Below are positions 1-64,000 of a stretch of 64,000 bases of DNA, piece by piece. The DNA comes from an uncultured Coriobacteriales bacterium. Its GTDB lineage: Bacteria; Actinomycetota; Coriobacteriia; Coriobacteriales; UMGS124. Within the stretch, counting starts at the first letter, position 1; the number at the start of each line of letters is the position of its first letter. Under the pieces are notes generated by a model that saw nothing but the letters and a program-made list of their open reading frames with translations, did not search any database and had not been told where the DNA came from. The stretch spans positions 345-64,344 of the forward strand of contig CABQHM010000010.1 of assembly GCA_902464015.1 (NCBI GenBank), in the 5' to 3' direction. Both the position numbers and the translations under genes were made by a program.

Positions 1-65
1 CAAGTGCGGTTGCCCATCTCCTCCACTGGTCTCTGCCCTCTTCTCTGCTGTTTCTCGCAATTCTC

Positions 66-1397
66 ATGTTGCTCGCGCACGCACCCTATGCCGCGCCCAT
101 CGTAAGCCCCTCGTCTTTTTATCTTGCCTGCATGCTCGGAGCGCTCCTTGCGCTTGTGACGCTTCCCCTTCGCCCATGGGGCCGCCGCGCTCGACGCGCA
201 TGGTGCGTCGGCGGCGGCATCGCCCTTGAAGCAGCATGGATCATTCTGCTGGTTGCCGAACAGCAACGCTCTGCCGAGCTTTTGCTCCTTGGATCCGCCT
301 TGGCTGGATGTTCATCTGCATGTCTGTTGGTTCTTTGGCTTTGGGTAGATCAGGCAAGCGAGGCATCAGGCGAAATCACCAAACTTGCGGGAACATTCGG
401 CATTGCATATCTGGCGTACACCTTCTTTTCCGTTGTGCCCCATGCCGGCGTCGTGAGCTACTTGTTTCCTTTGCTCACTTGTCCTCCCCTGTTCGTGGAC
501 TTGGGAAACGAGCCGCCCAACGCCGCCGAAAACGCGGACTCTTCTCCTAAAGTGCATCCCCCCGTGCCTCAAGCCATCGCTGTAACGCTTACGCTCGCCT
601 TGTTCGGCGCTGGTTTCTCGGCATTGGGTTTCGGCGGACCTCAGGTCGAGCAGGGAGCCGGCTTACTCGCCATCCTGCTTTTCTGCTGCCTTCTTCCCTT
701 TGGCGGCAACATGCACATCCTTCGCATTGCGGCCGTGCCGCTCGTCGTGTTCTCACTGTGCTTGGGGGCTCTTGCGGGCGTTGGCAATGCTTTTGCTTTC
801 TTCCTCGCAGGATGCGGCTCGCTCGTTATCTGGCTCTTTCTCATGTTCCGTTTTGGATACGGCAGCCCGCGCAGCGCCACAATACGATCCATCACCCTGC
901 GCTTGCTGCATATCGGTGCCTCAGCCGGCGCCGGCATGATGCTGGGAAACGTCGTGTTTGGCGCACTGCCCATAGCCGATGCAAACCACGCCTTCGCTCT
1001 CGTGGCCGCTATCGTCGTGGCGGATTTCTTCTGGCAGGCAAGCAGTCTCACATGCAGGTCGGCCGACCGGAGCGCCGCCTATACCACCGTCGCCGGCGTC
1101 ATGGCACCAGCAGCGCATGTGGCCGACACGCAAGCCCCGACGGCCAGTGACGACTCCCAGCTTGGCTTCGACCCGGAGGAGACGGGGCGCGTCGCATCCA
1201 TGCTGGCCCTTTCTCCGCGCGAGGCCCAAGTTGCCGTGCTTCTTTGTCAGAGCAAGAGCGTGGGCTACATCTCCAAGAAGCTCGGTGTAGCCAACAGTAC
1301 CACCAAGACCCATGTGCGCCACGTCTACGAGAAGGCCAACGTCCACAGCCGCGACGAGCTTCAGCTCGAACTGGAGCGCCTACTTAAGGCGAAGTAA
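66..1397 (+). CDS. Membrane-anchored LuxR/GerE-family transcriptional regulator (polytopic N-terminal region plus C-terminal HTH)
   Basis: 443-aa ORF. The N-terminal two thirds are hydrophobic. The C-terminal LSPREAQVAVLLCQSKSVGYISKKLGVANSTTKTHVRHVYEKANVHSRDEL matches the GerE/LuxR HTH pattern. Confidence 0.8.
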   Translation: MLLAHAPYAAPIVSPSSFYLACMLGALLALVTLPLRPWGRRARRAWCVGGGIALEAAWIILLVAEQQRSAELLLLGSALAGCSSACLLVLWLWVDQASEASGEITKLAGTFGIAYLAYTFFSVVPHAGVVSYLFPLLTCPPLFVDLGNEPPNAAENADSSPKVHPPVPQAIAVTLTLALFGAGFSALGFGGPQVEQGAGLLAILLFCCLLPFGGNMHILRIAAVPLVVFSLCLGALAGVGNAFAFFLAGCGSLVIWLFLMFRFGYGSPRSATIRSITLRLLHIGASAGAGMMLGNVVFGALPIADANHAFALVAAIVVADFFWQASSLTCRSADRSAAYTTVAGVMAPAAHVADTQAPTASDDSQLGFDPEETGRVASMLALSPREAQVAVLLCQSKSVGYISKKLGVANSTTKTHVRHVYEKANVHSRDELQLELERLLKAK

Positions 1398-1631
1398 CGG
1401 GGGCCTCATTGCGACTGCTCGTACCCGCGCTTTTCGAGGGGACAGACAAGCGCCCTGCGCCTCATCTACAAAGAGCATCCCTTGCTCACAGGCGGCCTCA
1501 TGCAGATGCGAAATGGAAGGGTCAAACCCAAACGCTAGATTCTAGGCCGCATACGTCACCCACGCCAAACGTTAAAGCACAAATCGCAGCCATCGCCCGT
1601 CCCGAGCGCCATCAACCAGATCGATTACAAC

Positions 1632-1666
1632 AAAGCCCCGCAGGTTTCAATCTGCGGGGCTTTTGA
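1632..1666. terminator. Hairpin terminator between convergent genes (possibly bidirectional)
   Basis: gccccgcag-N8-ctgcggggc with an A-run on the left and tttt on the right, lying between the stop codons at 1397 (+) and 1753 (-). Confidence 0.7.
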
Positions 1667-1752
1667 CTTACCTATGAGCGGAATGACCCTCGCCATGCAT
1701 CGAGGAAAGCACCAGCACAATAACCGTGCGTCCCATCCAACAGCCACGCACG

Positions 1753-4700
1753 TTATGCGGTCGGCGGGAGCGCTCCAGGGGTGCCGGTGGCACCGGGAAC
1801 CTCGGGCGTCGCAGGCGTGATGGACACCTCGGGGGCTTCGGCGGCCTCGCGAGCCAGACGTGCGGTGCGCTCCTGCAGGTAGGCGGCCGCATCGCCAGGA
1901 TCGTCGTCGATGTTCTCGTCGCCCAGGTCGACCTCCTTGGGTACCTTGCGGTACAAGATGTCGTACATGATGGGCACGATGTAGAGCGTCATGAACGTGG
2001 CGTAGGCCATGCCGCCCACCACGACAAGTGCCATACCGCGCTGCATGGTGCCACCCACATCCTGACTGAGCACGAGCGGCAGCATGGAGAGAATGGTGGT
2101 AAGCGCCGTCATGAGGATGGGGCGCATGCGCGTGACGCCGGTTGCCACAAGCGCATCGCGCTTGTCGAGCCCTCCGCGACGCAGCTGGTTGACGTAATCA
2201 ACAAACACGATACCGTTGTTCACGACCGTACCCATAAGCACGAGGAAGCCCATAAGCGACAGGATGTCAAGCTGCTGGCCGGCGAGCAGCAGCGCCAGAA
2301 AGCCACCCGTAAAGGCCAGGGGCACCGTGAGCAGCACAATAAAGGGCGACAGCAGACTCTGGAACTGGGCGACCATCACAAGATAGATGAGCACAAGCCC
2401 AAGCAGCGCCATGAGACCCATCTGCCTGAGCATCGTCGAAATGTTGTCGAGCTCGCCGCCAAACACAAGCGTGCATCCGTCGGGCACGTCGTAGTCATCG
2501 AGCTTCTCCTGCAGCTCGCGAGAGAGCAGGGCGTTGTTCTCGCCGTCCTTGACGTCAGCCGTGACCGTCATGGTGCGTTCGGAGTTCTCATGCGAGATGG
2601 ATGTCGAGGCCTTGCCCTGCGTCACCGTGGCGACATCGGACAGCTTGAACGTGATATCCCCGATGCTGATTTCGCGGTTGAGGAGGTTCGCCTTGGTGAC
2701 GGGGTCGGTCTCGTCAACAATCGTCACTGAGACGCTCGTGTTGTTGACCGTGATGTCGGCGGAGGTCGCCTCGGTCTTAATCTGCGACGAAAGCGCCTGG
2801 TAGAGCTGGGCTACCGTCACGCCCTTCTCCGCAAGCTTATTGCGGTCGATGTCAAGCTGGAGCTCGTTGGCCGCGTCCTCCATACCGTTGTCGATGTTCT
2901 CATACCCGTCGACCTCGCCCACGATGTCCATGACGTCCTGGCTCATGTCGAGCAGCGTCTGCTGGTCGGGGCCCTTGAGGGTGATGGACAGGCCCGACCC
3001 CATCATGGAGCTCATCTCGTCAGAAGAAGAGGCACTCGTCAGAACCTCGCAGTCGAGCTTGCGCGTGTTCTTTCCAATCTTGTCCACGATGTTCGAGACC
3101 TGCTGCTCGGTTTCCACCGTATCGTCAAGCTGGACATACAGCGTGAAATGGTTGAACGATTTGTCAGAGCCCGTGGACCCGGCGGCGGAGGACATGACCG
3201 ACAGCATGGCATTGCCGTCCATAGCGCCCACCACATCGACGCCGTCGACATCGAGAACCGCGTCGACCACCTGGTCGGCCGTGGCGCACGCCGTCTCCTT
3301 GTCGGTACCCTCAGGCATGGTCACCTGGGCAACGATGGTCTTGCTCGACATCGAAGGCATCATGTTGATACCCATGCTGAACACGCCTGCGACCGAGAAC
3401 GCCAGCAGGCCCACGGCAACCAACAGCGGCAGGGCCTTGTGGCGCAGGAAGAACTCAAGCGAATTGCCGTAAGCGACGCGCACATGCTCGAACCAGCCCG
3501 GCTTGGCGGGTTTCATGCGCTTGAACATGTACGTGGAAACCGTAGGAACGAGCGTTAGGGCCACAAGCAGCGATGCGGCAAGCACATAGGCGATAGTGAG
3601 CGCAAAAGGCACGAGGAGCTGGCTCACAAGGCCTGAAGTGAAAATGGCAGGCAGAAACACGCACACCGTGGTGAGCGTGGAGGCCACGACGGCGCCCGTA
3701 ATCTGCTTAGCTCCCTGCACGGCGGCACGCGCAGGAGGAATGCCGCGGCCACGCAGACGGTAGATGTTCTCAAGCACCACAATCGAGTTGTCCACGAGCA
3801 TGCCGATGGCCAATGCGATGCCGCCCAGCGTGAGGACGTTGACCGTGAGGCCCGAGAAGTACATGAAAATGAGCGCGCACAGCACCGAGAACGGGATGGA
3901 GAACGCCACGACGAGCGTGGGCTTCACCGACTTGAGGAACAGAGCAAGGACCACGACGGCCAGGCCCGCGCCCATAACCAGCGACTGGAGGATGTTGCTG
4001 ATGAACAGCTCGATGTAGGAGCCCTGGTCGTACAGAGCGTCGATCTCGAGGCTGGAGTTGTCCTTCTCGAGTTCGGCAATGCGCGTGGCGCAAGCCTTCG
4101 ACACGTCGGAGGTTGAGGCGGTCGAGCTCTTGTACACCGAAAGCAGAAGTCCCTTGCCGTCGTTGAGGCGCATGTAGGATTCGCCCGCATTGTCGATAAG
4201 CGTAACGTCGGCCACATCAGAAAGCTTGACCTCGCCCACGCCATCAATGTCGGCAAGAACAAGGTCGGAGAGCTCGTCTGCCGAGGTGAAGCCCTCGCCC
4301 ACGCGCACGAGCCACTGGTCGTCGTTGGCGTCGCTCACATAACCGGCAGGCATAGCGAAGTTCTGGGCAGAGATAACCTGGGCCAGCGTTGACTTGTCAA
4401 CCAGGGCGTCGACGTTAGCCTGGGCAAGCGCCTGGTCGCGCTGCTCGTTGAACTGCTCGCGAGAAGCCTTGAGCTGGGCCGCCTGCTCGTCGAGCTGGGC
4501 CTGGGCGGCATCGATCTGCGCGTAGGCGTCGGGGTTGACGTCGCGTCCGCCTGCCTGATCAAGCTGGTCACGCTGGGTGTTAAGGTCGGACTGGGCTTGC
4601 GCGAGCTGAGCGTCGCCATCGTCGAGCTGTTGCTTGGCATCGGCCAGAGAGTTGTCAACATGTGCTGCAAGCTTGTCGTTGACGGCGTCAATCTTCTTTT

Positions 4701-5265
4701 GGTTGAGGCGCACCTCCACCGACTGCTCCACCGCACCGGAAACCGAAACGTCGGCGACACCGTCGATACGCTCGAACTCGGGAACAATCTTGTCTTCGAC
4801 ATACGAGGTGAGCTCGTAGATGTCCTTGGAGTCATCGCGCACGCCCAAGTAGACCGTGGCCATCATGTCGGAGCTGATCTCCATGTAATTGGGGCTGCCC
4901 GCGTCGTCGGGCAGCTGCGAGGAGACCTCGTTCACCGCCGAGGAAACCTTGACGAGCGCCGAGTCCATGTCGGTGCCGTCCTCAAACTCCAGGAAGATCA
5001 TGGAGTAGTTGTCCGAGCTCTTTGAGGTAACGTTCGACACGCCGTTCACCGTGGCGAGGCTGCCCTCGAGCACATCCGTAATTTCGGACTCCACCTCCTC
5101 GGCGGTCGCACCGGGGTCGGTGGTGATAACCGCCAGATAGGGCAGGTCCATCTCGGGGTACAGGTCGGTCTTCATCTTGGAGAGGGACACGCCGCCCAAA
5201 ATAAGGGAGACGATAACGGCCACAACGATAATGTAGGGCCGCTTGACAGAGAATCGGCTGAGCAT
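1753..5265 (-). CDS. RND-family efflux transporter permease (AcrB/SwrC-like) with coiled-coil insertion
   Basis: About 1170 aa. The N-terminus MLSRFSVKRPYIIVVAVIVSLILGG and two 6-TM-like hydrophobic blocks separated by large loops are typical of ACR_tran proteins. Start chosen at the ATG at 5265; an alternative lies at 5286. Confidence 0.9.
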   Translation of the reverse strand: MLSRFSVKRPYIIVVAVIVSLILGGVSLSKMKTDLYPEMDLPYLAVITTDPGATAEEVESEITDVLEGSLATVNGVSNVTSKSSDNYSMIFLEFEDGTDMDSALVKVSSAVNEVSSQLPDDAGSPNYMEISSDMMATVYLGVRDDSKDIYELTSYVEDKIVPEFERIDGVADVSVSGAVEQSVEVRLNQKKIDAVNDKLAAHVDNSLADAKQQLDDGDAQLAQAQSDLNTQRDQLDQAGGRDVNPDAYAQIDAAQAQLDEQAAQLKASREQFNEQRDQALAQANVDALVDKSTLAQVISAQNFAMPAGYVSDANDDQWLVRVGEGFTSADELSDLVLADIDGVGEVKLSDVADVTLIDNAGESYMRLNDGKGLLLSVYKSSTASTSDVSKACATRIAELEKDNSSLEIDALYDQGSYIELFISNILQSLVMGAGLAVVVLALFLKSVKPTLVVAFSIPFSVLCALIFMYFSGLTVNVLTLGGIALAIGMLVDNSIVVLENIYRLRGRGIPPARAAVQGAKQITGAVVASTLTTVCVFLPAIFTSGLVSQLLVPFALTIAYVLAASLLVALTLVPTVSTYMFKRMKPAKPGWFEHVRVAYGNSLEFFLRHKALPLLVAVGLLAFSVAGVFSMGINMMPSMSSKTIVAQVTMPEGTDKETACATADQVVDAVLDVDGVDVVGAMDGNAMLSVMSSAAGSTGSDKSFNHFTLYVQLDDTVETEQQVSNIVDKIGKNTRKLDCEVLTSASSSDEMSSMMGSGLSITLKGPDQQTLLDMSQDVMDIVGEVDGYENIDNGMEDAANELQLDIDRNKLAEKGVTVAQLYQALSSQIKTEATSADITVNNTSVSVTIVDETDPVTKANLLNREISIGDITFKLSDVATVTQGKASTSISHENSERTMTVTADVKDGENNALLSRELQEKLDDYDVPDGCTLVFGGELDNISTMLRQMGLMALLGLVLIYLVMVAQFQSLLSPFIVLLTVPLAFTGGFLALLLAGQQLDILSLMGFLVLMGTVVNNGIVFVDYVNQLRRGGLDKRDALVATGVTRMRPILMTALTTILSMLPLVLSQDVGGTMQRGMALVVVGGMAYATFMTLYIVPIMYDILYRKVPKEVDLGDENIDDDPGDAAAYLQERTARLAREAAEAPEVSITPATPEVPGATGTPGALPPTA

Positions 5266-5631
5266 GGGCTGGGCTTGTCCTTCCAACGATGCATGTGAGA
5301 GACGCCATGCCGAAGCAGGCGCATTACGCTAAACTACCCCGTTGACACGCGCCTCTGTCGAACGCCTGGAAACATCCCCACAAATTCTCAACTTACTGGC
5401 GGGGCCTCGAAGCGAGCCCTCCTTCTGCAAACATCGCCAAGCATGCCCCCAAGACCCTACTACGCCAACCCATATCGCTGATAGGGACTGTTCTTCTTCT
5501 GAGTGGGCCGGGTTTTGGCAGCGTCTGGGCAGCGTGCAATTTACACGTGCAAGAAGTCGGGCACATCGTTGAAGGCCTTGCCATCGTCAACGGTGGACAA
5601 ACAAGCCGAGCCAGTGCCCGACGAGCATCCT

Positions 5632-6510
5632 TTAATCCTCCACGGCGAAGCTGTTCTTGCCCGTGGCTTTCGCATCGTACATGGCGCGGTCGGCACGCTG
5701 GATAAGAGTCTGCGCGTCCAAGTTCTCGACCTTCTCCTGGTAGTACGCACCGACACTGAGGGTAACCCTCATGCCCCCGTCGACATCGATAGGCGGAATC
5801 GACCGCAGTCGGCACTCAAGCTCTGCCTCGTTTACATTTCGCAATGCGGCAACAAACTCGTCGCCGCCATAGCGTGCCAGAATGTCCTCGGCCGTAGGTG
5901 CCAGGGCCTCACGCAAGGCCTCGGCCACCCGAGAAAGCACTTTGTCGCCCGCAAGATGCCCCAGGCGATCGTTGATATCCTTGAAGTCATCGATGTCGAG
6001 CATCACCACAGAGAGCGGTGTGCCATCGAGAACCGAACGGTTGATGAGGATGTTCAGACGCTCATCAAGATAACGCCTGTTGGAAAGCCCTGTGAGGTCG
6101 TCGGTGTACATCTTGCGATTGAACGTGGTGACGCGATCGACAAACTCGTTGTTGCCGAACGCCGAGAGCAGCACATTATCGTTCGAGGCCATGACGACCT
6201 CCAACACGTATCGCCTGCCGTCAACCTCCACGGGTTGGGCCACCACATGATAGATGTCGTTACCGATGAACTCGAATTTTGAGTACCGTTCGCGCTCCAT
6301 GAAGCACCGCGCCGACAGGCAGTTCTCACAGCGGGCGGTCTTATTCCACACGTGGAAGCATCTGTCAGGCTGAGCACGAAGCTCGCCACCTTCAATGGTG
6401 TATGCCATCATGCTGATGGGGTCAACCAAGCGCACCACGTCGAACAGCTGAGACATCTCAGCCGCAAGCTCCTGGAAATGAGCTTTTTTATACTTCGGCA
6501 CTGCTTCCAT
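5632..6510 (-). CDS. Diguanylate cyclase (GGDEF domain) with Cys-rich N-terminal sensor region
   Basis: RYGGDEFVAAL active-site motif. The N-terminal CFHVWNKTARCENCLSARC carries four Cys. Start taken at MEAVPKYKK, preceded by a GGGGGA RBS. Confidence 0.85.
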   Translation of the reverse strand: MEAVPKYKKAHFQELAAEMSQLFDVVRLVDPISMMAYTIEGGELRAQPDRCFHVWNKTARCENCLSARCFMERERYSKFEFIGNDIYHVVAQPVEVDGRRYVLEVVMASNDNVLLSAFGNNEFVDRVTTFNRKMYTDDLTGLSNRRYLDERLNILINRSVLDGTPLSVVMLDIDDFKDINDRLGHLAGDKVLSRVAEALREALAPTAEDILARYGGDEFVAALRNVNEAELECRLRSIPPIDVDGGMRVTLSVGAYYQEKVENLDAQTLIQRADRAMYDAKATGKNSFAVED

Positions 6511-6638
6511 GAAACATCCCCCGCCCACGGTTTGACAAACGACGTGTATCTTAAACCCAATACCATGTGACAAAGAGGCATACCTGACCTTCCCATAGGG
6601 CTATCATTGCACCAACAAGAGGCGCAGGGAGGGTCAGC

Positions 6639-7424
6639 ATGCGTAGCGAAGACATCGCGGAACTGTCGGCAAGGGTGCTGCTCGCGTACTACAACAACGA
6701 TATCGAACCTTTCCTGGATGCATGCCACCCAAACGTGCTTTGGATTGGCCCCGGCGAAGGTCAAATTATTCAGACGCAGGAGACGCTCAGGAACACCTTC
6801 TATGCCGAGAAAAACAATCTAACGTTTGCGGTTCACGACCTCAGCGTCACCGCGCTTCCCACCGGAAGCCCCTCGGTCCTCGAGGTGGTCATGATGTTCC
6901 TTGTCGACACCTTCTGGCCAAATGGAGCAACCGGCCGCGTGAGCCAGCGAATCCACCTCAGCTGGGTAGGTTGTAAGGAGACGCCGCGCATTCTGCTGTG
7001 CCATATCTCAAACGCCATCGCATATGATGAGCGCGACACCATTTATCCCCTGCATTATGACGAGACCTTTGGGACAGAGATGCACTACGAAGGGGCTCCC
7101 GCCTCAGGCAGGGTCTGCCTGCGCGCAAAAGGGCACACGACGATGTATCTCGACCACGAGTGCATCATCTATGCAGAGAGTCACGACCGCCACACGCTGG
7201 TCCATACCTCCAGCGGTACCTACGAAGCCACCGAGTCGCTTTCGGCAATTGCCAAGCTCTACCAAGACTTGCTCGTGCGCTGCCATGCGAGTTACCTGGT
7301 AAACCCAGCTTTTATCTCAAGTATTTCGCGTTTTCAAGTTGAACTGCACGACGGAACAATCTTGCCAATCCCCGAGAAGAAATACACGACCATCCGAGCG
7401 CTTCTCGAGCAGAGGATGCACTAG
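6639..7424 (+). CDS. NTF2/SnoaL-like domain fused to a LytTR DNA-binding domain
   Basis: C-terminal HRHTLVHTSSGTYEATESLSAIAKLYQDLLVRCHASYLVNPAFISSI is the LytTR pattern. The N-terminal 120 aa are SnoaL/DUF4440-like. GGGAGGG RBS upstream. Confidence 0.8.
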   Translation: MRSEDIAELSARVLLAYYNNDIEPFLDACHPNVLWIGPGEGQIIQTQETLRNTFYAEKNNLTFAVHDLSVTALPTGSPSVLEVVMMFLVDTFWPNGATGRVSQRIHLSWVGCKETPRILLCHISNAIAYDERDTIYPLHYDETFGTEMHYEGAPASGRVCLRAKGHTTMYLDHECIIYAESHDRHTLVHTSSGTYEATESLSAIAKLYQDLLVRCHASYLVNPAFISSISRFQVELHDGTILPIPEKKYTTIRALLEQRMH

Positions 7425-7672
7425 AGAAACGGCAAAACCACTCAAGCAAAGTGGCAAGGATACACTGCGTGCCCTCCATGACGGCTATTTACAGCATCAA
7501 AGCGGGAGGAGCCATGGCAGTCGACGACCCCGATGGTCAAACGGATTGAAAAGCTACCGTGAATTATCCCTAAGCAATGGCCACCACGGCCAAGTATTAT
7601 ATCAAGCAAGTCCCAGCATCAAAGGCGCTGCGGCATCCGGACAGGCATGTCGCAGCGCCCCTCCTGCGATTT

Positions 7673-8683
7673 CTATCCCGCCCTACGCACGGTCGCGACG
7701 CACTTCTCGGGGTCATCAGAGAAGCGAAGGTACGTAGAGAGCTCGGACGTATTGCGAGCCTCGACACCGTCAAAGAGCGTGCGAGCGCCCAGGCCGAAGC
7801 CGAGTGTCTCCGTAGTGCCGGCTGCCACAAGTACCTCGTAGAGGCTCTCGTGACCAGGCAGGGCCCAGCGTCCGGGGAGATACTCGCCGAAGCCGGCCAT
7901 AGCAAGGGCCTCCCGCATGGCTGCACGTACCTGCTCCGCCTCCTCGGCGCTAGGGGTGCAGGCCGTGGCTGATACAGGTACGGCAAGGTTCGCCGCAGGC
8001 CTGTAATCCCCCAGGCGCACCTCGCTCGCGCCATAGGCCAAGACCACCTCCACACTCGCACGTGCCGAGGCGGGCGTCTGCCCCGGAATGCCCACGAGCA
8101 GCTCAAACGCAAGGTCCGCCTCGCGATCGGCCAGGCGCACACCATGGCCACACTCTGGCAGGGCACCAAGCACCATACGCGTCACGTCCATAGCGCTCGG
8201 ATCGAGCGCACGACCCAGAGCTCGCCACTCCTTGAGCGAACTCGTGGCGTAATCCATCACAATGCGGCTCACATGCCCGATGCGAAAAGCGTCCACCGAG
8301 GCAGCCGCCACCATGCCGGGTCGGGCACGAAGCACGATTTCGGCACCCGGTGCGAGGTTGAAGTTCTGGCACACGTCACGCAGAAGCGCCCCCAGCACGT
8401 CATCGGCCACATGCGCTGCCATGCCGTCGGTAAGCGCCACGGCCTGCACCTGGCAGTCGGCATAATCGGGGGCGCTGGCAAGCACCTCGCGGGCGAGCGC
8501 CCCCACATAGGCATGGCCATCCACCATGCGTGGGTCAAGCATGCCCGGCACGCCGTTGCCACCCGCTTCCGGCGAAAAGGGCATGCGCAGCTCGACTACG
8601 ATGGGACGCAAGCCCGTGTCCCTCGGCATCGTTTCGCAATCCACAACCCGCAAATCACCTTTGCAACCGCCGTTCGCACCCAT
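7673..8683 (-). CDS. HemN/HemW-like protein lacking the radical-SAM CxxxCxxC motif (paralog of 38402-39475)
   Basis: Family-like blocks VGIPGQTPASARASVEVVLAYGASEVRL and GFGEYLPGRWALPGH (HemN_C-like). The cluster-binding position reads VELRMPFSPEAGGNG with no Cys. The start is ambiguous: 8683, 8629 or further upstream. Confidence 0.6.
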   Translation of the reverse strand: MGANGGCKGDLRVVDCETMPRDTGLRPIVVELRMPFSPEAGGNGVPGMLDPRMVDGHAYVGALAREVLASAPDYADCQVQAVALTDGMAAHVADDVLGALLRDVCQNFNLAPGAEIVLRARPGMVAAASVDAFRIGHVSRIVMDYATSSLKEWRALGRALDPSAMDVTRMVLGALPECGHGVRLADREADLAFELLVGIPGQTPASARASVEVVLAYGASEVRLGDYRPAANLAVPVSATACTPSAEEAEQVRAAMREALAMAGFGEYLPGRWALPGHESLYEVLVAAGTTETLGFGLGARTLFDGVEARNTSELSTYLRFSDDPEKCVATVRRAG

Positions 8684-8744
8684 GCCCTCGCGCACTCCCC
8701 TCGAATCCACGCCCGTTTGCGACCGATGCCGTACAAAAAACCGA

Positions 8745-8865
8745 CACGTTTGCGTTTTGTTGAAAAAGTAGGAGGTACAGCCAAAGGCCGCACCCCATCT
8801 ACCTGCGATGATGCAATCACCCATTGAACGGATAGTCACCTCGCCGCAATTAAAACGCAAACATG
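8745..8865. repeat. 121-bp element with 14-bp terminal inverted repeats (copy A)
   Basis: cacgtttgcgtttt ... aaaacgcaaacatg. It has the same length and the same ends as 50193-50313. In-register internal matches: aggta, tctacctg.ga.gatg, gata. Confidence 0.7.
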
Positions 8866-8985
8866 CGGGATTTTAGAGCATTGGCGTGCCGGCTGCCCCG
8901 CCAATATCCGACGAAAGGGGTGCGGGCAGCGCGCATATGCACCGCCCGCACCCCTCATTAGCTGCTGTCTTACCCAGAGAATGCC

Positions 8986-10812
8986 TTACTCCGCCAGGCT
9001 GCCGAAGTGCTCGCCGAGCAGCGCGCCGAACACGGTGGCGAAGCCGATGGAAATGCCGTTCATCGGTGCGGTGTACTGCAGCGGGAAACGGCCGCCCGAG
9101 CAGTTGCCCGTGGCGAAGAGGCCCTCGATGGGCTCGAAGCGCTGGTCGAGCACCTGCTGGTTGCCATCGACGAACAGGCCGGAGAGCGTCACCAGCACGA
9201 TGTTGGCGTTGCGGGTGTTCTTCTCGGCGTAGAAAGGACCCTCGTTAATGGGCCACATCATGTCTGCGGGCTTGGCGTAATCCTCATCGCGGCCGGCCTC
9301 GGCGTAACCGGAGTAGGTTTGGACGCTCTCGACGAAGTTGGCCGCAGCCTCGCCCTCGAGACCAAGGTAACCCGCAAGAGTCTCAAGGTCGTCAGCAGCA
9401 AAGATACCGTTGACACCCTCGGCGCCGGCCTCGTAGGCCTCCTTCAGCTTGGCCTCATACTCGTCCATCTTGGCATCGGAAATGTCGGCGCAGTTGAAGT
9501 GACCCAGGGCCTGGTTCTGAGCAAACTGGCGCCAGTGGCCGTTGTCCCACACCTGGATAATGTCAGAGTCGATGGGCTGGCGGGCGCTCTGGCAACCGGC
9601 GACGAACGGCACGCCGAAGGCCTCGTTGCAGAAACGCTTACCGTACTTGTTGATCCAGCAACCGGCCGCAGCGCCGAAGAAGCCCATGGGAAGGGCACTC
9701 GTGGCACCGCCCATGGCGGCACGCGGGCCGATCTCCATCACGCCGCCGGCCCAAATGCCCATCTTGATGCCGTATCCGTCGCGGCCCGAGCCTGCAAGCT
9801 GGGTGTAGGGGTTGCACTCCTGGACCTCGGTGCACAGGGCGTTGTACATGTCGGAGTTGGCGGAGAAATCGCCCAGAGCCAGCACCACGCCGTACTTGGC
9901 GTTGAGTTGCTTGTAGGCACCGGTCTCATTGTCCTGCACGATGGCGCCGCAGACCTTGCCATCCTGCTTGAGGAGGACGACGGCCGAGGTGCCAAAGAGT
10001 GCCTGCGAGCTGGGGCTTGCCTCGATGCCCTTGTCGACAGAGGCAGTGCAGAAAGCACCAGAGGTTTCAAAAACACCGGAGCCAAGCTTCAGCGTGGCTG
10101 GGTAGGTCCAGAAGTAGCCCTTCTTATAGGCATAGTCGCTACCAGGCTGAATGGTGCACACCGATTCCACGGCAGTGATGTCGGGCTGGAGCTCCATCAT
10201 CCAGTCGACCATCTCGCCATTGCGCTGGGCAAACTGCTTGATAAGGTCGGGCTGGGCGCGGCCGGCGCTCTGAAGCTGGTACGAATCAATGAAGTCCCAC
10301 GGGTCAAAGATGTCCTTGGGCACGCCGAGGACCTTCTCCTGCCACTCGGAGTTGAAATGGCCCAGCTCGCCGCCGTACATGGTGAAGCCGTCCTTGTCCT
10401 GGGTATCGACGCCCACGACGGTCAGGCCTTTCTCAGCCGCCATACGGAAGCACTGCGAACCAGAGTAGCCCAAGCCGAGCACCACGACGTCGGCCTCGAT
10501 GGTCTCGGTGATGTCGGCCTCGTCGATGACGGGGGCCTCGCCCACCCAGTTGCGACGCATGGAGTAGTAGACGGTGTCGCCGTTTGCGTCAACACGGGCA
10601 ACGTCGTCCTCGCCGGAATAGGGAGGCGTGGTGGGCGCAGCGCTCATCGGGCCACCGGCGGGAGCGCCGCCCTCGGGACCGCCGGCAGGCGCACCTCCAT
10701 CGGAACCGCCGGCAGGCGCATCGGCCAGAGCCGCACTGGCGGCCACGGTCATCGCGGCGGCACCGGCCGCTGCAAGGAAGGAGCGACGGGAAACACGGGA
10801 AGCCTGGGACAT
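8986..10812 (-). CDS. Tat-signal FAD-dependent reductase (fumarate reductase/FAD_binding_2 family) with Gly/Pro-rich linker
   Basis: N-terminal SRVSRRSFLAAAGAAAMTVAASAALA, dinucleotide fold VVVLGLGYSGS, C-terminal GLFATGNCSGG. GAGGAGG RBS. Confidence 0.85.
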   Translation of the reverse strand: MSQASRVSRRSFLAAAGAAAMTVAASAALADAPAGGSDGGAPAGGPEGGAPAGGPMSAAPTTPPYSGEDDVARVDANGDTVYYSMRRNWVGEAPVIDEADITETIEADVVVLGLGYSGSQCFRMAAEKGLTVVGVDTQDKDGFTMYGGELGHFNSEWQEKVLGVPKDIFDPWDFIDSYQLQSAGRAQPDLIKQFAQRNGEMVDWMMELQPDITAVESVCTIQPGSDYAYKKGYFWTYPATLKLGSGVFETSGAFCTASVDKGIEASPSSQALFGTSAVVLLKQDGKVCGAIVQDNETGAYKQLNAKYGVVLALGDFSANSDMYNALCTEVQECNPYTQLAGSGRDGYGIKMGIWAGGVMEIGPRAAMGGATSALPMGFFGAAAGCWINKYGKRFCNEAFGVPFVAGCQSARQPIDSDIIQVWDNGHWRQFAQNQALGHFNCADISDAKMDEYEAKLKEAYEAGAEGVNGIFAADDLETLAGYLGLEGEAAANFVESVQTYSGYAEAGRDEDYAKPADMMWPINEGPFYAEKNTRNANIVLVTLSGLFVDGNQQVLDQRFEPIEGLFATGNCSGGRFPLQYTAPMNGISIGFATVFGALLGEHFGSLAE

Positions 10813-11118
10813 GCAGGTACCTCCTCTTCAGGGCCGAGGCGACAAGCCCGCGGCCGTATGACAGACCGCAGGCGCCGCACCGCTCGCAGTGCGCCGCCTG
10901 CACTGGACTTAAGAGTAGGCAAACCCGTCTGCAAGGCCATACCAAATTGTTATGAGCTATCTACCAGGTAAAATGTTTTACAACTCAAACGCGCCACACA
11001 ACATCTGCCACCCGTATCGCAGGTTTTGGAGTATGCGATGGTCGCTCTATCGCGCTCTACCAAATTGTTTTGAGAGGCCTTGGTCGCCCACAGCCGACGC
11101 CATCTTCGTCTGCCGCAC

Positions 11119-11160
11119 AAAAAAAGCGCACCTGCGGGTCTTAAACCCTGACAGGTGCGC
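11119..11160 (-). terminator. Rho-independent terminator after the SufBD-like gene
   Basis: On the minus strand: gcgcacctg-N17-caggtgcgc followed by ttttttt. Confidence 0.75.
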
Positions 11161-11196
11161 CTTGAGACAGAACGCAATCTTGTTTGCGGCGTTCTC

Positions 11197-12177
11197 TTAG
11201 CTCAAGAAGTCCTGGATAATCTGCTCCTCGGCCTCTTCCTCGGTGAGACCCAGGGTCATGAGCTTGATAATCTCCTCGCCGGCAATCTTGCCGATGGCAG
11301 CTTCGTGCACGAGCTGGGCATCCTCGGAGTCAGCCTCGATACCGGGGATGGCGCGGACCTTGGCCTTGCCCATGAGGATGGCGTCGCACTGCACGTGGCC
11401 GCGGCAGTCGGCGGCGCCGATGACCAGCGGGTTGAAGATCTGCTGCGAGTTGTCCTTGGCAACCGAGCGGCTGATGACCTGCACGGAGGAGCCGTCGCCT
11501 TCCATGACGACCTTCATGTTGGAGGTCGCGGTCTGGTCGCCTGTGGTCATGAGCTTCTCGGTGAGGGTGAGCTTGCAGTTGGAGCCCAGGTAGCAGTCGG
11601 TGTCGCGCACGGTGCTCGAGACGCCCTCGATCTGCACGGTGAGCATCTCCATGGTGGAGCCGTCCTCCATGTGGACCTCGGTCACCGGGTTGAGGATGCG
11701 CGCGCCCTCACCCGAGCCCTCGCCGTAGTGCTTCTCGAGGTAGACGACGCGGCTGTTCTTGCCCAGGAAGAAACGGTGGATGCCGTCGTGCTGGGAGTCC
11801 TCGCAGCCGTCGTTGTGCACGCCGCAGCCAGCGACGATGTACACGTCGGCACCCTCGCCGATGAAGAAGTCGTTGTACACCTTGTCGGTGAGGCCGCTCT
11901 CGGTGAGCACCACGGGGATGTGGAGCTGCTCGCCCTGCGTGCCAGGGGCGACGTTGATATCGATGCCCGGCAGGTCCTCCTTCGTCGTGATGACGATGTT
12001 CTCGGAGTTCTGACGCGCCGCAAGGTGGCCGTCCTTGCGAATGTTGATGGCGCCCGTGGTCTCGCCGGCCTTCATGTCGGCGATAATCTGAAGCATGTCG
12101 GAGGTGATGGAGTCGATCTCGCTCGCATCAAGGGCGCCCGCCTGGGCGGCCGTGGCCGTGTTCTGCTCTTCGCTCAT
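11197..12177 (-). CDS. SufB/SufD-family (UPF0051) Fe-S assembly-like protein
   Basis: 326 aa. The beta-helix-like C-terminal region (DAILMGKAKVRAIPGIEADSEDAQLVHEAAIGKI) is typical of SufBD. The start lies 2 nt after the upstream ABC ATPase stop. Confidence 0.75.
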   Translation of the reverse strand: MSEEQNTATAAQAGALDASEIDSITSDMLQIIADMKAGETTGAINIRKDGHLAARQNSENIVITTKEDLPGIDINVAPGTQGEQLHIPVVLTESGLTDKVYNDFFIGEGADVYIVAGCGVHNDGCEDSQHDGIHRFFLGKNSRVVYLEKHYGEGSGEGARILNPVTEVHMEDGSTMEMLTVQIEGVSSTVRDTDCYLGSNCKLTLTEKLMTTGDQTATSNMKVVMEGDGSSVQVISRSVAKDNSQQIFNPLVIGAADCRGHVQCDAILMGKAKVRAIPGIEADSEDAQLVHEAAIGKIAGEEIIKLMTLGLTEEEAEEQIIQDFLS

Positions 12178-12179
12178 CT

Positions 12180-12974
12180 CTAATCCTCCGGATTCAGGGA
12201 CCACTGGCCCAGCTCGGTGTCAACAGTACCCAGGCCGCACGAGACGTTGGCGGCATGGCGACGAATCATGAGGGTGGGGAACATCTCCTCGCGCGTGCCC
12301 TGGCGGTCGACGCGGCCGTCCTTGATGACCACGATGTTGTCGGCGATGTCCATGATGCGCTCCTGGTGCGAGATGATGACCAGGGCGTGGTCGGGCTGGT
12401 CGGCATGGAACTTCTGGAAGGTGCCGATAAGCCTGTCGAAGCTCCACAGGTCGATGCCGGCCTCGGGCTCGTCGAAGATGGCCAGGCGCGGGTTGCGCGC
12501 GAGCACCGTGGCAATCTCGATGCGCTTGAGCTCGCCACCGGAGAGGCTCTTATCCACGTCGCGCATAAGGTAGTTGCTCGAGCACAGGCCCACGGCGCTC
12601 AGATACTCATTGCACTCCTGGGCCGAGATCTTCTTGCCCGAGGCGAGCTTGAGAAGCTTGCGTACCTTCATGCCCTTGAAGCGGGCCGGCGCCTGGAAAC
12701 CGTAGCCGATGCCCATGCGAGCGCGCTCGTCGATGGTAGCTGCGGTGATGTCCTTGCCCTCAAAGACAATGCTACCCGACGTGGGCTTCTCGATGCCCAT
12801 GATGAGGCGTGCGAGCGTGGACTTGCCGCCGCCGTTGGGGCCGGTGATGACCGTGATCCTGCCGGCTTCGATGTTCAGCGACAGGTCATCGATGATGCGC
12901 CTGCCGGGAACGGGCTTTCCTGCGGCGTCGACGCCCGCCGGTGCCTCAAACGCGATGTTCTCGAGTGTGAGCAT
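12180..12974 (-). CDS. SufC-like ABC ATPase
   Basis: Walker A GPNGGGKST, signature LSGGELKR, Walker B AIFDEPEAGID. Translationally coupled to the SufBD-like gene. Confidence 0.85.
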   Translation of the reverse strand: MLTLENIAFEAPAGVDAAGKPVPGRRIIDDLSLNIEAGRITVITGPNGGGKSTLARLIMGIEKPTSGSIVFEGKDITAATIDERARMGIGYGFQAPARFKGMKVRKLLKLASGKKISAQECNEYLSAVGLCSSNYLMRDVDKSLSGGELKRIEIATVLARNPRLAIFDEPEAGIDLWSFDRLIGTFQKFHADQPDHALVIISHQERIMDIADNIVVIKDGRVDRQGTREEMFPTLMIRRHAANVSCGLGTVDTELGQWSLNPED

Positions 12975-13307
12975 CGCTCCTCCTTCTCCCTGATACTCCC
13001 AATCCCGTCTGCAGCACGTGGCCGCAGATCTTGATGGGGTTCAGTATAGGCGAAAAGGAGTTCAAATACCCGCAAGTCACTAGGATTTGTTTGGCAAATT
13101 TTCCCAGCGGCCCCCAAAAACCGGCCCCATCTGACTTCCGCCCCTCGCCGCAGTATGTCTATCAGACTGTCTACCTGGAAAAACGCTTGCCGTACGAACC
13201 CATTCCCCGGAAAAACCGGGTGCCACGTAACTCGCGCGCCTCACGCAAACCCCGTACTCATGCAGGCCCATCAAGCGGCGCACGGCCTTGAAGGAGCGGC
13301 CGGCGAG

Positions 13308-14411
13308 CTACTTTGACACCTGAGCGGCGCCCGCGGAGGCACGCAGCTTTGCCGCACGCTTGCGCTCATACATCTGGACATCCGCGCGACGCACGCATTC
13401 CCGCATGTCGTCCCCGGGCTCAAAATGAGCATGTCCGATTGACACGGTGGTCATCCAGGAATGCTCCGCGTTCAGATCGACAATCTTTTTGACAAAGGTC
13501 TCCTCAAGGGCGTCCACCCCCGCCATGTTGCGATGTAGGATGACGCAAAACTCGTCACCGCCTATGCGGAAGCAATTGCCGTCACGTCCGTACACGTCGT
13601 AAATGGCCTTGGCAACGGCAACAAGGCACTCGTCGCCCACATCGTGACCATGCTTGTCGTTCACGCTTTTAAAGTCATCGACATCGAAGAAGATTACCTC
13701 CACCGAATCGCAGAGGTTCGAAAGGCGAGCCGTGTAACTTTGCCTGTTAAACAAGCACGTAAGGGCATCAGTCTGCTGGACAAACAAACAGTAAAGCATA
13801 TAGAAGAAGATTCCGCACACGGCGAGAGTGGCCCAAACCATCAAGACAGAGGTATCGATAACGTTCACGATGATTGCAACAGCAACAAAAGCAAGGACAA
13901 GCCAGGGAATATAACGAACACGCATCTCAAGCCGGGTGAGATAATGCATCGTCTCCCGCATGACATAGATTGCAACAACGCCGTACGTGGCGATGTACAG
14001 GGGGTACAGGGGCCCCCTGGAGAAGGCGGCGTTGTCATCAACGACGAAAACGAGCCCCGAAAAGGACAAGGCCAACTGGACGGCCGCATGAACTCCCGCG
14101 ACGATAAACGCTACCCGCACATACTTGCTTTTCTCATTGATAAAGGCGGCAGAGACGGCAATGGGCGCGAACAGGGCACACGCGTAATCGAGCGCCTGCG
14201 CTATGCACATGATGGGGCGAACAAACGCGCCAGCACCATCGAACCACACGGTGAGAAACTCAGAGGTCGAGCCCGCAATAATGTCAGCAAACGCGAGCGT
14301 GAACAGGCGCTGTACACGATGCGGAAGCACAACGTTGGCGCGCACCATGGCAATCGCGATGAGTGATGTAAAAAGCACGAAAGCCTTAACGTACAGATAG
14401 TACTTGTCCAT
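13308..14411 (-). CDS. Integral-membrane diguanylate cyclase (GGDEF)
   Basis: Hydrophobic N-terminal half, RIGGDEFCVIL motif. Start taken at MDKYYLYVKAF (14411) rather than the ORF-track start at 14612. Confidence 0.8.
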   Translation of the reverse strand: MDKYYLYVKAFVLFTSLIAIAMVRANVVLPHRVQRLFTLAFADIIAGSTSEFLTVWFDGAGAFVRPIMCIAQALDYACALFAPIAVSAAFINEKSKYVRVAFIVAGVHAAVQLALSFSGLVFVVDDNAAFSRGPLYPLYIATYGVVAIYVMRETMHYLTRLEMRVRYIPWLVLAFVAVAIIVNVIDTSVLMVWATLAVCGIFFYMLYCLFVQQTDALTCLFNRQSYTARLSNLCDSVEVIFFDVDDFKSVNDKHGHDVGDECLVAVAKAIYDVYGRDGNCFRIGGDEFCVILHRNMAGVDALEETFVKKIVDLNAEHSWMTTVSIGHAHFEPGDDMRECVRRADVQMYERKRAAKLRASAGAAQVSK

Positions 14412-14762
14412 AACTCCCACCGCGATGCCGACAAATTGTCCATCAGTATAGTATGCCGCGCGGCATCGCCCGGTGCGGTCAACGCATTGTAAAAGAATCA
14501 AGGCGCAAAAAGCGGGCACACGTTCTGGCCGGTAGCTACGAATTCTCTCGCTGAGCCATAGGCGTACCCACTCGATGCCGCCGATACCCAAGGTAGTTGC
14601 ATATGGCAACAACCTGTATGAGTAAAACTACATCCAAACGCAGGGCGCCTCCAGACATGCCATGCTACCCATAAGCACAGCCAATCCGTAGGCGCTCGCT
14701 CACATTACGCCAATTAAGGTATGCATGCAAATAGATCAAACCAACTGGTGCCAATCTGTACC

Positions 14763-14793
14763 AAAAAACAGGAGCGTCTTTGCGGCGCTCCCG
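14763..14793 (-). terminator. Rho-independent terminator after the NifX-like gene
   Basis: On the minus strand: ggagcg-N9-cgctcc followed by tgtttttt. Confidence 0.6.
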
Positions 14794-14831
14794 TCCACTT
14801 GCTTGGTATTGGGTTTCGGACTCCCCGCGAC

Positions 14832-15194
14832 TTAGTGCACGCAGGCCTGGTCGAGCCTCATCGGGCGCAGGTCGCCGGCGATGAACTTGTCGATGACGGC
14901 ACCCACCGTGGGGGCCATGGCATCGATGTACACCGAGGCACCGTTCTGCGTGAACGCACGGAACGGGGGCTGACCCATACCGAGAACGACGATGGCGTCG
15001 ATGTCCAGGCTGAGCGCGTACTGGATGACGCCGCCGCAGCCATACTCATCATGGTCGACGTTCTTGAAGACCTCGACCTTCTCCACCTTGCCGTCTTCAA
15101 TCGTGGCGATGGTGAAGTAGGGCGAATGTCCAAAGTGACCGCTGCGCGTGCTCTCGAGGCCCTGGTCAGTATCGCTGGGAACCGCAACCCTCAT
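14832..15194 (-). CDS. NifB/NifX-type dinitrogenase FeMo-cofactor-binding-domain protein
   Basis: MRVAVPSDTDQGLESTRSGHFGHSPYFTIATIEDGKV... is the characteristic N-terminus of this family. About 120 aa. Confidence 0.75.
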   Translation of the reverse strand: MRVAVPSDTDQGLESTRSGHFGHSPYFTIATIEDGKVEKVEVFKNVDHDEYGCGGVIQYALSLDIDAIVVLGMGQPPFRAFTQNGASVYIDAMAPTVGAVIDKFIAGDLRPMRLDQACVH

Positions 15195-15312
15195 GTGAAT
15201 CTCCTTCTCCGTTGTGCGACGGTGAAGTCGCACTCTCTGTATAGAACAGCCCCCGGTCCTTCGCGGGGAACCGGCAGGCTGCAAGAGCCCAATCTACCTC
15301 GGACGACAACCC

Positions 15313-15666
15313 TTACTTGTCCTCGCCGCCCGCCACGCTCGTGCACCGGCAACCCTCGCAGAAGGCGCAACGTGGCTGCCCCTGGCAATCGCATGCCGTA
15401 CGCGTGGAACCGATCCACTCGCCCACCTGGTCACGCACCTGCGCCAACACCGCCTCGTCCACCACGTAGTGCACGTGACGGCAGTGGCGCACGGCAATCA
15501 CAAGCCCGCAGTCTTTAAGCTGCCCCATATGCTGCGACACGGCCGCCTCGCTGATGCCGAGCGCCTGGGCGAGCGAACGGGGACAGTGATGTCGTTCGAG
15601 CAGCAGCAAGAACATTTTGAACCGCGTGGGGTCGCCAAGTGCCTTTGCGACCTTGCACATGTCCAT
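15313..15666 (-). CDS. ArsR/SmtB-family transcriptional regulator with Cys-rich C-terminal tail
   Basis: KALGDPTRFKMFLLLLERHHCPRSLAQALGISEAAVSQHMGQLKDCGLV is an ArsR HTH. The tail reads CDCQGQPRCAFCEGCRC. Confidence 0.8.
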   Translation of the reverse strand: MDMCKVAKALGDPTRFKMFLLLLERHHCPRSLAQALGISEAAVSQHMGQLKDCGLVIAVRHCRHVHYVVDEAVLAQVRDQVGEWIGSTRTACDCQGQPRCAFCEGCRCTSVAGGEDK

Positions 15667-16079
15667 CGAGCTGCCTCCCCTCCCAATGACTCCCGGCGTT
15701 TCACGCGCCAATTAAGCAATCGCTTAACCAACAAGGACAAAGCACACTCTACGCGTGTTTTTGCTTAAGTCAATACTTAATTATTGCAATCTCATCGAAT
15801 GTCGCAAGGGGGTTCGCCAGCGGCAAAGCGCGCGTACGGAGCGCACGGCGGCGGCAATGGGCCCAAAAAGCCCAAAAGTATGCGTTATACCTTCCCAAAA
15901 AGCGTTTCTGCCCGACGCCCAACAAATCATGCCAGCATTACCCCAGGTAGATGAGGCGTGACTCTGCAGGCACAGCGTCCTTGACAACTATATAACGCAT
16001 ACTTATGCCGCTTTCGGGGCATAGAACCCCTTCACGGCGGCAGATCAGCGGCCGAAGGTCACCGCAAGGGCCCAAACGC

Positions 16080-16118
16080 AAAAAGCCGCCGCACCCGGTG
16101 ATTTCCGGGCACGGCGGC
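16080..16118 (-). terminator. Rho-independent terminator after the flavoreductase gene
   Basis: On the minus strand: gccgccg-N20-cggcggc followed by ttttt. Confidence 0.7.
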
Positions 16119-16167
16119 CTGAGCAGAACCTATCGCGATCTAGAACCTGCCTGACACGACACGTTTC

Positions 16168-18183
16168 TTAGAGAGCAGCGCCCTCGAGAGCAGCGTCGAC
16201 GGCGTCCTTGATGGCCTTGGAGGTGATGGTGGCGCCGGAAACGGTGTCAACACCCTCGGTGCCGTTGGCGGCGATGATGGCGCCGGGGATCTCGGCGATA
16301 GCCTTGGTGCCGATGCCGTCGGTCTCGGAGTTGTCGCCAACCTCGACGGCGGTGATGACGCCACCCTCGACGGTCACGGTCACAGGCACGCTGCCGCCGA
16401 TGCCCTTGCCGTCGCCCTCATAGGTGCCGTCGGCCCACTTGGCCTCGGCGTCGGAAGCAACGGAGTCGCGGGCCTTCTCCTCGGAAGAGCCGGCAGCCTG
16501 AGCGGCAGCGGCCTCCTCGGCAGCCTTGGCAGCGGCGATGCTGATGGCCTCGGCGGCCTCATTGTCAGCGGCGATGACGTCGGCAGCCAGCGGCACGTTG
16601 CCGCCCAGGGCAGCCGTGGCGGCGTTGGTGCCGGCGATGCGACCGAACACCGTGTAGCCGCTCATGACGCACCAGTAGTCGCCCTCCATGATACCGCCGG
16701 CAGCGCCGGGCACGGCCCACAGGCCGTCCATGGGACGGTCGTCGTAGCCGATGACCTGGGAGTTGACGTCAATCTTGATGCCGCCGAAGGTGCCCATGAC
16801 GCCGGCAACAACGGGGATGCAGTAGAAGGGCGGGGTGGTCAGGGGCACACCAGACTTCACGGGCACGTCAAGATCGCCGGTCGCACCGTTGGCGATGGCG
16901 TCGTTCCACTCGTTGACCGTGCGCAGGAAGGCGTTGGCGTTGAACTTGTCGCCGGAGACGGTCTCGGTCTGGACCTTAGTGGCCAGTTCCTCGAGGGTGT
17001 CGGCCTGGACGACGGTGGCACCGTGCTCGCGCAGCCACTCGACGCGGTCGCCGCCCACAACGGCAGCGTTGCAGTAGGCGGTCTCAACCATGGTCTGGTG
17101 AGCGGCCTCGTCGAAGAAGAGGTAGGCGCGGGCGTAGAACTGCTGCATGATCTCCTGGTTGACCAGGGAGGAGGTGAGGCCCTCGTTCACGAAGCGCTTG
17201 CCGTCGCAGTTGACGTACACGCCGAGGGTCTGGATGGCGTGAACCGTGGCGCCATAGTAGGCCATGTGCACGTCGTCGATGTTCTCGCACGCCTCGTAGG
17301 CCTCGGGCGTGTCATAGGTGCAGTAGCTGGTCTGGGGCCAGGGCTGGGGGTGACCATAGTAGGAGCCGAAGCTCTTGGAGAGCTTGGCGCCGGCCTTCTC
17401 GGCCATGATGATGCCGGTGCCGTCGAGGTAAGGCACGCACTGGGCCTGGGAGATGTCGGCGTGACGGCCCAGGTAACGGGTCATCATTTCCTTGTTGCAC
17501 TGGAAGCCGCCGGTGGCGATGATGACCTGCTTGGCGCCGATGGTAATCTTGTTGCCCTCAGCGTCGGTGCACACGATGCCGCAAGGCTTGCCGGCCTCGT
17601 CGCAGATGAGGTCGGTGGCGCGGGTCAGGAGCAGCGTGGTGCCGCCCTTGTCGTTGAAAATCTGGCCGAACTGCTGCAGGTACTCGTCGGTGTAGGACTT
17701 GGAGCCCTGCTCGGCGGGACGACGGCCACCCATCCACAGGTAGGAGCTGCCGGGAGCGAGCTGCTCGACGGTGAGGCCCAGGCCGCTGATCCAGTCGACG
17801 GTCTCCTCCCAGTTGACGATCATGGCCTTGCCCAGGTCGGGGTCGGACAGCGGGACCTTGGCGTAGACGGCCTTCCAGTCGATGCCGAAGCGCGGGCCAA
17901 GGGCGCCGGCGGCGAAACGAGAGGTGCCACCCACGTGGCCGGAGGCCTCAACGAGGATGGTCTGGGCGCCGGCCTCAACGGAAGCGACGGCGGCAGCCAG
18001 GCCGCCGATACCGGCGCCGGCGACAACGACGTCGCACGTATAGGTGTAGCCGCCCTCGGGCTCGGCAGCTGCCTCGTCGGCCTGGGCCTGCTTGACGGCG
18101 ACCGTGCCGGCAACGGCGCTGATGCCGGCGACGGCGCCAGCACCCATGAGGAAGTTGCGGCGGGAAGAAGCGGTGTCGATCAT
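16168..18183 (-). CDS. Tat-signal FAD-dependent reductase with C-terminal FMN_bind domain
   Basis: ASSRRNFLMGAGAVAGISAVAG Tat motif, VVVAGAGIGGLAAA. C-terminal FMN_bind with DTVSGATITSKA flavinylation-type motif. AGGAGG RBS. Start at MIDTASS. Confidence 0.9.
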   Translation of the reverse strand: MIDTASSRRNFLMGAGAVAGISAVAGTVAVKQAQADEAAAEPEGGYTYTCDVVVAGAGIGGLAAAVASVEAGAQTILVEASGHVGGTSRFAAGALGPRFGIDWKAVYAKVPLSDPDLGKAMIVNWEETVDWISGLGLTVEQLAPGSSYLWMGGRRPAEQGSKSYTDEYLQQFGQIFNDKGGTTLLLTRATDLICDEAGKPCGIVCTDAEGNKITIGAKQVIIATGGFQCNKEMMTRYLGRHADISQAQCVPYLDGTGIIMAEKAGAKLSKSFGSYYGHPQPWPQTSYCTYDTPEAYEACENIDDVHMAYYGATVHAIQTLGVYVNCDGKRFVNEGLTSSLVNQEIMQQFYARAYLFFDEAAHQTMVETAYCNAAVVGGDRVEWLREHGATVVQADTLEELATKVQTETVSGDKFNANAFLRTVNEWNDAIANGATGDLDVPVKSGVPLTTPPFYCIPVVAGVMGTFGGIKIDVNSQVIGYDDRPMDGLWAVPGAAGGIMEGDYWCVMSGYTVFGRIAGTNAATAALGGNVPLAADVIAADNEAAEAISIAAAKAAEEAAAAQAAGSSEEKARDSVASDAEAKWADGTYEGDGKGIGGSVPVTVTVEGGVITAVEVGDNSETDGIGTKAIAEIPGAIIAANGTEGVDTVSGATITSKAIKDAVDAALEGAAL

Positions 18184-18545
18184 TGTTACCTCCTTGGTCG
18201 TAGTGGCGAGCGCCCACAGGCTCGCGCGCCCCGCCCCGACGGCAACCGCCGGCGCAGCCACGCCTGGTCCAGGCTCTCAGGAAGGGTTTGCCCGCCCTGA
18301 CGCCAGTGCCATATACCTGTAAGCGTTTGTCCCCCGCACGGCCGCCCCTTGCGGCCATGCCTAGGTACAACCATACGCAGCCCAACCTATTTGCACATCA
18401 CCGACGCATTGGTTAGACGCCCTTTTCCAGGCCTTTCAAAGGCAGCCAACCCTACCCCCAAAATGTGTGTTGCCCACCTTTGAGCTGGAATAATGCGGAT
18501 TCCGTGTCAGTTCGTAATGCAGGTCTGCCCGCGGGCAAAAATCTT

Positions 18546-20201
18546 TTAGGCCTCAGGGCGATCGATGACCTCTCGCTCGATATATTCGATAAGCTCCTGC
18601 TTGGAATGGACGTCAAGCTTTACGTAAATGCGCTTGATATGCGCCCACGCGGTGTTTTGAGTGATGCCGAGATCGGCGGCAATGGCGTTTGCGCTCCAGC
18701 CGCGGGCAAGCTGCACGAGAACCTGAGACTCGCGCGCGGTAAGGCCATGCTCGATTGCCCACTCCTCCACGCGAGCGCCCACGCGGCCGCGCACCTCCTG
18801 CTGCTGCTCGAAATCCTGCTCGCCGGCATCTGCAACCGTCACCGCGCCCTCCGGCTGCGCCGCCCCATCAGCGGCGACCGACTCGCCGCTCGCCCCAGGC
18901 GAAACGACCGCGGCCGCACCCTTGTCGCGGCGGCGCAGCAAGACAGCCGGCACCATCGCGAGTAGATATATGCACACAAGGATGAGAATGGTGGCATACG
19001 AGGCGGCAGCTCGCGCCTCGAGTCCGTTGAGCGCCATGCCCAGTGCAAGTCCCACCACAAGCGACAGCTGCGTGCCCACCTGGTACACACCCATGAGCGC
19101 CACGGACGGCACCGACACGCGGCGAGCCGTCTCCACGAGGAACAACACGAACGCCATGCCTACCAGGTCGTAGCACACCACCATGACCATGCCGGCATAG
19201 TGGCCGAACGCCCCCGGAATAAACGGCAGGGTGGAGAGCGCCACAAGCATGAACGGGAACAGCACCCGATACACAGTGGACGTCTCGGGCACGCGGCGCG
19301 AAAGCAGGACCACCGCAGCAAGCAGCACAGCGGCCAAAACAAGCGCCTCAGCCATGGGAACAGCGCCCACCACGGGCTCGAACGTGCTGCCAATAACCGA
19401 GGTATGCAGCAAGCCCACCACGGCCGTCAACACAAATATGCAGAGAAACGAGCTGAAGTAGCCGTGCAACGTCTTTTTTAGCAGGGAAAGCACCTCGCGC
19501 ATCCCGCCGGAAGCAGCACCTCGCCCACCAGCGGCCGAGACATCGCTGCCGGCCACGGCGACAGCTCCCCCATCCTCACGCCCCGCGTCCACCTCCGCGC
19601 TTATCTCACGCACAAGGTACCAATGTACAGCCCCCGAGAGCGCAAGTGCGCCAAACGCCGCCGCAAACAGCGCCCACCCGTCTACGTACGAGAGCGCAAA
19701 ATACCCCGCCGCCTGCATGAGAAAGCCGCAGACAAGGCCGCGCACGGCAACGCGCACGTCGGGTTCGAACACGAACGGCTCGAACCAAGCAAGCGTCATG
19801 ACCGCCGAGCCCACCGCATATATCAGCCCGCACACCAGCGAACCCACGCCGGGATCGAGCGAGGAAAGCAATCCCGACGCGCCAGCGACATACCCCGCGA
19901 GCATGATGACTGCCGAGCACACAAACGAGGCAGGCGGGACATACCCGCCTACAAACGAAAACGGCCGGCGCATATCGTGGGAACCCCCGTGCGCAAACCC
20001 GGCCAGCACGAAAGCGACAAGCACCAGCGTGGCGAAGGCACCAACAATATTGGTAATAAGCGAGAAGGATGTCTGTGCCACAAAACCGTGGCTTGTACCC
20101 GCCTCGGCTCCAAACGCCGTGATGTAGGCGTTGGACGTCACTGCGCGTGCAAGGCCGTAGCCCGCTGCAAGCAGCACCGTTGTGCGCACGCTTTTCGACA
20201 C
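18546..20201 (-). CDS. Membrane-anchored LuxR/GerE-family regulator
   Basis: 551 aa, GTG start. Polytopic hydrophobic N-terminal region. C-terminal LTARESQVLVQLARGWSANAIAADLGITQNTAWAHIKRIYVKLDVHSKQEL. Confidence 0.8.
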   Translation of the reverse strand: MSKSVRTTVLLAAGYGLARAVTSNAYITAFGAEAGTSHGFVAQTSFSLITNIVGAFATLVLVAFVLAGFAHGGSHDMRRPFSFVGGYVPPASFVCSAVIMLAGYVAGASGLLSSLDPGVGSLVCGLIYAVGSAVMTLAWFEPFVFEPDVRVAVRGLVCGFLMQAAGYFALSYVDGWALFAAAFGALALSGAVHWYLVREISAEVDAGREDGGAVAVAGSDVSAAGGRGAASGGMREVLSLLKKTLHGYFSSFLCIFVLTAVVGLLHTSVIGSTFEPVVGAVPMAEALVLAAVLLAAVVLLSRRVPETSTVYRVLFPFMLVALSTLPFIPGAFGHYAGMVMVVCYDLVGMAFVLFLVETARRVSVPSVALMGVYQVGTQLSLVVGLALGMALNGLEARAAASYATILILVCIYLLAMVPAVLLRRRDKGAAAVVSPGASGESVAADGAAQPEGAVTVADAGEQDFEQQQEVRGRVGARVEEWAIEHGLTARESQVLVQLARGWSANAIAADLGITQNTAWAHIKRIYVKLDVHSKQELIEYIEREVIDRPEA

Positions 20202-20537
20202 CCGCGCCCCCTTCGCCCGTCATTCAGTGGTATGCCCATGATACCTGATTCCAGATGGCACATGCCCCGACGTATTTTGAAGCGGGCCACATAGGCCGCC
20301 GACGGCGACCTCGTCGGCGCACAGGTCAGGCGCAGGCGCGCCCGCACTGCCTGGCCCTAGCCTCGGAAAGTCTCGAGCCGAGCACCCCGAAAAAATTTTT
20401 ACCGCTCCCTACCATAGCATCTACCAGTCAAAATACAACCCTAACCGATTATCGGTGATGCATCTGGAGCCGCCAGGTGCCATACCTTGAGATGCAACAG
20501 CGCACCACAGGGTCGCTGAGAAACAAGGAGGAGCACC

Positions 20538-22421
20538 ATGGAAATGAACCGCCGCAACTTCGTGAAGACCACCGCCGGCGTCGCCGCCGCCAGCATGCTT
20601 GCCGCCGTGCCGGCATTCGCTGAGGAGGCCAAGCCCGCCGAGGGCGAGGCTGCTGCCGAGGAGACCGCCGCCCCCGCCGCTGGCGTGCAGGACGGCAAGT
20701 ACGTCACCTCTTGGCTGGGCCACGAGAACTATATCTATGTTGAGACCACCTTCGCCGGCGGCGCCATCGCCAACTGCCGCGTGCTGCGCAACGACGAGAC
20801 CACTGGCGTGGGCACCTACCCCTGCGAGGTCCTGCCCGGCCGCATCGTTGCCGCCCAGAGCGTCGAGGTTGACGCCATGAGCGGTGCAACCCTCACCTCC
20901 ATGGCCATCAAGAGCGCCGTGCGCCAGGCCATCTCCGACGCCGGCGGCGACCCCAAGGTCGACTTCTGCGCTCCCGCCCCCTCCTCGTTCGTCGTTCCTG
21001 AGTTCCCCGAGTCCCAGGACGTCGTCATCGTCGGCGCCGGCACCTCGGGCCTCATCTGCGCCACGCGCCTGCTCGAGATGGGCTACAGCGTGACCCTGCT
21101 CGAGAAGCAGGACATCCCCGGCGGCTCCATGGGCATGACCTACGGCGGCGTCGCCGCTGCCGGCTCGCAGCTCCAGGCCAACTACGCCTGCGGCCGCTTC
21201 GAGGACAGCCCCCTGTACAACGTCGACGCCATGCTTGGCCTGCTCGCCAACTACGTCAACCCCGATCATGACACGCATGACGGCGCCATGCCCTTCCAGA
21301 CCACCATGTACCACACCTCTGGCCAGCTCGTTGACTGGCTGCACTCCATCGGCGTGGGCTTCTACACCATGGGCGTGAACAAGGCCTACGGCATCACCCC
21401 CTACCTGGCCCCCGGCTGCTACGAGGGCGGCTGCGGCTTCGCCATGGAGTTCCTCGTTGACCGCGTGGGCGCTCTGGGCGGCCAGATTTTCTACGGCGTC
21501 AAGGCCACTTCGCTCGTGCAGGACGAGTCCGGTGCGGTGACGGGCGTCAACGCCGAGGGCGAGGACGGCAGCACCTACACCGTGAGCGGCCGCGCAATCG
21601 TGCTCGCCACGGGCGGCTACGGCGCCAACCAGGACATGATTGCCCAGTACAGCCCCAAGTACGCCGGCCACGTGTTCAACTGCTCGCCCTGCTCCACGGG
21701 TGAGGGCATCGAGATGGGCGTGGCTGCCGGCGGCTACGTCGAGTGCATGGACCGCGACCTGGGCGCTTACCTGTCCACCGACGGCTCTGACGGCTCCTTC
21801 TTCGAGCTCGCGTTCCTCTATCAGACCACACCCGGCATCATGGTCAACGCCAACGGCGATCAGTTCGGCAACATCACCTCGAACAACCACGGCATGCAGG
21901 CCGCTGCCCTGCTCGACGAGTCCAATGGCGGCAAGTTCTACCACATCTTCGACGAGTCTGCCGCCGTCACCACCAAGAAGAACGACACGTGGGCATTTGA
22001 CACCTACGAGGCCGTCTTTGACCGTGGCCTCGTCCAGCACTTCGACACCGTTGAGGAGGCCGCCGAGACTCTGAACCTCCCCAACCTGGCCGCCACGATC
22101 GAGAAGAACAACGAGGTCGCCCTCACCGGCGAGCCCGACGAGTGGGGCCGCAAGGTCGTCCCCTTCATCGACACCCGCACGGGCGTCTACGCCATCTCCG
22201 TCATGCCTACCTTCTACCTGACCACGGGCGGCCTTGCCATCGACACGGCCGATCACGTGCTGCGCGAGGACGGAAGCGTCATCCCCAACCTCTACGCTGC
22301 CGGCGACGTCTGCGGCTCCATCGAGGAGAAGGACGGCTGCAACTACAAGATGGGCTTCGACGCCGCGATGACCTTCGGCTACATCATGGCCGACTCCATC
22401 AACACCGACCTGAGCGCCTAA
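20538..22421 (+). CDS. Tat-signal FAD-dependent reductase with N-terminal FMN_bind domain (urocanate/fumarate reductase-like)
   Basis: MEMNRRNFVKTTAGVAAASMLAAVPAFA. FMN_bind with DAMSGATLTSMA, then VVIVGAGTSGL. C-terminal NLYAAGDVCG. AAGGAGGA RBS. Confidence 0.9.
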   Translation: MEMNRRNFVKTTAGVAAASMLAAVPAFAEEAKPAEGEAAAEETAAPAAGVQDGKYVTSWLGHENYIYVETTFAGGAIANCRVLRNDETTGVGTYPCEVLPGRIVAAQSVEVDAMSGATLTSMAIKSAVRQAISDAGGDPKVDFCAPAPSSFVVPEFPESQDVVIVGAGTSGLICATRLLEMGYSVTLLEKQDIPGGSMGMTYGGVAAAGSQLQANYACGRFEDSPLYNVDAMLGLLANYVNPDHDTHDGAMPFQTTMYHTSGQLVDWLHSIGVGFYTMGVNKAYGITPYLAPGCYEGGCGFAMEFLVDRVGALGGQIFYGVKATSLVQDESGAVTGVNAEGEDGSTYTVSGRAIVLATGGYGANQDMIAQYSPKYAGHVFNCSPCSTGEGIEMGVAAGGYVECMDRDLGAYLSTDGSDGSFFELAFLYQTTPGIMVNANGDQFGNITSNNHGMQAAALLDESNGGKFYHIFDESAAVTTKKNDTWAFDTYEAVFDRGLVQHFDTVEEAAETLNLPNLAATIEKNNEVALTGEPDEWGRKVVPFIDTRTGVYAISVMPTFYLTTGGLAIDTADHVLREDGSVIPNLYAAGDVCGSIEEKDGCNYKMGFDAAMTFGYIMADSINTDLSA

Positions 22422-22446
22422 TCCCGCAGCTCAAAGCAGGTATGTA

Positions 22447-22490
22447 AGAAGGGAGCGCCGCGCACTCGCGCGACGCTCCCTTCTCGTTTC
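22447..22490 (+). terminator. Rho-independent terminator
   Basis: agaagggagcg-N15-cgctcccttct followed by cgtttc. Confidence 0.65.
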
Positions 22491-22573
22491 TCCAGGCCTG
22501 TCCAGTTTCCTACGGGCCGCCTCGGGCCCCTTCACGCGAGTTCTCGTTTCCCTCCGTGCGTGCGCCCGTCCCG

Positions 22574-23512
22574 CTACTGGGCGACCCCCATGTGCTCGAC
22601 CGCCCTGTTGATCACGTCGACCGCCAGGGGAACCGCAGGGTTTGCCGTGTCCTCGCGATAATGGGCGTACAGCGCGTACTTTTGGGCATCGTCGTTGCAG
22701 AACTCGACGATCCGGTAATCGGAAAGCGAAAGCGGCGTGATGCGGCGCGCGATGCTTCGATACGTCACGTGCACACCGCTCCTGAAGCGCATCAGATTCG
22801 CGTGATGACCGTGTATGCCCGCCCACGGCATGAGCACGACCTCGGGGTCGCAACCGTTCTTGCACAGCACGCCCTCAAGCTCGCTTGTGTGCCCGCCGGT
22901 CAGGGCCGGGTCATAAGACCAGACCGTGTCGCTTCCCATGTCGGACATCCAGACCTTGCGGTGCTGGGCGAGCCGGTGCGTGTTTCGCACCACGGCCACC
23001 AAAGGATCGGTCACCAGGCGCGCCGAACGCACACCCGCGACGTCGACGCGCGCCGCATCGCTTTGCGGGCACAGACATAGGTCGGCGGTTCCCATCAAGG
23101 GGTGGCGCAGGCTGGCATAAGAGAGAATGTCTTGCACGTCGAGGTCGAGGCTGTAGCCGCACTGCCCCAGCTCCATGTCGACCGAAGAGAGCAGATCGTC
23201 GCTTAAGGCGCAGTCGGACAAGGCGTTCACGCGCAGGTGCAGCGGCTTGGATTCGCGCATCTTCCCCATGTAATCCATCGCGCTGTCGTAGACGCGCAGG
23301 ATATCGTACGCCTTGTCGAGAAACGCCCGTCCCAGCGGCGTGGGCGTGACCCCCATGCTGCTGCGCTGCAGCAGCTCGCCCCCCACGCATTTCTCCAAAG
23401 CCACCATGTGCTTGCTCAGCCCAGGCTGAGAGATGTTAAGCTGGGCGGCAGCTTTGGTCATGCTTCCCTCAGACGCAACCCACACGTACTCGCGTATATA
23501 CTCAGTGTCCAT
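22574..23512 (-). CDS. LysR-family transcriptional regulator
   Basis: N-terminal MDTEYIREYVWVASEGSMTKAAAQLNISQPGLSKHMVALEKCVGGELLQR HTH_1 pattern. About 310 aa, typical LysR length. Confidence 0.85.
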   Translation of the reverse strand: MDTEYIREYVWVASEGSMTKAAAQLNISQPGLSKHMVALEKCVGGELLQRSSMGVTPTPLGRAFLDKAYDILRVYDSAMDYMGKMRESKPLHLRVNALSDCALSDDLLSSVDMELGQCGYSLDLDVQDILSYASLRHPLMGTADLCLCPQSDAARVDVAGVRSARLVTDPLVAVVRNTHRLAQHRKVWMSDMGSDTVWSYDPALTGGHTSELEGVLCKNGCDPEVVLMPWAGIHGHHANLMRFRSGVHVTYRSIARRITPLSLSDYRIVEFCNDDAQKYALYAHYREDTANPAVPLAVDVINRAVEHMGVAQ

Positions 23513-24060
23513 TGCCTTCGACCCCCTTAAACCTGCTGCGACGCTCCTCGCAATCGCATCGCGTGCCTTTGCCAGGCATCGGCGGAATTCATGATGGCAG
23601 AGTGGGGTACTTCTCGGATATCGACCATATTGGTGTTTTCAAATTAGGCTGTTTGCCTGCTGTTTTGTATCTTTCGTCCAAAAATGAAAGCCAGTTCTGT
23701 CAACAAAAATCGCATTGGCGCAGCACACATCGGCCAATCTGGCGATGCCCACTGGGCCATTTTGAACGGCCAAGTCCCTACTCTTGCATCATGTCGCGCG
23801 CCAACAAAACGCTATGGCGGCCCAATCCAAACGCTAGTACCGACCCTTCGGACAGGACGCCCAGCGGAGCGGGCGAAAACTTTTTGCAGAATGTTGTGAC
23901 GTGAGCCGCCCTCAATGCGTCTTTAAGTATTGCAAGGCCTTGGATATGCCGTGTGTGTTCCTCGTTTGCGACACATTGCGGCCACTATACTGGGGCAAAA
24001 GGATGCAAAAGGACCACGCGCCGCGCGGCACCTCGCGGAGCATGACAAGAAGGGGGTCCC

Positions 24061-27000
24061 ATGAACGCCTCTCAAACCACACGCCGGATGCTCGCATCCG
24101 CAGGAGCCGGCGCCATCATCGCGGCCGGAGCACTCGTGGCAGGTATCGCCACCCAACCCTATCCCGCCCTCGCAGAGGACGCAACCTATGACACCGTCGC
24201 CAGCGACGCGTCGTACTCCGACGTAGCCGCCGACGATGACAGCGCATCGGCGGGCGACACAGCCGCCGACGACGCCCAGCAGGCCAACCAGAGCACTGAC
24301 GCGGGCGCGGGCGCACAGGACGCTCCGAAGTTCTCGGCCGCATCCGGCGCCCCCACGGCCACCGCGAGCAAGCCGTGCCTTGCGTTGAGCGTACCCGGCT
24401 CCTTTGACACCACGCAGGCCGAGGCGCTTCTTGGCCGCATCAATGAAATTCGCACCGAGGCCGCCGCAGAAGGCCTCGTAGACTACGAGAGCGGCGTTGC
24501 CGTGACGGGCCAGCCCCTCACCTGGAGCACCGGCCTGGAGCAGCTAGCGCAGGTGCGCGCGGCAGAGGCCTCGTACAGCTTCTCGCACACCCGCCCCGAC
24601 GGCAGCGGCACCGTGCTTGACACCAACGGGCCCCTCGTTGCCGGCGCAAATCCCACCGTTCTGGCCGAGAACCTCGCCCAGGCATCCGACACCGCTTCGG
24701 CTCTTGAACTCTGGTACGCCGAGAAGGACGCTTACGAGCGCTATCTGAACGGCGACACGAGCGTTTCTGAAGGCGACTTCGGCCACTATGCGGCGCTTAT
24801 CAGCGACGACTATACCTACGTTGGACTCGGGTCATTCATTGCCGCCGACGGAGGCACCTACCTGGCCAGCGAGTTCTCCAACGCCGCCAGCGCCTCCGCT
24901 GCCGTGCAGCCCGACGGCGAGTGCGTCGCTCAGATCAACGCCGAGACAGCAGGGCTTACGGCGGGCATCGCCACGCCCCAAGATTGGGACGGCTCCCTCA
25001 CGGCTGGGCAGATGCTCCAGCTGGACCTCAACCTCACGAGCACCCAAGGCGGCACCTACGCTGCGGCGACACAGCTTACCTGGACAAGCAGCGACGAGTC
25101 GGTCGCCACGGTCGACGGCAACGGCCTCGTGAGCACCGTGGGCAGCAGCACGGCCACCATCAGCGTAAGCGCCGCGGCCGATGGGCAGGCCCTCGCCTCG
25201 ATCGACCTTACAGTCGCAGCCCAGCAGGTCGGCGTGCCGAGCGTTGCCGGCATGACGCTTGATGACGCCCGCGACGCGCTTGAGGCGGCTGGCCTGGTGG
25301 TCGGAGACACCATCACCGGGGATGAGGCCTCCGACCCCTCAATGAACGGTGTCGTGTACGACCAGGACCCCGCGGCCAATACCCTGGTGGACGCAGGCAC
25401 GCAGGTAAACCTAACCGCCTACGCCGACTACGTGGCCCCCTGGGCCACGAGCTGCGAGGCAGCCGAGCCCGTGGAGACCGAAGCGGGCGTGGCACCCGAG
25501 CTGCCTGCGACCGTCACCGTCTATTGGAGCAAGGGCGACCCCACGCAGGAGCCCGTGACCTGGGATGATATTGACCCCGCGCTTTATGCCGACGGCGACA
25601 GCTTCCAGGTGAGCGGCACCGTGGGCGACACGGGGCTCACCACGACGGTGGGCGTCACCGTCAAGGCAAAGCCCGCCCCCACAATCGCCTCGCTCGAAGA
25701 CGTCAACGTCACCACACCTTCCGGCACCGCGCCCGAGCTGCCCGAAACAGTGAACGCCACTATGTCCGACGACACCACGACCACGATGAACGTGAGCTGG
25801 AACGCCGTGGACGCCTCGCAGTACAGCTCTCGCGAGGGCGGCACGTTCGACGTGACGGGCACGGTCGAGGGCGCGGCGGGCTATGCCGTGGCACACGTCA
25901 CCGTGACCCCCGCGACCATCACGGCGCTTGAGGACCCCGCGCCCATCACCACCTTCGTCGGCCACGAGCCCACACTCCCTGCGACCGTGAAGGCGACCTG
26001 GAGCAACGGCGACGTCACCGACGAACTGGTTGAGTGGCAGCCCCTGCTCGGCCTCACCCAGGACGGCAAGGGCCCCTGGGACTTCGCCGGTGACGTCGTG
26101 CTCACGGGCACGGTGGAGGGCACCGACAAGACCGCGTCGCTCAAGGTGAGCGTCGTGCAACCCAAGGCGCAGAGCGTAGGCGAGCTCGTCGGCGTGTCGA
26201 CCAAGGCAGGCACGGCGCCCAAGCTGCCCCAAACTGTGCAAGTGACCTGGGAGGATGGCAGTACCACGCAGGAGAGCATCACGTGGGATGCGATCGATCC
26301 CGCCAGCTATGAGAAAGCAGGGATCTTCACCGTCACCGGCACGGTGCCTTCGGCCGACAACGCCCAGGTCGGCGTACAGGTGACCGTGACTGCCGCCGAT
26401 CTCACCATTACCAGCGTCGCCGCCATCGCCGACGTCACCACGCCCTCCGGCACTGCCCCGACACTTCCCAGCCAGGTCGAGGTCACGTGGAGCGACGGCA
26501 GCACGGGCACGGGCACCATTGCCTGGGACGCCGTGGACGAGGCCTCTTACAAGGTGCGCGCAGGCGGAGAGTTCAGCGTGCACGGCACCGTGAGCGCCAC
26601 GCAAGGTTCCGGCGAGGGCGCCGCAGACGGCAAGGCAGACGTCAGCGTGCGCGTCATCGTGAGCGCCGCCACCGCAACGGCCGTCGAGCAGCCTGCCGGC
26701 GTGTCCACGACCGCGAATACCGCCCCTACCCTGCCCGCAACCGCGCGCGTCACCTGGAGCAACGGCGACGTCACCGACGAGGCTGTGACCTGGGATGCCA
26801 TCAATCCCTCGTTCTACGAGAACGCCGGCACGTTCACCGCGAGCGGCAAGGTGAGCTCCACCGGCCAAGGTGTGAGCTGCAAGGTCACCGTGAAGGCCGC
26901 GGCGGCGACCGCAACAGCCGTCTCCGCGAAGGCAGTGGACATTACCACCACGGCAGGCGTTGCCCCCCAGCTCCCCGCCAGCGTCGAGGTCACCTGGAGC

Positions 27001-27492
27001 AACGGCACAACCACAAAGGAAGTCGTCAGTTGGAACGCGGTGTCTGGCAACGCCTATGCGCAGGCCGGGTCGTTTGACGTCACGGGCACCATCGCCACAG
27101 CGACCGGCATCCAGGCAACGGCCCATGTGACCGTCACCGCGCTCACGGCAGTGCGTGCGGTGCTTGACAACAGCGTCATCTCGACCACCGAAGGGGTCGC
27201 GCCCACCCTTCCCGCCACTGCACGGGTGACCTGGAGCAACGGCAAGACTAGCACCGAGACCATCAGCTGGAACGCCGTTGACCCCGCCCTCTACGCCAAG
27301 GCAGGCACCTTCGACGTGAAGGGTACGGCCGCAGGCGTCGCGGTGACTGCGCACGTGAACGTCACCGGTGCCGAGGTCGCGAAGACCGCCGACCCCTCGC
27401 CGAGTCTCGCCCTCGCCGCCATGCTCGCCAGCGGCGGCGTCCTAGCCGTGGCGGCCGGCGTCGTCCTCAAGCTGCGCGCCAAGCGCGGGTAA
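24061..27492 (+). CDS. Large secreted/cell-surface protein: signal peptide, CAP/SCP domain, Big_2, PASTA, 8 Big_4-like repeats, C-terminal TM anchor
   Basis: Signal MNASQTTRRMLASAGAGAIIAAGALVAGIATQPYPALA. CAP-like GHYAALISDDYTYVGLGSF. Big_2-like LTWTSSDESVATVDGNGLV. PASTA-like VPSVAGMTLDDARDALEAAGLVVGD...VYDQDPAANTLVDAGTQVNLT. Eight repeats of the form AP.LP.TV.VTWS.G....E.V.W.AVD...Y. The tail is hydrophobic and ends LKLRAKRG. Confidence 0.85.
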   Translation: MNASQTTRRMLASAGAGAIIAAGALVAGIATQPYPALAEDATYDTVASDASYSDVAADDDSASAGDTAADDAQQANQSTDAGAGAQDAPKFSAASGAPTATASKPCLALSVPGSFDTTQAEALLGRINEIRTEAAAEGLVDYESGVAVTGQPLTWSTGLEQLAQVRAAEASYSFSHTRPDGSGTVLDTNGPLVAGANPTVLAENLAQASDTASALELWYAEKDAYERYLNGDTSVSEGDFGHYAALISDDYTYVGLGSFIAADGGTYLASEFSNAASASAAVQPDGECVAQINAETAGLTAGIATPQDWDGSLTAGQMLQLDLNLTSTQGGTYAAATQLTWTSSDESVATVDGNGLVSTVGSSTATISVSAAADGQALASIDLTVAAQQVGVPSVAGMTLDDARDALEAAGLVVGDTITGDEASDPSMNGVVYDQDPAANTLVDAGTQVNLTAYADYVAPWATSCEAAEPVETEAGVAPELPATVTVYWSKGDPTQEPVTWDDIDPALYADGDSFQVSGTVGDTGLTTTVGVTVKAKPAPTIASLEDVNVTTPSGTAPELPETVNATMSDDTTTTMNVSWNAVDASQYSSREGGTFDVTGTVEGAAGYAVAHVTVTPATITALEDPAPITTFVGHEPTLPATVKATWSNGDVTDELVEWQPLLGLTQDGKGPWDFAGDVVLTGTVEGTDKTASLKVSVVQPKAQSVGELVGVSTKAGTAPKLPQTVQVTWEDGSTTQESITWDAIDPASYEKAGIFTVTGTVPSADNAQVGVQVTVTAADLTITSVAAIADVTTPSGTAPTLPSQVEVTWSDGSTGTGTIAWDAVDEASYKVRAGGEFSVHGTVSATQGSGEGAADGKADVSVRVIVSAATATAVEQPAGVSTTANTAPTLPATARVTWSNGDVTDEAVTWDAINPSFYENAGTFTASGKVSSTGQGVSCKVTVKAAAATATAVSAKAVDITTTAGVAPQLPASVEVTWSNGTTTKEVVSWNAVSGNAYAQAGSFDVTGTIATATGIQATAHVTVTALTAVRAVLDNSVISTTEGVAPTLPATARVTWSNGKTSTETISWNAVDPALYAKAGTFDVKGTAAGVAVTAHVNVTGAEVAKTADPSPSLALAAMLASGGVLAVAAGVVLKLRAKRG
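25440..27370 (+). repeat. Intragenic tandem array of about 8 Ig-like (Big_4-type) repeat units
   Basis: Recurring protein unit of about 75-80 aa containing G.AP.LP..V.VTWS.G.....V.W.AV....Y...G.F.V.GT. Confidence 0.8.
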
Positions 27493-27517
27493 GTAAGGCA
27501 GCTGGAAAACGCACAAA

Positions 27518-27572
27518 GAACCGCCCCCTTCCCCAGGCACTGCCCATCGGGGAAGGGGGCGGTTCATGTTTC
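27518..27572. terminator. Strong hairpin between convergent genes
   Basis: gaaccgcccccttcccc-N14-ggggaagggggcggttc, a 17-bp perfect stem, followed by atgttt. Confidence 0.75.
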
Positions 27573-27596
27573 ACATCCTTGATTATAAAATCCCTG

Positions 27597-29201
27597 CTAG
27601 AGTGCCACGGTCTTCGTCGCCGCAAGGTCAACGAGCTGGGCGCGGGTGTTGACGCCCGCCTTCTCGTAGATGTGGGCCGTGTGCGTCTTCACCGTGTTGC
27701 GCGAGATGCCGAGCTTCTCGGCGATGGCGTCGGCGCTCTGGTGCTGCAACAGATACGGCAGGACCTCGGTCTCGCGCGGGGTGAGCGTGCCGAGCTCGGC
27801 GGCGATGGCATCGGCCTGCACCTGCGCAATGCGCGCCATGTCGGCGGGATTGCGCACGATGACGAACTGGTCGCGGGCACGCTGCTGCACGGTCACACCC
27901 AGGCTGAGCAGGGCACCGTAGAGCAGCGACACGGCAACGAGCACGATGGAAGTCGTGCCCAGACCCACCGTGCTCATGAGCACGCCGCCACCCAGGATGC
28001 CCACAAGCAGGGTAAACGAGCAGATGCAGACGACCCAGGCAGGGTTCTTGAGGCCCTCTTCACCCCGCCGGGCAAGCCCCAACAGCTCCACCATCGCACA
28101 CATAGCGAGGGCACTCGTGAGGCTGTCAGTCGCCTTACCGGCGATATGAGCGAGCGTCTGACCCACATCAGAGGGCATCGTTGTGGTGAGGATGAACACG
28201 AGGGCCGAGGTGCCCAACAATATCGGGAGCACCACATACGGCGCGTCGGGGTTGGCGCGCATCGAGAGAAAAAGCAGCGCGCACGCAAGCAGAGTGCCGC
28301 CCACGCCGGTCACAACCTGGCGATACACGTACTCTGCCTGGGCAAGACCGTCGTTGGAAAAGCCAATGAGACCCATGTAGAGCCCCAAGCCCAAAGAGCA
28401 GCACGCGACCTCAGTGAGATGGCTGCGCAACTGAGAAGGCCGCGCCGCGGGCGACTGCGCAGAAGAGGCCGTGCCCGCCGTCACACCAGCGACCACACCA
28501 GACTGCGAGCCGCACACAGCAAGGGCGCGCGCCTCGCACACGACGCCAAGAATCGGCAGGATGCAAACGAGCGCCGCGCACACATCAGCATTGAGCGCCC
28601 CAAAAAGCAGCTTGATGGCAGCACATGCTCCCAAACTTGCGCACGCCAATCCCAAAACCGTGGAACTGCGCGGCTCAACGGGCGCGTTGGCCACAAGTCG
28701 CGGCACCAAAAACCCGAAAGCCAGACCGCCGATGAGGCCACCCACCACCGTGAGCACCAGGCTCGAAGAGCCCAGCTTGACAAGGGCTGGCCCCACAAAA
28801 CAGCCCAGGGCACATGCGAGATTCAATATGTCAGCGTGAAGCGCTCCGCCAAAGGCGGGACGGATGCAACACAGCCCACCTGCCGCAGCTCCCTTACAAG
28901 AGGTGGCATCGCCCCTCGAAGCGCCATTTTCGCAGGCAACGTCTGCAGCAGAACGCCTACCGACAAAGGCAACCGCAAAGGCGGCGAGCGCCGTGCCCGC
29001 AAGGGCAGCAAGCCAACCCGCATCCCCACGCGGGTGGTTCAGGATGGAAATCGGCAGCGTGTAGACAGGACCGGGCGTCATGCGATACGCAAAGTCAAAC
29101 CAAAGAATGATGAGGGCCGCCTCCAGGCAGACCCAAAAAACAGGGAGCAACGGCAAGGTTTTGACCCGAGCCCACCCCTGTGTCTTATCTTTTTCCGCCA
29201 T
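27597..29201 (-). CDS. Membrane-anchored LuxR/GerE-family regulator
   Basis: Polytopic N-terminal region. C-terminal LTPRETEVLPYLLQHQSADAIAEKLGISRNTVKTHTAHIYEKAGVNTRAQL. Start taken at MAEKDKTQ (29201). Confidence 0.8.
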   Translation of the reverse strand: MAEKDKTQGWARVKTLPLLPVFWVCLEAALIILWFDFAYRMTPGPVYTLPISILNHPRGDAGWLAALAGTALAAFAVAFVGRRSAADVACENGASRGDATSCKGAAAGGLCCIRPAFGGALHADILNLACALGCFVGPALVKLGSSSLVLTVVGGLIGGLAFGFLVPRLVANAPVEPRSSTVLGLACASLGACAAIKLLFGALNADVCAALVCILPILGVVCEARALAVCGSQSGVVAGVTAGTASSAQSPAARPSQLRSHLTEVACCSLGLGLYMGLIGFSNDGLAQAEYVYRQVVTGVGGTLLACALLFLSMRANPDAPYVVLPILLGTSALVFILTTTMPSDVGQTLAHIAGKATDSLTSALAMCAMVELLGLARRGEEGLKNPAWVVCICSFTLLVGILGGGVLMSTVGLGTTSIVLVAVSLLYGALLSLGVTVQQRARDQFVIVRNPADMARIAQVQADAIAAELGTLTPRETEVLPYLLQHQSADAIAEKLGISRNTVKTHTAHIYEKAGVNTRAQLVDLAATKTVAL

Positions 29202-29296
29202 GGCGTTTCCCCCGTCGACGTCTGGGCACGTTTCGCACCGCACATCAGCACGCGGGGATGATACCACCGAAGTGAGAGAATCGCAGGTGGGACGCA

Positions 29297-29785
29297 TTAT
29301 GCCTCGGGGGAAACGTCAGGCGCCTCCCCAGCCTTCGCGGCATCGGCCTCACAGCGGGCCAGCGTGTAGGCGTAGTCCTCGCGGAAGCGGTTGAGCTCGT
29401 CTTCCAAGACAAGGGCATCGGCCTCAGACAGACGCGCGCGCGATGCCTCGGGGACACTGGCGAAGGGGCTGTGCTCGAGGTCGCGCTCAAAGCGCGCCTT
29501 CTCACCACGCAGGGCCAGGCGCTTCTCGTTTACCAGCTGCTCATAGAGCTTGGGATCGATGGCGTCGCGGTCGAACGTGCGAGACTCGAGCTGTTCGAGG
29601 TCGCCCTCGAGGTCGTCGACGCATGAGTACTTGGCAAGCACCTGCCCTGCAGCGCGATGCCTCTCCAACTTGGCCTGAATCTCCTGCATGCGCGGCATGC
29701 CGGCAAGCAGCGACTGCAGATGCCGCTCGTTAGCCGATTCCGCCTGGTATGCACCCGTCAGCTGGTCATTTGTCTCGTTACCCAT
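29297..29785 (-). CDS. Hypothetical acidic helical protein (about 163 aa), no recognised domain
   Basis: ORF between the flavoreductase and LuxR genes on the same strand. Start at MGNETNDQ. Glu/Arg/Leu/Ala-rich, no hydrophobic segment. Confidence 0.5.
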   Translation of the reverse strand: MGNETNDQLTGAYQAESANERHLQSLLAGMPRMQEIQAKLERHRAAGQVLAKYSCVDDLEGDLEQLESRTFDRDAIDPKLYEQLVNEKRLALRGEKARFERDLEHSPFASVPEASRARLSEADALVLEDELNRFREDYAYTLARCEADAAKAGEAPDVSPEA

Positions 29786-29916
29786 CGCGTCGCCCTTTCC
29801 CTTCGAACCCCAAAACCCCACAGCCCGCAGCCCATCGGCACGCGGGGATACAGAAAAACCGGCCACCCCGCACACTGTGTGCGACGGGGCGGCCGGCCGG
29901 AACCCAAAACGCTGTC

Positions 29917-32109
29917 TTACTTCGAGATCTCCTGGCCGGAGAGCTCCTTGCCCAGGACGCGGCCCAGGGTGAGGGCCATGCCGAGGCTGACGCCCTGGAT
30001 GGGCGTGGAGTAGTGGGTGCCGAAGCGACCGCCGGAGTTGTTGCCGGAAGCGTAGAGGCCCTCGATCGGGTTGAAGTTCTTGTCAAGGACACGCTGGTTG
30101 GCATCGATGACCAGACCGTTGAGGCTGACGGTGCCCAGGGCGGGCTTCTCCTGCACCTGGATCATACCGAAGAACGGGGGCTCGTCGATGGGGAGCAGGA
30201 CGCGCGGGTCGCGGCCGAAGTCGGTGTCCTTGCCAGCAGCGGCCATCTCGTTGTAACGGTCGATGGAAGCCTTGGCGGCAGCGGCCTCCTCGTCGGAGAG
30301 GCCCATGTACTCGAAGAGCTCCTCCCAAGTGTTGGCCGCGAAGTGGCAGGGCGTACCCGTGGACCACGTGGTCTCGCCAGCGCCACCGGCGGTCTCCTCG
30401 CCCTCGGCGCCGCGCTCGACCCAGTGGGCCAGCGTCTCGTCGAGCGAGTCGTCGCGACCGGCGCAGAAGTGCTCGGGCGCGGAGCGGGAAAGCAGGGTCT
30501 TGTACTTGGAGTCGAAGAAGGCGTAGAAGCGGCCGAACTTCCTGCGCTCCATCTGCTCGATGATGCCGAAGCAGCCCATGAACTCCTCGTCGCAGAAGCG
30601 CTGCATGTCGGAGTCAAGCCACAGGGCGAAGCGGTAGGTGCCCTGACGGATGAGCAGGTTCACGGAGTACTTGTCGGAGATGTACACGACCTCGGGCGAG
30701 ATGAGGGTGCGCTGGATCGGGTCCATGGAGCCGCCGGCCCACATGCCCATCTTGATGCCCGAGCCGTCGCGGCCAAAGCCGGCGGTGCGCATCTTGGAGA
30801 TGTCCAGGCCGTGAGCGTCGAACAGCTCGCGCTGGTTCTGCTGGAGCTCCTTGTACATGGCGTTGTTCGCGCCGTAGTCGCCAGCAGACAGGACGATGCT
30901 CTCGCCGGTGAAGCGGTGGTAGTTGCCGTCGGCGTCCTGAGCGATGACACCGGTCACGCGGGTGTGGGTCTCGGTGCCGTCGGAGATGACATCGACGCCG
31001 TCCTCGCCCACCTGCTCGATCTTGCAGGGAACCTCTTCCTCGGTGGTCTCAAGCACGATGCCCTTGTAGCCCCAGAACCACTGGGCGCCCAGGGACTCGG
31101 ACTTGGCGATGAGGGCCTTGCCGCCGCTCTCCTGAGCCATGTCGCCAGCGCCTGCACCCTCGCCGAAGCTACCGGCGTTCATGGGGTAGGTGATGGTGCC
31201 CTTCCAGCACTTGTAGCCGTTGATGTCGCCGCCGTTGGCGAAGTACTCGTCAGCGCAACCCTCGACAAGCTCAATCTTCGTGGAGGCAACAACGGACTCG
31301 GGGGAGTTCTCCATGAGCCAGTCGACCATCTCGCCGGAGTTGTCGACGAACTTCTTCACCAGGCAGGGGTTGGTGTAGCCAAGGGAGCGGCGCTGCCAGT
31401 CGGCGATGAACTCGGACTTGTCGATCTCGGGGCAGCCGGCGTCCATGCAGAACTTGGAGTTGACGGTACCGATCTGGTGCAGACCGTACCAGAACATGTT
31501 GTCCTCGTCCTGAGCCTCGAGCACAACGACCTTCTTGCCGCCCTCGGCAGCAGTCACGGCGCAGGCCAGGCCCGCGTTGCCGCCGCCAACGATGACGATG
31601 TCAGCCTCGGTGGTGTCGACGATGTCTGCCTCGTCAATCTCGGGTTTGTCGCCGAGCCACTCGGGCGTGGCAACGACATAGGCGGCCTCGGCCGGGAACT
31701 CGTAACCAGCCTGCTCCATGCAGTCCTTCACACCGGCAACGGTGACGTTGGTGCACAGCGTGGCGCCGGAGATGGCGTCGACGTAGGGGCTGTTGGCCTC
31801 GACGATGCGGTTGCACAGGTCGTCGATGTCCTCACGGAAGTTCTCGGAGTAGTCCTTGCGGCTCGTCTGCGTGACAGTGTAGGTCACCGAGGTGATGGCG
31901 TCCTCGGACAGCTCGCAGGTAATGTCCATCTCGGCAAAGCCGGTGGACTGCTTCGACACGTAGGTGCCGGGCGTGAACGCGAAGGGAGCGAGGTCTGCGG
32001 GGGCATCCTCGGCCTGGGCGGTGCTCACGCCGGTGGCGGTGATGCCGAGAGCGGCGCCGGCAAGAGCGGCGGTCTTCAGGAAGTCGCTGCGGGTGATGCT
32101 GGTGGACAT
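29917..32109 (-). CDS. FAD-dependent reductase with N-terminal FMN_bind domain and atypical Tat-like signal
   Basis: MSTSITRSDFLKTAALAGAALGITATGVSTAQA (RS instead of RR). FMN_bind with DAISGATLCTNV. IVIVGGGNAGLACA. C-terminal GLYASGNNSGG. Confidence 0.9.
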   Translation of the reverse strand: MSTSITRSDFLKTAALAGAALGITATGVSTAQAEDAPADLAPFAFTPGTYVSKQSTGFAEMDITCELSEDAITSVTYTVTQTSRKDYSENFREDIDDLCNRIVEANSPYVDAISGATLCTNVTVAGVKDCMEQAGYEFPAEAAYVVATPEWLGDKPEIDEADIVDTTEADIVIVGGGNAGLACAVTAAEGGKKVVVLEAQDEDNMFWYGLHQIGTVNSKFCMDAGCPEIDKSEFIADWQRRSLGYTNPCLVKKFVDNSGEMVDWLMENSPESVVASTKIELVEGCADEYFANGGDINGYKCWKGTITYPMNAGSFGEGAGAGDMAQESGGKALIAKSESLGAQWFWGYKGIVLETTEEEVPCKIEQVGEDGVDVISDGTETHTRVTGVIAQDADGNYHRFTGESIVLSAGDYGANNAMYKELQQNQRELFDAHGLDISKMRTAGFGRDGSGIKMGMWAGGSMDPIQRTLISPEVVYISDKYSVNLLIRQGTYRFALWLDSDMQRFCDEEFMGCFGIIEQMERRKFGRFYAFFDSKYKTLLSRSAPEHFCAGRDDSLDETLAHWVERGAEGEETAGGAGETTWSTGTPCHFAANTWEELFEYMGLSDEEAAAAKASIDRYNEMAAAGKDTDFGRDPRVLLPIDEPPFFGMIQVQEKPALGTVSLNGLVIDANQRVLDKNFNPIEGLYASGNNSGGRFGTHYSTPIQGVSLGMALTLGRVLGKELSGQEISK

Positions 32110-32636
32110 ATGTTTCCTTTCCAACACGGTTGTTTCCGAACCTGCGGGCACGGCCTCCTTGCCGGCTCGCCTTCCGTTCGGGCTGACCCCATCGTGGCCT
32201 GCCAACGTCTTCTTCACCATGCCGCGACGGGTATGAAATTTGCCGCTCCCAGGCTCATACCCAAAGAATGAGAGGGGTCACCTTGACACGTTGAGCTGGG
32301 GAAATGCTGATTTGAGAGAATCCGCCCCCAAAAAACGGGACTGCTAAGAAATCTCTTGCACTCAGTGAAGCGATAGACGAGCGAGCCCTTGGACGTTGCG
32401 CGGGGAATACCTTGGGAGGTGCGAAAAGGGCGCGTCGCGAGCCACCGCTCTTCTCAAACAGCAAGAAGCCTCACAAGCACCCGGGGCACAGGCCTCCAGG
32501 ACGCACAGCTCTCACACCGTCGATGTGCTCCGTGTTTTCCTTGGTGGCCCCGCGCCCATCCTTCCCACAAACACGCCGGGACGTGGTAGCATCATCGCCG
32601 TCGTTGAAGGCTTGAGCATGAGAGGACAGACGCACT

Positions 32637-34118
32637 ATGCGCATTGGATTCGACAGCCAGAAATACGTCGAACTGCAGGCCGCCCACATCCGCGAGCGTA
32701 TCGGCTCGTTCGGCGGCAAGCTCTACCTCGAGTTCGGCGGCAAGCTGTTCGATGACATGCACGCCTCGCGCGTCTTGCCTGGCTTTGCCCCTGACGAGAA
32801 GATCCGCATGCTGCAGAGCTTCAAGGACGATGTGGAGATCATCGTCGCCGTCAACGCCAACGACATCGAGAGCGGAAAGGTCCGCGGCGACCTCGGCATC
32901 ACCTACGACGAGGACGTCCTGCGCCTCATCGACATCTTCCAAGGCATGGGCTTCCTTGTGAGCGCCGTCGTCGTGACGCGCTACGCCGGCCAGCCCGCCG
33001 CCGACGTCTTCCGCGCGCGCCTCGACGCCATGGGCATGCGCTCCTACCGCCACTACCCCATCGCCGGCTACCCTGTGGACGTCGACTACGTGGTGAGCGA
33101 CGAGGGCTTCGGCAAGAACGACTACATCGAGACGACCCGCCCGCTCGTGGTCATGACCGCCCCCGGCCCCGGCTCGGGCAAGATGGCCACGTGCCTGTCG
33201 CAGATCTATCTCGACGCCAAGCACGGCATCAAGGCCGGCTACGCCAAGTACGAGACGTTCCCCGTGTGGAACCTGCCGCTCAAGCACCCCGTGAACCTCG
33301 CCTACGAGGCCGCCACGGCCGACCTGGACGACGCCAACATCATCGACCCCTTCCACCTGGAGGCCTACGGCAAGGTGGCGGTGAACTACAACCGCGACGT
33401 CGAGACGTTCCCCGTGCTCAAAGCCATGATGGAGCGCATCCTGGGCGCAAGCCCCTACCAGTCGCCCACGGACATGGGCGTCAACATGGCAGGCCTTGCC
33501 ATCTGCGACGACGAGGCCGTGTGCGACGCGGCCCGGATGGAGATCGTCCGTCGCTACTTCAGCGCGTGCGTGAACACAAAGCGCACCGGCTGCGGCGCCG
33601 ACCAGATAAGCAAGCTCAAGATGCTCATGAAGCAGGCCGGCGTCACGCCCGACCTCTCTCCCATCCGTGCGGCGGCCCTCGCCAAGGAGGAGGCCACCGG
33701 CAAGCCCGCCGGCGCCCTGATGCTGCCCAACGGCGAGGTCATCAGCGGCCGTACCTCCACGCGCCTCGGCGCCGCCTCGTCGCTTCTGCTCAACGCCCTC
33801 AAGTACCTGGCAGGCATCCCGGAGGAGACCTACATCATCAGCAACGAGGCCATCGACCCCATCTGCCACCTCAAGACCGAGCTGCTGCACAGCAAGAACC
33901 CGCGCCTGCACCCCGACGAGATGCTCATCGCCCTCTCGCTGAGCTCGGCCACCGAGCCCCTGGCCGCCCGCGCCATCGAGGCAGCCGAGCAACTGCGCGG
34001 CTGTGACGCGTTCTTCTCGGTTATCATCTCCTCCGCCGACGAGAAGCTCTACCGCACCCTCGGCATCAACGTGAGCTGCGAGGCCAAGTACGAGCGCACC
34101 AGCTACTACCACAAGTAG
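32637..34118 (+). CDS. DUF1846 (UPF0371) family protein
   Basis: MRIGFDSQKYVELQAAHIRERIGSFGGKLYLEFGGKLFDDMHASRVLPGF... and TAPGPGSGKMATCLSQIY, PVWNLPLKHPVNLAYEAATADL are hallmark blocks of this family. Confidence 0.9.
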   Translation: MRIGFDSQKYVELQAAHIRERIGSFGGKLYLEFGGKLFDDMHASRVLPGFAPDEKIRMLQSFKDDVEIIVAVNANDIESGKVRGDLGITYDEDVLRLIDIFQGMGFLVSAVVVTRYAGQPAADVFRARLDAMGMRSYRHYPIAGYPVDVDYVVSDEGFGKNDYIETTRPLVVMTAPGPGSGKMATCLSQIYLDAKHGIKAGYAKYETFPVWNLPLKHPVNLAYEAATADLDDANIIDPFHLEAYGKVAVNYNRDVETFPVLKAMMERILGASPYQSPTDMGVNMAGLAICDDEAVCDAARMEIVRRYFSACVNTKRTGCGADQISKLKMLMKQAGVTPDLSPIRAAALAKEEATGKPAGALMLPNGEVISGRTSTRLGAASSLLLNALKYLAGIPEETYIISNEAIDPICHLKTELLHSKNPRLHPDEMLIALSLSSATEPLAARAIEAAEQLRGCDAFFSVIISSADEKLYRTLGINVSCEAKYERTSYYHK

Positions 34119-34182
34119 GCACGCGAGTACTTGCCGGGCAAATCGCGCGCAAAGCGCAGGCCAGGCAGCTATAGTTCACCGA

Positions 34183-34219
34183 AAGGCGGGCGTCCCAAAC
34201 AGGGCGCCCGCCTTTTTTG
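34183..34219 (+). terminator. Rho-independent terminator after the DUF1846 gene
   Basis: aggcgggcg-N12-cgcccgcct followed by tttttt. Confidence 0.8.
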
Positions 34220-34259
34220 AGAACCAGCCTGAAGCGGCAGAGCCAAGCGCGCACCTCCT

Positions 34260-34381
34260 TGGTAGCAAGGCAAGCTGGGGGACCGCCTGCGCTGACGTAC
34301 TGGCAATCAAACGAGTTTCGGGACAGTTTTCCCAAACAGCCTGGCTCGAGTCTTACTACTCCCAAACTCAATTTCCTGCCA
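34260..34381. repeat. Compact copy of the 27-bp repeat family (two direct units at 41-bp spacing plus one inverted unit)
   Basis: tggcaatcaaacgagtttcgggacagt (34301-34327). Degenerate unit at 34260-34286. Inverted actactcccaaactcaatttcctgcca (34355-34381) matches 39864-39890 at about 22 of 27 positions. Confidence 0.65.
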
Positions 34382-34429
34382 GCAAGCCCAGTCGCAATGA
34401 AACGCCGCACCCGTCTCTTTTCGTCATTC

Positions 34430-36118
34430 CTACTCACGCACGATGCGCAGGATATCTTCGCGTGAGGTGACGTCGAGTTTGCGATAGATGTTGTGGATGT
34501 GCGTGCGCACCGTGTTGGGCGAAATGACCAGCTCTTCGCCGATGTACACGCCGTTGTGGCCGTGAGCGAGAAAACTCAGGACCTCGCGCTCGCGAGCGGT
34601 GAGGCCGTAGGTGCGCGCGAGCTCATCACAGCGAGCTTCAAGGCTCGCCTCACCGAGCAAGACATCGCTCGCATCGGGGGCAGGGGCATCCTCCAAGGTA
34701 GACACCGTCCTGAAGGCGACGGGGCCCCCGCCTCGACCATACCCGAGGTCTCCCGCACCCACGAACGCCTCATGGTCGGCCCGCAGGCCACGCCACAGGG
34801 CGTATACCACCATCCCGGCAGCATACAAGCCGCTCGTCACCACGATAAGCGTGCGCACCTGGGCTGGATCGGCGCCGATGTTGGCACACGCGACCTGGGT
34901 GAAGACGGTCACAAGGCAAAAGAACGCGACGCCCACGCATACCACGAGGTCGCTGGGGTATTCGGCGGCATGGGCCATGCCCACCAAGGTCGACAGCGTC
35001 AGAAGCGCTGCCACCGTGTACAGCACGAGCACAAAGATGAGTTCAAACGGCGACCCGCCCAAAAGCGACTCGCTGAAGTAGTTGAACACAAGCATCGCAA
35101 CCGAAAGCACGGGAATAAGACCGCGATACACCGCCCTCAGAAGCGGGGTAGACGGCGGAAGCAACATGCAGGCGAGCAGCAGCAGGGCAACAACTACCTG
35201 GATGACGACGTACTCGGAGTAATTCTCGAAGAAAAGTTCCCCGCGCACCGCCATGAGCATGGCGAATAGAGCAAGCCCCACCCCGGGGACGAAGGTCATC
35301 TCTAGAAAACTACGCAGGCGACCTGGAACGGCAGATGCGCCACGGACCCGCTCGGACGACATCGGGGGTTTGGAGGCAAGGGCGTTCTGGACCTGGTCGT
35401 CATACACATCCCGGGCCTGGTCGTCATGCACGCCATCGGTCTGGCCGCCATGCATCCCTTGGGCCTGGTCGTTATGCCTGTCCCGCGCCTTTTTTCCATA
35501 CTCCCCTGCCTCGACGGTAGGCGCGCCCGACTTCGCCCATGCATCGCCAAACGGCGCAAAGACAAACGGCAGAGCCGCGCAGGCAAGCGTACAGAGCACG
35601 AACAGCGCCACGGCGGCTGCCTCACCCACATGAAGCTGGACCCAACCCACAAGCGCCGCGAGCACAGCAGAAGCCGCGATGACACCGGTGGCCTGACGCA
35701 GGTTATAGCGAGCCAGGATGCGCCCCCAAGCAAGCAGCTCCCCCAGGCATCCAGCACCAACGCAGATGCCCACCGGCAAAAATGTCCACTCGGGCCACGC
35801 GCCGCCCAGGGCCATCGCGCAAAAGGACGCGTTGCCCGCCACAAACGCGAACGCAAAGAGCACACGCACGATCACATGGCTCAAAACCCTTCTCAGCCCC
35901 AGGCCCACCACGAGCGTCCCCGCAACGCCAGCAAGAACCCCCGAGCGAAGGGCATATCCCAGAATGCCAACGAAATCAGGCAGGTTCACAAAGCGTTGAA
36001 AGGGCATTGCCGCCGCCGAATAGAGGAGCAGCGTCGCGAGCAGGCAGGCAAAACCCGCCACCGAAACGGCGTCGACCCAACCCATGCGACCCATTGTCGT
36101 TTTGTTCCTCGTGATCAC
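34430..36118 (-). CDS. Membrane-anchored LuxR/GerE-family regulator
   Basis: 562 aa, polytopic. C-terminal LTAREREVLSFLAHGHNGVYIGEELVISPNTVRTHIHNIYRKLDVTSREDI. GTG start at 36118, or the ATG 8 or 11 codons downstream. Confidence 0.8.
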   Translation of the reverse strand: MITRNKTTMGRMGWVDAVSVAGFACLLATLLLYSAAAMPFQRFVNLPDFVGILGYALRSGVLAGVAGTLVVGLGLRRVLSHVIVRVLFAFAFVAGNASFCAMALGGAWPEWTFLPVGICVGAGCLGELLAWGRILARYNLRQATGVIAASAVLAALVGWVQLHVGEAAAVALFVLCTLACAALPFVFAPFGDAWAKSGAPTVEAGEYGKKARDRHNDQAQGMHGGQTDGVHDDQARDVYDDQVQNALASKPPMSSERVRGASAVPGRLRSFLEMTFVPGVGLALFAMLMAVRGELFFENYSEYVVIQVVVALLLLACMLLPPSTPLLRAVYRGLIPVLSVAMLVFNYFSESLLGGSPFELIFVLVLYTVAALLTLSTLVGMAHAAEYPSDLVVCVGVAFFCLVTVFTQVACANIGADPAQVRTLIVVTSGLYAAGMVVYALWRGLRADHEAFVGAGDLGYGRGGGPVAFRTVSTLEDAPAPDASDVLLGEASLEARCDELARTYGLTAREREVLSFLAHGHNGVYIGEELVISPNTVRTHIHNIYRKLDVTSREDILRIVRE

Positions 36119-36180
36119 CCGATACGCCCCCTATGACAAAGCTACCCTTGACAAGACCACTGAGCTGGAAGTTTGACCGT

Positions 36181-36260
36181 CTAAACGCTCTCTAAACGCC
36201 ATCTCAACGTTTTGTCTGATTCAGTTTACACCACGCGATGCCTAAGGTTTTGCCTAAACG
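36181..36260. promoter_or_regulatory. 11-bp-phased CTAAACG(C) repeats in the divergent LuxR/flavoreductase intergenic region
   Basis: ctaaacgc at 36181 and 36192, ctcaacg at 36203 (exact 11-bp period), and a further ctaaacg at 36254. Confidence 0.4.
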
Positions 36261-36328
36261 ACAGGAGAAGGCTGGCAAGGGGCCAGCCGCACTGCCGTTA
36301 CGAGCCGTCCCGAAGAAAGGATGTTCTC

Positions 36329-38290
36329 ATGAGCAAGACCGTTTCGCGTCGCGCCTTCCTGACCAGCGCTGCAACGGCCACTGCGGGCATCGCCGCAGCA
36401 TCCGCCTTTGCAACCTCCGCCTTTGCTGCCGGTGGCCCCGGCGGTGGCCCTGGTGGCCCTGGCGGCCCCGCCAAGGAGGTTGTCTACGCTTCCGCTGAGA
36501 CCACCGACGACGGTCGCGTCAAGGGCTACTGCGGCCCTGGCGACTGGCTGGGCACCAAGCCCGAGATCGCCGAGGACCAGATCACCCAGACCTACGACGT
36601 CGACGTCGTCGTGCTGGGCGGCGGCCACGCCGGCCTCATGGCCACGCTGGGCGCCGTGGACGAGGGCTGCACCGTAGCCACCGTCGAGCAGCAGCCTTGG
36701 AGCGCCTTCGTTGACCTCGACGGCACCGGCGCTAACATGGGCGGCTGGTACGGCGAGGACATCGGCCATGTCAACTCGCAGTTCCTCATCGACCGCGGCT
36801 TTGGTCCCTACAACACCGGCGAGATTGCCGCCGAGTTCTGCAAGCGCGCCGCGGGCCGCGTGAACCCCGACATCATCAAGGCGTTCGTGCAGAATTCCGG
36901 CGCCATGTTCGACCGCTACAAGGAGGTCTACGACTCCTACGAGGAGGAGCGCAAGGCCAACGACTCCAACGTGCATCTCACCGGCACGCTCGTGGTGATT
37001 GACGGCGAGCCCGTGGCCGACGAGGGCGATTTCGACATGTCCAACATGTTCGATTACCCGCTGTGCAACACGCAGGCCGCATGGTCGGGCGCCAACGTGG
37101 AGTACCCCATCGAGTGCGGCGGCTACAAGACCTGGCCTTGCAACGCCCAGTTCTACGGCTACCACGGCAACGACATCGAGTTCGTGCACAAGTACATCAA
37201 GCAGTACACCGAGGAGAACGGCGCCACCTGGTACTTCGAGCACACCGGTGTCGAGCTCGTGCAGAACGAGGCCGGCGACGTGACGGGCCTTATCGCCACC
37301 GATGCCGACGGCAACTATGTGCAGTTCAACGCCGCCAAGGGCGTCATCCTGTGCGCCGGCGACTACATCGGCGACCCCAAGATGTGCTGGGCCCTGCTGA
37401 ACGAGGGCATGGAGTGGGGCGAGCGCTCCGGTGCCACCTCCGAGGACTGGGCGAGCGCCGGCTCGCGCTCCGGTGCCGGCCACAAGATGGGCATCTGGGC
37501 TGGCGGCATGATCGAGCCGACCCCCCGTGGCTGGATGGCCATCGGCGGCGGCGCAAGCGGCCCCTGGGGCACCTGCCCGCTGCTCACGCTCAACTCCGAG
37601 GGCAAGCGTTTCTGCAACGAGGGCGCCATCGCCCAGCTGCAGGCCGTCTGCCTGCGCCAGCCGGCCGGTCTGTCCTGCTACGTGACCGACGCCAACTGGA
37701 AGCAGACCGTGGGTTCGGCTCCCCTCGATCACGGCGCGCCCAACTTCGGCATGGACGACTACATGGTCCAGCTCGAGGCAGGCATGAACGCCGTTGAGGT
37801 GGGCAACCCCGAGGGCGGCTTCGTCGTCGGCGCCAACCTCGCCGAGCGCAAGATGATGGGCGGCACGGTGTACGCTGCCAACACGCTCGAGGAGCTGGCC
37901 GACATGCTCGGCTACGAAGGCGACGCCAAGCAGAACTTCCTCGACAGCATCGCCCATTACAATGAGCTGTGCGCCTCCGAGGACGGCGACACCGACTACG
38001 GCAAGGATAAGGCCTACATGGTGCCGATCGACACGCCTCCCTTCTACGGCGGCACGAGCAGCACCTCTCACTCCACCAGCCCCATGATGGTCACGATGAG
38101 CGGCCTTATGACCGACGCTGCCCAGAACGTCCTCAAGACCGACTGGACGAAGATTAAGGGCCTGTACGCCGCTGGCAACTGCCTGGGCGGCCGCTACGGC
38201 TTCGGCTACTCCACGCCCTTCGCCGGCAACTCGGTGGGCATGGCAATGACGCACGGCTGGCTCGCCGGTCACACCGTCGGCCAGCTGTAA
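36329..38290 (+). CDS. Tat-signal FAD-dependent reductase (FAD_binding_2 family) with Gly/Pro-rich linker
   Basis: MSKTVSRRAFLTSAATATAGIAAASAFATSAFA followed by AGGPGGGPGGPGGP. VVVLGGGHAGL. C-terminal GLYAAGNCLGG. GAAAGGA RBS. Confidence 0.9.
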   Translation: MSKTVSRRAFLTSAATATAGIAAASAFATSAFAAGGPGGGPGGPGGPAKEVVYASAETTDDGRVKGYCGPGDWLGTKPEIAEDQITQTYDVDVVVLGGGHAGLMATLGAVDEGCTVATVEQQPWSAFVDLDGTGANMGGWYGEDIGHVNSQFLIDRGFGPYNTGEIAAEFCKRAAGRVNPDIIKAFVQNSGAMFDRYKEVYDSYEEERKANDSNVHLTGTLVVIDGEPVADEGDFDMSNMFDYPLCNTQAAWSGANVEYPIECGGYKTWPCNAQFYGYHGNDIEFVHKYIKQYTEENGATWYFEHTGVELVQNEAGDVTGLIATDADGNYVQFNAAKGVILCAGDYIGDPKMCWALLNEGMEWGERSGATSEDWASAGSRSGAGHKMGIWAGGMIEPTPRGWMAIGGGASGPWGTCPLLTLNSEGKRFCNEGAIAQLQAVCLRQPAGLSCYVTDANWKQTVGSAPLDHGAPNFGMDDYMVQLEAGMNAVEVGNPEGGFVVGANLAERKMMGGTVYAANTLEELADMLGYEGDAKQNFLDSIAHYNELCASEDGDTDYGKDKAYMVPIDTPPFYGGTSSTSHSTSPMMVTMSGLMTDAAQNVLKTDWTKIKGLYAAGNCLGGRYGFGYSTPFAGNSVGMAMTHGWLAGHTVGQL

Positions 38291-38330
38291 AGGAAGACAC
38301 GGAACCTCGTCCGCTGTTGAATGATCCATG

Positions 38331-38372
38331 GGCCCCGCCCGCGCGGTTTTGGCGGGCGGGGCCTTTCTTCTT
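38331..38372 (+). terminator. Rho-independent terminator (or attenuator) between the flavoreductase and HemN-like genes
   Basis: ggccccgcccgc-N9-gcgggcggggcc followed by tttcttctt. Confidence 0.75.
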
Positions 38373-38401
38373 GATTGCCTCGTTTCGATTGGACGCACAC
38401 C

Positions 38402-39475
38402 ATGGATGCATGCATTGCACCTGCTACCGACAAACTTGTCGTCGACGTGGCGTTTCCCTTCACGCTGTCCACGCCCGCGTACGGTCCCAGTCGCCCGTTC
38501 ATGGGCAACCATGCCGCGAAGGCCGCCTATGTGGACGCGCTGGAGACCGAGCTCGCCTCCCTCGACGACGAAGTGCGGACGCGGCCTGTGTCTGCGGTAC
38601 GTCTCTCGGGCGGAGCAAGCATCATGAGCGCCGACAAGGTATGCCACCTGGTGCGACAGATTAAAAAAACGCTCACCATGGTACCGGGAGCGGAAATTTC
38701 CATCGACGTGGAGCCGCTGACCGTGTGTACGCCCAGCCTTACCGACTGGACGAGTTGCGGCATCACGCGCGTCAACCTTGCGGCCTTGTCCTGCGATGAC
38801 ACCGAACTTAGCGCACTTGGCGCTCACCACGCCCGCGAGCAGCTTCAAAATGCGCTGCTCTTCCTTGAAAAGTTTCACATGGCTAATGTGAACTTCGAGG
38901 TGCTATACGGCGCCCCGGGGCAGACAGAGGCGAGCTGGAAGCGCACGCTTCTCACCCTGGCTGGCGTCGACGCACCCCACATCAGCACGAGACCCCTGGT
39001 AGACGCCGCAAGCGACGCCGCCTGGACCGAGCAGGCCAGCGAGGCAAGCACGACGCAAGAGGGTGTCCCCGCTCCTGCCGCTCCCCTGCCCTCACCCGAA
39101 ACCCGACGTGTCTTCTATGAGCAGGCACAACGTATTCTCAGCGAGCGAGGCTATACCGAGGTTGCACCTGGCGACTTTGCCAAGTCGGGACTCGCTCCGG
39201 CATCGGGCGTGTTTGGGCCGCTCATGCGCGCAGGCGCCGACGTGCTTGGCTTGGGCGCAGGAGCCCGCAGCCGCCTTGACGGTTTCCTGTACGAAAACGC
39301 CTGCGACTACGACCTATATGTGGCCAAGTCCGCCGACTTCGAGGCGATTGTGCGCAACCCCCTGCGCGAGAACGAGCAATCTCTCCGCGCACGCGTCTGT
39401 CCGCCCGTCGAAAACCTCACCGCAGCCCAACGGTTTGAGTTCCTCGAAACCATGGGGGCATCGCTTGCGCGCTAA
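38402..39475 (+). CDS. HemN/HemW-like protein lacking the radical-SAM CxxxCxxC motif (paralog of 7673-8683)
   Basis: The cluster position reads VDVAFPFTLSTPAYG with no Cys. Family-like blocks VLYGAPGQTEASWKRTLLTLAGVDAPHIS and GYTEVAPGDFAKSG (HemN_C-like). Confidence 0.65.
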   Translation: MDACIAPATDKLVVDVAFPFTLSTPAYGPSRPFMGNHAAKAAYVDALETELASLDDEVRTRPVSAVRLSGGASIMSADKVCHLVRQIKKTLTMVPGAEISIDVEPLTVCTPSLTDWTSCGITRVNLAALSCDDTELSALGAHHAREQLQNALLFLEKFHMANVNFEVLYGAPGQTEASWKRTLLTLAGVDAPHISTRPLVDAASDAAWTEQASEASTTQEGVPAPAAPLPSPETRRVFYEQAQRILSERGYTEVAPGDFAKSGLAPASGVFGPLMRAGADVLGLGAGARSRLDGFLYENACDYDLYVAKSADFEAIVRNPLRENEQSLRARVCPPVENLTAAQRFEFLETMGASLAR

Positions 39476-39573
39476 ACAGCACGCCGCGCCCAACCATATC
39501 GCGTGGCCTCGGCGGCGAATGACGAATTGCGCCCGTCCTCTTGCGTCATCCCTTGAGTGCGCCGACTCATTAA

Positions 39574-39890
39574 TGGCAGCGAAACGAGTTTCGGTGCAGT
39601 GCGGGCGCCCCCGGTGGCAAACAAACAGGTTTCGGTGCAGTTTTGGCGGGTGCATTGGCAGCGAAACGGGTTTCGGTGCAGTCTATTCTCTGGCAATCCC
39701 GACGAACAACGAATTTTCCCGAATATTTCGTTGTAAAAACAACGAAAAGACTGATTTGACCTTACTGTTTTGATGCTCAGCCGGCTAAAAACAGGAAATC
39801 CGAACCTCAATCGTCTGCAATCACTGCACCGAAACTCGTTTGCTTGCCATTCGGGACCCCGGGACTACTCCGAAACTCGTTTCGCTGCCA
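39574..39890. repeat. Iteron-like array: three direct and two inverted 27-bp units at a 41-bp period flanking an AT-rich core
   Basis: Direct units start at 39574, 39615 and 39656 (tggcagcgaaacgagtttcggtgcagt and variants). Inverted units lie at 39823 and 39864. Each unit has an internal cgaaac-NN-gtttcg palindrome. The core at about 39690-39815 is visibly AT-rich and carries the hairpin ttcgttg-N6-caacgaa (39727-39746). Confidence 0.8.
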
Positions 39891-40064
39891 AGGGGTCGTC
39901 TTCTATACCCGGCGAATGGCACGTCGCTCCCATTCCTTTGTGTCATTGACCCGCTCGCAGCCATGGAGGCGTCACTAACGCGACAAACGACGCGCCGCAC
40001 CCACCTTCCGGCGCGACTCCCCAAGCAATATAGACACATTGCCCGTGCCTTATTACCCCCTGCG

Positions 40065-40475
40065 CTATTTTGCCTGCCTGCTCTCGAGGCTCTTTCGCTT
40101 GCCACATTCGGGGCAGCCGTAGCCTTGCAAGAGGCTCTTGGGGTAGGGCGACCAGGTATGGCCACACACGCGGCAGCGGCAATCAATGCGTGTGCGGGCG
40201 TTCACGTAGGGGGCGAGAAGCTCGACGTCAGGCGCGATGGATGCGGCCCGCGCGGCAAACGAGTCGGCCGTTACGCGCGCCGTGTCTGCGCATTCGGGAC
40301 ATCCCACACCTCGCAGCAGATGGTTTGGCACCGCATCCCACTCATGCCCACATGCGCGGCATCGGCAGGCAACCTTCGTGCGAGCGTTCACGTACTCCCC
40401 GAGCAGCTCGACGTCGGGCGCAACCTGGGCTAGCTCACAGGCGAACTCCTCAGGCGACTTGGCACGTGCAGACAT
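40065..40475 (-). CDS. Tandem zinc-ribbon protein (two CxxC...CxxC repeats), function unknown
   Basis: 136 aa. Internal duplication: PDVELLGEYVNARTKVACRCRACGHEWDAVPNHLLRGVGCPEC and PDVELLAPYVNARTRIDCRCRVCGHTWSPYPKSLLQGYGCPEC. Start taken at MSARAKSP. Confidence 0.55.
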   Translation of the reverse strand: MSARAKSPEEFACELAQVAPDVELLGEYVNARTKVACRCRACGHEWDAVPNHLLRGVGCPECADTARVTADSFAARAASIAPDVELLAPYVNARTRIDCRCRVCGHTWSPYPKSLLQGYGCPECGKRKSLESRQAK

Positions 40476-40603
40476 GGGCACTCCTTCATACCGAACGCAC
40501 GGGCAGCGAAAGCCAGCCCGCCGTTTTGCAAAGTTTTCCCACTCTCGAGACCCTCTTCTCTGTCTAACCAGCAAGTACAGCCTCGCAGCGGGCATTTTTA
40601 CGA

Positions 40604-41062
40604 TTAGGCCACGCTGACCTGGTGGACAAGGGCATCGAGGCAGTCCTCGAAAGAACCTTGCACCAGCGTGACCGACTCGGCAAGCATAAGATTCATGGGC
40701 AGGTCGAAGTCCTCGACATTGTAGCCGTGCGCGTCGACCCCGCCCATGCGATCGCGCATGGAAGAAACCTCGTCGGCATATGCCCAGACAGGCTTGTCGA
40801 GAGCACAGGCGAAACCCACCTCGAAGGCCGTGCCTGCATCGGGCTCGCAAGGTCCCCGAAATGGGTTGAGGTTCGCGACGACCACATCGGCCTCGCGGAT
40901 GAGCGCGACATTGCCCTCGTAGATGTCCCGCGCCGTCTGGGCCTCGTTGTCGAGCGGGTGCAGGGGCACCAGGCCACGGGCGCGGCAAGCCTCAATCGCC
41001 CGAATACGCCGCACGTCTGCGTCAGCGGCAAACACATCAAACCCCGCGATATACACCTTCAT
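40604..41062 (-). CDS. Nucleoside 2-deoxyribosyltransferase-family protein
   Basis: MKVYIAGFDVF..., NLNPFRG...PDAGTAFEVGFACALDKPVWAY matches the Nuc_deoxyrib_tr pattern, including the conserved acidic residue in DAGTAFEVG. Confidence 0.8.
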   Translation of the reverse strand: MKVYIAGFDVFAADADVRRIRAIEACRARGLVPLHPLDNEAQTARDIYEGNVALIREADVVVANLNPFRGPCEPDAGTAFEVGFACALDKPVWAYADEVSSMRDRMGGVDAHGYNVEDFDLPMNLMLAESVTLVQGSFEDCLDALVHQVSVA

Positions 41063-41089
41063 GGCCACGACCTCGTCTTTCTCGATTGC

Positions 41090-41971
41090 CTACTTATAAT
41101 CCCTGCGCAGGGACCTCATGTAGTCCATGAATTCGACCTCGGCCGGAGTGGACACATGATCGCGTCGATAGCATAGAGAAAAGCCCCATGGCAGAGCCCG
41201 CAGGGGCAAACCGACGGTCTTTTGCGATTCCGAGGTCGCTTCAACATGATTGCGACATGTAAGACCCAGGCCCATACCAGCGCGCGCACACTCATACACG
41301 CGCATCATTTCGCTTGTAAAACGAAACGTCGGCTTAACCCCGGCATCTGCGCAGAGTTTCATGAGATAGCCAGTATTGCGGTAATCGTCATTAACACTGT
41401 AGACCGTGCGTCCATCAAGATCGGCAAGCGTTACCTCACAAGCATCTGCCAGCTTATCGGCTCGATTTACCCAAACGAACTGGTAATCATTGACCAGGGG
41501 TATCGAGGCAAACGAAGGATCCGGAGGATTGACGAGCAACGCGTAGTCGCACTTTCCCTCAGCAAGGCACCGCTCGCACTCACTATCCGGCAACTCGTCA
41601 CTCACATATATCTGACAGTTCTGCGATTGGTTGAACGCATACAGTGCTCCTTCGCCCAGGTAGCCCAATACCCCCATCGAGCAACCCAGGCGAATGACAT
41701 TGGAGGCATGGGCATTGATAGCATCAAGCGCGCAGCGCATGCCCCTCTCTTCGTCCGCAATCGCCTGCCCATGCTCAAGAACGCACTTTCCCTGCTCCGT
41801 CAAATCAGAGGCCCCGAGCGCCCCTTCGTACATGGTGCAGGAAAGCTCTTCCTCCATGCGCCGCACGGCGCGCGCCAAGCCTTGCGGTGTAATACCAAGC
41901 TCTTTAGCTGCACGAGACACGCTGCGAAATCGCTCGATGCTCAGCAGGTATAGGTAGTTTTTCGTGTCCAT
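41090..41971 (-). CDS. LysR-family transcriptional regulator
   Basis: MDTKNYLYLLSIERFRSVSRAAKELGITPQGLARAVRRMEEELSCTMYE HTH. Divergent from the flavoreductase at 42294. Confidence 0.85.
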   Translation of the reverse strand: MDTKNYLYLLSIERFRSVSRAAKELGITPQGLARAVRRMEEELSCTMYEGALGASDLTEQGKCVLEHGQAIADEERGMRCALDAINAHASNVIRLGCSMGVLGYLGEGALYAFNQSQNCQIYVSDELPDSECERCLAEGKCDYALLVNPPDPSFASIPLVNDYQFVWVNRADKLADACEVTLADLDGRTVYSVNDDYRNTGYLMKLCADAGVKPTFRFTSEMMRVYECARAGMGLGLTCRNHVEATSESQKTVGLPLRALPWGFSLCYRRDHVSTPAEVEFMDYMRSLRRDYK

Positions 41972-42293
41972 GCTCCCCCAATCAACTCCCCACAACAGAC
42001 CAATCCGCGCACGAGCAAGGCAGTCGCTGACACATTATATGCGCAGCTCGGCTGCAATGCCTTCTGGGCAAAGACATGGCATCAGGCAAGGCAGCAACCA
42101 AACGGTTCAATTCGGAACCAGACTGTCCATCCGTTCAATATGAGCTTCTCTACCTGGAATTTTGTTAACACGTGCCTACCCGGTTCACATTGGAACCAAA
42201 ACGTTGGCTCCCATCTTCAAATCCCGGCCGTATCTTATGCGACGTCGACCGGGAAAGAGAAGTCCCGGGCAAAAACCACTGAGGAGGAAACAT

Positions 42294-43991
42294 ATGGCTC
42301 TTGAGATGACCAGGCGCAGTGCCATCGCCGCAACCGCAGCCGCAGCCGTGGCGGTCACCGCCACCCCCGCTCTCGCCGAGGAAGAGACGCAGGCTGCCGG
42401 TGGTTTTGTCACCGGCGAGGCCCTCGTCAGCAAGCAGGACTACTTCGGCTATACCTCCGAGGCCCCCTCGTTCATGACCGCCCCCGAGCCCGTGGCCGCC
42501 GATCAGATTGTCGCCACCCTCGACTGTGACGTCCTCGTCATCGGCGCAGGCCTTGCTGGCACCTCTGCCGCCCGTGCCGCCGCTGAGGGAGGCGCCAAGG
42601 TCATCTGCGTTGAAAAGATGCACCAGCCTTCTTGCCGTGGTGCCGGCGCTGGCACCATCAACTCCAAGCTGTCCTGCTCTTTTGAGGACGGTACCGTCAA
42701 AGACATCCCCGCAGCCGAGTTCCGCTGGATGCAGACCTGCGGCAACCGCCTGAACGAGGCTCTCGTTGCCAAGTACATGTACCGTTCCGGTGAGGCCGCC
42801 GACTGGCTGTGCGAGGCCGGCGAGAAGCACAAGTGCTTCATGGGAATCTGGGACGGCTACAGCCGTCATGAACTCCTGCCCGACGAGCCCGGTTACGTCT
42901 GTATGAGCGCCACCGACGACTCCGACATCAACCAGCCCTATGCCTCCTTCGTCGCCGCCGACGTCCAGTCCATCGAGGCAATGGCGGCAGGCGCCGAGTT
43001 CATGTTCGAGTGCCCCGCCCAGTATCTGCTCCAGGACGAATCTGGCGCAGTAACTGGTGCCATCGTCCTTGACGAAGAGGGCTACAAGCAAATCAACGCC
43101 CCGAAGGTCATCATGGCAACCGGTGACATCGGTGGCTCCGAAGAAATGATGCGTTACTACTGCCCCGAAGGCATCTCCATCCCCAGCGTGTACACCCCCG
43201 CCGGTGCCAACACCGGTGACGGCCACAAGATGATTCTGTGGGCCGGCGGTCACATGGGTCGCGCGCCCTTCGCAACCGCACTACACCCCCAGCGCTGGGC
43301 TGACCCGTTCTCCAACCAGCTCGAGGGCCCCTTCCTGTACGTCAACGAGAAGGGCGAGCGCTTCTTCAACGAGGGCACCTGGGTCCAGGCTCGCTCGCTG
43401 CAGATCATGCAGAACACGGCAGATGACTGCGCCTGGTCCATCTTCGACTCCAGCTGGCCCGAGGACCTCATGGCCTCCTTCCCCTACGGCGGCGGCATGT
43501 TCTGGGATATGTTCCGCTACAAGGGCGAGTCGGATTACCAGACCACGATTGACTACTACACGCAGTCGCTCGTCGATGCCGACGGTTCCACCTATGAGAC
43601 AGCCGACACACTCGAGGAGCTCGCCGAGAAGATCGGCGTTCCTGCCGACAAGCTCGTCGAGACCGTAAACCACTACAACGAGGTTTGCGCCTCTGGTGTC
43701 GACACCGACTTCTGCAAGCGCCCCGAGCTGCTCTTCCCCTGCGACACACCTCCGTACCACGCCTCCAAGGTGGGCGCGGTGCTTCTCGTAGTGTGCGGCG
43801 GCGCTGTCATCGACGCCAACTTCCAGTGCCTCGACGTCGACGGCAACCCCATCCCCGGCCTCTATGCCGTGGGCAACACCTCCGGCGGCACGGCCGAGGT
43901 CGACTACCCCATCAACGTGCCTGGCAACAGCCACGGCCAGGCCCTTACCCAGGGCTATCTCGCGGGCCGCATCTGCGCCGGCGTAGAGTAA
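42294..43991 (+). CDS. Tat-signal FAD-dependent reductase (FAD_binding_2 family)
   Basis: MALEMTRRSAIAATAAAAVAVTATPALA. VLVIGAGLAGTSAARAAAEGGAKV. C-terminal GLYAVGNTSGG. GAGGAGGA RBS. Confidence 0.9.
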   Translation: MALEMTRRSAIAATAAAAVAVTATPALAEEETQAAGGFVTGEALVSKQDYFGYTSEAPSFMTAPEPVAADQIVATLDCDVLVIGAGLAGTSAARAAAEGGAKVICVEKMHQPSCRGAGAGTINSKLSCSFEDGTVKDIPAAEFRWMQTCGNRLNEALVAKYMYRSGEAADWLCEAGEKHKCFMGIWDGYSRHELLPDEPGYVCMSATDDSDINQPYASFVAADVQSIEAMAAGAEFMFECPAQYLLQDESGAVTGAIVLDEEGYKQINAPKVIMATGDIGGSEEMMRYYCPEGISIPSVYTPAGANTGDGHKMILWAGGHMGRAPFATALHPQRWADPFSNQLEGPFLYVNEKGERFFNEGTWVQARSLQIMQNTADDCAWSIFDSSWPEDLMASFPYGGGMFWDMFRYKGESDYQTTIDYYTQSLVDADGSTYETADTLEELAEKIGVPADKLVETVNHYNEVCASGVDTDFCKRPELLFPCDTPPYHASKVGAVLLVVCGGAVIDANFQCLDVDGNPIPGLYAVGNTSGGTAEVDYPINVPGNSHGQALTQGYLAGRICAGVE

Positions 43992-44029
43992 ACGCTTAAG
44001 AGTCTCATCCCCCTGAAGGCTCTCTGCAA

Positions 44030-44070
44030 AGGCCCCGCAGGCAAGCCGAACGTCGGCACTCCTGCGGGGC
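44030..44070. terminator. Hairpin terminator between convergent genes
   Basis: ggccccgcagg-N19-cctgcggggcc followed by ttcctgtttg. Confidence 0.7.
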
Positions 44071-44229
44071 CTTCCTGTTTGAAACCGCAACCGGCGGTCC
44101 TGGCTACCCGTGGAACGGCTGGCGTGGGCCACCCTCGCCCGCACCTCCAACCCCATGGGGCTGCCGACTCTGACGCGCGCCTCTATTCTTCGGGCTTTCT
44201 CGCTGGGCCGTCGCCCCTGGTTCGTCCTC

Positions 44230-44829
44230 TTAATACCCCAGCTCTTCGCCGATGAGGACGACGTCCATGCGGGCGATGCCCATGGGCTTGCGGTCGAGGA
44301 TGACGGTGGCACGGCAGATGCGGTCGGCGCAGTTGCAGTCATGGCAGCGCATGGGCTCGCTGAGGACGCAGGGCGTCTGCTTGCCAAACCTGCGCGCGTT
44401 GAGCGGGGAGGCGACGTTCTTGGCCCTGGCGATCGCCGCATGCAAGTTGGGGGCGAGCTTGTTGATGCCGGCGACGAATACAACGCGGTCATGACCGTAG
44501 ATGGTAGAGGCCACACGGTTGCCCATGCCGTCTATGTTCACAATCTCACCCGTCTCGGAGATACCGTTTGCCGAGCTCAGATATGCCTGGGCATGCGCGG
44601 CGCGGTCGCGCTCCTCGGCGGTGGGCTGCTTCCAATGCCAGTACACCTCACCCTGGTCGGTAAGGGTTTCGTAGAGACCCATGATCTCGACGGTCTTGCT
44701 GCCGCCGATGCCCACCGACATACCCCTGAGCTCGCCGGCAACATACTCGGCCGCCTGAGCAGCGGTTTCGAAATACACGGCGTCAAAACCATGGCGCTTC
44801 AGGTTCGCAAGGGCAAGCTCGATGTTCAT
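44230..44829 (-). CDS. LUD-domain (lactate-utilisation YkgG/LutC-like) protein with C-terminal Cys cluster
   Basis: 199 aa from MNIELALANLKRHGFDAVYFETAAQAAEYV. YLSSANGISETGEIVNIDGMGNRVAS is typical of LUD domains. C-terminal CVLSEPMRCHDCNCADRIC. Confidence 0.75.
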   Translation of the reverse strand: MNIELALANLKRHGFDAVYFETAAQAAEYVAGELRGMSVGIGGSKTVEIMGLYETLTDQGEVYWHWKQPTAEERDRAAHAQAYLSSANGISETGEIVNIDGMGNRVASTIYGHDRVVFVAGINKLAPNLHAAIARAKNVASPLNARRFGKQTPCVLSEPMRCHDCNCADRICRATVILDRKPMGIARMDVVLIGEELGY

Positions 44830-44842
44830 AGGCCTCTCCTCG

Positions 44843-44967
44843 GTGTGCGTAGGCAATCGCCTGCGGCGGATTTGGCCATATTCTAGCAAGCGCGCAGGTA
44901 ATCGCCCATAACAGGCCCAGGCATATTCCGGCAAGCGCACGGGTAATCGCCCGCAACAGATTTCGGC
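44843..44967. repeat. About 2.7 copies of a 45-bp tandem repeat directly upstream of the LUD-domain gene
   Basis: The core gg(c/t)aatcgcc recurs at 44852, 44897 and 44942. Units gcaagcgcgcaggtaatcgcccataacag and gcaagcgcacgggtaatcgcccgcaacag. Confidence 0.75.
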
Positions 44968-45025
44968 TAGTCCATCGAGCGTTACAAGCCTTATCGTTGC
45001 GGGCGGAGATGCCTGTCGCCGACTC

Positions 45026-45763
45026 CTACCCCCAGCGTTCGAGGAGGGCCTGAAGACGGGTGGCGAGGCCCCGGTGATGATCGAGCTCGTCGATAACAAT
45101 AACGGGCCTGCGTGTCAAACGTTCCGAGAGGCACGCGACGAGACGGTCGGTATCCTGGCGGATGCCGGCGATGGGCTCGGGATGATCGAGACCCTCGTTG
45201 GCACCGCAAGCCACAACGACACGGGGGTCGCACGCCAGGGACGTCCGGGCGACACGGTTCACGATGCCTGGATACCACGTGCTAGGGCTTGCGAGAAGAT
45301 ACGTTGAGAACACATCGGTGTTAAGCATGGCGAATAGACCGAACAGGCCAGCAAGCGAGTACCCGAACAGACCAATAGGTCCCTCGGTGTGTTCGCGTCG
45401 CAACGCCGTGGCCACAGGCAGCACCGTATCCGCCAAAAACACCTCGGCACCGCCACCGAAATCTGGTGCGCCGGGCTTGTAAGCTGGGTGCGACCAGGGG
45501 GTATATTGCGCAAGGCCGCGGTCGACGGGGTCGGGGTCGATGCCCACCATAAGCGGCAAGCATGCTGGGTCGAGCCTGCCCTCGGCAACCAGGCGATCAA
45601 CACGGCGCAGTACGCGCGTTCCGTCGAGAACCACAAGCGCGCCGGGCGTGGAGGCGTAACCGCTCGGACGCGCAACAACGCAGGAAACGCCCGCAATCAC
45701 CTCACGCGCAATCGCAAGGGACGAGATTTCTTCGCGCTCGTCTTCATTGTCAACAATTGGCAT
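45026..45763 (-). CDS. Alpha/beta-hydrolase, putative esterase family (siderophore-esterase-like)
   Basis: GYSLAG nucleophile elbow (GxSxG). About 245 aa. Lies next to a Fec-type iron-chelate ABC transporter. Confidence 0.65.
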   Translation of the reverse strand: MPIVDNEDEREEISSLAIAREVIAGVSCVVARPSGYASTPGALVVLDGTRVLRRVDRLVAEGRLDPACLPLMVGIDPDPVDRGLAQYTPWSHPAYKPGAPDFGGGAEVFLADTVLPVATALRREHTEGPIGLFGYSLAGLFGLFAMLNTDVFSTYLLASPSTWYPGIVNRVARTSLACDPRVVVACGANEGLDHPEPIAGIRQDTDRLVACLSERLTRRPVIVIDELDHHRGLATRLQALLERWG

Positions 45764-45826
45764 ATCTACCAGCGCTCCTTTTCAAGTCAACCAATCCATC
45801 CGTTTCTGCGGCAAGGCCCGCCCTCA

Positions 45827-46666
45827 TCAGCCGTCGTCCCTCAGCCCTGCGGCCGCGCCCTGCTCGACGTCCCTGCGGGCCTCGCTGGGCGAACAACCGT
45901 AATGCCGTCTGAACAGGCGGCTGAAGTACAGGGGGTCGTCGTAGCCGACAGCGTAAGCCACGTCCTTCACGCGCATGTCGGTCTGAAGCAGGCGCATGGC
46001 TTGCTCAAGCCGCAGCGAGATGAGCAGGTTCATGGGACGCACGCGATGGGCCCGCGCAAAACAATACGAAAAGCGTTGCGCCCCCATGCCGTAGCGGGCA
46101 GCAAGATCATCCAGGCATATCGGCTCGGCGAAGTGCGTCTCGATGTATGCACGGGCCCGCGCCATGCGTTCATCGACCCTCGTGCGAGGCGAGGGGTCGA
46201 ACATCGTGCGCAAAAGATTGGTGGCTCCCACAATCTGATTGAGACGGCTGTCGAGCGTCGCGGCCGCATTGAGCGCCTCGAGGGCCTCGACACGCGCCAT
46301 GAGCTCGTCATAGTTGGCAGGCGCGAAATCAAAAGGGCGCATCATCCAGTGCTGAGGATCACCCGTATCGTCGCCATTTGCCTCGTAGTACACGTTGATG
46401 TGCTCAAACGGCTCGTCGCCCACGGCCTCAAACAGCAGGTCTTCGTGCGGACAGCCGTGCAGGATAACCCCACGGCGGCCCTCCAGGCACTCCCCGCCCA
46501 ACACGAAGCGCGCCGTGCCGCGCACCGGAAAGATCAATGCCGAATGGATGGTGGAGTAACGGGCGCACTCGCCTGGAAACTTGACCTGGCGGCTGACCGC
46601 GAACACGCTGAAGGGCCGCTGGGCGTAGACGCGCCGCAGCTCCAGTGCCGATGGGTGTGCATTCAT
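45827..46666 (-). CDS. AraC-family transcriptional regulator
   Basis: C-terminal double HTH: ICLDDLAARYGMGAQRFSYCFARAHRVRPMNLLISLRLEQAMRLLQTDMRVKDVAYAVGYDDPLYFSRLFRRHYGCSP. Confidence 0.85.
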   Translation of the reverse strand: MNAHPSALELRRVYAQRPFSVFAVSRQVKFPGECARYSTIHSALIFPVRGTARFVLGGECLEGRRGVILHGCPHEDLLFEAVGDEPFEHINVYYEANGDDTGDPQHWMMRPFDFAPANYDELMARVEALEALNAAATLDSRLNQIVGATNLLRTMFDPSPRTRVDERMARARAYIETHFAEPICLDDLAARYGMGAQRFSYCFARAHRVRPMNLLISLRLEQAMRLLQTDMRVKDVAYAVGYDDPLYFSRLFRRHYGCSPSEARRDVEQGAAAGLRDDG

Positions 46667-46866
46667 GAGTAGGCCTTCCATGACAAAGAATCGTAGTTGA
46701 TGAGTTCAGTTTATGGTAGACATCTGAATTGTCCATGTTTTAAAGAGTATGCTATGTTCAACTTTCATAAGTTAGATAAAGATTCCTTTGTCACATCGAG
46801 GCGCGCCTGCCGAGGGATTCCGCCGGAATGCCCACGCAGACCGCGCCCGCCACTACGAAAGGATGG

Positions 46867-47988
46867 ATGAACATGGATCGTCTTTGCGTGAACCGCCGCC
46901 AGTTTGCCGCAGTCGCCGGCCTGGCCCTTGCCCTGCCCGTTTTCGCAGGCGTCGCCGCACGCAACGCCTGGGCCGATGACGCCAAGTCGGGCGACAAGGA
47001 TTCCTCCAAGGTGTCCTCTACCTCCGATGCCCCCGCTGAGCAGGCAACTTCTCCTGAGCCTTATGTGCCCGCTGCAACCGTCTATCCGCTCACCATCTCC
47101 CTTGTGGACGGCGACGGCACGGAGTTCGAGCAGACTTTCGAGGCCGCCCCGACCACGGCCGTCACCCTGACCGACTCGATGGCCGAGATTATGTGCCTGC
47201 TCGGCCTTGCCGATCGCGTCGTGGGCACCGTGACGCCCGAGGCGACGATGCCCGAGACCGTGGCCGATGCTTATGCGCAGATTCCCCAGCTCGGCGACAA
47301 GAAGACCCTCTCCCGCGAGACGATTGTGGGCGTGGGCCCCGAGGTGGTCATGGGCCGCGCCATGACGTTCAACAAGGACGGTCAGACAAGCGCCGCCGAC
47401 TACAACGAGATGGGCATCAACGTCTACATCCAGCCTGCCACCTCGGCAAAGATGAACCCCACACTGCAGGGCATCGTGGACGATATCAAGAACGTCGCCG
47501 AGGTCTTCGACGCCCAGGAAGCTGCATCCGACCTGGTAAACGACCTGCAAGATCGCCTTGCTGCCATTGAATCCCGTGTTGCCGAGGCAGCCGCCGCAGC
47601 CGAGGCCGCACAGAGCGTGCTCATCATGACGAACTTCAAGGAGGGCACGTTCGGCACCTTCGGAGGCAAGACCGGCGCCAGCCTGCAGTTCAACATGATC
47701 GAGGCTATGGGTGCCACCATGGCATCCACCGAGAGTGCCTCAGGCCTCACCTACGAGAACCTCGTCGCCTTCAACCCCGACGTCATTCTCTACATCACGG
47801 CGAACCGCAATGCCGAGACCGATCCGCTCGTACTCGACACCATTTATGGCGAGCCTTCCGTGCAGGAGGTCCCCGCCGTCGCCAACAAGAAGATCGTCGA
47901 GATTCCTTACGCCGAGTTCATGGACGCATCCCCGCGCGTGTTCGACTCGGCCGAGAAGATCCTCGACGTCCTGTACCCGCAGGCCTAA
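46867..47988 (+). CDS. ABC transporter substrate-binding protein, iron-chelate/cobalamin type (Peripla_BP_2-like), Tat-like signal
   Basis: MNMDRLCVNRRQFAAVAGLALALPVFAGVAARNAWA. Followed by a FecCD permease and an ATPase. Confidence 0.8.
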   Translation: MNMDRLCVNRRQFAAVAGLALALPVFAGVAARNAWADDAKSGDKDSSKVSSTSDAPAEQATSPEPYVPAATVYPLTISLVDGDGTEFEQTFEAAPTTAVTLTDSMAEIMCLLGLADRVVGTVTPEATMPETVADAYAQIPQLGDKKTLSRETIVGVGPEVVMGRAMTFNKDGQTSAADYNEMGINVYIQPATSAKMNPTLQGIVDDIKNVAEVFDAQEAASDLVNDLQDRLAAIESRVAEAAAAAEAAQSVLIMTNFKEGTFGTFGGKTGASLQFNMIEAMGATMASTESASGLTYENLVAFNPDVILYITANRNAETDPLVLDTIYGEPSVQEVPAVANKKIVEIPYAEFMDASPRVFDSAEKILDVLYPQA

Positions 47989-47997
47989 GGGGAACCC

Positions 47998-49059
47998 ATG
48001 CTGAGGCGCAGCGGCCCGTTCCGGGCATTCATCTGTGTGCTCGTGTGCGGGCTGCTCGCCAGCATGGTCGCGACGTCATGCATGGGGGCAATCGACGTCT
48101 CGCTTCCAGACGCACTCGCCATTCTGACAAACCACCTGTTCGGTACGCCCCTGCCCGATGACGGACACATCGGTGTGTCCACGGACAACATCATCTGGCG
48201 CCTGCGTTTCCCGCGCATCCTGCTGGGTGCCGCCGTGGGAGCCGGCCTTGCGCTGGCAGGAGTCGTCATGCAGGCCAGCGTGCAAAACACCCTGGCAGAG
48301 CCCTACATCCTGGGCATTTCCTCAGGCGCCAGCTTCGGCGCCACGCTCGCCATCATGTGCGGTGCCGGCTCGATTGCCCTCATAGACGGCGTGGGTTCGG
48401 TCTCGTTCTTCTCGTTTTTGGGCTCGATTGTGGCAACCGTGGGCGTGCTGCTTTTGGCTTCGGCCGGCGGCAAGATGACCACCAGCAAGCTCGTTTTGTC
48501 CGGCATGATACTGAACGCCCTGTTCACAGCCTTGTCCAACTTCATCATCACCGTGGCCGCCGACGCGCAAGGCATGCTCGACCTCAAGTTCTGGACGATG
48601 GGGTCGCTCACGCGGGCCGGTTGGGACAACGTCTGGCTCGTACTGGGCGTGGTGCTGGCCGGCACAGTCTTCTTCCTCACACAGTTTCGTTCGCTTAACA
48701 TCCTGCTCATGGGCGACGAGGCCGCCACGACGCTTGGCTTGAACACGGCACGTCGACGTTGGGTCTATCTTGTCGTATCCGCCCTGCTTGTGGGGTGCAT
48801 GGTGTCCGCCGTGGGCACCATCGGCTTCGTGGGACTCATGATTCCGCACATCGCCCGCTCGCTTGTGGGTTCAGACCATCGACGCCTCATCCCGTCCGCC
48901 GTGCTCATCGGGGCGGTGTTCATGCTGTGGGCCGACGCTGCCGCGCGCACGCTCATCGTCAACTCCGAGGTGCCCATCGGCATCCTCACCGCGCTCATCG
49001 GCGCCCCGTTCTTCGTCTACATCATGGTCGCGCGTAACTACAGCTTCAAAGGCAACTGA
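47998..49059 (+). CDS. FecCD-family iron-chelate ABC transporter permease
   Basis: 353 aa, polytopic. RFPRILLGAAVGAGLALAGVVMQ and IGFVGLMIPHIARSLVGSDHRRLIP are hallmark FecCD blocks. Confidence 0.9.
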   Translation: MLRRSGPFRAFICVLVCGLLASMVATSCMGAIDVSLPDALAILTNHLFGTPLPDDGHIGVSTDNIIWRLRFPRILLGAAVGAGLALAGVVMQASVQNTLAEPYILGISSGASFGATLAIMCGAGSIALIDGVGSVSFFSFLGSIVATVGVLLLASAGGKMTTSKLVLSGMILNALFTALSNFIITVAADAQGMLDLKFWTMGSLTRAGWDNVWLVLGVVLAGTVFFLTQFRSLNILLMGDEAATTLGLNTARRRWVYLVVSALLVGCMVSAVGTIGFVGLMIPHIARSLVGSDHRRLIPSAVLIGAVFMLWADAAARTLIVNSEVPIGILTALIGAPFFVYIMVARNYSFKGN

Positions 49060-49071
49060 GGGGGAGCCGTC

Positions 49072-49863
49072 ATGCATCTCGAGGTGCGCAACCTTTCGGT
49101 GGCCATCCACCGCAGACCCATCGTCTCCGGTGTATCGCTCACCGTGGACAATGGCGAGTTTGTGGGCATGCTCGGCCCCAACGGCTGCGGCAAATCCACA
49201 ACGCTGCGAGCGATATACCGCTTGAACAGGAAGTATTCCGGCCAGATCATGTGGGACGGCCGCGACGAGCGCACAATCACCCAAAAGGAGTTTGCCCGCC
49301 GGGTCGCCGTGGTGAGCCAGTTCAACGACATCGCCTTCGACTTCACCGTCCGCGAGGTGGTGCTTATGGGCCGCGCACCCCACATGGGCATGCTCTCCCG
49401 CGAGACGGATTCCGATCAGGAGATTGTCGCGCAATCACTTGATATGGTAGACATGGCTCACTTTTCCGATCGCTCATTCGCATCGTTGTCGGGCGGGGAG
49501 AAGCAGCGCGTCATCTTGGCGCGTGCGCTGGCGCAAAAGCCCGAGTTCCTCATCTTGGACGAGCCAACGAACCACCTGGATATCAAACACCAGCTGCAGA
49601 CACTCGCCATAGCACGTGACCTGGGCATAAGCTGCCTGGCCGCCCTGCACGACCTCGCCATGGCAAGCAGATTCGTCGACCGCGTGTGCCTCATGAAGGC
49701 AGGGTCCGTGGTGGCCTCGGGACCGGTGGGGGAAGTCGTGACGTCCGAACGTATCCACGAGGTGTACGACGTCGAGGCCCGCGTGACCCCAGCAGGCCCA
49801 GCAGGCGACGACTGGGACGGCGGCCTCACCGTGGCATACCGCTATCCCCAACGGGTGCGCTAG
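49072..49863 (+). CDS. Iron-chelate ABC transporter ATP-binding protein
   Basis: Walker A GPNGCGKST, signature LSGGEKQR, Walker B LILDEPTNHLD. Confidence 0.9.
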   Translation: MHLEVRNLSVAIHRRPIVSGVSLTVDNGEFVGMLGPNGCGKSTTLRAIYRLNRKYSGQIMWDGRDERTITQKEFARRVAVVSQFNDIAFDFTVREVVLMGRAPHMGMLSRETDSDQEIVAQSLDMVDMAHFSDRSFASLSGGEKQRVILARALAQKPEFLILDEPTNHLDIKHQLQTLAIARDLGISCLAALHDLAMASRFVDRVCLMKAGSVVASGPVGEVVTSERIHEVYDVEARVTPAGPAGDDWDGGLTVAYRYPQRVR

Positions 49864-50192
49864 GACGCAACCAGACGATATGACCCGAACCCAACGTAAC
49901 CGCGGGCGGTTCTGGAAAAGGGGCCTCCAGCGGCCTACGATGTCTCTCGCCACAAAAACGGCGGCGGGAGGAAAGCGCTGATTGCCCACGGCTGGTTTCA
50001 TCGAGCACCTTTTCTATCTTTCTACCTGCGCTGTTTCCATAGCGAAATACCGAAGAGCCCGCGTACCCATCGTTTCCCAACGGTACGGTCGCGTCTCCAA
50101 TACGGCAGACCTCCTTCGCCTTGCTACGCGACACTTGGGTGTCTCCGGGAAGAAACTGCCGCCCCCGGCCCCCGGCCCTTCCAAAAAACGCG

Positions 50193-50313
50193 TATGTTTG
50201 CGTTTTAATCTGCGGCCCCAAGGTAGCCGTCAAACAAGCAATTCGTCTACCTGGGACGATGTTAAGGGACTTTACTCAGATACTTTACCTGTCCGATTTA
50301 AAACGCAAACGTG
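50193..50313. repeat. 121-bp element with 14-bp terminal inverted repeats (copy B)
   Basis: tatgtttgcgtttt ... aaaacgcaaacgtg. Identical length to 8745-8865 and shares internal blocks in register. Confidence 0.7.
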
Positions 50314-50471
50314 CGCCATTTTTTCTCGCGTGGCAGGCTCTGTGGACTCGAATCGGCTCCTTCTCGCTCCTCGTACACCCCACCTCCACACGTTTGGGGG
50401 ATATAATGCGCCGTCTGTATACCAAAGCCGCGCGCAGGCACGCGACACATAGCGCAAGGGAGCACGCAACC

Positions 50472-51611
50472 ATGACCAAGACCCGCAAGCAGACGAAGAT
50501 CGCCCTGCTCACCGGCTACCTCGGGGCCGGCAAGACCACGCTTCTCAACCACATCCTTCAAAATGAGGAGGGCATCCGTGCCGCCGTCATCGTCAACGAC
50601 ATCGGCGAGGTCAACGTGGACGCCTCGCTCATCCAGAAGGGCGGGCTCACCCAGGTAGACGGCGACCTCATCCCCATGACGAACGGGTGCCTCTGCTGCA
50701 CGCTCTCCGACGACCTCACCCGCCAGCTCGGCCAGATTGCCGACTCGGGCGACTTCGACTACATCATCATCGAGGCGTCGGGCATCTGCGAGCCTATCCC
50801 GATTGCCTACACCATCTCGAACTTCTGCGACGAGAGCCGCTACGGCGGGCATGCCCCGCTGGCCCTGGACAACATCATCGCCGTGGTGGACTGCGCGCGC
50901 ATGTACGACGAGTTCCATGGCGGACGCGACCTGCTGGCCGACGACATCGACGAGGACGACATCGAGAGCCTGCTCATCCAGCAGATCGAGTTTTGCTCCA
51001 CGCTCGTGCTCAACAAGTGCGACAAGGTGACGCCTGAGCAAATCGCCGAGCTCAAGGCCATTGTGCGCAGCCTGCAGAAGGACGCCAAGATTGTGGAGGC
51101 CACACAGTCCAACGTGCCGCTCAACGAGATCATGAACACGGGGCGCTTCGACTTCGAGCGCGCCTACGATTCGGCCGCCTGGATCGACGCCATGGAGCAC
51201 CCTGAGGAGCATGACGACCCCGAAGTGCTCGAATACGGCATCGAGACGTTCGTGTACGAGCGCCGCAAGCCGTTCGATGCCGACAAGTTCAACGAGCTGG
51301 CACACGCCTGGCCCAGCAGCATCATCCGCACGAAGGGCATGCTGTGGGCCGTCATCAACCCCGACATGTGCTACCTCTTTGAGCAGGCGGGAAAGCAGAT
51401 GAACCTCTCCCCCAACGGCTACTTCGTGGCGAGTGCGCCGGCCGAGGAGCGCTCGCAGATCCTGCTGGAGAACCCCAAGATGCTCGACGACTGGGATCCC
51501 GTTTGCGGCGACCGCATGACCAAGCTCTGCTTCATCGGCCGCAACATGAACCGCGCTTCTATCGAAGCGAGCCTCGACTCCTGCCTCACCGACTGGGCGC
51601 CGCAGGAGTAG
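50472..51611 (+). CDS. COG0523/CobW-family metallochaperone GTPase
   Basis: P-loop GYLGAGKTTLLNHIL, metal-binding GCLCC motif, CobW_C-like C-terminal domain. AAGGGAG RBS. Confidence 0.85.
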   Translation: MTKTRKQTKIALLTGYLGAGKTTLLNHILQNEEGIRAAVIVNDIGEVNVDASLIQKGGLTQVDGDLIPMTNGCLCCTLSDDLTRQLGQIADSGDFDYIIIEASGICEPIPIAYTISNFCDESRYGGHAPLALDNIIAVVDCARMYDEFHGGRDLLADDIDEDDIESLLIQQIEFCSTLVLNKCDKVTPEQIAELKAIVRSLQKDAKIVEATQSNVPLNEIMNTGRFDFERAYDSAAWIDAMEHPEEHDDPEVLEYGIETFVYERRKPFDADKFNELAHAWPSSIIRTKGMLWAVINPDMCYLFEQAGKQMNLSPNGYFVASAPAEERSQILLENPKMLDDWDPVCGDRMTKLCFIGRNMNRASIEASLDSCLTDWAPQE

Positions 51612-52156
51612 GCGGACAAGCACGAGCACGCCCGTACTGGCAAGCACGACAACCAACAAGCCCCGCGTGCCCGCCGGTTGAGCGGCAGGCGCGCGGGGCT
51701 TTCTGGCGGGGCTCGCGCGAGTTCTGGGCAAACTGTCAGTTCTATAAAGCGATATAACCACGCAGCTGGCTTATGCAGACCATAGGCATGGCGTGAGCCC
51801 GAGGCAAGAGGCGGGTGATTGGGCGAATGGACTCTGGGAACTGGGCGAATCAACCGCGTTCTCACGACGTTCGCCTTTGGCTTGTTGTCGGTCGCCTCGA
51901 GGCACAACCAAACTCCTCCAGATTGTGATGTGCCACGCGGATATACCACAAAACCGCAGTCCAGAGCACCGCTGCTGCGCCGTGCGAGAACGCACTCACT
52001 TGTCTGCGGGCTTTCGCTCGAAATGGAGGGCTAGCTTTGCGATTCATGCAAGCCAGCTCTTGAGCGCCGCAAAAACCGGGGGCTTTTCGGCGACGGCGCC
52101 CGCGCTACAATGAGCGTGTTGGATGTACAGCAACAGCATGCCGGGCATGAGGATGC

Positions 52157-53863
52157 TTGGAGAGCCACGTGTCATCAGAGGCGAGGGAGGGGCCGTCGTT
52201 GCAAGCGAATAACGAAGTGCGCCCGGCCGCCGCCTGCTCAATATCCCCGTTCTGCGTAGCAGGTCTTGCCATGGCCATCGTGCTGTACGGACTTGCGGTG
52301 TGGTCGCCTGGCACGATGTTTTCTTTCGCTCGCTCCGAGGTGTTTGTGCAGGCAGGCACCCTAGCCTCCGTCGCCAATGCGCTCGCCCTTATCGGCATGG
52401 GAATACGAGGCGCAATCGCCGCCTCGCGGCACGCCTCATCACACAAGCGTGCGGCAGCGTGTGCGTCCACCCTGTTCGCAGCCCTCCTCATAGCATGCGC
52501 ACTCACGTGGTGCGCATCGTTTGCCCTCGAAAACACGCAGGCAGATACCTGGTTCACTCTTGCGCTCCTCGTCGCCTCGTGTCTTTCGGGTATCTGTCTG
52601 GCAATTGCATTCGTCTTTTGGCTCGATTGCCTTAAAGGCCTGCCTTCACGACAGGTGCATGTCGCCCTCGTCTCGGCGGCGGCCCTTTCGGCCATCCTCA
52701 ACCTCCCCAGTGGCCTTGCCCCCGAACCCGTCCTGCGCGGACTCGTTGTCGCACTGTTTGCCGCACAGGCCGCCCTTGCGCTTGCCACTTCGCACGCACC
52801 CACCCCCTTCGCCCGCAAGAACAAAAACCATCACGCGAACGCCGCGCCCATGGCGGCCCCCAATCTTCATGCATGCCCTGCAAAAACCGCAGCCACCTCA
52901 ATCGAAGATGCCCCCACCCAGGAAGCCCCCGAGGTGCCCGCGTCCACACCTTCGGCGGCGACCCAACCCTCCCCCGACCTGCGCGGAGCCTTAAGCGACC
53001 TTGCCGCCGTACTGGCGGCCGCTGTCGTGCTGACCTTTGTCGCGCCGCTCGTAAACACCGTGCTCATGGTCGACGTCCTCGAGCTACCCGCGCGCTTCAT
53101 CATGAGCGCGACAATGAACCTCGCCACGGCCGCGTTGCTTGCTGTCGTGTGGCTCGTTTGCAAGCGCACCCCTTCAGTCTTCGCCGTGCTGCTGGGATTC
53201 ACCGCACTGCTCTTCGCCGCCGTCCTGGTCGCCTCCGCTCTAGGTCCAGGCGCGCACCTCGTGGCCCTGGCCTTGGGTTCTGCCGGCTTTTTCCTCGTAA
53301 TCTACCTCGTCATGGAAGCCGGAGTCACAACCGCGCAGGAACGGCACCTGGCCATCGAGGCCACATATGGCACCGTGGCCGGCATCGTGATGCTTGCCCG
53401 CGTGCTGGCCGACATGCTCTCGGCAAACCTGCTCAACGCCGACATCGCCGGCGAATCCAAAATGCTCGTAGCAACCTTCTTGCTCGTGTATCTGCTCACC
53501 TGTGCCGCCTTCGCCCTCTATAACGCCATCGCGCGGCGCAAGCGGCGGGTTGCCCCAGAAGGTGTCGTCGCACCCGAAGCGCAAACTCCCGTCACCGCCG
53601 ATACCTCGACAGTCCAACAAGGCCCCGACAGATCACCTGCCGAGCTCGTAAGTGACGCGCACAACCTTTCGCAACGCGAGCGAGAAGTGCTCGTGCTCAT
53701 CATGCGCGGCCGCAACGTGCCTGCCATCGCCGAAGAACTGGTCCTCTCGCGCAATACGGTGCAAACGCACGTGCGCCACATCTACGAGCAGCTCGGCGTT
53801 CACTCTCGCCAGGAGCTCGTTGCCTACGTCGAGGGCTTCTCCAGCCAATCGTCCGATGTATAG
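52157..53863 (+). CDS. Membrane-anchored LuxR/GerE-family regulator
   Basis: 568 aa, TTG start (uncertain). Polytopic. C-terminal LSQREREVLVLIMRGRNVPAIAEELVLSRNTVQTHVRHIYEQLGVHSRQEL. Confidence 0.8.
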   Translation: MESHVSSEAREGPSLQANNEVRPAAACSISPFCVAGLAMAIVLYGLAVWSPGTMFSFARSEVFVQAGTLASVANALALIGMGIRGAIAASRHASSHKRAAACASTLFAALLIACALTWCASFALENTQADTWFTLALLVASCLSGICLAIAFVFWLDCLKGLPSRQVHVALVSAAALSAILNLPSGLAPEPVLRGLVVALFAAQAALALATSHAPTPFARKNKNHHANAAPMAAPNLHACPAKTAATSIEDAPTQEAPEVPASTPSAATQPSPDLRGALSDLAAVLAAAVVLTFVAPLVNTVLMVDVLELPARFIMSATMNLATAALLAVVWLVCKRTPSVFAVLLGFTALLFAAVLVASALGPGAHLVALALGSAGFFLVIYLVMEAGVTTAQERHLAIEATYGTVAGIVMLARVLADMLSANLLNADIAGESKMLVATFLLVYLLTCAAFALYNAIARRKRRVAPEGVVAPEAQTPVTADTSTVQQGPDRSPAELVSDAHNLSQREREVLVLIMRGRNVPAIAEELVLSRNTVQTHVRHIYEQLGVHSRQELVAYVEGFSSQSSDV

Positions 53864-54040
53864 GCAATCTACCAGCGCTTTTAATAACCTCACTGAATTT
53901 CAGTGAAGCGGTTTGCCCCCATCCGCACCACTATGGACACCATGGGAAGGGCCCAGGGAGGGCCTTTCGCCGGCTGGGCATGCGCGACCGATACCGAGCA
54001 TACCCGGCTCGCATCCACCAAGGGAGAGGATGGGACACAT

Positions 54041-56320
54041 ATGAAGCAAGACATCTCGCGCAGGGGCTTCTTCAAGGCCGCCGGCACCGCCGCAGCCGCA
54101 GCCGGCGCACTCAGCGTCACCGGCGCAGCGCTGGCCGAGCCTGCCACGCCCGCCGCAGAGGCCACTGCGCCCGCAGAGGCTGCAGCCCAGGACAAGACCG
54201 CCGTCTATCAGACGCTCGCCCAGCTCAACCCCGACGACACGAGCGACTGGCGCTCCAACTCCATCGAGGACTTCACCAAGACGACGCTCTTCTCGCCCTG
54301 GCACCTCGGCAAGCTCGAGCTCAGCCACCGCATGGTGAAGTCGGCCGCCGGCTCGCTCTACCTGCCCGAAGTCACCGACGAGCGCATCATCGACGAGTAT
54401 GTCGAGTTCATCAAGGGCGGCTGCGACTTCGTGTGGGTCGAGGACTACGCGAGCCTCATGCCCCACTACCCGGCTTCCTACAAGGTGCGCGACGCGAGCA
54501 ACGCCATCCTCGACCAGGTGGCTGCCGCCGTTCACGAGGCGGGCGGCATGTGCGGCTATCAGCTGAGCCTCATGGGCGCCTCCTTCAGCGGCTTCGACGC
54601 CACCACGGCACCCGAGTTCGCCTGCGCCGAGGCCGACGACCTCACGCTCGACGAGGTCAAACAGGTGCAGCAGGACTTCATCGACGTGGCCGTCATGCTC
54701 AAGGATGCTGGTTTCGACGCCGTTGAGCTTAACGCCGCCGGCAACAACATCGGCCAGGCGTTCCTGTCGCGCAACCGCAACCACCGCGAGGACGAGTACG
54801 GCCCGCAGAGCTTTGAGAACCGCGCCCGCTTCGTGTGCGAGATCATCCAGGGCATCAAGAGCGCCTGCGGCGAGGACTTCCCCGTGCAGATCCTCATCAA
54901 CGGCATTGAGGCCAACGACGTGAGCCTGGGCCAGGACGAGGGCTTCACGACCGTCGAGGAGAACGTCGAGCTGTGCAAGCAGTTCGAGGCGGCCGGTGCC
55001 GACTCGCTGCACGTGCGCATCGGGCCTTACGGCTATCACCCCTGCGAGTTCGCCGGCGACCTGTACTTCTCCGGCTACGGCATCAACGGCAACACCCGCT
55101 ACGCCACGCAATTCGACTTCGACCGTCACTGGGAGGGCCTGCTCGATGGCTCGCACTCCGGCTGCGGCCTCATGCTCGATGTTGCCGCAAAGATCAAGGC
55201 AGCCGTGAGCATTCCCGTGGGATCCGTCACCTACATGGATCCGGCCCATGCCCCGGACTTCTTCGAGAAGGCCCTGCAGGACGGTAAGGTCGACTTCTAC
55301 AACATGACCCGCCCGCTCTACGCCGACCCCGACTACATCAACAAACTGCGCGAAGGCAAGGTCGACGAGATCCGCCCGTGCAACCGTTGCCTGCACTGCC
55401 ACTTCGACTTCGACGAGCAGGGCAACTTCTACGAGCACTGCCGCGTCAACGCCACGCGCATGCGCGCCTTCACGCCCGCCATGCCCGATGGCCCCGCCCT
55501 GCCCGCGCTCGACAGCGACCCCAAGAACGTCATGGTCGTGGGCGGCGGCGCGGCCGGCATGGAGGCCGCACGTGTCGCGGCCCTGCGCGGGCACAGCGTC
55601 ACGCTCTACGAGAAGCAGGGCTACCTGGGCGGCAAGCTGCCCTTCGCCGCTGCGGTCAAGGGCCAGCACGAGAACATCGCCGATCTCAACTCCTACCTGC
55701 AGCGCCAGCAGGAGGTTTGCGGCGTAACCGTCGTGACCGGCCAGGAGGTCGACGCCGACTTCGTGCGCGCCCAGGCCCCCGATGTGCTGATTGAAGCAAC
55801 CGGCGGCGTTGTCGTGCCCACCGGCCTTGCCGCAAGCGGCTCGACCAACGTGGTGCCCATCGAGGATATCCTTACTGCTGAGATTGGCAACGAGGTCACC
55901 ATCGTGGGCTACGGTGCCCCGGCCGTGGACGCCGCGTTCTACCTCATCGCCCAGGGCAAGCACGTCACCATCGTCATGGACCAGCCCTCCGCCGTGCTTG
56001 ACAAGGGTCAGTCGGCCCATGTCAAGGAGGTCGTACTCCCGATGCTCTACGTCAAGGGCACTCGTGTGTGGGCCAACGCGACCGTGACCAACGTGGGCGA
56101 GGGTGAGATCACCATCAACGGCGACACTGGCTGCGACATCACCATCGCCTGCGACACCGTGATTGAGGCCTGCGAGCTTGCGGCCAACACCACGCTCGCC
56201 GACGCGCTGGGCGCCGAGATGACGGTCGTCACCGTGGGCGACGCCCTTGTCGACCCCGCCAAGCCCCACAACATCGCCGAGGCCATCGCCACCGGCAACC
56301 TGGCCGCCCGCGCAATCTAA
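54041..56320 (+). CDS. Tat-signal Old-Yellow-Enzyme / 2,4-dienoyl-CoA-reductase-like flavoenzyme (FMN TIM barrel plus 4Fe-4S plus FAD/NAD-type domain)
   Basis: MKQDISRRGFFKAAGTAAAAAGALSVTGAALA. OYE-like LSHRMVKSAAGS. Cys cluster CNRCLHCHFDFDEQGNFYEHC. Rossmann VMVVGGGAAGMEAARVAALRGHSVTLYEK. GGGAGAGGA RBS. Confidence 0.9.
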   Translation: MKQDISRRGFFKAAGTAAAAAGALSVTGAALAEPATPAAEATAPAEAAAQDKTAVYQTLAQLNPDDTSDWRSNSIEDFTKTTLFSPWHLGKLELSHRMVKSAAGSLYLPEVTDERIIDEYVEFIKGGCDFVWVEDYASLMPHYPASYKVRDASNAILDQVAAAVHEAGGMCGYQLSLMGASFSGFDATTAPEFACAEADDLTLDEVKQVQQDFIDVAVMLKDAGFDAVELNAAGNNIGQAFLSRNRNHREDEYGPQSFENRARFVCEIIQGIKSACGEDFPVQILINGIEANDVSLGQDEGFTTVEENVELCKQFEAAGADSLHVRIGPYGYHPCEFAGDLYFSGYGINGNTRYATQFDFDRHWEGLLDGSHSGCGLMLDVAAKIKAAVSIPVGSVTYMDPAHAPDFFEKALQDGKVDFYNMTRPLYADPDYINKLREGKVDEIRPCNRCLHCHFDFDEQGNFYEHCRVNATRMRAFTPAMPDGPALPALDSDPKNVMVVGGGAAGMEAARVAALRGHSVTLYEKQGYLGGKLPFAAAVKGQHENIADLNSYLQRQQEVCGVTVVTGQEVDADFVRAQAPDVLIEATGGVVVPTGLAASGSTNVVPIEDILTAEIGNEVTIVGYGAPAVDAAFYLIAQGKHVTIVMDQPSAVLDKGQSAHVKEVVLPMLYVKGTRVWANATVTNVGEGEITINGDTGCDITIACDTVIEACELAANTTLADALGAEMTVVTVGDALVDPAKPHNIAEAIATGNLAARAI

Positions 56321-56420
56321 CGCTCGCCGCCTAGACAGGCGAGCACGACAACCAACAATCCCCGCGCGTCCGTCGTTCAATCGGCGGGCGCGCGGGGGTT
56401 TACGTTTCGCATCTCCGCGC

Positions 56421-56511
56421 AATCTTGCAAACCTGTCCTGCAAGATTTCTTGAATCTTGCAAAGCAGGACTGCAAGATTTCGAGAATCTTGCCAAATAGC
56501 TTTGCAAGATT
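56421..56511. repeat. Three tandem 27-bp hairpin/palindrome units at an exact 32-bp period
   Basis: aatcttgca-N9-tgcaagatt at 56421-56447 and 56453-56479, with a third, imperfect unit aatcttgcc-N9-tgcaagatt at 56485-56511. They lie in a convergent intergenic region. Confidence 0.8.
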
Positions 56512-56656
56512 TGCGTCACGCTCAGGAGCAGAGCGTCGCTTTTCTCTCATAAAACAATCGTGGAATCCCGTCGCCCCCAGCAACGAAAAACGGCCGGCCC
56601 CAGCGTCATGCTGAAGCCGGCTGTTGGACAAACCAATTTCCGCTATCTAGCAGGGC

Positions 56657-58333
56657 TTACTCGCCCGTTGCGGCAATGCGACCGGCGCGGCGGGCAAACG
56701 TCGCCGAGCGACCGGCAGCAAGGCCGGGAATCTGGTCGGGATAGGTGTGAGCGAAGAAGCAACCCGAGTCATTGCCGCAGACGTACAGGCCCTCGATGGG
56801 CTCGCCGTCGGCGTTGAGGGCGTGCATGGTCTCGTCAATCTTGATGCCGTCCATGGTGCAGAGCAGGCGGCCTGCGTTACGCACACCAAAGAACGGGGCT
56901 GTGTCCACGGGCGACAGACGGAACGCCTCCTTGCCGAAGTCGGGATCCTCGCCGGCGGCAGCGTTGGCATTGTTGCGCTCCACGGTGGCCGCAAACGTGT
57001 CGGCCGGGATGCCGAGCTTCTCGGCGAGCTCTTCCACCGTGTCAGCCTGCTGGATGAAGCCGGCCTGCTTCATACCCTCGAGCATGCCCATACAGGCATC
57101 CATATCGATGGCGGAAACAGGCGCGCCGTTCACGAACGGGAACATGCGCGAGCAGCCCTGGGTCTTGAACTGCATGATGTAGTCCTGGAAGTTGGAGTCC
57201 CAGATGGTGGCATAGGTGTGGCCGGGCTGATCGATGGACGCGTGGAGCACGAAGTCGTACGGTGCGCTCTCGTTGCAGAAGCGCTCGCCCTTGAGGTTCA
57301 CCTTAAGCCAAGGCTGAGAGGCCATCCATACCATGCCGTTAACCATCTCGCCGCCGGCAAGACCATCGGGAGGCAACGGACCGCGATCGAACAACATGGA
57401 AGTATGAACATCGTCGAATGCGGCTCCCACCCAGAGGCAAGCTTTGATGCCATCGCCCTCCGAACCAGCAATACCGGAAATGTATGAACACACCAGTTTA
57501 GACTCAGGCTGAAGCGCAGAAAGCATTCCATCGTTGAGAGCATAGCCGCCGGTGCAAATGCACACGCCCTTAACAGCGTTGATGCGCACGTAGCCGTCGG
57601 TGCCCTGGGCAATGACGCCCGTCACGCGGCCGGACTCGTCCTGCTCAAGCTTGACCATGGGACAACTGTAGCGAAACTCAACGCCATTGTCGGCAGCATA
57701 TGATTCAAGAACTTCTCCTGCATCAGCATCCTGAGTGGTGTGGCCGTCCTTCACAGCAGCATGACCAGTTGCCCAGTGGCGGTACTCCATCTGGTCGGCA
57801 TACTCGTCGAGGTCATGGTCGGAGCAGTACACAAACTCGCGGCCGGCCTTCTCGCACAGGTCGCCGTACCACTCAATCGTCTCGGCCGACTCGTCTGCCC
57901 ATAGGCGGAGGAGCTTGGGATTGACGTTGGAGGCGGCGTACATGGTCATCTCGCGGCAGATGTCGAGCGCCTTGATGTCGGTGTTGTCAGCAAGCTGGTA
58001 CTTGGAGCCGATGGCGCCAAGGGTACCGCGGATACCCGGGCCCACCTCGTTCTTCTCGATGACGAGAACCTTCGCGCCGTTCTCGGCGGCCGAGCAGGCA
58101 GCGAAGAGGCCCGAAGTACCCGCGCCAACAACAAGAACGTCGCAGTCGAGCGTCTCGGCGATGTCGCTTTCAGCGACATCGGGCGCGGCGCCGAGCCATG
58201 CGGGAGCGTCGGCGACCTCGGCCGCAGGGGCCTGGTCGGCAAGCGCAAGAGCAGGCGCGCAGGCAAGGGCGCCAGCAGCGGAGGCCGTGGCGATGAAGCC
58301 GCGGCGAGAGACGCTCGAAGACGAAACAGTCAT
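56657..58333 (-). CDS. Tat-signal FAD-dependent reductase (FAD_binding_2 family)
   Basis: MTVSSSSVSRRGFIATASAAGALACAPALALA. VLVVGAGTSGLFAACSAAENGAKV. C-terminal GLYVCGNDSG. Confidence 0.9.
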   Translation of the reverse strand: MTVSSSSVSRRGFIATASAAGALACAPALALADQAPAAEVADAPAWLGAAPDVAESDIAETLDCDVLVVGAGTSGLFAACSAAENGAKVLVIEKNEVGPGIRGTLGAIGSKYQLADNTDIKALDICREMTMYAASNVNPKLLRLWADESAETIEWYGDLCEKAGREFVYCSDHDLDEYADQMEYRHWATGHAAVKDGHTTQDADAGEVLESYAADNGVEFRYSCPMVKLEQDESGRVTGVIAQGTDGYVRINAVKGVCICTGGYALNDGMLSALQPESKLVCSYISGIAGSEGDGIKACLWVGAAFDDVHTSMLFDRGPLPPDGLAGGEMVNGMVWMASQPWLKVNLKGERFCNESAPYDFVLHASIDQPGHTYATIWDSNFQDYIMQFKTQGCSRMFPFVNGAPVSAIDMDACMGMLEGMKQAGFIQQADTVEELAEKLGIPADTFAATVERNNANAAAGEDPDFGKEAFRLSPVDTAPFFGVRNAGRLLCTMDGIKIDETMHALNADGEPIEGLYVCGNDSGCFFAHTYPDQIPGLAAGRSATFARRAGRIAATGE

Positions 58334-58512
58334 GGTTGCTTCCCTTCTCATGGGTTCCGGGCGGCAAACGACGAAGCACATATGAGACGCAACGTCGCAC
58401 AGCCACCCGTTTGACATCTCGAACCATAGCGCCGACGTTTTCGTCACACCTCACCAACAGTTCACGAAAAACCAGGTATTTGCCGTCGTAACCCTTCTCA
58501 CCCCCTCTTCAT

Positions 58513-58561
58513 GATGACGCACTGACCAGGCTGAATGACGCGTTACAATGCTTGCGTCATC
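58513..58561. promoter_or_regulatory. Perfect 9-bp inverted repeat (GATGACGCA / TGCGTCATC) bracketing a TACAAT hexamer upstream of the LuxR gene
   Basis: gatgacgca at 58513-58521, tgcgtcatc at 58553-58561, a third half-site aatgacgcg at 58534-58542, and tacaat at 58544-58549. The LuxR start is at 58606. Confidence 0.4.
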
Positions 58562-58605
58562 TTTAGGGGGCTAGGCTTGGTCAAGGGGAAGGCAACGGTG
58601 GGTTC

Positions 58606-60047
58606 ATGAGCAATCGCAGCGAGGCACAAGGAAAGCCCGCTCCCTCTCCTGCTGGCAACGCCTTGCCAAAGGAGCCTGCCACAGCATTTGCCGCATTCGG
58701 TGCCTACGTGCTGAGCAACTGGCTACTCACGAGCAAGGTCTTCCCCATCGGCACCGATGTAGCCCCGCTGTGTCGCGACATCGCGACGCTCGTGGAAGCA
58801 GCGGGCTTTCTCGTGATCGCGCTTGTCGCCTCGAGGGTGCCTCGCCTTCTGGGAGCACGCCCGTTCCTTATCGCGCCCCTTGCGCTCTCGTTAGTCGGCG
58901 GCATCAGCCTCTGGGCCTTCGTCCCCACCTCCCCACTCGCCGCAACGTTGGCTCTCTGTTTGCTTTTGCTCTGCGCCGTCTTCGTTATGCTTTCTGCCGG
59001 CTGTTGTTTGGCACGCTTAACTCGTCCGCAAATGGCAAAATGCGTCTTGCTGGGCCTCTTCGCCTCATATCTTCTGCGCTTCCCACTCAGCGTCCTGAGT
59101 CCACAAGCAGCGCTCGTCCTGTTCATCACCCTGCAAATCCTTGCAGTATTCGTGGGCCGCACCGACATGGGCAAGGCACTTGAAATCATCCAATCGGGGC
59201 AGGCGCCCGACGAGCTCACGCTCACAAACCCCTTCTCGTTCCTGCCCCGCTCACACAGGCTCTTCGTATGCCTGGCCCTTTTCCAGACAGCCTACGGAGC
59301 AGCACTTTCCTTCGGCGAGGTTAACAATGCCCCGCTCGCCACATGGGCCGGCATCGTCCCTTTGCTGTTCTTCTTGGCAATTTGGGCGATAAACAGCCGA
59401 CCGCTCCTACTTGACTCGTGCTTCAATCTGGCGCTTCTACTTCTAATGGCGGGCTTTTTATTCGCCCCCATTTCCCAGCAGGCCGTACCTTCGCTGACCT
59501 CAAATCTAATCGAAGCGGGAAAGACTTGTTTTTGGCTCGTCTTTTGGCCGGCGCTGGCGGCGCTTTCCGCCCGCAACCGCGCAGGCACGCTGCCCCTTTT
59601 CGCCTGGAGCGGCTTTCTGCTCTGCGTGGGTGTCACGGGAGGCGCCGAACTGGGCCGGTTGTGCTACGCGGCCATGGCGGGCAGCCTTATTGCGAGCACT
59701 GCCGTGACGGGAGCCGTCGTGCTCTGCCTTGCGGCGTTTGCCCTGTTCGGCATGAGGGGCTCAGCTACGACACGACGGTAGAGGCGCTCACGGCAAGCCC
59801 CGAGGTCGTCGAGCATGAGGCCACCCCCGACCTCGACACCACCGTTGCCCGCCTTATCGACACGACCGGCCTCACTGCGCGCGAGGCCGAGATCTTCGCC
59901 CTGCTCGCCCAGGGCCGCAACGGTGCCTATATCCAACGTCAGCTGGGCGTGAGCTACAACACCGTGAAGACCCACGTGGCCCACATCTACACCAAGCTCG
60001 GCGTCCACTCCCACCAGGAACTGATCGACCTGGTAGAGGTGGCATAG
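58606..60047 (+). pseudogene. Membrane-anchored LuxR/GerE regulator interrupted by a 1-nt frameshift
   Basis: The membrane domain (frame 1) stops at 59781. The HTH (LTAREAEIFALLAQGRNGAYIQRQLGVSYNTVKTHVAHIYTKLGVHSHQEL) continues in another frame to 60047. Adding one G to the G4 run at 59756-59759 restores ...FGMRGLSYDTTVEALTA... Confidence 0.7.
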
Positions 60048-60488
60048 AGGAACAGGCGCAGGCCTTTCCTCGCGGGCGAATGGCAGCGCTCCATCTTGCC
60101 CTAAGACGAGCGCGTGGAATCGAGGGGTCTGCGTTGGTGCAATCGGCGATTCGAGGATTGGGGCAGCAGCGGGCCGGTTGATTGTCACGCTGCCCCTGAT
60201 GATTCCCGGAACCCGAGTGAATTTCAGAGATCGTCCAACAAGGTCCTCGCAGGGGCATTTCGAACGCCCGTACCAAGGATTGCGCCAGCCTTTCGGGACA
60301 CACTCGAGAGCACGCCATACATATTTGATGCCAGCATTCAGAATGACACTTGACGCGGGTGTTCTCGAAAACTGGCTGAGACAAGGTGCGGCAGGAATTC
60401 CGCGAAACTTGCCTCTCTTTCACTCCGCCTATAGTTCCGCGCACATGAGCATGGCTTTCTACTCGCCTCCACACGCGGCGGGCACATG

Positions 60489-60524
60489 AAAAGGCGGTGC
60501 CAGGCAAACCTGCCCAGCACCGCC
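60489..60524 (-). terminator. Rho-independent terminator after the truncated flavoreductase
   Basis: On the minus strand: ggcggtgc-N16-gcaccgcc followed by tttt. Confidence 0.65.
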
Positions 60525-60551
60525 AAAGAAGTCGAGCGATCAATCTCGTGG

Positions 60552-61760
60552 CTACTCAGCGAGAGCCTTGCCGAGCCTATAGCCAGCATTAATGCAGTTC
60601 ATGCCCAGATTGTGGCCGCAAACGGCAAAGTTGTAGCAGTTGCCGTACGAGTCGCCAACCATGATGCCGATGTTGTAGAGGCCCTCGATGGGATTGTCGT
60701 TGGCGTCGCAAACCTGCCATTTCTCGTTGGTGTTCAAGCCACCGGTGACACACAGGAAGTTGGCGGGGCTCATGCTGAGCTTGCAGCCGTAGAAGGGGCC
60801 TTCCTTGATGGGTGCCATGAGAGAGGCGTCCTTGTGGAAGTCGGTGTCGCAGCCGGCCTCGCACAGCTCGTTGTAATGGTCGATAGAGGCGAGCGCCGCC
60901 TCAGCGTCGAGGTCGTCGAGCTGGGCGATGACCTCCTCGAGCATGTCTCCCTTGACAAAGGTGCCGCTCTCGACGTTGGAGTCCCACTGAGCCAGGTAAG
61001 CCTCGCACGACAGGGGGTCCTTGCCCTCGCCGGCGACGATGGTGGCGCCGAAGGTCTCCCACTGGGGGAACCAGTGGGCATAGGCGGTGTCCCAGATGCC
61101 GTAGCGGGTCATGTCGGGCTGCATCATCATGGCATATGTTCCATACGAGAAGATGACGTCCTCGTTAGAGTAGCGCTGGCCGTTCTTGTTGAGCAGCAGA
61201 CCGGAGAAGTCGGCGATGGACTGACGGTAAGGCATGGGTCCAACAGCATCGATCATGGGGGCGTTGGGGATGCTCTTCTGCCACGCGGCGCCGACCCAAA
61301 GGCCCATCTTCTGGCCGTCGCCGCCACCAAGGCCACCGAACTGGAAGGCCGCGTCATAGTCTATCTCGTTGTACTGAAGCAGCGGGGCGACCCAGTCGCA
61401 GTACTTGGCCATCATGTCCTGGTTGGCAGAAAAGTCGCCCGTAGCCATGACGACGGCCTTGCGGCCGACGTACTTGACGTAGTTGCCATCCGGATCGGTG
61501 GCAACTACCGCGCTCACACGGCCTGTATTGCCGTCGTCGCGGACAAGGTAACGGGCGATGGTTTTGTAATGGATGGTGCCTCCCTGCTCGAGAATCTTCG
61601 ACTCCAGGGCGTACATGACGTAGTTCTCGCCCAAACGAGCCCCCGATTCGACGCCGTCGCAAGTCTCAACCCAGTTGTGAGAGCCGGGCTCGGCGGTGAA
61701 GGTGCCGTCAGTGTCGGTGTAACCGATCTCCATGGTTGTGGTGTAGCCCTGGCCTTCCAT
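60552..61760 (-). pseudogene. 5'-truncated FAD_binding_2 flavoreductase (lacks the Tat signal and FAD dinucleotide fold)
   Basis: The 402-aa ORF aligns with the C-terminal two thirds of the paralogs (VVMATGDFSANQDMMAKY, GQKMGLWVGAAW, DTDFHKD, GPFYG, GLYNIGIMVGD). No RR signal or GxGxxG is present. Similarity ends near 61770-61790. Confidence 0.7.
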
Positions 61761-61783
61761 GAAGTCGATCGTCCTCGCGCGAC

Positions 61784-62017
61784 GTGACCACCGAGTACTG
61801 CAGGCGAGTGAAAAGATGCTACGGCCTCACGAACCGCGAGAGCGACGTGCTCGAGCTTATCCTTCGCGGTCAGTTCGTCCCCCAGATGGCCGAGGCGCTC
61901 TGCGTCAGTGAAAACACCGTGCGGTCCCACTGCAAGACTCTCTACAGGAAGCTTGGGGTCCACTCTCGCCAGCAGCTCTTTGATTTGGTCGAGTCTGCCC
62001 AGCAATGGGGCGCCTGA
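61784..62017 (+). pseudogene. Stand-alone C-terminal fragment of a LuxR/GerE regulator (HTH only)
   Basis: 77 aa: ...YGLTNRESDVLELILRGQFVPQMAEALCVSENTVRSHCKTLYRKLGVHSRQQLFDL. It lacks the polytopic N-terminal region found in all seven other paralogs. Confidence 0.65.
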
Positions 62018-62034
62018 TTCGATCCCCGGCCACC

Positions 62035-63489
62035 TCACCCCTGCACGAGGACGTCGAGCTCCTCCTTGCTGTGGACGCCGAGTTTCTTGTATATATGCTG
62101 CATGTGGGCTTTGACCGTGCCGGGCGCGATGCCCAGCTTGTTACCCAGGGCGCGGGGCGTGTCGCCCCGCGCAACAAGCAGCAGTATCTCCCTCTGACGC
62201 CCCGACAGGCCGTGCTCGCGGGCGAGCGTGTCCACGGTCAGCTCGAGCCGCGCGTCCTCCGCCAGACTCGTCCCCGCACGCGTGAGGACGATGCGCCAGC
62301 TCGAGTTGAGCGTGGGCTCCGACACGATGATGAACGTCGCGAACAGGATGCAGATGATGACCGCGCCCACGACGACGAGCGACGGCAGGGCGTTGAAGAG
62401 GAGCGTCCCGGCCCCCAGGAACGCGATGTGGACAACGTTGAGCAGGCCGAACAGCCATGCGGCGCTGATGCCGTAGCGCCGCGACAGGTTGCACAGTACC
62501 ACCGAGATGTATAGGGACACCGACGTGTAGCTCGCCCGCACGAAGACGGTGACGAGGCCCTCGTTGCCGTCCCGGACGAGGAGCAGGGCAAGGAAGCCGG
62601 CGATTGCCGCGGGCAGGATGGTGCGGTAGACCAGGGCGAAGTCGAAGAACCTCGATGCGAACAGGATGGACGCGCAGACGACAAGCGCCGGGAGGACCAT
62701 GCCCAGGCGCATGAAGAGGTCGTCCTGGTAATGGAGCAGCCACGTGCCGCACCCGTAGGCGAACGCGTACAGGGCCACCAGGCTCATCGGCTTCCAGGGG
62801 AACGATGCCGCGCCGTCCCCCGCGCGCGTCACAAGACCGAGGGACGCGCAGCGCCTTTGCGCGGCGTCGAGCATGGCCATGCCGAGCAGCGGGAAAACGA
62901 GCGTCGCCGCGACCAGGTAACCGCCGGAATATCCGGAAAGCGCCGCGATCGCCACCTCGCGGGCGATCCAGGAGCTTGCACAGCAAAACGCCACCTCGAC
63001 CGGGTTGAGGGCGGCACAGACCTCCCACCAGCATAGGATTGCAAGCGAAGAACCGGCGCCCGCCAAGGCAAGGCCGAGCAGGCGCCCGAGCTGGGCTGTG
63101 TCAGACGGCAAAATCGGCATGTCTCCCGGCCCGAGCGGGGCGGCGGGCAGCAGTCCGCCGAAGGCGGCGAGTGCGTTGCCTGCATACATGAGGGCGGCGG
63201 CGCCTGCGAGAACGCCGCGGCGGGCCCCGAGCGGCCCGGCCCCCCGCGCGAGCGCGACGACAAGGAGGAACACGGGCACGGAGCCCAGGTCGACGTAGAG
63301 CGTGACCCGCCCGAAGGCCGTGGAGGGATCGCTTGACGAGGCGGCCTGCACCATGGCCTGCAGCGCCGCGACCCATGCCCGCAAGACGCCCGGGCCCAGA
63401 AAAGCAAGCGACACCGCGGGCACCCGCTCCGCCAAAAGTCCCCTCAACGTCCCAAACACGGATGTCCCCCTCCCTCGTCTGCGTCCCAT
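62035..63489 (-). CDS. Membrane-anchored LuxR/GerE-family regulator
   Basis: 484 aa, polytopic. C-terminal LSGRQREILLLVARGDTPRALGNKLGIAPGTVKAHMQHIYKKLGVHSKEEL. Confidence 0.8.
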   Translation of the reverse strand: MGRRRGRGTSVFGTLRGLLAERVPAVSLAFLGPGVLRAWVAALQAMVQAASSSDPSTAFGRVTLYVDLGSVPVFLLVVALARGAGPLGARRGVLAGAAALMYAGNALAAFGGLLPAAPLGPGDMPILPSDTAQLGRLLGLALAGAGSSLAILCWWEVCAALNPVEVAFCCASSWIAREVAIAALSGYSGGYLVAATLVFPLLGMAMLDAAQRRCASLGLVTRAGDGAASFPWKPMSLVALYAFAYGCGTWLLHYQDDLFMRLGMVLPALVVCASILFASRFFDFALVYRTILPAAIAGFLALLLVRDGNEGLVTVFVRASYTSVSLYISVVLCNLSRRYGISAAWLFGLLNVVHIAFLGAGTLLFNALPSLVVVGAVIICILFATFIIVSEPTLNSSWRIVLTRAGTSLAEDARLELTVDTLAREHGLSGRQREILLLVARGDTPRALGNKLGIAPGTVKAHMQHIYKKLGVHSKEELDVLVQG

Positions 63490-63672
63490 ACCCCCGGGTT
63501 ACGGCGTCGGGTTACGCGTTTACGACGGCGTAACCCGACGCCGGGATTGCGCCGGCCCCCTCGCAAATCATACCTTCGAAACGGCGCGGGCGACACGGGA
63601 ACCCCTCGGCGGGGGCGCGAATCTTCCAAGGCGGCCGCGCGCCTCAAAACAACGATCAGATGGGAGAAGGAC

Positions 63673-64000
63673 ATGGCTGAACTTACGCGTCGCAGTTTCC
63701 TGGCAGGCAGTGGCATGGCAGTCGCCGGGGCAGTGGCCGCAACCGGCATGGCCGCCGCGGGCGGGGCCGACCGCGCCTATGCCGACGAGCAAGCCGCGGA
63801 GGGCCGCGTGTACCAGGTCATCACCGACGAGCTCAACCCGCAGGACTACAACTACCGCCAGAACTCGGGAGACCTGTCCCACGTGCTGTCGCCGTGGAAG
63901 CTGGGGAACATGGAGTTCTCCAACCGCATCGTGAAGTCGGCGGCCGGGTCCAACTACGAGAACGGCGGCTGGGACAAGTTCGTGGAGTACTACCGCCGCC
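63673..64000 (+). CDS. Tat-signal OYE / 2,4-dienoyl-CoA-reductase-like flavoenzyme (5' part, runs off the window)
   Basis: MAELTRRSFLAGSGMAVAGAVAATGMAAAGGA. LSPWKLGNMEFSNRIVKSAAGS parallels FSPWHLGKLELSHRMVKSAAGS of 54041-56320. GGGAGAAGG RBS. Confidence 0.8.
   Translation, partial: MAELTRRSFLAGSGMAVAGAVAATGMAAAGGADRAYADEQAAEGRVYQVITDELNPQDYNYRQNSGDLSHVLSPWKLGNMEFSNRIVKSAAGSNYENGGWDKFVEYYRR

Follow-up and report, generated by a model that had tools for sequence, protein, structure and literature searches.

The repeat array at positions 39574-39890 of the window (the whole 64,000-nucleotide stretch of DNA analysed here) is a member of a family of intergenic elements of ~275 bp that is apparently undescribed so far; the literature on Eggerthella and Eggerthellaceae repeats or MITEs yielded no description of the family. 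Our leading reading is tentative, with a probability of roughly 0.45. It holds that the array is one copy of a clade-restricted chromosomal family of BIME/REP-like intergenic mosaics, that its phased units may form a looped protein-binding array, and that the elements would secondarily act as recombination hotspots. The anatomy, the dispersal, the conservation pattern, the lack of transposition hallmarks and the unit-bounded rearrangements are observed; that a protein binds, that the DNA loops and that the cell gains from it are inferred.

Repeat finding and a pattern search both recovered the array as originally described, with three forward and two inverted 27-bp units at a 41-bp period. The left arm consists of unit 1 (outer; 39574-39600, plus strand; TGGCAGCGAAACGAGTTTCGGTGCAGT), unit 2 (39615-39641, plus strand; TGGCAAACAAACAGGTTTCGGTGCAGT) and unit 3 (inner; 39656-39682, plus strand). 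The right arm consists of unit 4 (inner; 39823-39849, minus strand), 167 bp from unit 3 start to start, and unit 5 (outer; 39864-39890, minus strand), an AGTAGT variant. The degenerate unit pattern used for searches, TGGCANNNAAACNNGTTTCGGNNNAGT, matched 7 sites in the 64-kb window compared to 0.01 expected from shuffles. An nhmmer profile built from ~400 family units returned the identical 7 window sites and none besides. The motif CGAAAC-NN-GTTTCG, which had been assigned to every unit, was exact in three units of the window array and carried two mismatches in the other two. We observed that the repeat module is really 41 nt long, as each 27-nt unit comes with a spacer of 14 nt that is weakly conserved, and that the two-unit arms (68 nt) of the window element are 82% complementary.

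Two genes converge on the element: to its left is a HemN-like gene, which ends at 39475, and to its right a CapR/zinc-ribbon gene, which ends at 40065 and has an NDT gene behind it. The suggestion that the zinc-ribbon/NDT pair arrived with the element did not hold up: the DNA from 40072 onward is syntenic in relatives at 85-93% identity, and the variable DNA lies on the element side. An exact-protein look-up of the neighbour gene returned one locus identical to the window across all 7,074 nt. The only other match was a short contig, which breaks off between units 2 and 3 of the left arm.

Between the two arms lies an AT-rich core of 140 nt (39683-39822, plus strand) that has its own direction. 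Its GC content is ~48% (47.5-48.5% at the element) compared to ~62% for the window average, which bears out the predicted AT-richness and is among the lowest values in the vicinity; the core is not the only such dip, as had been claimed, and a second one lies nearby at 41300-41499 (49.5%). The predicted hairpin was recovered as a central palindrome at 39726-39747 (TTTCGTTG-TAAAAA-CAACGAAA, no strand assigned), together with the repeated caacgaa, found at 39706 and 39740. A palindrome with the family consensus GTTG-N6-CAAC is present in all cores, extends to 14 bp in some copies, and is positioned off-centre within the spacer between the arms. The arms of this 10-bp palindrome show compensatory changes, with a covariation score of 0.19 compared to 0.098 after shuffling (0 of 500 shuffles were as high). 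In many copies the central palindrome continues without mismatch across the “loop”, as in GTTGTTTAAACAAC (L004, L056), and hybrid palindrome arms also occur (for example L016). Outside the central palindrome, cores at different sites of one genome share little sequence.

We scanned 185,579 species-representative genomes, which gave 58 loci, and metagenomes, which gave 69 more. The resulting 127 unit clusters fell into ~49 groups by flank similarity, which would correspond to roughly 49 chromosomal sites. The array had been predicted to belong to a dispersed family, and these clusters confirm it; the consensus does occur elsewhere in the genome. Nearly all of the genome loci (55/58) came from a handful of human-gut Coriobacteriia MAGs, and the other three were single chance matches in unrelated phyla. 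Loci numbered 10-13 each in four MAGs (HRGM_3264, UMGS124, CAKUAI and a CAVEWV bin), plus one Ellagibacter MAG. Searches of viral-contig, plasmid and phage collections for the family gave zero matches.

The geometry of the family is strict. Arms carry 2-4 direct units, most commonly in a 2+2 layout (53 clusters), with 3+2 or 2+3 in 26 more. Neighbouring units of the same arm were 41 bp apart in 221/236 cases, and the inner units of the inverted arms were 165-167 bp apart in 85/100 cases, which corresponds to a core of 139-140 nt, the length found in most copies. The unit consensus is TGGCAG-c-n-AAAC-G-a-GTTTCGG-[A/T]-G-[T/C]-AGT, a 12+2+12 imperfect palindrome whose left half varies freely. 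GTAG is found in 60% of units, on the 3′ side of the palindrome, and the outer edges of the units start with 5′-TG and end with CA-3′. Several sites, 34301-34381 among them, retain shortened cores of 27-129 nt, which shows that a copy can survive without the fixed geometry. We rejected a CRISPR array as an explanation: the spacers are 14 nt and weakly conserved, there are 2-4 units per array, and the units occur in both orientations.

An AT-rich segment flanked by phased direct repeats of opposite orientation is also the layout of an iteron-type replication origin, or of a plasmid or phage attachment relic, and an iteron-type origin was part of the original prediction. However, there are ~10-13 copies per chromosome, located between unrelated genes and mostly at gene 3′ ends; no Rep, DnaA or integrase gene was seen beside any copy; the plasmid and phage collections were negative; and orthologous sites are conserved. 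We therefore give this explanation almost no credence. The F sopC 43-bp repeats, R1 parC and plasmid iterons are similar in being helically phased tandem protein-binding repeats with small palindromes that build a higher-order complex. Unlike these, the family is chromosomal, occupies many loci, has inverted arrays around a fixed spacer, lacks partition or replication genes nearby, and is absent from plasmids.

We compared sequence identity within the element across 12 pairs, 11 of which were orthologous between species. Identity was 94.4% in the units, 84.1% in the cores, 83.8% in the flanks and 74.7% in the spacers. Unit positions that were left free in the search pattern were still 90-99% conserved. 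The likeness of arm-to-arm partner units at variable positions was 0.59-0.61 compared to 0.60 for non-partners, and neighbouring units of the same arm were slightly more alike (0.66-0.69). These data suggest that what is preserved in the units is their double-stranded sequence, and in the core its length plus one palindrome, which argues for protein recognition with a fixed geometry and not for RNA. Among the options that had been put forward, a nucleoprotein assembly site is probably the best fit: the units are more conserved than their surroundings and arm pairing shows no sign of selection. Concerted evolution, by gene conversion between copies, could instead of selection be the source of unit identity. 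In one comparison (L023 and L028), the entire element was ~99% identical and the flanks ~87%. The repeat family is unusual in that selection or homogenisation acts on unit sequence and spacer length, not on spacer sequence.

Under the leading reading of a looped protein-binding array, the asymmetric 27-bp units would be high-affinity sites for one candidate sequence-specific DNA-binding protein. The 41-bp period is close to four helical turns and would place the 2-4 sites of an arm on one face of the DNA. The arms would then face each other over a spacer of fixed length and free sequence, with 166 bp (~16 turns) between the centres of the inner units, and proteins bound to both arms could hold them together, with the core looped out in a compact complex. 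Elements would settle at gene 3′ ends, where an insertion does little harm, and would be maintained by selection or homogenisation. The constraint pattern points to a defined three-dimensional protein-DNA complex, which is a candidate for isolation, and the element may offer a very specific protein-DNA recognition module for a group with few genetic tools. Several observations count against this reading, among them the shortened cores and the lack of a RAYT-like gene in the loci sampled. It leaves the spread to ~49 sites unexplained; the ~10-13 arrays per genome are far below classical REP families; and a simple dimer-binding site does not predict the co-variation of the palindrome arms.

That co-variation, in what would be a hairpin stem, raises the alternative of a structured RNA, such as a 3′-UTR stabiliser, a terminator, a small RNA or a long arm-to-arm hairpin. 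The location at gene 3′ ends would suit this, and the window core folded somewhat better than shuffles as single-stranded DNA (z = −2.1, calculated with DNA and not RNA parameters). However, the central hairpin alone was supported; the other predicted core helices were weak, and we rejected a multi-helix RNA fold. We also rejected the long arm-to-arm hairpin, as the partner units do not co-vary. We found no Rfam match for the element at curated thresholds in the window and 18 loci, or for the element alone at E-values of up to 5. An RNA hairpin would not need palindromes that are perfect through the loop, and the AT-rich stem is not followed by a U-tract. A scan of 39300-40200 detected no promoter, and no terminator pattern lies within 39574-39890. 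One terminator-like site is present ~140 bp to the right of the element, but the number of such sites was no higher than in shuffles. Core orientation does not consistently follow that of the adjacent genes and is reversed between orthologous sites. We regard a structured RNA as very improbable. The sole Rfam match was an unrelated tRNA in L041.

We also assessed the genomic context of the family. Adjacent ORFs turned their 3′ end towards the element in 128/177 cases (72%). The neighbours are unrelated to one another and include genes for mIHF, a topoisomerase, DUF1846, reductases, LuxR regulators and AAA-ATPase_like/PDDEXK_9 proteins, as well as a gene that we judged to be asparaginase-like by visual inspection of its sequence. 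Flavoprotein reductases were the commonest neighbours (46 loci). We considered them as a specific gene partner and judged them to be background, as such genes abound in these genomes, with ~4-5 in the 64-kb window. A similarity of the window at 16.2 kb to several loci is coding sequence from paralogous reductases and is not another repeat. Copies are kept at orthologous sites across species, and unit number varies there by exact 41-bp insertions or deletions. Orthologous sites were nearly always occupied, in a sample biased against empty sites by the selection of loci for containing units; empty sites are under-sampled because all related sequences were chosen in this way. The differences that we observed between orthologous sites are cassette replacements or internal deletions.

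In function, the family would be closest to the BIME/REP elements of enterobacteria, especially BIME-1/RIP, in which two inverted palindromic units surround an IHF site. Both lie outside genes, for the most part at 3′ ends or where two genes converge, and both are mosaics of imperfect-palindrome units in variable number and in both orientations around a central motif. In both, orthologous sites are conserved and host proteins are thought to bind. IS3-family elements also target BIMEs, as IS1397 does in E. coli, and here IS3-family insertion sequences were found repeatedly in or beside spacers (L064, L009, L053). Unlike BIME/REP elements, the family conserves its units as sequence while the left half-palindrome varies, and it has strict 41-bp and 166-bp phasing, a fixed 139-nt core and a co-varying palindrome. 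Its GTAG lies 3′ of the palindrome, whereas the GTAG/GTGG of REPs lies at the 5′ foot. It also forms ~10-13 arrays per genome with no RAYT gene seen; in the sampled loci, no array pair enclosed a small ORF that could encode a RAYT (Y1 transposase) between units. BOX elements of Streptococcus pneumoniae and NIME/dRS3 arrays of Neisseria are likewise modular, vary in module number, and lie near variable regions or sites of recombination. They share no sequence similarity with the family, their modules are arranged differently (boxA-boxB(n)-boxC; dRS3-RS arrays), and they lack a variable core of fixed length between inverted arrays.

The spread to ~49 intergenic sites needs some route, and an old, now immobile MITE would provide one. 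On this explanation, the arrays would be subterminal transposase sites like those of Tn7, Mu, Tn402 or IS21, and a transposase that is now lost or rare would once have mobilised the element in trans. Transposases typically bind their ends at long asymmetric sites such as these 27-bp units. The TnsB sites of Tn7, the L1-L3/R1-R3 sites of Mu, the ends of Tn402 and IS21, and the MITEs derived from them also have several long sites that are direct within an arm and inverted between arms, with outer TG...CA dinucleotides, and the geometry would suit a paired-end complex. However, an exhaustive offset and k-mer scan found no target-site duplication of 3-9 bp at offsets of 0-29 nt in 87 elements, and so the duplications that were to be sought at the element's edges were found at no offset. 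Local alignment of 100-nt flanks in 44 elements (L001-L058 and the window) detected no longer flanking repeats except D3 at the window locus (described below). No autonomous relative with a transposase or Rep gene was present among the 127 unit clusters, that is, among loci matching the unit pattern.

Two candidates for an autonomous copy were rejected. In L020, the arms are 1.67 kb apart and the core contains a nested IS256-family insertion sequence with its own 9-bp duplication. In L064, the distant arms are explained by an IS3-family insertion sequence in the spacer, with its own ends and a 3-bp duplication. Young copies were absent, as cores at different sites have little in common beyond the central palindrome; the one near-identical element pair belongs to a segmental duplication that spans at least 1.38 kb. 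Arms differ in how many units they contain, which means that the “ends” are not fixed, and sites have long been conserved between species. These data speak against Tn7/Mu-like ends or an active mobile element, as first suggested, and together with the empty phage and plasmid searches make an immobile MITE unlikely.

The window contains a compact copy and a flanking repeat that illustrate how elements of the family vary. The compact relative that had been predicted is real and occupies 34301-34381, with a plus-strand unit (34301-34327), 27 nt, and a minus-strand unit (34355-34381). This compact form is common to the window and L046. At the same 34.3-kb site, four other loci (L037, L123, L126 and L012) have a full 2+2 element with a 139-nt core and D3 on both sides, and in L012 a two-gene molybdopterin-oxidoreductase cassette adjoins the element. 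D3 is a direct repeat of 29-37 nt beside the window arrays that was absent from the original prediction. D3-A (39513-39549, plus strand) is a flanking direct repeat that is specific to the subfamily, and a linker of 24 nt comes after it. D3-B (39910-39946, plus strand) lies in the right flank; its left half resembles the D3 of the L046 element and its right half the D3 of the L011 element. A further D3 (34390-34426, plus strand) lies beside the compact element, just past the stop codon of a LuxR gene. We rejected the idea that D3 generally belongs to the family or serves as its target, as it is confined to the window locus group and one other.

Rearrangements cluster at the elements and end at units. 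The left flank, D3-A and the three left units of the window array are orthologous in L009 (96% identity), L096 and L046. The homology of the window with these three loci stops exactly at the end of unit 3, whose 3′ edge is at 39683. Beyond it, the window core is of another subtype and in reversed orientation compared to the cores of these loci. Two elements, E1 (the counterpart of the window array) and E2 (L011, L047, L085), appear to flank, in UMGS124 and probably in L096 as well, extra DNA that is absent from the window, which has a single element; L046 (E1) and L011 (E2) are separate tiles of the same contig and strand. E2 adjoins the CapR-type gene. In CAKUFZ, the extra DNA encodes a MerR regulator and a TAT-signal flavoprotein reductase, E1 is missing, and homology with the window ends inside D3-A. 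Window positions 39891-40071 have no counterpart in relatives. The two unlike halves of D3-B are suggestive only, but may reflect recombination between the D3 copies found on either side of the extra DNA in relatives.

Similar differences were observed at other loci. Where L073 has a HipA-like cassette with an element, L090 has a single degenerate unit. The segmental duplication mentioned above is 99.8% identical and starts 18 nt outside an outer unit. In L069 and L105, the flanks are 95% identical and the cores are reverse complements at only 71%. Cassette insertions and deletions, core swaps and insertion-sequence insertions all cluster in this way. Under the leading reading, the elements would be hotspots for recombination, cassette gain or loss and insertion of insertion sequences because all copies share the units.

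Reversed cores could also arise from an invertible DNA switch, in which a recombinase acting on the inverted units flips the core. A 139-bp segment between inverted repeats fits the size range of known small invertible switches, and core orientation differs both between L069 and L105 and between the window and its three orthologous loci. However, the compared orthologous pairs with similar cores were never flipped. Where cores were flipped, they had diverged far beyond their flanks (71% compared to 95%) or were of the other subtype, which fits replacement from another copy and not switching. The core also has no promoter, and the element lies downstream of genes. We consider a switch highly improbable. 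The arms are inverted copies of one sequence, so a donor core can enter by homologous recombination in either orientation, and the copying of donor cores in this manner is the simplest explanation for the core swaps.

The same breakpoints bear on whether the elements are synapsis or recombination sites for a trans-acting site-specific recombinase that moves accessory cassettes, following the logic of attC or pdif sites. Crossover would occur at the units or at the 10-6-10 palindrome, with the remaining sites accessory. The element-bounded cassette differences at E1/E2, L012 and L073/L090, the start of the 99.8% duplication, the end of homology at the edge of unit 3, the recombinant-looking D3-B and the hybrid palindrome arms would all be accommodated. 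However, no recombinase gene was seen with any cassette or element, and breakpoints that coincide with unit edges are indistinguishable from those of homologous recombination between repeats of at least 27-41 bp, which explains every one of them equally well. Many copies lie between housekeeping genes where cassette variation is absent, D3 is limited to few loci, and no free-standing central palindromes were found as attB-like partner sites in ~1 Mb sampled. Site-specific recombination is, in our view, improbable.

A lambda-type attP site has opposed arm arrays in a comparable arrangement to the family, which places them around a 10-6-10 palindrome within ~275 bp, and Acinetobacter pdif and integron attC sites likewise bound cassettes that lack their own recombinase. 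Unlike these sites, the family has no integrase or attB-like partners, its breakpoints are at units and not at the central palindrome, and most copies are away from variable cassettes. A bolder form of the recombinase explanation is that the elements serve gut Eggerthellaceae as cis-acting sites at which a recombinase supplied in trans carries out synapsis and crossover, so that accessory cassettes without a recombinase of their own can be inserted, excised and exchanged. We hold this to be quite improbable. If true, the family would be a dispersed integron- or pdif-like cassette system with a new ~275-bp site type, and its cassettes would be flavoprotein and molybdopterin reductases with regulators, as well as toxin-antitoxin modules.

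Large reductase sets allow Eggerthellaceae to metabolise drugs, dietary polyphenols and host compounds, and these sets differ between strains. The gut Coriobacteria analysed here have many paralogous flavoprotein reductase genes with adjacent regulators. An ordered repeat at cassette edges is a candidate handle on how reductase gene sets reshuffle.

Many family copies lie at contig ends, and MAG contigs often end within repeats; the family breaks short-read assemblies. Because unit number shifts in 41-bp steps, the elements are also a possible strain-typing marker.

The spacers between the 27-bp units appear to be a preferred landing site for one IS3-family insertion sequence (IS). Among the loci that carry unit clusters (L numbers), we observed no fewer than three independent cases in which this IS lies within, or directly adjoins, a spacer of an array. 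These sites are L064 5511-6994, L009 3778-3831 and L053 about 1194-1220, and further loci listed for this IS are L015 (6821), L016 (2194), L039 (6426), L065, L080 and L094. The IS has the termini GGGACCCCGGAC...GTCCGGGGTCCC, encodes a 467-aa transposase with rve and HTH_21 domains, and produces a 3-bp duplication (GAC). The spacer motif of the arrays resembles its terminal repeat, and GGGACCCCGG is present within the window's own spacer at 39850-39863. The insertions look like targeted events, similar to those of IS1397 in BIMEs, a class of intergenic mosaic elements. A second type of insertion was found at L020 (about 396-1890), where the element core is interrupted by a nested IS256-family IS encoding a 439-aa Transposase_mut protein and surrounded by a 9-bp duplication, CTTTCTGTT.

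Contigs bearing elements in the CAVEWV MAG (L002, L008, L025, L026, L029, L030, L035, L045, L052 and L053), which is labelled Acutalibacteraceae (Firmicutes), have 65.5% GC and have both the IS and the element family in common with Coriobacteriia MAGs. For these reasons, the label of this MAG, or its binning, is doubtful. Two stretches of one of its contigs, CAVEWV010000028.1, form a segmental duplication and are 99.8% identical over at least 1.38 kb (L008 6620-8000 versus L035 515-1895). The duplicated segment, which begins 18 nt beyond the outer unit, contains an element as well as a portion of a reductase gene.

Comparison of orthologous elements showed changes on a smaller scale. L023 and L028, and likewise L015 and L016, carry elements that are near-identical except for small, wholly replaced patches. 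The patch is a 14-nt spacer in the left arm in the first pair; in the second it is a stretch of ~30 nt that runs from the left up to the left arm of the central palindrome, and its replacement has left a mismatched hairpin in L016. These patches look like short gene-conversion tracts. At the orthologous sites L069 1461-1735 and L105 934-1208, the flanks are 95% identical and the cores are reverse-complementary at just 71%; either an old inversion or replacement from another copy would account for the opposed cores.

For elements of the main subfamily (L004, L005, L018, L020, L027, L034, L044, L054, L056 and L057), sequence conservation extends far past the arrays. On one flank, a nested GC-rich hairpin of ~90 nt begins immediately 3' of the upstream gene's stop codon. 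The opposite flank is conserved over more than 100 nt and contains …GCGCCACCCGGCAAGGCGGGC…CCAGCATCGGGAGCGG…. At L018 7096, the two flanks are both present and enclose just one unit. These conserved flanks had no match in Rfam.

Elements at only a few loci are flanked by a direct repeat, D3 (…GACGAATTGCGCCCGTCCCTTTGYGTCAT). The gap between D3 and the array is 6 nt at the outer right unit and about 24-50 nt at the left arm. D3 occurs in the window at 39513-39549, 39910-39946 and 34390-34426, in L011, L012, L037, L046, L047, L085, L123 and L126, and in a variant form in L093, L097, L100 and L109. The break in homology between the window and L037 (CAKUFZ) falls inside D3. This repeat may be a site of local recombination or an end specific to a subfamily.

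The window is dense in FAD_binding_2 flavoprotein reductase paralogs and in regulators of the LuxR or LysR type (29749-32277, 36212-38290, 42162-43991 and about 60.6-61.5 kb). Several weak matches of the window to other loci (e.g., at window 16.2 kb) are explained by this dense paralogy. Genes for AAA-ATPase_like plus PDDEXK_9 proteins lie tail-on to elements, within about 90-470 nt, at ~3 independent sites (L005 861-2573, L054 1119-2729, L071 2023-3804, L091, L120 and L032). A rough estimate (0.3 expected) suggests that this neighborhood exceeds chance. A tRNA gene was seen ~230 nt from an element in a sole case (L041 5025-5097).

Follow-up and report, generated by a model that had tools for sequence, protein, structure and literature searches.

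Introduction

Iron-sulfur flavoenzymes related to Old Yellow Enzyme (OYE) exchange their electrons in several ways. E. coli FadH (2,4-dienoyl-CoA reductase, PDB 1ps9) is a cytoplasmic enzyme that uses NADPH. In contrast, 2-naphthoyl-CoA reductase (NCR, PDB 6qkg), a type III aryl-CoA reductase, lacks an NADPH site; its surface FAD is believed to take up electrons one at a time from a ferredoxin-like donor. Trimethylamine and histamine dehydrogenases, with ADP bound, hand their electrons to ETF (PMC6502838). Other described systems come from the Coriobacteriia. The Eggerthellaceae carry exported FAD_binding_2 (fumarate-reductase-like) reductases, including UrdA, Cgr2 and the cinnamate reductases (Little et al.); a 'reductase arsenal' pattern has been described for this family, and the published reductase census was limited to enzymes with PF00890 or PF00384 (bioRxiv 10.1101/2022.12.26.521950). 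In Eggerthella lenta, LuxR-type regulators with 10-12 transmembrane (TM) helices activate neighbouring reductase genes on sensing the substrate of the enzyme (PMC9734109).

Here we describe a locus that shares features with both sets of systems. The window analysed is a stretch of 64,000 nucleotides from an uncultured gut Coriobacteriales (class Coriobacteriia) genome (contig CABQHM010000010.1), and its CDS 54041-56320 on the forward strand encodes a 759-aa protein, hereafter the query. Taking the evidence as a whole, we consider it reasonably probable that the query is a LuxR-induced, Tat-exported extracytoplasmic reductase which is fed from the membrane and not by NAD(P)H. A first-pass annotation of the locus had stated that characterised members of the family use NAD(P)H, which is right for FadH but not for NCR or for the trimethylamine and histamine dehydrogenases. 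Because these three use protein partners, an electron route without NAD(P)H has precedent in the family, and the unusual feature of the query is its export.

Organization of the locus

The first-pass annotation had described an RR signal, an OYE-type FMN barrel, a CxxCxxC...C motif and a GGGAAG domain in the query, with a membrane LuxR gene directly upstream on the same strand, and all of these were found (Table 1). The regulator has a GerE domain at residues 503-557 (Pfam, 1.6e-16) and about 12 hydrophobic segments by hydropathy. It had also been considered that the true start might lie downstream of the RR segment. However, a start-codon scan of the reductase ORF revealed no in-frame ATG, GTG or TTG between residues 1 and 98, and translation from residue 98 would leave out the family-invariant N63, F84, G90 and R97, so the RR segment cannot be skipped. 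A longer ORF of 805 aa from GTG 53903 was rejected as the gene: this GTG sits within the conserved palindrome, and the frame up to 54041 is not kept in relatives, being interrupted by a 1-bp deletion in L008 and diverged in L012 and L013. Downstream of the reductase, a terminator-like site was called at 56518-56536 by the promoter/terminator scan and a hairpin array is visible in the sequence, which likely marks the 3' end of the reductase transcript.

Table 1 Features of the regulator-reductase locus (positions in the window)
Feature	Position	Strand	Basis or remark
Membrane LuxR-type regulator	52157..53863	+	about 12 TM segments and C-terminal GerE helix-turn-helix; start codon uncertain
Perfect palindrome TCACTGA-ATT-TCAGTGA	53890..53906	.	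between LuxR and reductase genes
Conserved block CACCACTATGGA	53926..53937	+	about 34 bp downstream of palindrome centre
Shine-Dalgarno-like GGGAGAGG	54022..54029	+	11 nt before ATG; kept in L007-L010
CDS of Fe-S flavoenzyme, predicted exported (759 aa)	54041..56320	+	ORF, Pfam, AF2 model, structure matches
Twin-arginine signal peptide, residues 1-32 (SRRGFFK, Ala/Gly-rich h-region, ALA|E)	54041..54136	+	sequence, homologues, AF2
Ala/Pro/Glu-rich flexible linker, residues 33-55	54137..54205	+	sequence; disordered in AF2 model
Conserved N-terminal extension (LNPxD...TLFSPW) and OYE-type FMN TIM barrel	54206..55360	+	PF00724; FadH/family alignment
Group-specific 44-aa barrel insertion, residues 329-372	55025..55156	+	invariant H333, Y342, D359, H363
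[4Fe-4S] motif C447-x2-C450-x2-C453-x13-C467	55379..55441	+	invariant Cys; aligns with FadH cluster motif
FAD/ADP-binding beta-alpha-beta (VMVVGGGAAGMEAA...VTLYEK..GG)	55529..55633	+	GxGxxG in all representatives; aligns with FadH FAD motif
Second dinucleotide-motif region (loop with GYGAPA)	55895..55981	+	FadH alignment, homologue comparison
Three tandem hairpins, then terminator-like stem with T-run	56421..56536	+	convergent intergenic region

Regulator and candidate operator

With its GerE helix-turn-helix, its TM helices and an adjacent reductase gene, the regulator is a member of a family known from Coriobacteriia, the LuxR proteins with 10-12 TM helices (PMC9734109). An orthologous regulator lies directly upstream of the reductase in six related loci (L007-L010, L012 and L013). 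The palindrome between the two genes has no other exact copy in the 3.4-Mb genome, and both of its arms are kept in L012 and L013 while spacer and flanks diverge. Judged from this pattern, it is a likely operator of the reductase promoter, to which the LuxR regulator would bind. The core CCAC(T/C)ATGG of the block further downstream is kept in all seven aligned loci; from its spacing, the block is possibly a -10 region; it was not among the sites called by the scan for consensus promoters.

The reductase gene sits in a genomic island of similar modules of a LuxR gene plus an exported reductase gene. The window contains eight genes for FAD_binding_2 reductases and six for TM-LuxR proteins, which matches the arsenal pattern of Eggerthellaceae (bioRxiv 10.1101/2022.12.26.521950).

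Domains, cofactors and active site

All three features of the Fe-S flavoenzyme superfamily (FadH, 2-enoate reductase, NCR) were found in the query, namely the FMN TIM barrel, the four-Cys motif and the FAD-type beta-alpha-beta unit, and by sequence and predicted fold the query is a member of it. Pfam detected Oxidored_FMN (PF00724) at residues 83-286 (4.7e-24) and Pyr_redox_2 at residues 496-727 (1.5e-13); a second alpha/beta domain is present besides the FAD-type fold with GGGAAG (residues 501-506). The four Cys of CNRCLHCHFDFDEQGNFYEHC (residues 447-467) are all invariant in 58 aligned homologues. FAD probably occupies the first nucleotide site, for which the motif equally fits ADP, bound there in trimethylamine dehydrogenase. 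In the AF2 model (pLDDT 86.6, pTM 0.86), the fold matches 6qkg and 1ps9 over the full length, and these were the best PDB matches in the structure search (TM 0.80 for NCR and 0.79 for FadH).

The active site has been altered. Residues 229-236 read E-L-N-A-A-G-N-N where classical cytoplasmic members read E-I-H-G-A-H-G-Y, and when the query was aligned with FadH and with family members, the OYE proton-donor Tyr, which is Tyr166 in FadH, was absent, as was the His pair. When G[YWF][LIVFM] in the aligned active-site segment was taken as the signature of the proton-donor Tyr, it occurred in one of 21 Tat-bearing representatives versus 47 of 100 others. Because the Tyr and the His pair are missing, ordinary ene-reduction chemistry does not seem assured from the sequence, and the C=C reduction suggested by the first-pass annotation is tentative. 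All 21 Tat representatives have a barrel insertion of 40 residues or more, compared with 3 of 100 non-Tat relatives.

Predicted export and the exported group

The query is predicted to be sent outside the cytoplasm by the Tat system. First, its residues 1-32, MKQDISRRGFFKAAGTAAAAAGALSVTGAALA, read as a Tat-type signal with the motif ISRRGFFK, an h-region and ALA|E, and are followed by a low-complexity linker comparable to that found after the signal or lipobox of homologues; residues 1-48 have pLDDT below 50. Second, the RR motif is present in 115 of 121 close homologues (53-97% identity), 60 of which also have a lipobox, and the six others look like miscalled starts or badly called N-termini. 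From this conservation, the export signal is a trait of the whole family and no chance motif. Third, TatC is encoded in the genome (1.1e-52). Cofactor-loaded Fe-S proteins are typical cargo of the Tat pathway. The query itself has no lipobox, and its host is a monoderm bacterium.

Tat-bearing proteins group together in a tree of diverse representatives, on which the Tat label changes four times compared with about 20.5 times in shuffles, and the query falls in well-supported subtrees with 9/9, 12/13 and 18/20 Tat-bearing members. The group combines loss of the second GxGxxG, lack of the OYE His/Tyr motif and the 44-aa insertion, all largely absent from cytoplasmic relatives. So far as sequences tell, the query is one member of a coherent group of predicted exported enzymes. 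FMN_bind domains are fused to four members (P0044, P0046, P0134 and P0136), which suggests electron-relay domains, and the genome has two ApbE genes. It also encodes five PF00724 copies, all homologues of the query, three with a clear RR signal and none of the classical cytoplasmic type.

The former NAD(P)H site

If the query is exported as predicted, NAD(P)H is excluded as its donor. The first-pass annotation had reasoned in this way and had suggested another electron route or a repurposed nucleotide domain. Such repurposing is supported by the family-wide Tat signal, the replaced OYE motif, a degenerate second dinucleotide motif and the FMN_bind fusions of some members. Only one of 21 Tat representatives has the second GxGxxG, against 53 of 100 non-Tat relatives (Fisher p = 2e-5). 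At this position 101 of 121 homologues read GxNAQA; the query reads GYGAPA, but its G625 is not kept even in 84%-identical relatives. Alignment of the NADPH-binding residues with FadH, which had been proposed as a check, showed that GCGGIG and the basic QRK after strand 2 have no match in the query; we take QRK to contact the 2'-phosphate of NADPH on general Rossmann-fold grounds. The FadH alignment and homologue comparison revealed no conserved acidic or basic residue after strand 2. Within the former NAD(P)H loop, G623, Q627, A628 and D630 remain under strong conservation, and the loop keeps some function. Thus the second motif, the active-site His/Tyr and the predicted location all set the query apart from the subgroup that depends on NAD(P)H (FadH, enoate reductases, BaiCD/BaiH, DZNR).

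Discussion

We propose the following mechanism. The enzyme would fold in the cytoplasm, where FMN, [4Fe-4S] and probably FAD would be loaded, and the Tat system would carry the folded enzyme out. Outside, it would reduce a small molecule that does not need to be imported, with single electrons supplied from the membrane by a protein or by a flavin relay instead of NAD(P)H. Electrons would enter at the surface-exposed FAD and pass through [4Fe-4S] and the barrel FMN to the substrate. The adjacent 12-TM LuxR would sense this substrate and turn on expression, probably through the palindrome at 53890-53906. In this scheme we infer export itself, the occupancy by FAD, which donor and which substrate are used, that the reaction runs in the reductive direction, and the binding of the regulator to the palindrome. 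A respiratory-type or electron-sink role is most likely for the enzyme, because it falls in the exported group and its gene lies in the island of LuxR/exported-reductase modules.

The coupling to the membrane can be questioned. No dedicated electron-transfer partner is encoded beside the query gene, its paralogues or three distant homologues, the query copy has no lipid anchor, and no NapC/NirT-type cytochrome scored above the Pfam cut-off in the genome. These observations would suit an exported reductase that is uncoupled from energy conservation, detoxifying or electron-dumping, and supplied with electrons by free flavins or other diffusible shuttles. However, half of the homologues are lipoproteins and some carry FMN_bind relays, which suggests a defined electron path from the membrane, and we regard such uncoupling as unlikely, though worth keeping in mind. 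The direction of electron flow is likewise not fixed by sequence alone. In an exported dehydrogenase, an outside substrate would be oxidised at the FMN and the electrons would pass via [4Fe-4S] to a membrane acceptor, so that the enzyme serves as a respiratory donor. Histamine and trimethylamine dehydrogenases match the query over the full length (TM 0.65-0.73) and, as members of the family, work without NAD(P)H, but the query is closer to NCR and FadH, both reductases, its host is a strict anaerobe with many exported reductases encoded around this gene, and in related bacteria the LuxR-paired enzymes that have been characterised catalyse reductions. The Cys that carries the covalent FMN in trimethylamine dehydrogenase presumably corresponds to Ala in the query, which also counts against oxidation, and we consider this direction improbable. 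Finally, the database name 'NADH-dependent reductase (Old Yellow Enzyme family)' and the fit of GYGAPA to GxGxxA would suit an ordinary enoate or dienoyl-CoA reductase that works with NAD(P)H in the cytoplasm and has a non-functional or untranslated RR segment, but this is very improbable in view of the missing alternative start before residue 98, the family-wide RR motif and lipoboxes, the non-conserved G625, the lack of a conserved charged residue after strand 2 and the absent catalytic motif of the cytoplasmic enzymes.

The membrane-fed, exported reductase that we favour is probably a third, hitherto unrecognised type among the reductases that these bacteria induce by substrate and deploy outside the cell. 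In the literature, we found no published description of a Tat-exported Fe-S flavoenzyme group, nor any experiment that demonstrates export, cofactors or activity of a group member.

Compared with known systems, the query is closest to NCR (sequence 2e-52), with which it shares the degenerate second glycine motif. However, NCR works in the cytoplasm on a CoA thioester and has retained the active-site Tyr (VGYL) where the query has NAAGNN; only the query has the Tat signal, the N-terminal extension and the 44-aa barrel insertion, identity is only about 26%, and at its predicted location the query cannot meet CoA esters. FadH and the clostridial 2-enoate reductases have the same three-domain architecture, Cys and FAD motifs, but the EIHGAHGYL, GGGxVGCET and VTIVE of classical enoate reductases are all absent from the query. 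Trimethylamine and histamine dehydrogenases, compared at the fold level, share the three-domain fold and exchange electrons with a protein partner and not with NAD(P)H, but they are oxidative, cytoplasmic or soluble enzymes with covalent 6-S-cysteinyl FMN and with ADP in place of FAD. The regulator resembles DadR, CadR and HcdR (Dong et al. 2022), which combine about 12 TM helices in the N-terminal part with a C-terminal GerE helix-turn-helix and are encoded beside the reductase gene that they regulate. Membership of the query in the PF00890 respiratory flavin reductases was rejected, since its catalytic domain is PF00724 and its PF00890 match (Pfam) covers only 41 residues at the Rossmann level. 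By analogy, it may nevertheless work like these enzymes: the exported reductases of Eggerthellaceae share with the query the whole module of a signal peptide, a single-gene unit beside a TM-LuxR, many paralogues and an optional FMN_bind domain, whereas their PF00890 catalytic fold is unrelated to the PF00724 plus Fe-S fold of the query.

Gene start and predicted export

Directly downstream of the gene for the 12-TM LuxR regulator lies the gene for a predicted iron-sulfur flavoenzyme of 759 residues, and the sequence features described in the first-pass annotation (the ATG start, the twin-arginine signal, the barrel, the cysteine motif, the GGGAAG segment and the upstream LuxR gene) were all present. 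The best start of the coding sequence is this ATG, with GGGAGAGG 11 nt 5' of it and the next in-frame start only at residue 98. The longest listed ORF starts at a GTG further upstream, which was rejected since it falls within a conserved palindrome, lacks a ribosome-binding site and is in a frame not kept in relatives. The segment between the two starts is non-coding in related loci; L008 has a 1-bp deletion there, and L012 and L013 retain two short blocks with no reading frame. The product begins with MKQDISRRGFFKAAGTAAAAAGALSVTGAALA/EP followed by an Ala/Pro/Glu-rich linker, and Pfam assigns Oxidored_FMN to residues 83-286 and Pyr_redox_2 to residues 496-727. The convergent gap 3' of the reductase stop holds three tandem hairpins and, after this array, a terminator-like stem with a T-run (see the table).

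Predicted export was examined in relatives as well as in the query. An RR motif stands near the N-terminus in 115/121 homologues (53-97% identity), 60 of which also carry a lipobox Cys, and in the six homologues that do not have the motif the start seems to be miscalled or the N-terminus poorly called. When 1.84 billion cluster representatives were searched exhaustively, the matches fell off in a sharp step: about 25 proteins of 750-850 aa matched end to end and carried signals, and after them came hundreds of signal-less proteins of 630-700 aa whose sequence starts at the barrel. The Tat-bearing proteins also group together in a tree built from 123 representatives: the well-supported subtrees around the query are Tat-bearing in 9/9, 12/13 and 18/20 members, and the Tat label changes 4 times on the tree, compared with about 20.5 times when shuffled. 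The apparent exceptions include one RK variant and one truncated protein. A TatC gene is present in the genome. As judged from these sequences, the export signal is a family trait, and the enzyme is very probably exported. The query has an AxA site, no lipobox, and a flexible linker like the one found after the lipid anchor of its relatives; it may be tethered by an uncleaved signal or released into the wall.

Coordinates of features in the window
Feature	Position	Strand	Description
LuxR regulator gene	52157-53863	+	C-terminal GerE helix-turn-helix, about 12 hydrophobic segments
Palindrome	53890-53906		TCACTGA-ATT-TCAGTGA, perfect; between LuxR stop (53863) and reductase ATG
Longest listed ORF	53903-56320	+	GTG start, rejected
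Segment between GTG and ATG	53903-54040		Non-coding in relatives
Second conserved block	53926-53937		CCACNATGG, about 34 bp downstream of palindrome centre
Reductase coding sequence	54041-56320	+	ATG start, 759 aa
Former NAD(P)H loop	55895-55918	+	Residues 619-626
Tandem hairpins	56421-56511		CTTGCAA/TTGCAAG stems, period about 32 bp
Terminator-like stem and T-run	56518-56536		
FAD_binding_2 reductase	56657-58447	-	Tat signal
Split membrane LuxR	58606-60047		TM part 58606-59781, GerE part 59418-60047
FAD_binding_2 ORF	60552-61760	-	Profile positions 141-405 only
LuxR gene	62035-63489	-	Divergent from second paralogue
Second paralogue	63679-64000 onward		Genome C10:64023-66275

Probable loss of the NAD(P)H site and changes in the active site

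The cofactor chain of the enzyme appears to be intact. The predicted cluster ligands C447-x2-C450-x2-C453-x13-C467 are invariant among 58 aligned homologues, and the FAD-type fold VMVVGGGAAGMEAA...VTLYEK..GG is kept in the family with GxGxxG in every representative; all representatives retain the four cysteines together with this motif. The FAD-type site is probably occupied by FAD, and ADP would fit this motif as well.

The second dinucleotide motif was compared by aligning the family with E. coli FadH (2,4-dienoyl-CoA reductase, translated from NC_000913.3) and diverse representatives. FadH has GCGGIG at this position and classical enoate reductases have GGGxVGCET and then VTIVE, whereas 101/121 close homologues of the exported group have GxNAQA. 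A strict GxGxxG was found in 1/21 Tat representatives vs 53/100 others (Fisher p = 2e-5), and the alignment shows neither an acidic nor a basic conserved residue after strand 2. The GYGAPA of the query was considered as a retained NAD(P)H motif and ruled out, because G625 is kept in only 10/121 homologues and 84%-identical relatives have GFCAPA, GHCAPA or GFAAPA at this position; selection thus does not maintain G625 for nucleotide binding. The loop (with the adjoining column Q627-A628-V-D630) nevertheless ranks with the best-conserved parts of the family, with G623, A628 and D630 invariant and Q627 in 114/121, and such strong conservation despite the lost glycines argues for a new role. On this pattern of residues, we predict with considerable confidence that the enzyme does not use NAD(P)H.

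The active site also differs from that of classical members. In the exported group the OYE motif E-I-H-G-A-H-G-Y-L is replaced by E-(I/L)-N-A-A-G-N-N, and both the His pair and the proton-donor Tyr (FadH Tyr166) are gone. An insertion of 44 aa at residues 329-372 contains invariant H333, Y342, D359 and H363; insertions of at least 40 residues were found in 21/21 Tat representatives vs 3/100 others. An N-terminal extension before the barrel, LNPxD...TLFSPW, is also conserved in the exported group. Because the catalytic residues differ, classical C=C ene-reduction has at best an even chance of being the reaction of this enzyme.

Structural relatives and the proposed electron route

An AlphaFold model built on the 58-sequence alignment was confident, with a mean pLDDT of 86.6 and a pTM of 0.86; residues 1-48 were disordered. 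The best Foldseek match in the PDB was 2-naphthoyl-CoA reductase (NCR, 6qkg; TM 0.80 on target), the second was FadH (1ps9; TM 0.79), and further matches included 6-hydroxypseudooxynicotine amine oxidase (6l6j; TM 0.74), histamine dehydrogenases (TM about 0.72-0.73) and trimethylamine dehydrogenase (TM about 0.66-0.67). The ranking was the same in a sequence search, with NCR ahead of FadH and FadH ahead of the two dehydrogenase families. The likeness to the dehydrogenases would fit a rival explanation, an oxidative role like that of trimethylamine dehydrogenase, and it is NCR that stands first in both rankings.

NCR has no NADPH site and does not take NAD(P)H as donor, and its electrons go via the [4Fe-4S] cluster to a buried FMN (PMC6502838). 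Trimethylamine and histamine dehydrogenases have ADP instead of FAD and exchange electrons with ETF (PMC6502838). The premise that characterised members use NAD(P)H, put forward in the first-pass annotation, was thus incomplete: these three enzymes do not (PMC6502838).

Within the exported group, a fused FMN_bind domain lies between signal and barrel in the homologues P0044, P0046 and P0134, and at the C-terminus in P0136. FMN_bind domains are substrates of the ApbE flavin transferase and mediate extracytosolic electron transfer (bioRxiv 10.1101/2021.01.07.425746), and the genome has two ApbE genes. The fusions hint, independently of the motif comparison, that electrons are relayed outside the membrane. 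A search for NapC/NirT-type cytochromes in the genome gave only one sub-threshold match. No dedicated electron-transfer partner was found beside the enzyme gene, beside any of its four paralogues or beside three distant homologues, where the neighbours were regulators and further reductase genes. A component shared with other enzymes is therefore the probable donor. In another rival explanation the enzyme would play a detoxifying role uncoupled from energy conservation; the gene neighbourhood would accommodate this role, and the FMN_bind fusions would sit more easily with a defined electron path from the membrane.

Regulator and candidate operator

The LuxR-reductase pair is kept in the related loci L007-L010, where the regulator is 86-96% identical, and also in L012 and L013, with 80-82% identity for the enzyme and 40-47% for the regulator. 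Compared with these last two loci, the regulator diverges far faster than the enzyme, and the palindrome arms stay constant. The palindrome between the two genes is the sole exact copy in the genome, and in L012 and L013 both arms are conserved and the spacer and flanks diverge. Its spacing from the second conserved block would fit an activator site overlapping a -35 region with a -10 element downstream; a simple sigma-70 scan made no call at this block. A GerE-type helix-turn-helix was found within 4 kb of 4/5 paralogues. LuxRs with 10-12 TM segments switch on the adjoining enzyme gene in response to the substrate of that enzyme (Dong et al., PMC9734109). About 131 tblastn matches to the GerE helix-turn-helix of the LuxR in the whole genome suggest a very large LuxR repertoire; 83 TM-LuxRs are reported in E. 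lenta DSM 2243.

Genomic setting and distribution

The window is an island of modules that combine membrane LuxR genes with reductases predicted to be exported. It carries six multi-TM LuxR genes and eight FAD_binding_2 (fumarate-reductase-like) genes, of which two include FMN_bind. A membrane LuxR next to a Tat-signal FAD_binding_2 reductase is apparently split by a frameshift, with its TM and GerE parts in different frames, and another FAD_binding_2 ORF is probably what is left of a reductase truncated at its 5' end.

The genome (3.41 Mb, 130 contigs) has five PF00724 copies, each of them a homologue of the query, and three have a clear RR signal. The second paralogue, which starts close to the window's end and runs past it, is 48% identical and has the signal MAELTRRSFLAG. 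Another, at C37:15091-17265 and 50% identical, has no RR motif, an N-terminus of ...KQAFRGVGFAGAAVGAAGLGIAPCIAPAYA/QDE and an in-frame stop just upstream; its signal may be decayed or of Sec type.

Nearly identical loci (97-99%) were found in metagenome-assembled genomes of uncultured human-gut Coriobacteriales/Coriobacteriaceae, and a 90%-identity cluster containing a 97%-identical orthologue has 465 member sequences; this cluster is common in human gut data. Among sampled Coriobacteriia, 14/151 species genomes (9/79 genera) have a member at E <= 1e-100, usually in 1-2 copies; with five, the query genome ranks highest in this sample. Homologues are carried by the cultivable species Arabiibacter massiliensis, in which a GerE regulator gene lies immediately upstream, Raoultibacter massiliensis and Denitrobacterium detoxificans. 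Clostridia (Lachnospiraceae, Oscillospiraceae, Eubacteriales) contain relatives too. One orthologue, 82% identical and accompanied by the same LuxR and palindrome, lies in a bin labelled Clostridia (L012, CAVEWV010000034.1, labelled Acutalibacteraceae, 3643-5922); either the contig is from Coriobacteriia and was mis-binned, or the locus was transferred recently.

Discussion

We propose that the enzyme would be synthesised and receive its cofactors in the cytoplasm and would then be exported by Tat, and that outside the membrane it would reduce a small molecule with electrons from a membrane-linked one-electron donor, entering at FAD and passing through the Fe-S cluster to FMN. The 12-TM LuxR would turn on the reductase gene in response to the substrate. 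We infer the donor, the substrate and the direction of the reaction, and regard a reductive, respiration-type role as moderately probable, ahead of the oxidative and the detoxifying role. The weakest rival, a cytoplasmic NAD(P)H enzyme, runs against both the family-wide signal and the altered second motif. Reviews of Fe-S flavoenzymes describe the superfamily as cytoplasmic and NAD(P)H-driven. A more far-reaching proposal, which we consider unlikely, is that the exported Fe-S flavoenzymes are a third class of respiratory reductases in gut anaerobes, not yet counted beside the flavin (PF00890) and molybdopterin (PF00384) enzymes, in which single electrons would pass from the membrane to a surface FAD. 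Their active site, with the 44-aa insertion and no Tyr or His pair, would perform hydride chemistry at low potential like that of NCR, but extracellularly; dietary polyphenols or host metabolites, for example, might be reduced or dearomatised.

A coherent exported group with no NAD(P)H site would be a new catalytic scaffold for extracytoplasmic, possibly respiratory, metabolism of diet-, drug- and host-derived compounds. It would account for why such enzymes may look inactive in standard NAD(P)H assays, and it would sharpen the question of how exported reductases encoded by single genes connect to the membrane in monoderm gut bacteria. The paired LuxR and candidate operator offer a direct reporter-based route to the substrate.

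In a search that was not exhaustive, we found no description of exported OYE-type/Fe-S flavoenzymes in the literature on gut reductases (resveratrol RER, steroid, IsmB, Little et al.), TM-LuxRs, Fe-S enzymes and flavinylation. Neither Little et al. (bioRxiv 10.1101/2022.12.26.521950) nor Dong et al. (PMC9734109) mentions OYE-type enzymes; published reductase surveys of Eggerthellaceae and other gut anaerobes cover fumarate-reductase-like flavoenzymes and molybdopterin enzymes only. The resveratrol reductase preprint places RER in a class of its own, separate from OYE and enoate reductases, and a 2024 review and a 2025 preprint call the superfamily largely uncharacterised and linked to NAD(P)H. 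Both the superfamily and the genomic module are already known; what is new is the predicted topology, together with the loss of the NAD(P)H site and the rebuilt active site.

Compared with known systems, the LuxR and reductase pattern of the window matches the modules of Eggerthellaceae, whose genomes each hold tens to >100 signal-peptide-bearing flavin (PF00890) and molybdopterin (PF00384) reductases, 64 of which adjoin transmembrane regulators in E. lenta (Little et al., bioRxiv 10.1101/2022.12.26.521950). A protein-donor route is known in the superfamily, and NCR, the nearest relative, uses such a route.
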